From: Candidatus Hermodarchaeota archaeon
GTDB taxonomy: Archaea > Asgardarchaeota > Hermodarchaeia > Hermodarchaeales > Hermodarchaeaceae
DNA: 10,403 nt
NCBI GenBank assembly: GCA_016839365.1
Contig: JAEOUH010000030.1
Location: 1-10,403 of the forward strand
Direction of reading: 5' to 3'
Shown here: positions 1 to 10,403 of the stretch, piece by piece
Layout of the letters: the number at the start of each line of letters is the position of its first letter
Position numbering within the stretch: position 1 is the first letter of the stretch
Program-made: the position numbers and the translations under genes
The notes under the pieces: generated by a model
What the model was told of the DNA's origin: nothing
Seen by the model: the letters and a program-made list of their open reading frames with translations, nothing else
Database searches by the model: none

Positions 1-2
1 CG

Positions 3-1655
3 AAAATCGACGAGAAAAATCTTGAAATTATTTCCCGCATTGTACAGCAACTAGCTCAGCGACCCAAGGAAACTTTGAGTGATTCAGCACAACACCTTAT
101 GGAGAAAAGTCACAAACTCAACGAACAACTATATTTCCAAACCAAAGACACCCAGATTCGCGCCCAGCTCGCCCTGCAACTCTTGCTTTCAAAGGTCTCC
201 CCCGATCCTTCAGGTAAGGTGATCATGACCTTTCCTACCAAAGATTTGGACAAACTCGAAGATTATGCGACAACAGCAATGCTGGCCCAAGTCAAAGGTC
301 GACAACAAGTAAAAGCCTTGAAAGCGGGATCATTGCTGGTCTGGATTCTTTTACAACACTTAAGTGAAGTCACAGAGAGCAGAGAGATGCAAAAACTGAG
401 AGATGATGCACGAGAGTTTGCAGAACAGACTTTCACGTTTATGCCACCATCAAACGAGTTGACCAGCGAATCGTTCCCCTTTGCCTTCCTCTTACTCCGC
501 AATGTTAACGCCTTAGCCTACGAAGAGCACCCCGCTGAGGAGACGCAATGGGAACAGCTGCTAACACAAAGTGAACAACTCGCCCAAACTCTAGCCAAAG
601 CTGCAGCGGTAAAAGGCGACACGCGAAACGAGATTCTAGCCCTAAGTGCTGCAGGAACTGCCACAGCCAAACTTGCCACGCTTACCGCCGACCGCAGTTC
701 ACAAACCCGTTTGCTCCGAAGAGCAGCTACCCAGTTACAAAAAGCGCTCAAAGTTGTGACCAGCGACAGGGATTCTACAGATATTGAGGCTGTTTTGTCT
801 GAATATACTCAGCTCATGCGTGCCCGCTTATCAGTAACCCCAGCCCTCTCTGCACAAATTCCGATATTTAAAGATTGGAGTCAAACGTATAAGGATGGGA
901 TTAATGCTCTCCAAAGTAGAGATGCTGAAGATGCCGCGAATAGGCTACAAGCCTCACTGATACTCAACGTGGAGGTCCCGCTCACCTTCACACTTCTTAG
1001 TGAAGGTAAAGCAAGCCTTGATTCGGTTCGACGCCAACTGACAGATATGCTCCGTGAAGCCAGTCAAATCGGATTTAAGGACCAAGCAGAGTTAGCACAA
1101 CGGCTAGAACGGCGTTGGGCCTTCCAATTAGGTGATGACTCATTATTAGATGCAGGATATCGCCTCGAAGATGGTGAGACTGGATTCACGTTAGCTGATG
1201 AGCATTTTCGGATCAGTCTTCAGGTTGAGCTTGAGGTAGCGATCGACGGTCATGTATTACAAAAAATTGAAACCTTTCCGTATCTTCGTCCCTCAACCAA
1301 GACCACCGATTTGGTCTGGTACGACATGACTCCCATATTGTCAAGTACTTATGAAGGTGACCAGCTTCAGACATGGCTTACCCTTCTTAACCCTAGCGAA
1401 AACAGTGTTTCCATTGGGTTTTGGCTAGTACCCTCCAAGAACACCACGGCTAATATTACTTTACAGATTCTAGGCACCGAAGCTATGTCTCAAAGTGCAG
1501 AGGGGGTCATGATACAGCTTACTGGCTCTCAGTTGGAAATACCGCGACAACCATCAGTTGCTGAACGACGGGATACGAGGGGAATTCTGATCTACGAGCC
1601 GAAACTCACAGCAGGATTTCCTGATATCATTCGATTGAATTTACGAATTGCTTAG
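3..1655 (+). CDS. Large hypothetical protein, 5'-truncated by the window edge; helical (TPR/solenoid-like) N-terminal part and beta-rich C-terminal domain
   Basis: The frame of the 75..1655 ORF is open back to base 3 (KIDEKNLEIISRIVQQLAQRPKET-LSDSAQ...), so the TTG at 75 is probably not the true start. The N-terminal ~350 aa is L/A/Q/E-rich amphipathic helix. The last ~170 aa shows alternating hydrophobic beta-strand patterns. Ends at TAG 1653-1655. Confidence 0.85.
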   Translation, partial: KIDEKNLEIISRIVQQLAQRPKETLSDSAQHLMEKSHKLNEQLYFQTKDTQIRAQLALQLLLSKVSPDPSGKVIMTFPTKDLDKLEDYATTAMLAQVKGRQQVKALKAGSLLVWILLQHLSEVTESREMQKLRDDAREFAEQTFTFMPPSNELTSESFPFAFLLLRNVNALAYEEHPAEETQWEQLLTQSEQLAQTLAKAAAVKGDTRNEILALSAAGTATAKLATLTADRSSQTRLLRRAATQLQKALKVVTSDRDSTDIEAVLSEYTQLMRARLSVTPALSAQIPIFKDWSQTYKDGINALQSRDAEDAANRLQASLILNVEVPLTFTLLSEGKASLDSVRRQLTDMLREASQIGFKDQAELAQRLERRWAFQLGDDSLLDAGYRLEDGETGFTLADEHFRISLQVELEVAIDGHVLQKIETFPYLRPSTKTTDLVWYDMTPILSSTYEGDQLQTWLTLLNPSENSVSIGFWLVPSKNTTANITLQILGTEAMSQSAEGVMIQLTGSQLEIPRQPSVAERRDTRGILIYEPKLTAGFPDIIRLNLRIA

Positions 1656-1664
1656 CATCAATAG

Positions 1665-1669
1665 TTTTT
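1665..1669 (+). terminator. Possible archaeal oligo-T terminator for the upstream + strand gene
   Basis: TTTTT 10 nt after the stop codon, in a 12-nt convergent spacer. Confidence 0.3.
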
Positions 1670-2288
1670 AGAGCCCAAGTGGTAGACCCCAGAGAACCCA
1701 ATAGACCACTGCTGTTACAAGAATAGCAATAAGGATTCCAGCCAGCAGCTGCGATAGTGAATGCAGTTTTAGCTTCCAGCGAGCCCATGCCACAAGAACT
1801 GCTAAGAGCATGAAGGGTAGGAAAAAGAGACCATACACCCAAATCAATCCAGTAATCGGTCCAGCGACACCCGCGCTATGCGCTGAAACTTTCCAATAAA
1901 GACTCACAAGGCCAATTACTGATGTCACTCCAGCGTACGCGATTGCAATGACAGCCAAAGCATGATTGTGGAAAATCCAGGCAATTAGTGCCCCACTAAA
2001 ATAGATGATGATAGCAGCCAGATAAAGTAGGGGTCGGTCACGACGATTTTTTACATCGAATGTCATTTTTCCGCGCGCAACCATTAACGCGACTGGAAGG
2101 ATGGGACCGATGACGACAAAGATGATTCCAATGATGAAAGATTGCCACGGTTGTATTAACCCGGTTCCAATAGGCGAATAGAAAGCCAAAACAGTAACTG
2201 CGCCCATGGCAATTAGGGGCGGTGATAGAAGATTTGAGAGTACTCGAGCTATGCGGATAGAAATTATTGAATTGTCTAGCTGAGTCAT
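1668..2288 (-). CDS. PAP2/acid-phosphatase superfamily integral membrane protein (divergent motifs)
   Basis: About 6-7 hydrophobic helices. Motifs KNRRDRP (C1-like), KVSAH (C2-like) and ARWKLKLHSLSQ (C3-like SRxxxxxHxxxD/Q). AGGTGAT SD at 2292-2298. Confidence 0.75.
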   Translation of the reverse strand: MTQLDNSIISIRIARVLSNLLSPPLIAMGAVTVLAFYSPIGTGLIQPWQSFIIGIIFVVIGPILPVALMVARGKMTFDVKNRRDRPLLYLAAIIIYFSGALIAWIFHNHALAVIAIAYAGVTSVIGLVSLYWKVSAHSAGVAGPITGLIWVYGLFFLPFMLLAVLVAWARWKLKLHSLSQLLAGILIAILVTAVVYWVLWGLPLGL

Positions 2289-2291
2289 TGC

Positions 2292-2298
2292 ATCACCT
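2292..2298 (-). promoter_or_regulatory. Shine-Dalgarno site (AGGTGAT) of the PAP2-like gene
   Basis: Minus strand reads aAGGTGATgcaATG. Confidence 0.65.
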
Positions 2299-2318
2299 TT
2301 GGAATAGAGCGCATAGCT

Positions 2319-4106
2319 TTAGAGATTCAATTGTTTGAGACAGGATTTCGTTGGTTGACCAGTCTTATCCCATCCACGAAGGCGATAATATTCAGGAAGC
2401 ATCTCCTCAAGATGGGAAACTCGGTTACGAGATCCTCCTTCAGGTAATGGGGTGGAGAAACGTGGAGGGAGGCAGTCATCTTTCGCTGAAAAACCTTCTC
2501 GAATATTGAATAACCGTTCGAGAGTCCAGATTCTCTCGCCAATTTTAAGGAACTCTTTACCAGATATTGTGAGCGAGGTGGCAGCTGAGAGTAGATCAGC
2601 ATAATCTTCCACGCTAAAAGCGAAGGTGGTAAATCGGCATAGAACAAGCGAATCCATTGCCGCGGAGAGATTTTGAAACAGAATCACAAGTCCGGCCTTT
2701 CCCTCAACACGATCGCGATCGACAAGGACGGGTGATCCCAATATCTCAGGTCCTATAAGATAGGCCCGTAAATGGCACCCTCCCCGGTTGGAGGTGGCAT
2801 AAGCTAGAGCGTGTCCTTGAACCCCCCTGGGATCGTAAGCAGGCATTTCTAATCCCTTCACCTGCATTGCTAGTTGGGGTGCGTTATACCGGGTAGCTAA
2901 AGCTTTGGAACCTTGTCCAAGTTCCTTTCCCAATCCACGAACATGGGCTATATCATCGATGAGGTTGAGCAACTCTGCAGTTTTTCCAAATTCATGTGTA
3001 GATTGGAGGTAGCCTTTCTGCATAAGCTCCATCGCACATCCAATGGTGCTGCCTACTGAAATCGTGTCTAGACCTAGCTCATTACACCGATGATTAGCAG
3101 TGGTAATCCATTCGAGATTATTGATTCCACACTGAGGTCCTAAAGCCCAAATAGTCTCATACTCAGGGCCACCTACTTCAGTTCCTTGAACTTGAGAGAT
3201 TCTGCCACAGCCAATTGGACAACCGAAGCAATGGTACCGCTTGGTGAAGAACCGTTCAAGCAGCTTCTCTCCAGAAACGCCTTCGGCATCGTTAAAGGTT
3301 CCCTCTTGGAAGTTGTATGTTGGTAGCATCCCGTATTCATTAATGAGGTTGACTAGCACTGCGGTCCCATATACGGGTAAAGAATTGTTCGTGATAGAAT
3401 CTTTCTTGATAAGGCGACGTGTGCGGTTAACGACGAGATCGAGTTTTTCAGGATCATTTATTGAGATTTGTTTTGTGCCATGAATTACGATGGCCTTCAG
3501 ATGCTTTGCACCCATGACGGCCCCCACACCACCACGACCTGCAGCGCGATGCTTGTCATTCATGATTGCGGCAAGGCTGACCCGATTTTCTCCCCCAGGA
3601 CCGATGCATGCCACTTGGGCTTTGGCATTAGTTTCATCAAGAAGATAATCGGTGGAGGAACTTACCTCTTGACCCCAGACATCCTTCGCTGACCGAAATT
3701 CAACGTCTCCGTCATTAATCCAGAGATAAGTTGGTGATTTTGCACGCCCTTGGAGAACCAAAGCAGCATAGCCCGCCCGGCGGAGCTGTGGACCAAAGTG
3801 TCCTCCACAGTTGGAGTCAAAAATCGTACCAGTTAATGGTGATTTGGTGATTACGGCGACCCGCCCTCCCGTTGGTGCAGATGATGCTGTAAGGGGACCA
3901 ATGGCAAACACCAGAAGATTTTCAGGGGCTAGCGGAGAAATGGCGGGGATTACTTGATCATAGACTAGTTTTACGCCTAGACCACGACCACCTAGATAGT
4001 AGGTAAAAAGCTCAGGTGTGAGTTCTTGTTGTTTCACCGTTTGGTTAGTAAGTGAAATTCGAAGCAGTTTTGTGTCAGAATAGGATTGACTGACCTCATC
4101 TGTCAT
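2319..4106 (-). CDS. aor: Tungsten-containing aldehyde:ferredoxin oxidoreductase (AOR family)
   Basis: 595 aa with AOR-family motifs: YLGGRGLG, KSPLTG...SNCGG, RAAGRGGVGAVMGAKHLKAI, [4Fe-4S] ligands CFGCPIGC plus DSLVLC, pterin-binding GPEYET and LGLDTIS, YDPRG..G.ALAYATSNRGGCH, GERIWTLERLFNIREG, YYRLRGWD..G.P. Confidence 0.96.
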   Translation of the reverse strand: MTDEVSQSYSDTKLLRISLTNQTVKQQELTPELFTYYLGGRGLGVKLVYDQVIPAISPLAPENLLVFAIGPLTASSAPTGGRVAVITKSPLTGTIFDSNCGGHFGPQLRRAGYAALVLQGRAKSPTYLWINDGDVEFRSAKDVWGQEVSSSTDYLLDETNAKAQVACIGPGGENRVSLAAIMNDKHRAAGRGGVGAVMGAKHLKAIVIHGTKQISINDPEKLDLVVNRTRRLIKKDSITNNSLPVYGTAVLVNLINEYGMLPTYNFQEGTFNDAEGVSGEKLLERFFTKRYHCFGCPIGCGRISQVQGTEVGGPEYETIWALGPQCGINNLEWITTANHRCNELGLDTISVGSTIGCAMELMQKGYLQSTHEFGKTAELLNLIDDIAHVRGLGKELGQGSKALATRYNAPQLAMQVKGLEMPAYDPRGVQGHALAYATSNRGGCHLRAYLIGPEILGSPVLVDRDRVEGKAGLVILFQNLSAAMDSLVLCRFTTFAFSVEDYADLLSAATSLTISGKEFLKIGERIWTLERLFNIREGFSAKDDCLPPRFSTPLPEGGSRNRVSHLEEMLPEYYRLRGWDKTGQPTKSCLKQLNL

Positions 4107-4112
4107 TTGATT

Positions 4113-4120
4113 CTCCTCCT
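4113..4120 (-). promoter_or_regulatory. Shine-Dalgarno site (AGGAGGAG) of aor, overlapping the deoC stop codon
   Basis: Minus strand reads gatTAGGAGGAGaatcaaATG, consistent with translational coupling of deoC and aor. Confidence 0.8.
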
Positions 4121-4940
4121 AATCATTGAAGACGTTTTGGTCACGGTGGGGACAGGTAACGCAGCGTTGTTTGTACCAAAGATACACTTCTTTGGGTTGT
4201 TTCCCCAAGCTAGCCTGCCGACTTGGACAAGTCCAACAGGGTTTGTCAGGCTCAAGGAAGGTGTCACTGTATCCTGCCCAACGGAACCCTTCGACGATGG
4301 CAACGCCTGAGCTTGTGCCAAGGCGATTTGCACCAGCATCGATCATTCGCAATGCATCCTTGAAGCTGCGGATGCCACCTGCAGCTTTTACTCCCATATC
4401 CGGTCCTACCGTTTCACGCATCAGACGCACATCATACGGTGTTGCACCCATAGGTCCAAATCCAGTGGACGTTTTGACAAAGTGCGCACCAGCATCTTTG
4501 CAGATAAGACAAGCCTTCTGTTTCTCCTCATCAATTAGAAACCCTGTTTCAAGAATCACTTTCACTATCGCATCATCAGCGGCACTAACCACCGCCTTGA
4601 TATCAGATTGAACCAAATCATAGTTCTTGTCTTTTAGAGCACCTATGTTAATGACCATATCAACCTCGGTAGCGCCTTTTTGCACAGCCTGCTTTGTCTC
4701 AAAGGCTTTTACCTCCGAAAGGGTGGCACCCAAGGGAAAGCCAACAACCACACACACATCTACCGATGAGTTCTTCAATAAGTCGATGGCATATTCAACG
4801 TGAACGGGATTGATGCACACCGTAGCAAACTCGTAAGCTAGGGCTTCTTCACATAGTTCTAAAATCTTTGCCCGTTTAGTTTCTGGCTTGAGTCGTGTAT
4901 GATCAATGAATTTGACAAGCTCTTCTACGGTCAATGACAT
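4119..4940 (-). CDS. deoC: 2-deoxyribose-5-phosphate aldolase (DERA) with a Cys4 C-terminal extension
   Basis: [39 protein letters not shown], Schiff-base Lys in [16 protein letters not shown] and phosphate-binding RLGTSSG. A further 56 aa follow the core and contain CWTCP and CVTCP. Confidence 0.96.
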
Positions 4941-5086
4941 CGTGAATACCTCCTTTGGTTCTCATTTGTGCCCTCATTAAGGATAAACTTGTTTCTTCAT
5001 GAAAATGATGGGATTCCAAAGAACTTCTGCTGCCTGAATAAAGCTTATCTAATTCATTGGGCGAATTCGTGAGTAGGTGCCTGACC
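4941..5086. promoter_or_regulatory. Divergent promoter region between deoC-aor-PAP2 and the M42 peptidase gene
   Basis: 146-nt non-coding gap between head-to-head genes. TATA-like candidates: minus TTTATCC (4982-4988) after purine-rich GAAACAAG; minus TTTATTC (5036-5042); plus CTTATCTA (5044-5051) after ATAAAG. Which boxes are functional cannot be determined from sequence. Confidence 0.55.
4948..4954 (-). promoter_or_regulatory. Shine-Dalgarno site (AGGAGGT) of deoC
   Basis: Minus strand reads aaAGGAGGTattcacgATG. Confidence 0.8.
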
Positions 5087-6175
5087 ATGGATTCAAGACG
5101 AATTAAACTATTACAAACACTGGTGGACTCATTTGGTCCTAGTGGCTTTGAACGCGAAACTAGCGCTCTGGTCGCTGAAGCCATGCGCCCGATTGCCGAT
5201 GAAATCACCATCGACAAACTCGGAAGTGTACAGTTCATCAAAAAGGGGAGCGCTGATAAACCCCGAATCCTTTTCGCTGGTCATGTTGATGAGGTAGGCT
5301 TCATCGTCTCAGGGATTACCAAGGACGGATTTCTTAAGGTCAATCCATTAGGAGGATGGTGGAGTCAAGTTGTATTGGCACAAAAAGTCATTGTGCGAAC
5401 ACGAAAAAATGACCGCTACTTTGGTGTCTTTGGTGCTAAACCGCCTCACATCCTCAAGCCAGATGAACGAAAGAAAGTCGTTGAACTTGATGAGATGTTT
5501 ATCGATGTTGGCGCAAGCTCTGAAGATGATATCAAGGAAATGGGTATCCAAGTTGGCGACCCAATTGTGCCTGATTCCTCGTTTCAACTCATTCGCGATG
5601 ACAGATTAGCGGCAGCCAAAGCTTTTGATGACCGCCTTGGTGCATTTATTGCCATGGAAGTAATCTACCAATTGAAGACTGAAAAGATCGACCATCCAAA
5701 TACTGTAATTGGAGCAGCAACCGTTCAAGAGGAAGTCGGTCTTCGAGGAGCTCGAACCACCGCACATCTCATTCAGCCAGATGTTGGGTTTGCCCTAGAG
5801 GTGGACCTGGCCGGTGATATGCCTGGTATCAAACCCGAACAAGCTGCAACAAAATTAGGCAAAGGACCGGCGATTTGTACAATGGACCGATCAATGATAC
5901 CCAACCAACCACTACTCAACTTCGTTATTCAGACTGCGAAGAAAGAAAAAATTCCCTATCAACTTTCTCAGATGTATGGCGGTGGTACGGATGCAGGTGT
6001 AATCCACATCGATCGGACCGGGTGTCCCAGCCTGGTTATTGGTGTACCGACCCGACACATCCACAGTCATGTTGGCATCCTCAACCTAGATGACGTCGAG
6101 AAGACAATTGATCTTCTTGTCGCTGTGGTAAAAGGACTAGACAAGAAGGTAGTGAAAAGCTTCACAGACCTATAA
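5087..6175 (+). CDS. M42 family metallo-aminopeptidase (TET / FrvX-like)
   Basis: GPSGFE, AGHVDEVG, PLGGW, MFIDVGA, GIQVGD, KAFDDR, VQEEVGLRGA, GGGTDAG, VPTRHIHS. Start placed at ATG 5087 (AGGTG SD at 5075-5079) rather than TTG 5057. Confidence 0.95.
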   Translation: MDSRRIKLLQTLVDSFGPSGFERETSALVAEAMRPIADEITIDKLGSVQFIKKGSADKPRILFAGHVDEVGFIVSGITKDGFLKVNPLGGWWSQVVLAQKVIVRTRKNDRYFGVFGAKPPHILKPDERKKVVELDEMFIDVGASSEDDIKEMGIQVGDPIVPDSSFQLIRDDRLAAAKAFDDRLGAFIAMEVIYQLKTEKIDHPNTVIGAATVQEEVGLRGARTTAHLIQPDVGFALEVDLAGDMPGIKPEQAATKLGKGPAICTMDRSMIPNQPLLNFVIQTAKKEKIPYQLSQMYGGGTDAGVIHIDRTGCPSLVIGVPTRHIHSHVGILNLDDVEKTIDLLVAVVKGLDKKVVKSFTDL

Positions 6176-6212
6176 GACGAAACGTTGAGTAGGTGATGGG
6201 AGCAATCGGAGT

Positions 6213-6917
6213 ATGGCTCTTGAGCTGGTGGTTTTCGACCTCGATGGAACCTTAGTGACCGCTGAAATTAACTTTCGGGCGATGCGCCGTGCCATTCGAG
6301 ATTTATTACTCGAACACGGCTTCCCAGTTGAAGTGCTTCCAATGAACAGTACTCAAGATTTACTCAGAAGTGCCTTTGCTTATGCTGGGAAGCAAGGGAA
6401 ATCACCTGTTGAAATTAGCGAACTGCGTGATAAAGTCTACGCTGCAGCCGTTGAATATGAATGGGAAGGAGCGAAGAATGCCCAACTTGTGCCAGGAGCC
6501 AAAGAGACACTCCAAGCCCTTCAAGACCATGATATCAGGACAGCAATTCTTACTAACGATAACGGTGAAGTGGCCAAGTATCTTCTGGAAAAATTCAAGT
6601 TATCAAAATTAATTGATCTCCTGATATCGCGTGATGATGCCCCGCACATGAAGCCCTCCACTTCGGGTTTGGAACTCATTCTGCGTCAGTTCAATGCAAC
6701 TCCCACAAGTACGCTCTTCATTGGGGACTCGACAATAGACATCATGACGGCGAAAAAACTGGGTATCCCAGTTATCGCTCGCCAGTCGAAACTTCGGACA
6801 GAAGATGAACTCCTTACCGAGGGAGCTCTTGTTGTCTTTCCAACCCTGACCCCGATTATCCCCTATCTTCAGGAGCAGAAAATGCTGTTACCCAGAAGGA
6901 TGAAAACAAAAGGCTGA
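6213..6917 (+). CDS. HAD-superfamily hydrolase, C1 cap (phosphoglycolate phosphatase / nucleotidase-like; substrate unknown)
   Basis: Motif I FDLDGT, motif II ILTND, motif III MKPS, motif IV IGDSTID, with a helical cap between motifs I and II. Confidence 0.92.
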   Translation: MALELVVFDLDGTLVTAEINFRAMRRAIRDLLLEHGFPVEVLPMNSTQDLLRSAFAYAGKQGKSPVEISELRDKVYAAAVEYEWEGAKNAQLVPGAKETLQALQDHDIRTAILTNDNGEVAKYLLEKFKLSKLIDLLISRDDAPHMKPSTSGLELILRQFNATPTSTLFIGDSTIDIMTAKKLGIPVIARQSKLRTEDELLTEGALVVFPTLTPIIPYLQEQKMLLPRRMKTKG

Positions 6918-6971
6918 TATTCGCAGATCTATTCTAGATTGTGTATTGTATCAATTGTGTGTGGATCTTGA

Positions 6972-8630
6972 GTGAAAACGGATTTTAAGCTCGACCAACT
7001 GCTTGCAAACGGCGAAACCCGAAACACCGAATTTAAGCGCATGCTAGCTTCAAAAGATGGAGTAGGAGACCGTCGAGCGAAGCTTATTGCACAATTGAAA
7101 TTAATAACAAGCGAGGGGCCTGGTCAATTCGTGGTGGGAATTGAAGACATCCACGGTAAAAATTGGGAAGTCTATGGACTTACCGCTGAGGAAGTTGAAA
7201 ATAGCAAGACAGTTCTCAAAAAGCTCTGTAAAGAAGCAGGTATTGACATTTTAGAACAAACCCACTACAGCACAGACAAAGGGATTGTGGCCAGTTTCAC
7301 GGTGGCCCGAGTTATCACCCCCATGGTTCCTGAAACCGTGGGTATGAACTTAGTGGGCCGTGTCAACAGTGGAAAGACGACCCTTGCAGGAGTGCTCATT
7401 CAAGGCCAACTAGATAATGGAAGTGGGCAAGCAAGAGCTTTACTTTTGACTTATCCTCAAGAGCTGAAACGTGGTCAGACCGCGGACTTACATGTCGCTT
7501 TTGCCGCTATCAACAGGCAGGGTAAATTTATGGCAATGCAGGCACCACTAGACAAATCAAAACGGGCACGAATCCTCGATCAGGCCCATCGAATCATCAC
7601 CATCTTTGACGCTCCCGGCCACAAAGAATACGCCAAGACCATGATTCGGAGCGTCCTGGGAGCCTCTGCCCAATACAGCATGATTCTCGTGCCCTGCTTG
7701 GATGAATATAAACTCTCAGTAGCTGAAGTACAACGGAGCGGGATCCGCCGCCTCGATGACATTACTCGCGAACATCTGTTGCTGGTTTCCAACCAAGAAC
7801 TCCCGTTTGTGGTTGTCATCAACAAAGTCGACGATTGTGATGAACATCGACGAGACCATGTGCGAAACCTCGTTTTCGAAACCATTAAAGAAATCGGACA
7901 CGTACCGCTTCGCATTACCTCCGAAGATGATATCCCTATCATTTGCCGAGAAATCGCCCACCGAGTAATTGTCCCAGTATATGAAGTCAGCTGCGTCACG
8001 GGGGAAGGATTGGACCTCCTCCGAGAAACACTTGTTCAACTCCCCTCGCGCATACCTGATGAAAGGATAGAAAAACCTGCCTTCGCATATATCGACAAGG
8101 TATACAGGGGGATCCGGGGAACCAACATCGTCATCACGGGCACAGTCCAAGAGGGAATATTCAAACCAGGCCAATCCATTCTTACTGGTCCTGATAAAGA
8201 CGGCAGATTCATGCAGGGGAGGATAGGATCAATTGAAGTCTTTAAAAAGCGGGTGGAACGTGTGAAGGCAGGAGATGTCTTCGGATTTGATTTAAAGCGT
8301 CTCCCACCCGAAAAGATCCGTCGGGGCCAGATAATTTGCGACAAAGATGCAGACGTAAAAGCCGTCAACACCTTCGAATCCACCATTATTGTGACACGCC
8401 ACCCCACTCGCATTCGTCAAGGATATGAACCGGTGTTCCATTCTGCAACCATCCAACAGCCAGTAATTTATGAGCATATCTTTAACAAAGAGTACCTTGT
8501 TGTCGGCGATGTGGCCCGCGTTCGGATGGTATTCAAAAAAGGTCCTGAAATGCTTCGTATAGGAGATCGAATTGTAACACGCGAGGCTAACACCCGTTGT
8601 ATTGGTACAGTCACAAAACTGGTTCACTAA
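6972..8630 (+). CDS. GTPBP1/GTPBP2-like (archaeal GPBP) translational GTPase of the EF-Tu/SelB superfamily with an N-terminal AlbA_2/Schlafen-like domain
   Basis: N-domain GETRNTEFK...QLK...EGPG.FVVGIED..YGL resembles the GTPBP1/2 N-terminus. G1 GRVNSGKTT, LDNGSGQAR, G2 ELKRGQTAD, G3 DAPGH, TREH, G4 NKVD, G5 SCVTGEG. Domain II (IDKVY..IRGT..V.GTV) and domain III (HPTRIRQGYEPVFH) are present. GTG start. Confidence 0.9.
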   Translation: MKTDFKLDQLLANGETRNTEFKRMLASKDGVGDRRAKLIAQLKLITSEGPGQFVVGIEDIHGKNWEVYGLTAEEVENSKTVLKKLCKEAGIDILEQTHYSTDKGIVASFTVARVITPMVPETVGMNLVGRVNSGKTTLAGVLIQGQLDNGSGQARALLLTYPQELKRGQTADLHVAFAAINRQGKFMAMQAPLDKSKRARILDQAHRIITIFDAPGHKEYAKTMIRSVLGASAQYSMILVPCLDEYKLSVAEVQRSGIRRLDDITREHLLLVSNQELPFVVVINKVDDCDEHRRDHVRNLVFETIKEIGHVPLRITSEDDIPIICREIAHRVIVPVYEVSCVTGEGLDLLRETLVQLPSRIPDERIEKPAFAYIDKVYRGIRGTNIVITGTVQEGIFKPGQSILTGPDKDGRFMQGRIGSIEVFKKRVERVKAGDVFGFDLKRLPPEKIRRGQIICDKDADVKAVNTFESTIIVTRHPTRIRQGYEPVFHSATIQQPVIYEHIFNKEYLVVGDVARVRMVFKKGPEMLRIGDRIVTREANTRCIGTVTKLVH

Positions 8631-8631
8631 T

Positions 8632-8639
8632 CAAAAAAG
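8632..8639 (-). terminator. Possible oligo-T terminator for the minus-strand wHTH/membrane-protein transcript
   Basis: Minus strand CTTTTTTG about 10 nt after the stop at 8649, in an 18-nt convergent spacer. Confidence 0.35.
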
Positions 8640-8648
8640 AACCACTGG

Positions 8649-9266
8649 TTACAACTCAGCGAAGGCGCGAGCTAGTTGTGTGATTTTAAAATGAAGTTCA
8701 TCTACTGATGAGACGGTGGCAAGTGTATTTGCATCAAATGCCAACAGATAGCGTTGGGAAACAGAGTCCAATTCGGAAGGAGATGCTTGGGGAAATGTGG
8801 CTCGTAATACAACAAGCCCATACTCACCAGAACCAGTTGTTTTTGGTAAGAGTTTTGTAACTAGCAAACCTTTGGAGTTGATCTGTGTAAGGTATTGCCG
8901 GCGTAAGCGAAGCTTAGTGGTTGAACCGATGCGGTGTAATTCCAATTGGATTGTTTGATCGACTCGTGAAGGAATCCAAATGGCAAAGTAGATTGTCACA
9001 CTAATTGTGAGAATTAGGGCAATTGTGGTAGCTGTGGTCGCTGTCCAGATGACAGGATGCTGCATTGCTAGCATGAACCATTCCCACCAAGTCTGTTCGG
9101 GTGTCGGTGTCCAGGGTGGTCCCAAAGTGGGAAGCATGAGCAGGCGTGTCGTTAAGATTCCAGCGCAGGTTATGCTGATTATCCATAAGACACCTAAAAA
9201 GATCCATTCGATGATGTATTGCTCTCTTACCATTCCGGTGAGTAGCTGTTCACTCCTCTCGTTCAA
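8649..9266 (-). CDS. Hypothetical membrane protein (two TM helices plus a soluble C-terminal domain)
   Basis: TM1 around WIFLGVLWIISITCAGIL; Pro/Trp/Thr-rich loop; TM2 around IALILTISVTIYFAIWI; then about 100 aa soluble. The start is uncertain. TTG 9266 (GGAGG at 9279-9283) is preferred; ATG 9233 or 9320 are alternatives. Confidence 0.7.
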   Translation of the reverse strand: MNERSEQLLTGMVREQYIIEWIFLGVLWIISITCAGILTTRLLMLPTLGPPWTPTPEQTWWEWFMLAMQHPVIWTATTATTIALILTISVTIYFAIWIPSRVDQTIQLELHRIGSTTKLRLRRQYLTQINSKGLLVTKLLPKTTGSGEYGLVVLRATFPQASPSELDSVSQRYLLAFDANTLATVSSVDELHFKITQLARAFAEL

Positions 9267-9582
9267 CGGCTGTTCCGTCCTCCAATGCTTTGATATATAA
9301 TTCCATAGTCTCCTTTCCATGCAGCTCAATGAGTTCTAGTAAGTAGGCAATTAAGGGTTGGAGATGGTTGACCCGGATTGAGTGCAAGCGTGGCGTTAAT
9401 CGATCGACCAGAATAAGCTCTTCTTGCTCAAGGCGTTCAAGTGGTCCACGGTACAAAGACTTCGCTTTACCACTGTAACCAATCAATGTGATGAGCTGGG
9501 TACCCGACGCAGCTCGTGGATATATATGAGCAAGGGAAATGAGGATACGCCGCTGGATTTCACTGAGTGAAAGAAGGGACAT
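9250..9582 (-). CDS. Winged helix-turn-helix protein (putative transcriptional regulator)
   Basis: LSEIQRRILISL-AHIYP-ASGTQLITLIG-KSLYRGPLERLEQEELILV-wing follows the wHTH helix/helix/helix/wing pattern. ATG 9582 is preferred over GTG 9648 because the extra 22 codons do not look like part of the domain. Confidence 0.7.
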   Translation of the reverse strand: MSLLSLSEIQRRILISLAHIYPRAASGTQLITLIGYSGKAKSLYRGPLERLEQEELILVDRLTPRLHSIRVNHLQPLIAYLLELIELHGKETMELYIKALEDGTAVEREE

Positions 9583-9810
9583 TATCAGATCGTAGGTATC
9601 TTTTCCACGGTTTTCAGTCACGCCAAACCCAGCCAGTGAGAGGTTCACAAATAACGTATGAATTTAAATGCCACGTCTAGGACTCACTCCTGCTTCTTAT
9701 GAGTTTTTATCCACGTCTTCTATTCACATCACTGATTTCCCCTAAAGCCCTACAATAATCGTTTAAATTTGTAAATTGTTAGTTGAATAATTGTATGTAC
9801 GTATTTGTAT

Positions 9811-9826
9811 CGCAAAGTATATATTA
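9811..9826 (+). promoter_or_regulatory. Candidate archaeal BRE + TATA box for the ArsR-like gene
   Basis: CGCAAAG-TATATATTA in an AT-rich stretch about 60 nt upstream of ATG 9883. Confidence 0.5.
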
Positions 9827-9882
9827 AAGAGCGTAAAATAAATGTCCTCTGCCTTGCTGGAGAATTCTGGACGGTAAGAATC

Positions 9883-10122
9883 ATGACCCCCATCACTGAG
9901 AAAGTTTTACGCCATCGAACTCGTCGTCAAATCCTTCAAACCCTTAATGGGCAACGAACGTTCTTGCGAGATATCGCACGAGCTTTAGATATTCCCCCCA
10001 GTACAGCCGCCTATCACCTGAAACGGTTGCTTTCGGCTGGTCTTGTCGAGCAACGTCGAGGAGTATATCATTCCTTCTATTTCCTGACGGAGCACGGCGA
10101 ACGTATAGCTGCAGAATTTTAG
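9883..10122 (+). CDS. ArsR/SmtB-like winged-helix transcriptional regulator (79 aa)
   Basis: LRHRTRRQILQTL...LRDIARALDIPPSTAAYHLKRLLSAGLVE...YFLTEHG is a typical ArsR-type HTH. ATG 9883 is preferred because the longer TTG 9805 version runs through the TATA region. Confidence 0.88.
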   Translation: MTPITEKVLRHRTRRQILQTLNGQRTFLRDIARALDIPPSTAAYHLKRLLSAGLVEQRRGVYHSFYFLTEHGERIAAEF

Positions 10123-10208
10123 AACAAGTACTCTCTCGTTCGCATTTGAAACTCAGCTGGGCTAACAGCCATTAAGACAGATGAGAAAAGAGAGAAGTAA
10201 ATTATCAC

Positions 10209-10403
10209 CTACATAAGCAAGGATTGGGCTTTGGCTGTTGTTGTCCAAGTTGGCTGGTCATGAATTTCTGCTTTTTTGAGTAGTTCCTTGACTTCCAGCT
10301 CCTTCAAGATGGAACGCAATTCATCCTCTTTCATCGGCTCCTTCCCAATGGGAACCCGTGTGCTATTAACACCTTGATAGATGCTGATGAATGATTGATG
10401 GCC
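10209..10403 (-). CDS. C-terminal part of a probable winged-helix protein (5' end outside the window; absent from the ORF track)
   Basis: Minus-strand frame is open from the window edge to TAG at 10209-10211: GHQSFISIYQGVNSTRVPIGKEPMKEDELRSILKELEVKELLKKAEIHDQPTWTTTAKAQSLLM*. The L..L..LE.KELL...W..T.KA pattern fits a wHTH recognition helix and wing. Confidence 0.65.
   Translation of the reverse strand, partial: GHQSFISIYQGVNSTRVPIGKEPMKEDELRSILKELEVKELLKKAEIHDQPTWTTTAKAQSLLM

Follow-up and report, generated by a model that had tools for sequence, protein, structure and literature searches.

A deoC-aor gene pair of Asgard archaea and anaerobic bacteria as a probable route from deoxyribose to acetate and reduced ferredoxin

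The window analyzed here, the whole 10,403-nucleotide stretch of contig JAEOUH010000030.1, belongs to a Hermodarchaeota (Asgard) metagenome-assembled genome that is 84% complete and 2.2 Mb in size. It carries, on the minus strand, a gene for deoxyribose-phosphate aldolase followed directly by one for an aldehyde:ferredoxin oxidoreductase, with the following features.

4941..5056, minus strand: 116-nt region upstream of deoC, the presumed promoter, shared with a divergent M42 peptidase gene
4119..4940, minus strand: deoC, deoxyribose-phosphate aldolase (DERA), a short bacterial-type barrel with a C-terminal tail (273 amino acids; TIGR00126)
4122..4274, minus strand: C-terminal tail of DERA, amino acids ~223 to 273, a presumed Zn-type metal-binding mini-domain (invariant residues, AF2)
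4104..4121, minus strand: deoC-aor junction, consisting of TAG, an overlapping AGGAGG, a 12-nt spacer and the aor ATG in a single reading frame
2319..4106, minus strand: aor, aldehyde:ferredoxin oxidoreductase of the AOR type proper, from a deoC-linked orthologue group (595 amino acids; AFOR_N and AFOR_C)
1668..2288, minus strand: weak PAP2-like gene of 206 amino acids, 30 nt downstream of aor and with its own AGGTGA (PF01569 at 19.4 bits, below the cut-off)

An earlier note on this DNA had placed the start of aor 12 nt past the deoC stop, with its Shine-Dalgarno sequence lying over that stop, and both statements hold on the minus strand. The junction reads ...AAT GAT TAG GAG GAG AAT CAA ATG, in which the deoC stop TAG occupies positions 4121 to 4119, AGGAGG positions 4120 to 4115 and the aor ATG positions 4106 to 4104. 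A second such motif, AAGGAGG, stands 7 nt ahead of the deoC ATG, and TAGGAGG...ATG junctions of 11 to 12 nt also occur at Hermodarchaeota and Thorarchaeota loci. This arrangement suggests that deoC and aor are co-transcribed and translationally coupled, and the 116-nt upstream region may function as their promoter.

The deoC product scored 294.9 bits against the curated equivalog TIGR00126, for which the cut-off is 117.3. Its Asp94, Lys156 and Lys185 align with Asp102, Lys167 (the Schiff-base lysine) and Lys201 of Escherichia coli DERA and were invariant across 56 DERAs that share the C-terminal tail. In the AF2 model (pLDDT 93.5; pTM 0.91), the (beta/alpha)8 barrel superposes on solved DERAs, with a match to 3ngj at Z 38.7 and an rmsd of 0.9 Å over 220 aligned residues (residues 1 to 220). 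As claimed previously, the motif ATVCINP holds the counterpart of E. coli Cys47, here Cys42; the equivalent residue is also found in ordinary short DERAs (5dbu and 6d33), and it is therefore nothing special to the deoC-aor context.

The protein also carries a feature absent from the earlier note, a four-Cys (CxxC...CxxC) extension of ~50 amino acids past the end of the family model at amino acid 216. Its motif is W..PCxxCPSR...K.PK.VY.YK.(K/R)CxxC....NxFx(D/E)-COOH, and Cys235, Cys238, Arg241, Lys257, Cys260, Cys263 and Asn269 were invariant among the 56 tailed DERAs, a pattern that suggests a bound metal, presumably of Zn type. A Pfam search of the tail returned nothing at E<=10, and none of the solved DERAs aligns past residue ~228, leaving residues 229 to 273 without a counterpart in the structures listed. 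A profile of the tail searched against 1.84 billion representatives matched solely DERA C-termini and fragments, and all Atlas structure matches for it fell under TM 0.5. The tailed proteins appear to make up a DERA subfamily not described before, marked by a metal-type tail, which may act as a metal-stabilized lid or as a contact to AOR. In a full-text literature search, no article described either the deoC-aor gene pair or the DERA tail.

The aor product contains AFOR_N (263.7 bits) and AFOR_C (476.8 bits). The earlier note had left its place within the family between AOR and GAPOR, FOR or WOR, and bit scores against solved structures and family models identify it as the AOR type proper and not GAPOR or FOR. 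The best solved match was Pyrococcus furiosus AOR (1AOR, full-length alignment, 615 bits), compared with 334 bits for FOR, 213 for WOR5 and 200 for BamB. Cys293, Cys296, Cys300, Cys490, Glu317, His445 and Asp485 align with identical residues of the P. furiosus enzyme (Cys288, Cys291, Cys295, Cys494, Glu313, His448 and Asp489), and the four [4Fe-4S] cysteine ligands and the Glu, His and Asp active-site residues were invariant in 17 paired sequences. The first DxxGLD motif has Asn in place of its first Asp in all linked AORs, which form one clade (SH-aLRT 97) and share 32 to 38% identity with the eight other paralogues of the genome. The E. coli YdhV-type AOR equivalog NF007354 was rejected as an identity, the match (217 bits against a cut-off of 868) being to the N-terminal domain only.

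The enzyme belongs with the AOR-type tungsto/molybdopterin enzymes and is predicted to bind a tungsto-bis-pyranopterin and to take acetaldehyde as its substrate. Substrate specificity cannot be read from sequence in the AOR family, and DERA releases two aldehydes, so that the partner might instead act on glyceraldehyde-3-phosphate in the manner of GAPOR, on free glyceraldehyde or on open-chain deoxyribose(-5-phosphate). However, the GAPOR model NF040818 gave 54.7 bits where its cut-off demands 1300, and the closest solved relatives are broad-range AORs (1AOR, 9mqx, 9g7j and 8c0z), with FOR and WOR5 far behind. We consider another pathway aldehyde improbable as the substrate.

The host genome holds one deoC and nine AOR paralogues, and by our own rough estimate the chance of an AOR being the next gene on the same strand is ~0.4%. 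The earlier note had staked its reading on the adjacency being kept in relatives, and a survey found it conserved over three Asgard families. The pair is retained in 12 genomes of the host genus, in 52 of the 56 Thorarchaeota genomes holding the AOR orthologue (about 10 genera; in the other 4 it is split at contig ends) and in 7 genomes of a third family, f21. Tail-less DERAs are found in the sister genus g2 and in the Thorarchaeota genera g23, g30, g33, g45, g46 and g50, and in all of these the AOR orthologue is missing at a threshold of E<=1e-150. Inheritance of the tail goes hand in hand with that of the AOR.

Metagenome loci were collected by a 45-letter tail motif. Among the 101 tail-bearing DERA loci whose downstream sequence ran to 500 nt or more, AOR was directly next in 95 (94%), and 102 of the 114 pairs had a deoC-aor gap between −8 and +15 nt, although these proportions are not independent counts because the loci were selected by the tail motif and many in the sample are related. 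In a control set, AOR was found within 6 kb of a tail-less DERA in 0 of 77 loci. The metagenome pairs include several bacterial clades with GC contents from 35% to 65%, assigned to Bacteria from one NCBI name (Cloacimonetes), a 73% bacterial Atlas cluster and neighboring genes for a hybrid histidine kinase and for a protein bearing a T9SS sorting domain. In one bacterial clade the pair lies within a nucleoside-catabolic operon of classical type, cdd-deoC-aor-pdp-unknown-nupC, of which 40 loci carried cdd, 28 pdp and 10 nupC, and in a low-GC bacterial clade thyX follows aor. The presence of cdd, pdp and NupC around the pair gives direct contextual support for a role in nucleoside and deoxyribose catabolism.

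It might be argued that deoC and aor are neighbors without a functional link, since the whole 10-kb neighborhood is syntenic in the host genus and the 12 genomes therefore count as one case. However, the Thorarchaeota and f21 loci share with the host locus the pair alone, with unrelated flanking genes, and the bacterial clades hold it in further unrelated contexts. Because the pair is conserved across these lineages, a chance neighborhood is ruled out, and we regard the absence of any functional link as exceedingly improbable.

We propose that deoC-aor is probably a dedicated two-gene module for degrading deoxyribose-5-phosphate (dR5P) derived from (deoxy)nucleosides. DERA would cleave dR5P into glyceraldehyde-3-phosphate, which would enter glycolysis, and acetaldehyde, which the partner AOR would oxidize irreversibly to acetate with the reduction of ferredoxin. 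The recurrence of the pair in many archaea and bacteria makes it very probable that this route, which leads from deoxyribose to acetate and reduced ferredoxin, is a fixed one. The earlier note had put forward the same route from deoxynucleosides, and the conserved adjacency, the nucleoside operon context in bacteria and the identity of the enzyme as AOR proper all speak for it. The oxidation would clear a toxic product that inactivates DERA; crotonaldehyde derived from acetaldehyde cross-links Lys167 and Cys47 in E. coli numbering (PMC8403123, PMC6016325). It would also pull the cleavage forward, since the DERA equilibrium lies toward dR5P with K = 5000 M-1 (PMC8403123). That AORs might oxidize the acetaldehyde from DERA has been raised as a passing suggestion only (PMC9324843).

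The same equilibrium favors synthesis, and the module could in principle run in reverse, with AOR reducing acetate to acetaldehyde by means of low-potential ferredoxin and DERA joining this to glyceraldehyde-3-phosphate to build dR5P for deoxynucleoside synthesis independent of ribonucleotide reductase. The AORs of acetogens reduce acids, the reaction of pdp is reversible, and thyX after aor in the low-GC clade would fit such a direction. However, the host genome carries both class II and class III ribonucleotide reductases, and the cdd gene and NupC importer of the bacterial operons resemble those of catabolic operons of the dra-nupC-pdp type. These points make the synthetic direction highly improbable.

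The rest of the host genome offers points both for and against the catabolic module. Genes for nucleoside phosphorylases and related enzymes, whose presence the earlier note had made a check on its reading, were found (AMP phosphorylase, MTAP and a Udp/DeoD-like phosphorylase), together with cdd and three mutases of the PGM/PMM type. The corresponding expectations of a phosphopentomutase and of tungstate uptake were not borne out in this 84%-complete genome. Bacterial DeoB was not found, leaving the three PGM/PMM paralogues as candidates at most, and MoaC, MoeA (MoeA_N), WtpA and the TupA type (PBP_like_2) were not found either, which leaves the nine AORs of this genome without an apparent source of their pterin cofactor. 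These absences count against the module, as does the lack of linkage in the host genome between the pair and other nucleoside genes.

A further question is what the tail contributes. It is possible that it docks DERA onto AOR such that acetaldehyde passes from active site to active site and is never free, an extension that is compatible with the two-gene module, the pair having then passed between Asgard archaea and anaerobic bacteria by transfer. The joint inheritance of tail and AOR across archaea and bacteria would fit such a clamp, and genes that overlap or lie 12 nt apart point to equimolar production of the two proteins. In addition, the tails of AOR-adjoining DERAs end in N-x-F-x-(D/E)-COOH, whereas those of six unlinked metagenome loci and of unlinked Asgard lineages end otherwise. 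On the other side, the in-frame read-through DERA-QEENQ-AOR was modeled with AF2 as a pseudo-fusion (a monomer with a short linker, from an 82-row block alignment with 17 paired rows, read by pTM and pLDDT). It reached pTM 0.68, and docking was not confident because the pLDDT of the tail fell to 65 to 81. Fusions such as PNP-DERA and DeoB-DERA, among others, were present among the best 120 longer relatives, and a fusion of a tailed DERA to AOR was absent from the same set. We therefore advance the clamp only tentatively. If correct, it would be the first case of channeling between an aldolase and a tungstoenzyme, in a complex analogous to DmpG-DmpF, and would make this clade the first in the AOR family whose physiological substrate is defined and hard-wired.

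Alternatively, the tail may act inside DERA, as a metal-stabilized lid that brings the conserved C-terminal Phe/Tyr into the enzyme's own active site or as an oligomerization element, with no contact to AOR. In the model of DERA alone, the tail folds against the barrel with pLDDT 80 to 92 and the last three residues alone are flexible. E. coli DERA offers a precedent in Tyr259, a C-terminal residue able to reach into its active site (Schulte 2018, as cited in PMC8403123). The Asgard lineages f8, f14 and f5 have four-Cys tails without an adjacent AOR, which is consistent with an internal role and counts against the module. However, a role confined to DERA leaves unexplained why the tail is nearly restricted to loci followed by the dedicated AOR and why that AOR is absent from the genera with tail-less DERAs, and we think it rather unlikely.

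Several known systems can be compared with the proposed module. Classical deo operons (E. coli deoCABD and Bacillus dra-nupC-pdp) encode a DERA that shares its family and catalytic residues with the one described here, and their companions cdd, pyrimidine-nucleoside phosphorylase and NupC recur in the bacterial relatives of the module, but they have no AOR and their DERA lacks the four-Cys tail. In those operons acetaldehyde passes to acylating dehydrogenases or AdhE. P. furiosus AOR is viewed as scavenging a broad range of aldehydes that arise in amino acid fermentation, whereas here one orthologue group appears to be wired to a single aldehyde-producing enzyme. The pairs DmpG-DmpF, BphI-BphJ and HsaF-HsaG (4lrs, 1NVM) likewise place the gene for an acetaldehyde-releasing aldolase beside that for its oxidizer. 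There, however, the aldolase is a class II metal enzyme and the oxidizer an NAD+/CoA-dependent acylating dehydrogenase yielding acetyl-CoA, whereas the deoC partner is an AFOR-family enzyme; the tunnel and complex are proven for those pairs, while for deoC-aor they are a tentative proposal. Bacterial microcompartments that use sugar phosphates and contain DERA (Sutter 2021, as cited in PMC9324843) similarly answer the problem of acetaldehyde from DERA in the catabolism of DNA and deoxyribose; here a dedicated soluble AOR would take that role with no compartment. No BMC domain or shell gene was present among the ten open reading frames of the window. In these anaerobes, AOR would replace the acylating acetaldehyde dehydrogenase or the microcompartment of other systems.

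Most physiological substrates of the AOR family are unknown, and Asgard archaea and other sediment anaerobes hold many paralogues. The module would give one AOR clade a specific job, that of clearing the acetaldehyde that DERA releases. On this view, extracellular DNA and nucleosides, which are plentiful in sediments, are predicted to be fermented to acetate, with the electrons of the aldehyde retained at the potential of ferredoxin. DERAs naturally coupled to acetaldehyde removal may also be of interest in biocatalysis, where the use of the enzyme is limited chiefly by its inactivation through acetaldehyde. Beyond the pair itself, the PAP2-like gene follows aor at loci L040, L041 and L137 to L139 and not at the Thorarchaeota or f21 loci; its conservation is limited to the genus, within which it is possibly co-transcribed with aor.

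The window comprises the complete 10,403-bp contig (C88) of a metagenome-assembled genome (MAG; 84% complete, 2.2 Mb) whose phylum belongs to the Asgard archaea. Its relevant genes are as follows:

4940..4119, minus strand: deoC, encoding deoxyribose-phosphate aldolase (DERA), 273 aa
4106..2319, minus strand: aor, encoding aldehyde:ferredoxin oxidoreductase (AOR), 595 aa
1668-2288, minus strand: PAP2-like gene (weak match, membrane type), 30 nt past aor, with its own AGGTGA; synteny within the genus only
3-1655, plus strand: 550-aa protein with no family match, beyond the PAP2-like gene; synteny within the genus only
6972-8630, plus strand: EF-1alpha/SelB-like GTPase, 552 aa, with a ~120-aa N-terminal extension; conserved in the genus

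The GTPase scored 125 bits against the EF-1alpha model, far under the cut-off of 502. The junction of the pair is as the earlier note had described it: the TAG stop of deoC is followed by 12 nt and the ATG of aor, with an AGGAGG overlapping the stop. The two genes also share a reading frame. The source genome encodes one deoC and nine AOR paralogues.

Against TIGR00126, the equivalog model for DERA (cut-off, 117.3), the deoC product scored 294.9 bits, and in the alignment its Cys42, Asp94, Lys156, and Lys185 correspond to E. coli Cys47, Asp102, Lys167, and Lys201, whose roles are set out in PMC8403123 and PMC6016325. An equivalent of Cys42 is found in ordinary short DERAs too, and it is therefore not a special adaptation. 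The TIGR00126 model stops at residue 216, and the protein runs about 55 residues further, which the earlier note had overlooked. This C-terminal tail carries the motif CxxCPSR...CxxC and a terminal N-x-F-x-D; the four Cys do not vary among 56 tailed DERAs, nor do Arg241, Lys257, and Asn269. Pfam gave no match to the tail even at E<=10, none of the solved DERA structures aligns past residue ~228, and a tail profile run against 1.84 billion representative proteins matched only DERA C-termini and gene fragments. AlphaFold2 placed the tail of DERA alone as a small, mostly helical module against the barrel (pLDDT 80-92, pTM 0.91), with the final three residues flexible. The four-Cys pattern suggests that the tail may bind metal. 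At two loci of Asgard family f4 (L035 and L036), the DERA tails have none of the four Cys but retain a central KKQPK(E/D)VYDFY, and no AOR adjoins them.

Throughout the genus the entire neighborhood is syntenic (550-aa gene, PAP2-like gene, aor, deoC, M42 peptidase, HAD, and EF1A-like GTPase), and the genus genomes therefore count as a single case. The nearest named locus is that of "Candidatus Hermodarchaeota archaeon YT1_028" (DERA identity, 89%), and DERA relatives at 70-75% identity carry Thorarchaeota names. Judged by gene order, independent evidence from outside the genus confirms that the pairing exceeds chance. Among 301 Asgard genomes surveyed, 56 from Thorarchaeota, spanning about ten genera, encode an AOR that shares 65-69% identity with the aor product. 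In 52 of these 56, the AOR gene is the next one after deoC on a single contig, and in the remaining 4 both genes are located at contig ends. The arrangement recurs in seven genomes of a third Asgard family (f21), whose AORs share 52-54% identity with the aor product. None of the other window genes was found near the pair in Thorarchaeota and f21 loci, and the Thorarchaeota pair is flanked by a Hef-like helicase-nuclease and a PUA-PAPS-reductase protein. The DERAs of the sister genus (g2) and of Thorarchaeota genera g23, g30, g33, g45, g46, and g50 are tail-less (221-251 aa), and no AOR orthologue was found in these seven genera at E<=1e-150. Two f21 genomes encode a second, tail-less DERA that is preceded, within one protein, by a long N-terminal region: one of 1259 aa with a weak receiver domain and PPDK_N (PEP-utilising, ATP-binding) (L135:4645-8424, G219) and one of 477 aa whose 250-aa N-terminus has no assigned family (L136:4633-6066, G258).

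To collect metagenome loci, the tail was expressed as a degenerate DNA motif of 45 letters; of the 120 loci returned, 111 encode DERA, and for 101 the downstream sequence extends 500 nt or more. An AOR immediately follows the tailed DERA in 95/101 (94%), a count that includes relatives and comes from loci selected via the tail, and so measures association rather than independent events. Of 114 pairs, 102 have an intergenic distance of -8 to +15 nt. The control set consisted of 77 loci with tail-less DERA, mainly from Bacillota, taken with 6-kb flanks; AOR was found in 0/77. The E. coli order is deoCABD.

The aor product has AFOR_N and AFOR_C domains, and its best solved relative is Pyrococcus furiosus AOR (1AOR, 615 bits), followed by 9mqx, 9g7j, and 8c0z; FOR (334 bits) and WOR5 (213 bits) were far behind. 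A GAPOR identity was rejected (54.7 bits against a model cut-off of 1300). All four [4Fe-4S] Cys and the equivalents of Glu313, His448, and Asp489 of the P. furiosus enzyme are kept and are invariant across 17 linked AORs, those encoded next to deoC. Asp338 of P. furiosus AOR, the first Asp of the first DxxGLD pterin motif, is replaced by Asn in 17/17 aligned linked AORs:

about 3081-3083, minus strand: Asn 342 of the aor product, aligned with P. furiosus AOR Asp338

When the nine paralogues of the source genome were placed in a tree with 32 linked AORs, the latter formed a single clade (SH-aLRT 97) whose sister is an unlinked Asgard AOR (G025), and the other eight paralogues (32-38% identical) fell outside it. 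The Hermodarchaeota AORs are nested within the Thorarchaeota group (joint clade support, 100), and the Hermodarchaeota DERA is 70-75% identical to Thorarchaeota homologs versus 58-63% to that of the sister genus. Given these relationships, the pair probably moved by transfer as one unit, in either direction. In another genome of the genus (G006, L041:6834-8637), the AOR lies in two frames with a break near residue 240, either a frameshift or an assembly error.

Docking of DERA onto AOR through the tail has circumstantial support. Tail and AOR are inherited together, and AOR-adjacent tails end in N-x-F-x-(D/E)-COOH, whereas those of six unlinked metagenome loci and of Asgard lineages f8, f14, and f5 end otherwise. 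However, no tailed-DERA::AOR fusion was present among the best 120 longer relatives, and folding the in-frame read-through with TAG read as Q (DERA-QEENQ-AOR, 873 aa; block alignment of 82 rows including 17 natural in-frame pairs) gave no confident docking (pTM 0.68; tail pLDDT 65-81, below that of DERA alone; linker disordered), a weak negative, given a network built for monomers, a short linker, and assessment by pTM and pLDDT alone. An equally simple alternative is that the tail forms an intramolecular lid within DERA; PMC8403123 describes how the C-terminal Tyr259 of E. coli DERA can enter the active site.

Apart from the pair, the source genome encodes an AMP phosphorylase (680 bits) and MTAP, both above cut-off, a Udp/DeoD-like phosphorylase under cut-offs, a cdd homologue, and three clustered PGM/PMM-type mutases. 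The archaeal phosphopentomutase is a member of the PGM/PMM family, and bacterial DeoB was not found in this 84%-complete MAG. It is plausible from this gene content that the steps upstream of DERA would be supplied by genes unlinked to the pair. The chemistry agrees with the proposed catabolic role. The couple acetate/acetaldehyde lies near -580 mV, making oxidation with ferredoxin essentially irreversible. The DERA equilibrium lies towards deoxyribose-5-phosphate (K = 5000 M-1), and crotonaldehyde derived from acetaldehyde cross-links Lys167 and Cys47 of the enzyme (PMC8403123, PMC6016325). Reversed, biosynthetic use of the module is unnecessary, since ribonucleotide reductases of class II and class III are both present. 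Four markers for the source of the tungsto/molybdopterin cofactor, MoaC, MoeA_N, WtpA, and PBP_like_2 (TupA type), were not found in the 84%-complete MAG despite its nine AORs.

The strongest functional evidence is the gene order in a bacterial-type clade of high GC (about 45 loci), whose DERA and a Cloacimonetes-named protein share ~70% identity. There, tailed deoC and then aor sit between the genes for cytidine deaminase and pyrimidine-nucleoside phosphorylase, and next come a conserved gene for a 339-aa protein and a convergent NupC nucleoside transporter gene; NCBIfam cut-offs were passed, and cdd was present at 40 loci, pdp at 28, and nupC at 10 (contig ends limit these counts). By its gene content, this cdd-deoC-aor-pdp operon is the classical nucleoside-catabolic set with an AOR placed where acetaldehyde needs handling. 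The comparative evidence supports the core reading of the earlier note, deoxyribose/deoxynucleoside catabolism via DERA and AOR: a nucleoside or deoxyribose breakdown route in which the AOR is dedicated and the DERA specialised, with predicted activities and co-transcription.

A full-text literature search for the pairing recovered no account of deoC next to aor or of a DERA with a tail. In the Hermodarchaeota paper, multiple AORs come up for amino-acid-derived aldehydes only (PMC8163825), and a single sentence in PMC9324843 suggests that AORs might oxidise DERA-derived acetaldehyde in Auribacterota.

The gene between pdp and nupC (up to ~339 aa) is conserved at L190:11642-12661 and 18 other metagenome loci, had no Pfam or NCBIfam match, and occupies the spot where phosphopentomutase function would be expected. 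In a bacterial clade of low GC that has an FCB-type T9SS neighbor, a double ThyX follows aor, and at L170:6247-7785, L158:3006-4544, L155, and L214 this is a 512-aa protein with two Thy1 stretches directly downstream. Uncultured bacteria commonly encode natural fusions of DERA to purine-nucleoside phosphorylase (about 511 aa) or to phosphopentomutase (about 631 aa), and fusions to flavoprotein, RpiB, and TIM domains were found as well (P0176, P0180, P0234, P0258, and others).

Follow-up and report, generated by a model that had tools for sequence, protein, structure and literature searches.

A deoxyribose-5-phosphate aldolase with an orphan C-terminal Cys4 domain, genetically linked to a tungsten aldehyde:ferredoxin oxidoreductase in Asgard archaea

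The deoC-aor locus and the architecture of DeoC

The window, i.e., the whole stretch of 10,403 nucleotides that was analysed, carries on its minus strand a deoC gene followed by a gene for an aldehyde:ferredoxin oxidoreductase (AOR). The features of the locus to which the text refers are listed below, with the evidence for each in brackets.

4290..4940, minus strand: class I aldolase barrel of the DeoC/DERA type, residues 1-217 (TIGR00126, PF01791 and the 5dbu_A alignment)
4122..4289, minus strand: 56-aa orphan C-terminal Cys4 tail, residues 218-273 (no family match; found only in DeoC)
4218..4241, minus strand: first knuckle of the tail, P-C-W-T-C-P-S-R, residues 234-241, containing C235 and C238 (conservation in 83 tails)
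4170..4196, minus strand: aromatic helix P-K-E-V-Y-L-W-Y-K, residues 249-257 (conservation and a predicted helix at 250-261)
4152..4163, minus strand: second pair, C-V-T-C, C260 and C263 (both Cys invariant; the P, H and R that follow vary)
4122..4136, minus strand: extreme C-terminus N-V-F-N-D (N269 invariant, F271 nearly invariant)
4107..4121, minus strand: TAG stop of deoC (4119-4121), overlapping a GGAGG ribosome-binding site, and the 12-nt spacer to the ATG of aor (sequence)
2319..4106, minus strand: AOR of the subtype linked to tail-bearing deoC (PF02730, PF01314 and 1AOR)

Translation of the window gave a protein of 273 aa for the minus-strand open reading frame at 4119-4940. Residues 8-216 matched TIGR00126 (deoC), an equivalog profile, at 2.7e-88 and 294.9 bits against a cut-off of 117.3, and PF01791 also matched the protein (1.3e-15). 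In a search of solved DERAs, 5dbu_A was aligned with residues 8-220 at 2.7e-78, and the short-type enzymes PDB 5DBU, 6D33, 3NGJ and 1MZH gave end-to-end alignments with the same residues at 1e-50 to 1e-78. The catalytic residues D94, K127 and K156 are invariant in 21 DeoC homologues and are aligned with those of the solved enzymes. K156 sits in the motif F-V-K-T-S-T-G-F, and the set of Schiff-base lysine and proton-relay residues is kept. As judged from its sequence, the gene encodes a complete and presumably active deoxyribose-5-phosphate aldolase. A preliminary description of this DNA had placed the end of the aldolase barrel at about residue 217, which agrees well with the TIGR00126 match ending at residue 216 and with the solved DERAs being alignable only to about residue 220. 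Those enzymes stop a few residues past the last helix, whereas DeoC of the window runs on for 56 residues that hold a Cys4 domain absent from all of them.

The tail has the cysteine pattern C235-x2-C238-x21-C260-x2-C263 (nt 4152-4238), and both the coordinates and the residues of this 56-aa Cys4 extension are exactly those given in the preliminary description. All four Cys are invariant in three sets of 21, 83 and 76 distinct homologues. Across the 83 tails, P239, S240, R241, P249, Y256, K257 and N269 are likewise invariant, and P234 (at least 90%), K250, V252, Y253 and F271 are nearly so. The earlier reading of the tail as two CxTCPxR units did not survive this comparison. Conservation of the motif is limited to the first unit, P-C-x2-C-P-S-R, while the second is kept only as CxxC, its Pro being replaced by Glu in many homologues and its His and Arg being variable. 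The tail is therefore no tandem of two like units, and an internal duplication of the CxTCPxR unit is ruled out by the conservation pattern. At the codon level, dN/dS was 0.03-0.05 for the tail and 0.06 for the barrel, as obtained from 21 unsaturated pairs among 76 distinct genes of 273 codons. The tail is under strong purifying selection and is as constrained as the active-site barrel.

It can also be observed that many tail-less relatives end in a C-terminal Tyr. The C-terminal Tyr of the E. coli DERA reaches into the active site (PMC8403123). Bacterial tails end in N-[KR]-F-Y-[ED]. Taken with these Tyr-ending proteins, the invariant N-x-F end indicates that the Cys4 module may have been inserted into a functional C-terminal arm of DeoC.

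By its sequence, the tail belongs to no described family. No match was found in Pfam or NCBIfam, nothing fell below E 1.3 in a PDB profile search, and a permissive Pfam scan of 83 tails returned insignificant matches only. Weak matches to PF06750, the N-terminal domain of the A24 prepilin peptidases, occurred in 10 of the 83 tails (best E 0.03, not significant). Like the tail, PF06750 has two CxxC pairs and falls in the class CxxC-x(17-25)-CxxC. Small Cys4 zinc modules of this kind form a hairpin, whereas the tail is predicted to be helical and no fold match to it was found. The AlphaFold2 model is confident for the barrel; for the tail it consists of short helices with a pLDDT of 60-70 in the full protein and a mean of 63 when the tail was modelled alone. 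The longest of the predicted helices comprises residues 250-261, ending at C260, with a pLDDT of about 70-79. A Foldseek search of the PDB with the tail model returned nothing below E 7.8, and comparison with the ESM Atlas gave no usable feature match, all structural TM scores being below 0.5.

As in zinc ribbons and rubredoxins, two CxxC knuckles lie 15-30 residues apart, the distance here being 21. Neither a beta-hairpin knuckle fold nor a match to either family was found with Pfam, NCBIfam, PDB profiles, Foldseek or the Atlas, where the model used was helical and of low confidence. CxxC pairs separated by 21 residues are typical of single-metal Cys4 sites. The motif suggests that the tail probably binds one metal ion, for which structural zinc is most likely as a prior expectation. 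The analogies drawn previously with the endonuclease III FCL, WhiB and ferredoxin motifs are not supported, as the tail contains no CxxCxxCxxxCP or similar motif and has no profile match of that kind. In particular, no Fer4 match to the tail was found, in contrast to the DeoC tails of Clostridia, which have a ferredoxin-like CxxCxxCxxxCP and differ from the Cys4 tail of the window. The preliminary statement that a described DeoC with such a tail was not known still stands: there is no described family, and the literature searched yielded no paper describing the tail or a DERA-AOR complex.

Distribution of the tail and its linkage to aor

Two other studies, of marine sediment and soil metagenomes, yielded contigs that are identical to the window over 3965-4940 and 3795-4904, with no indels. 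These independent contigs span the deoC/aor junction, the stop and the entire tail, and a lost stop codon or an assembly error is thereby excluded. Every one of the 58 proteins retrieved by a word-indexed search scored on the tail alone had a DeoC annotation or type, and most had 273 aa. The tail profile search retrieved 272 proteins longer than 102 aa, and PF01791 is present in those of full length (228-302 aa) among the 120 matches listed. The check proposed earlier, a search with the tail alone to see whether the Cys are invariant, showed that homologues exist, that their four Cys are invariant and that the tail is not unique to this assembly. When 1.84 billion cluster representatives were scanned exhaustively with HMMER, only DeoC-fused forms, short open reading frames and spurious repeat proteins emerged. 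Among these, the long repeat proteins P0062, P0066, P0067 and P0068 were rejected for their repeat-inflated scores and lack of matching Cys. P0061 and P0069-P0071 were rejected as stand-alone tails, as their sequences begin inside the DeoC barrel, and so was P0073, which starts in the last helix of the barrel. P0064, P0065 and P0072 are tail-only reading frames, the first two lying on contigs of 532-676 nt. Those short tail matches with readable sequence are fragments of DeoC, either cut off at a contig edge or given a wrong start, and the tail is exclusive to DeoC.

A scan of one genome per species gave at least 120 stretches that encode the tail. The records are titled as Thorarchaeota, Hermodarchaeota and 'Promethearchaeota' metagenome-assembled genomes (MAGs), together with a few bacteria, namely Cloacimonadota, MAGs labelled Armatimonadota and one deltaproteobacterial MAG. 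The closest relatives of the window are Hermodarchaeota-like MAGs.

The linkage of the tail to aor is strict. Between deoC and aor, the gap was 11-12 nt in 66 of the 75 operons measured and 6-15 nt in 74 of them; the sole exception (L084) has a 717-nt insertion between the two genes. In another locus (L112), the AOR start lies several hundred nt downstream of deoC. The TAG of deoC usually forms part of TAGGAGG, which places the stop inside the ribosome-binding site of aor; 74 of the 75 operons share this arrangement together with the 6-15 nt gap. An AOR gene lies immediately downstream in all 78 tail-bearing loci with enough downstream DNA. By comparison, 20 tail-less Asgard DeoCs, with open frames that leave no room for a tail, served as controls; an AOR within 4 kb was found for none of them (0/20), and four of these come from the window's own family. 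Around the bacterial relatives, AOR follows 9/9 tail-bearing and 0/63 tail-less DeoCs. When the distinct DeoCs with at least 700 nt of downstream sequence were pooled, giving 162 loci, an adjacent AOR was present in 80/80 tail-bearing and 0/82 tail-less cases, without a discordant row. The question raised earlier, whether tail-bearing DeoCs co-occur with an adjacent aor, is answered in the affirmative by this count.

The deoC/aor junction is bridged by only one contig from an RNA library, 192 nt in length (4004-4195), which does not suffice as evidence of co-transcription. Among the matches listed from the tail profile search there was no DeoC-AOR fusion protein, and docking consequently has no Rosetta-stone support. 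Prediction of a complex from the AOR alignment, the tail alignment and Zn gave a score of 0.02 against a mark of 0.32 in a run without controls, and this score counts neither in favour of binding nor against it.

The AOR itself matched PF02730 (1.4e-78) and PF01314 (7e-143). Its nearest solved structure is 1AOR of Pyrococcus (1e-183), with which it is colinear. The cysteines of the [4Fe-4S] cluster, C293, C296, C300 and C490, are invariant and align with the C-x2-C-x3-C motif and the later Cys of 1AOR. The Pyrococcus furiosus enzyme and its relatives (9MQX, 9G7J and 8C0Z) are the closest known counterparts of the window AOR. At Glu332 and His383, which we take to be inter-subunit Fe ligands of 1AOR, the aligned residues of the window AOR are Thr and Leu. 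The absence of a ferredoxin gene from the window, pointed out in the preliminary description, carries no weight; the AOR has its own four [4Fe-4S] cysteines.

The genome of the window holds nine AOR paralogues, the deoC-linked one being shorter than the other eight. Replacement by the tail of a segment missing from this AOR was considered and rejected: the protein is shorter than its paralogues but colinear with 1AOR. Of the nine, it alone has orthologues at 75-92% identity within the same genus, each of which adjoins a deoC; all other paralogues are at most 43% identical. A sister genus with tail-less DeoC (g2) lacks an orthologue of the deoC-linked AOR, the best matches there being 37-41% identical, and in a genome that is 91% complete and also encodes a tail-less DeoC (G323), the best match reaches 39%. 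On these sequence comparisons, the putative partner of the tail is one specific AOR subtype, closest to the Pyrococcus AOR. We know of no aldolase partner of 1AOR-type AORs.

Evolutionary history of the cassette

In Thorarchaeota, the gene lies between a Hef-type helicase/nuclease and a PUA-PAPS-reductase gene, and the locus occurs in only two states. About 49 examples read Hef ... deoC-tail, aor, PUA, and nine read Hef ... tail-less deoC, PUA; when examples of one state were compared with examples of the other, the flanking proteins showed 61-66% identity. It follows that the tail extension and aor are present or absent as one contiguous block. The pair is kept in at least three neighbourhoods and across the divide between archaea and bacteria: in the window's genus it adjoins an M42 peptidase and a PAP2-like gene, and in bacteria the neighbours are different again.

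Two changes of the tail label suffice on a tree of the DeoC barrels computed with a site-heterogeneous model. The tree in which all tail-bearing barrels form one clade lay 8.2 log-likelihood units above the free quick search and was not rejected by the AU test (p-AU 0.675). A single origin of tail-bearing DeoC is thus compatible with the data, as is a history of about one gain, vertical descent and transfer of the cassette into bacteria. With FastTree, the bacterial tail-bearing barrels appeared unrelated to the archaeal ones and the tail-less L099 was nested among tail-bearing genes, neither of which was reproduced with the site-heterogeneous model. Because these placements are not robust, we claim neither transfer of the domain between DeoC lineages nor a proven secondary loss in G323.

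It should be noted that only one or two phylogenetically independent contrasts are available, which makes a statistical test of the tail-AOR association impossible, and that the pattern of 80/80 against 0/82 could arise from shared ancestry alone. Since the association reduces to about one gain, the evidence consists in a long-term failure to decouple and not in repeated correlated change. This non-separation spans several genomic contexts, an inter-domain transfer and mobile insertions.

Proposed function of the tail and rival explanations

DERA converts deoxyribose-5-phosphate to glyceraldehyde-3-phosphate and acetaldehyde, and 1AOR-type AORs use ferredoxin in the oxidation of aldehydes. By this established chemistry, the reactions of DeoC and AOR are consecutive and share acetaldehyde. 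We propose that deoC-tail and aor would constitute a two-gene cassette, to which the tail domain would functionally belong. DeoC would split deoxyribose-5-phosphate with release of glyceraldehyde-3-phosphate and acetaldehyde, and AOR, encoded on the same message 12 nt downstream, would convert the acetaldehyde to acetate with reduction of ferredoxin. The tail would serve as an adaptor that holds DeoC on this AOR subtype, and the acetaldehyde, which is volatile, toxic and inactivating to DERA, would be handed over instead of escaping. DERA is indeed inactivated by aldehydes, and acetaldehyde is inhibitory (PMC8403123). As the tail is confined to deoC genes followed by an AOR that could remove the toxic acetaldehyde released by DeoC, the two enzymes probably work as a pair.

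Channelling of the aldehyde is known from complexes of an aldolase with an aldehyde dehydrogenase (PMC12041015, section 44). By analogy, the nearest functional counterparts of the deoC-tail and aor pair appear to be DmpG-DmpF and HsaF-HsaG (PDB 1NVM and 4JN6; PMC12041015, section 44), in which the aldolase gene also adjoins that of an aldehyde-oxidising enzyme, the aldehyde passes through a channel and the aldolase has no activity by itself. The locus resembles them in its adjacent genes, with a 12-nt gap, a stop inside the ribosome-binding site and adjacency in 80/80 loci. The folds and the chemistry are unrelated, a class II metal aldolase with an NAD/CoA dehydrogenase in DmpFG/HsaFG and a class I aldolase with a tungstopterin/[4Fe-4S] AOR here. 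Moreover, no dedicated docking domain has been described for DmpFG/HsaFG, and the DERA-AOR complex is a putative one. Microcompartments and encapsulins that involve DERA would be looser analogues. Microcompartments for sugar-phosphate utilisation and A-domain encapsulin operons (PMC8346489) are other ways to place DERA near protein machinery; deoC occurs in microcompartment (BMC) loci of Clostridia and of one Asgard family, and beside A-domain encapsulins in Thermococcales. Near tail-bearing deoC there is no shell or encapsulin gene.

Metal binding, the identity of the metal, physical docking and channelling are what we infer from the above. That the tail is a metal-stabilised adaptor, probably with zinc, which couples DERA to AOR for the hand-over of acetaldehyde, has in our estimate an even chance of being correct. 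The fuller proposal falls somewhat short of that and is made tentatively: the Cys4 tail may be a docking domain of a kind not described before, dedicated to assembling DERA and the tungsten AOR into a complex that turns deoxyribose into acetate and reduced ferredoxin with no free acetaldehyde. In a stronger variant, DeoC would be active, or the tail metallated, only when bound to AOR. Several points count against the adaptor. Metabolic coupling of the genes needs no contact between tail and AOR, and the AOR, colinear with 1AOR, needs no complement from the tail. In addition, metal binding is without independent support from fold or profile relatives, and the predicted tail reaches a pLDDT of only 60-79, with short helices and no classical zinc-ribbon hairpin.

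The tail might instead be a structural module intrinsic to DeoC, e.g., a zinc-stabilised cap or oligomerisation element that makes no contact with AOR and shares with the operon merely a common ancestor. The single origin fits the tree under this explanation, the tail is never found apart from DeoC, and small Cys4 stabilising modules are common in archaeal enzymes, many of which carry them. We nevertheless consider it unlikely, given that no decoupling is seen in 80 distinct operons spread over two domains, several neighbourhoods and intergenic insertions, that tail-less sister DeoCs persist well, and that the constraint on the tail equals that on the active-site barrel.

A redox or oxygen switch, in which a Zn(Cys)4 site or a dithiol/disulfide alters the activity of DeoC or its association with AOR upon oxidation, is decidedly improbable. 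The same low probability is given to its physiological form, in which DeoC would stop producing acetaldehyde when the oxygen-sensitive AOR is inactive and would thereby protect the cell. Tungsten AORs are an oxygen-labile enzyme family, so that the partner would suit such a role, as would the two invariant CxxC pairs. The invariant N-x-F end could act through the C-terminus, in the manner of the E. coli Tyr (PMC8403123). The switch has no relative among known zinc redox switches, no thioredoxin-like partner was found in the window with Pfam and NCBIfam, and the explanation is entirely inferential.

We give still less credence to a redox-active iron centre, either a rubredoxin-like Fe(Cys)4 or an Fe-S cluster, that would receive electrons from the [4Fe-4S] cluster of AOR and make DeoC an electron-carrier subunit. 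CxxC-x21-CxxC resembles the paired knuckles of rubredoxin, yet the tail lacks the glycines found after the Cys in those knuckles, is predicted to be helical and is matched by no ferredoxin, rubredoxin or Fer4 profile. The hosts are anaerobes rich in Fe-S proteins, and a ferredoxin-like tail with CxxCxxCxxxCP does exist in other DeoCs, namely those of Oscillospiraceae and Clostridia. Against this, a redox centre on a non-redox aldolase would need a further acceptor, and the AOR has a cluster of its own and is colinear with the ferredoxin-using 1AOR. Finally, the idea that the tail is an artefact, due to loss of a stop codon, to a frameshift or to translated non-coding DNA upstream of aor, was suggested solely by the usual end of DeoC around residue 220; it has a negligible probability and is refuted by the identical independent contigs, the 272 homologues, the invariant Cys and the tail dN/dS of 0.03-0.05.

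A DERA with an orphan Cys4 domain that is genetically linked to a tungsten AOR is a real, new and conserved variant. Its fold is an orphan, and with its presence in at least 120 species-level genomes the tail is a candidate new domain family. DERA, which needs no cofactor, is a textbook enzyme that also serves as a biocatalyst in industry, where its main weakness is inactivation by acetaldehyde. A DERA lineage whose added, putatively metal-binding domain never occurs without a specific acetaldehyde-oxidising tungstoenzyme points to a natural answer to that inactivation. It also suggests an energy-yielding route in sediment Asgard archaea from environmental DNA and deoxynucleosides to acetate and reduced ferredoxin. 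If docking proves true, this would be the first channelling machine composed of an aldolase and a tungstoenzyme, acting on deoxyribose from scavenged DNA, and its cassette would have remained whole throughout the Asgard archaea and moved from one domain to another.

Variation at the deoC-aor junction

An RNA-derived sequence was found that spans the junction of deoC with the downstream aldehyde:ferredoxin oxidoreductase gene (aor). The sequence, a 192-nt metatranscriptome contig, matches window positions 4004-4195 without a difference. It covers the start of aor, the 12-nt spacer and the last part of the region coding for the C-terminal four-cysteine tail of DeoC, and as a single contig it gives a weak hint that the two genes are co-transcribed. 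Two other loci differ here, as follows:

L084:887-1603, 717-nt insertion in a Cloacimonadota MAG, lying between deoC and aor
L099 (G323:C37) 3968-4669, tail-less deoC of a Thorarchaeota genome

The L084 insertion is bordered by GC-rich palindromes and, read by eye, appears to code for an IS200/RAYT-like transposase; deoC and aor on either side are both intact. At a further locus, L112, the distance from deoC to the aor start is also several hundred nucleotides. Regarding the Thorarchaeota locus, the DeoC terminates in ...I-E-D-F-R-Q-S-R-Q-N-E-S-N-S, in which the E-D-F-R that typically begins this region in tail-bearing relatives is still present. The gene is followed directly by the one for the PUA-PAPS reductase. 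This arrangement may represent a deletion of both the tail and aor, the direction of the change not being settled by the tree.

The AOR linked to deoC and the remaining window genes

Nine AOR-family paralogues are present in the 2.2-Mb genome to which the window belongs. The eight others, located on contigs C5, C16, C17, C19 (two), C49, C75 and C91, are 610-645 aa in length, share at most 41% identity with the deoC-linked AOR, and exceed it by a number of additional loops and an extended C-terminus. In the window AOR (2319-4106, minus strand), T336 and the Leu of an L-L-N-L stretch near residue 380 align with Glu332 and His383 of the Pyrococcus furiosus AOR structure (1AOR), which we take to be ligands of the inter-subunit mononuclear Fe. 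Because these positions are occupied by Thr and Leu, the metal-bridged dimer contact of the Pyrococcus type may be absent from the window AOR.

Three other window genes are listed here:

3-1655, plus strand, large ORF open at the window start (1024 aa in related loci)
6972-8630, plus strand, EF-1alpha/SelB-like GTPase of 552 aa with an N-terminal extension of ~120 aa
8649-9329, minus strand, 226-aa ORF

The first and third had no match in Pfam or NCBIfam. The GTPase scored far below the curated cut-offs of both EF-1alpha (125 against 502 bits) and SelB, and is kept at the same position in related MAGs.

DeoC proteins with other extensions

Two further kinds of extended DeoC were observed:

L169:3387-4217, plus strand, DeoC with a ferredoxin-like tail (likewise L137, L162-L165, L175 and L177)
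L106:2968-4401, minus strand, DeoC-containing ORF of G067:C1, from a different family of the same phylum as the window (neighbours to L106:7476)

The former are DeoCs of Oscillospiraceae and Clostridia (249-256 aa), whose C-terminal tail is unlike that of the window and carries a ferredoxin-like C-x2-C-x2-C-x3-C-P motif with a weak Fer4_10 match. In L169, the sole locus of this set examined, the gene belongs to a BMC locus that also encodes a shell protein and a PduS-like protein and has a further DeoC-like gene, with no AOR within 3.5 kb. At L106, DeoC forms part of a 477-aa ORF whose N-terminal extension of ~255 aa matched no Pfam family; open frames of 480-490 aa were found repeatedly in the same genus. 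The genes adjoining this ORF encode a shell protein with tandem BMC domains (PF00936, 3e-42), RpiB and a PduS-like RnfC_N/SLBB/Fer4 protein, and the region looks like a microcompartment locus for sugar-phosphate utilisation in an Asgard genome.
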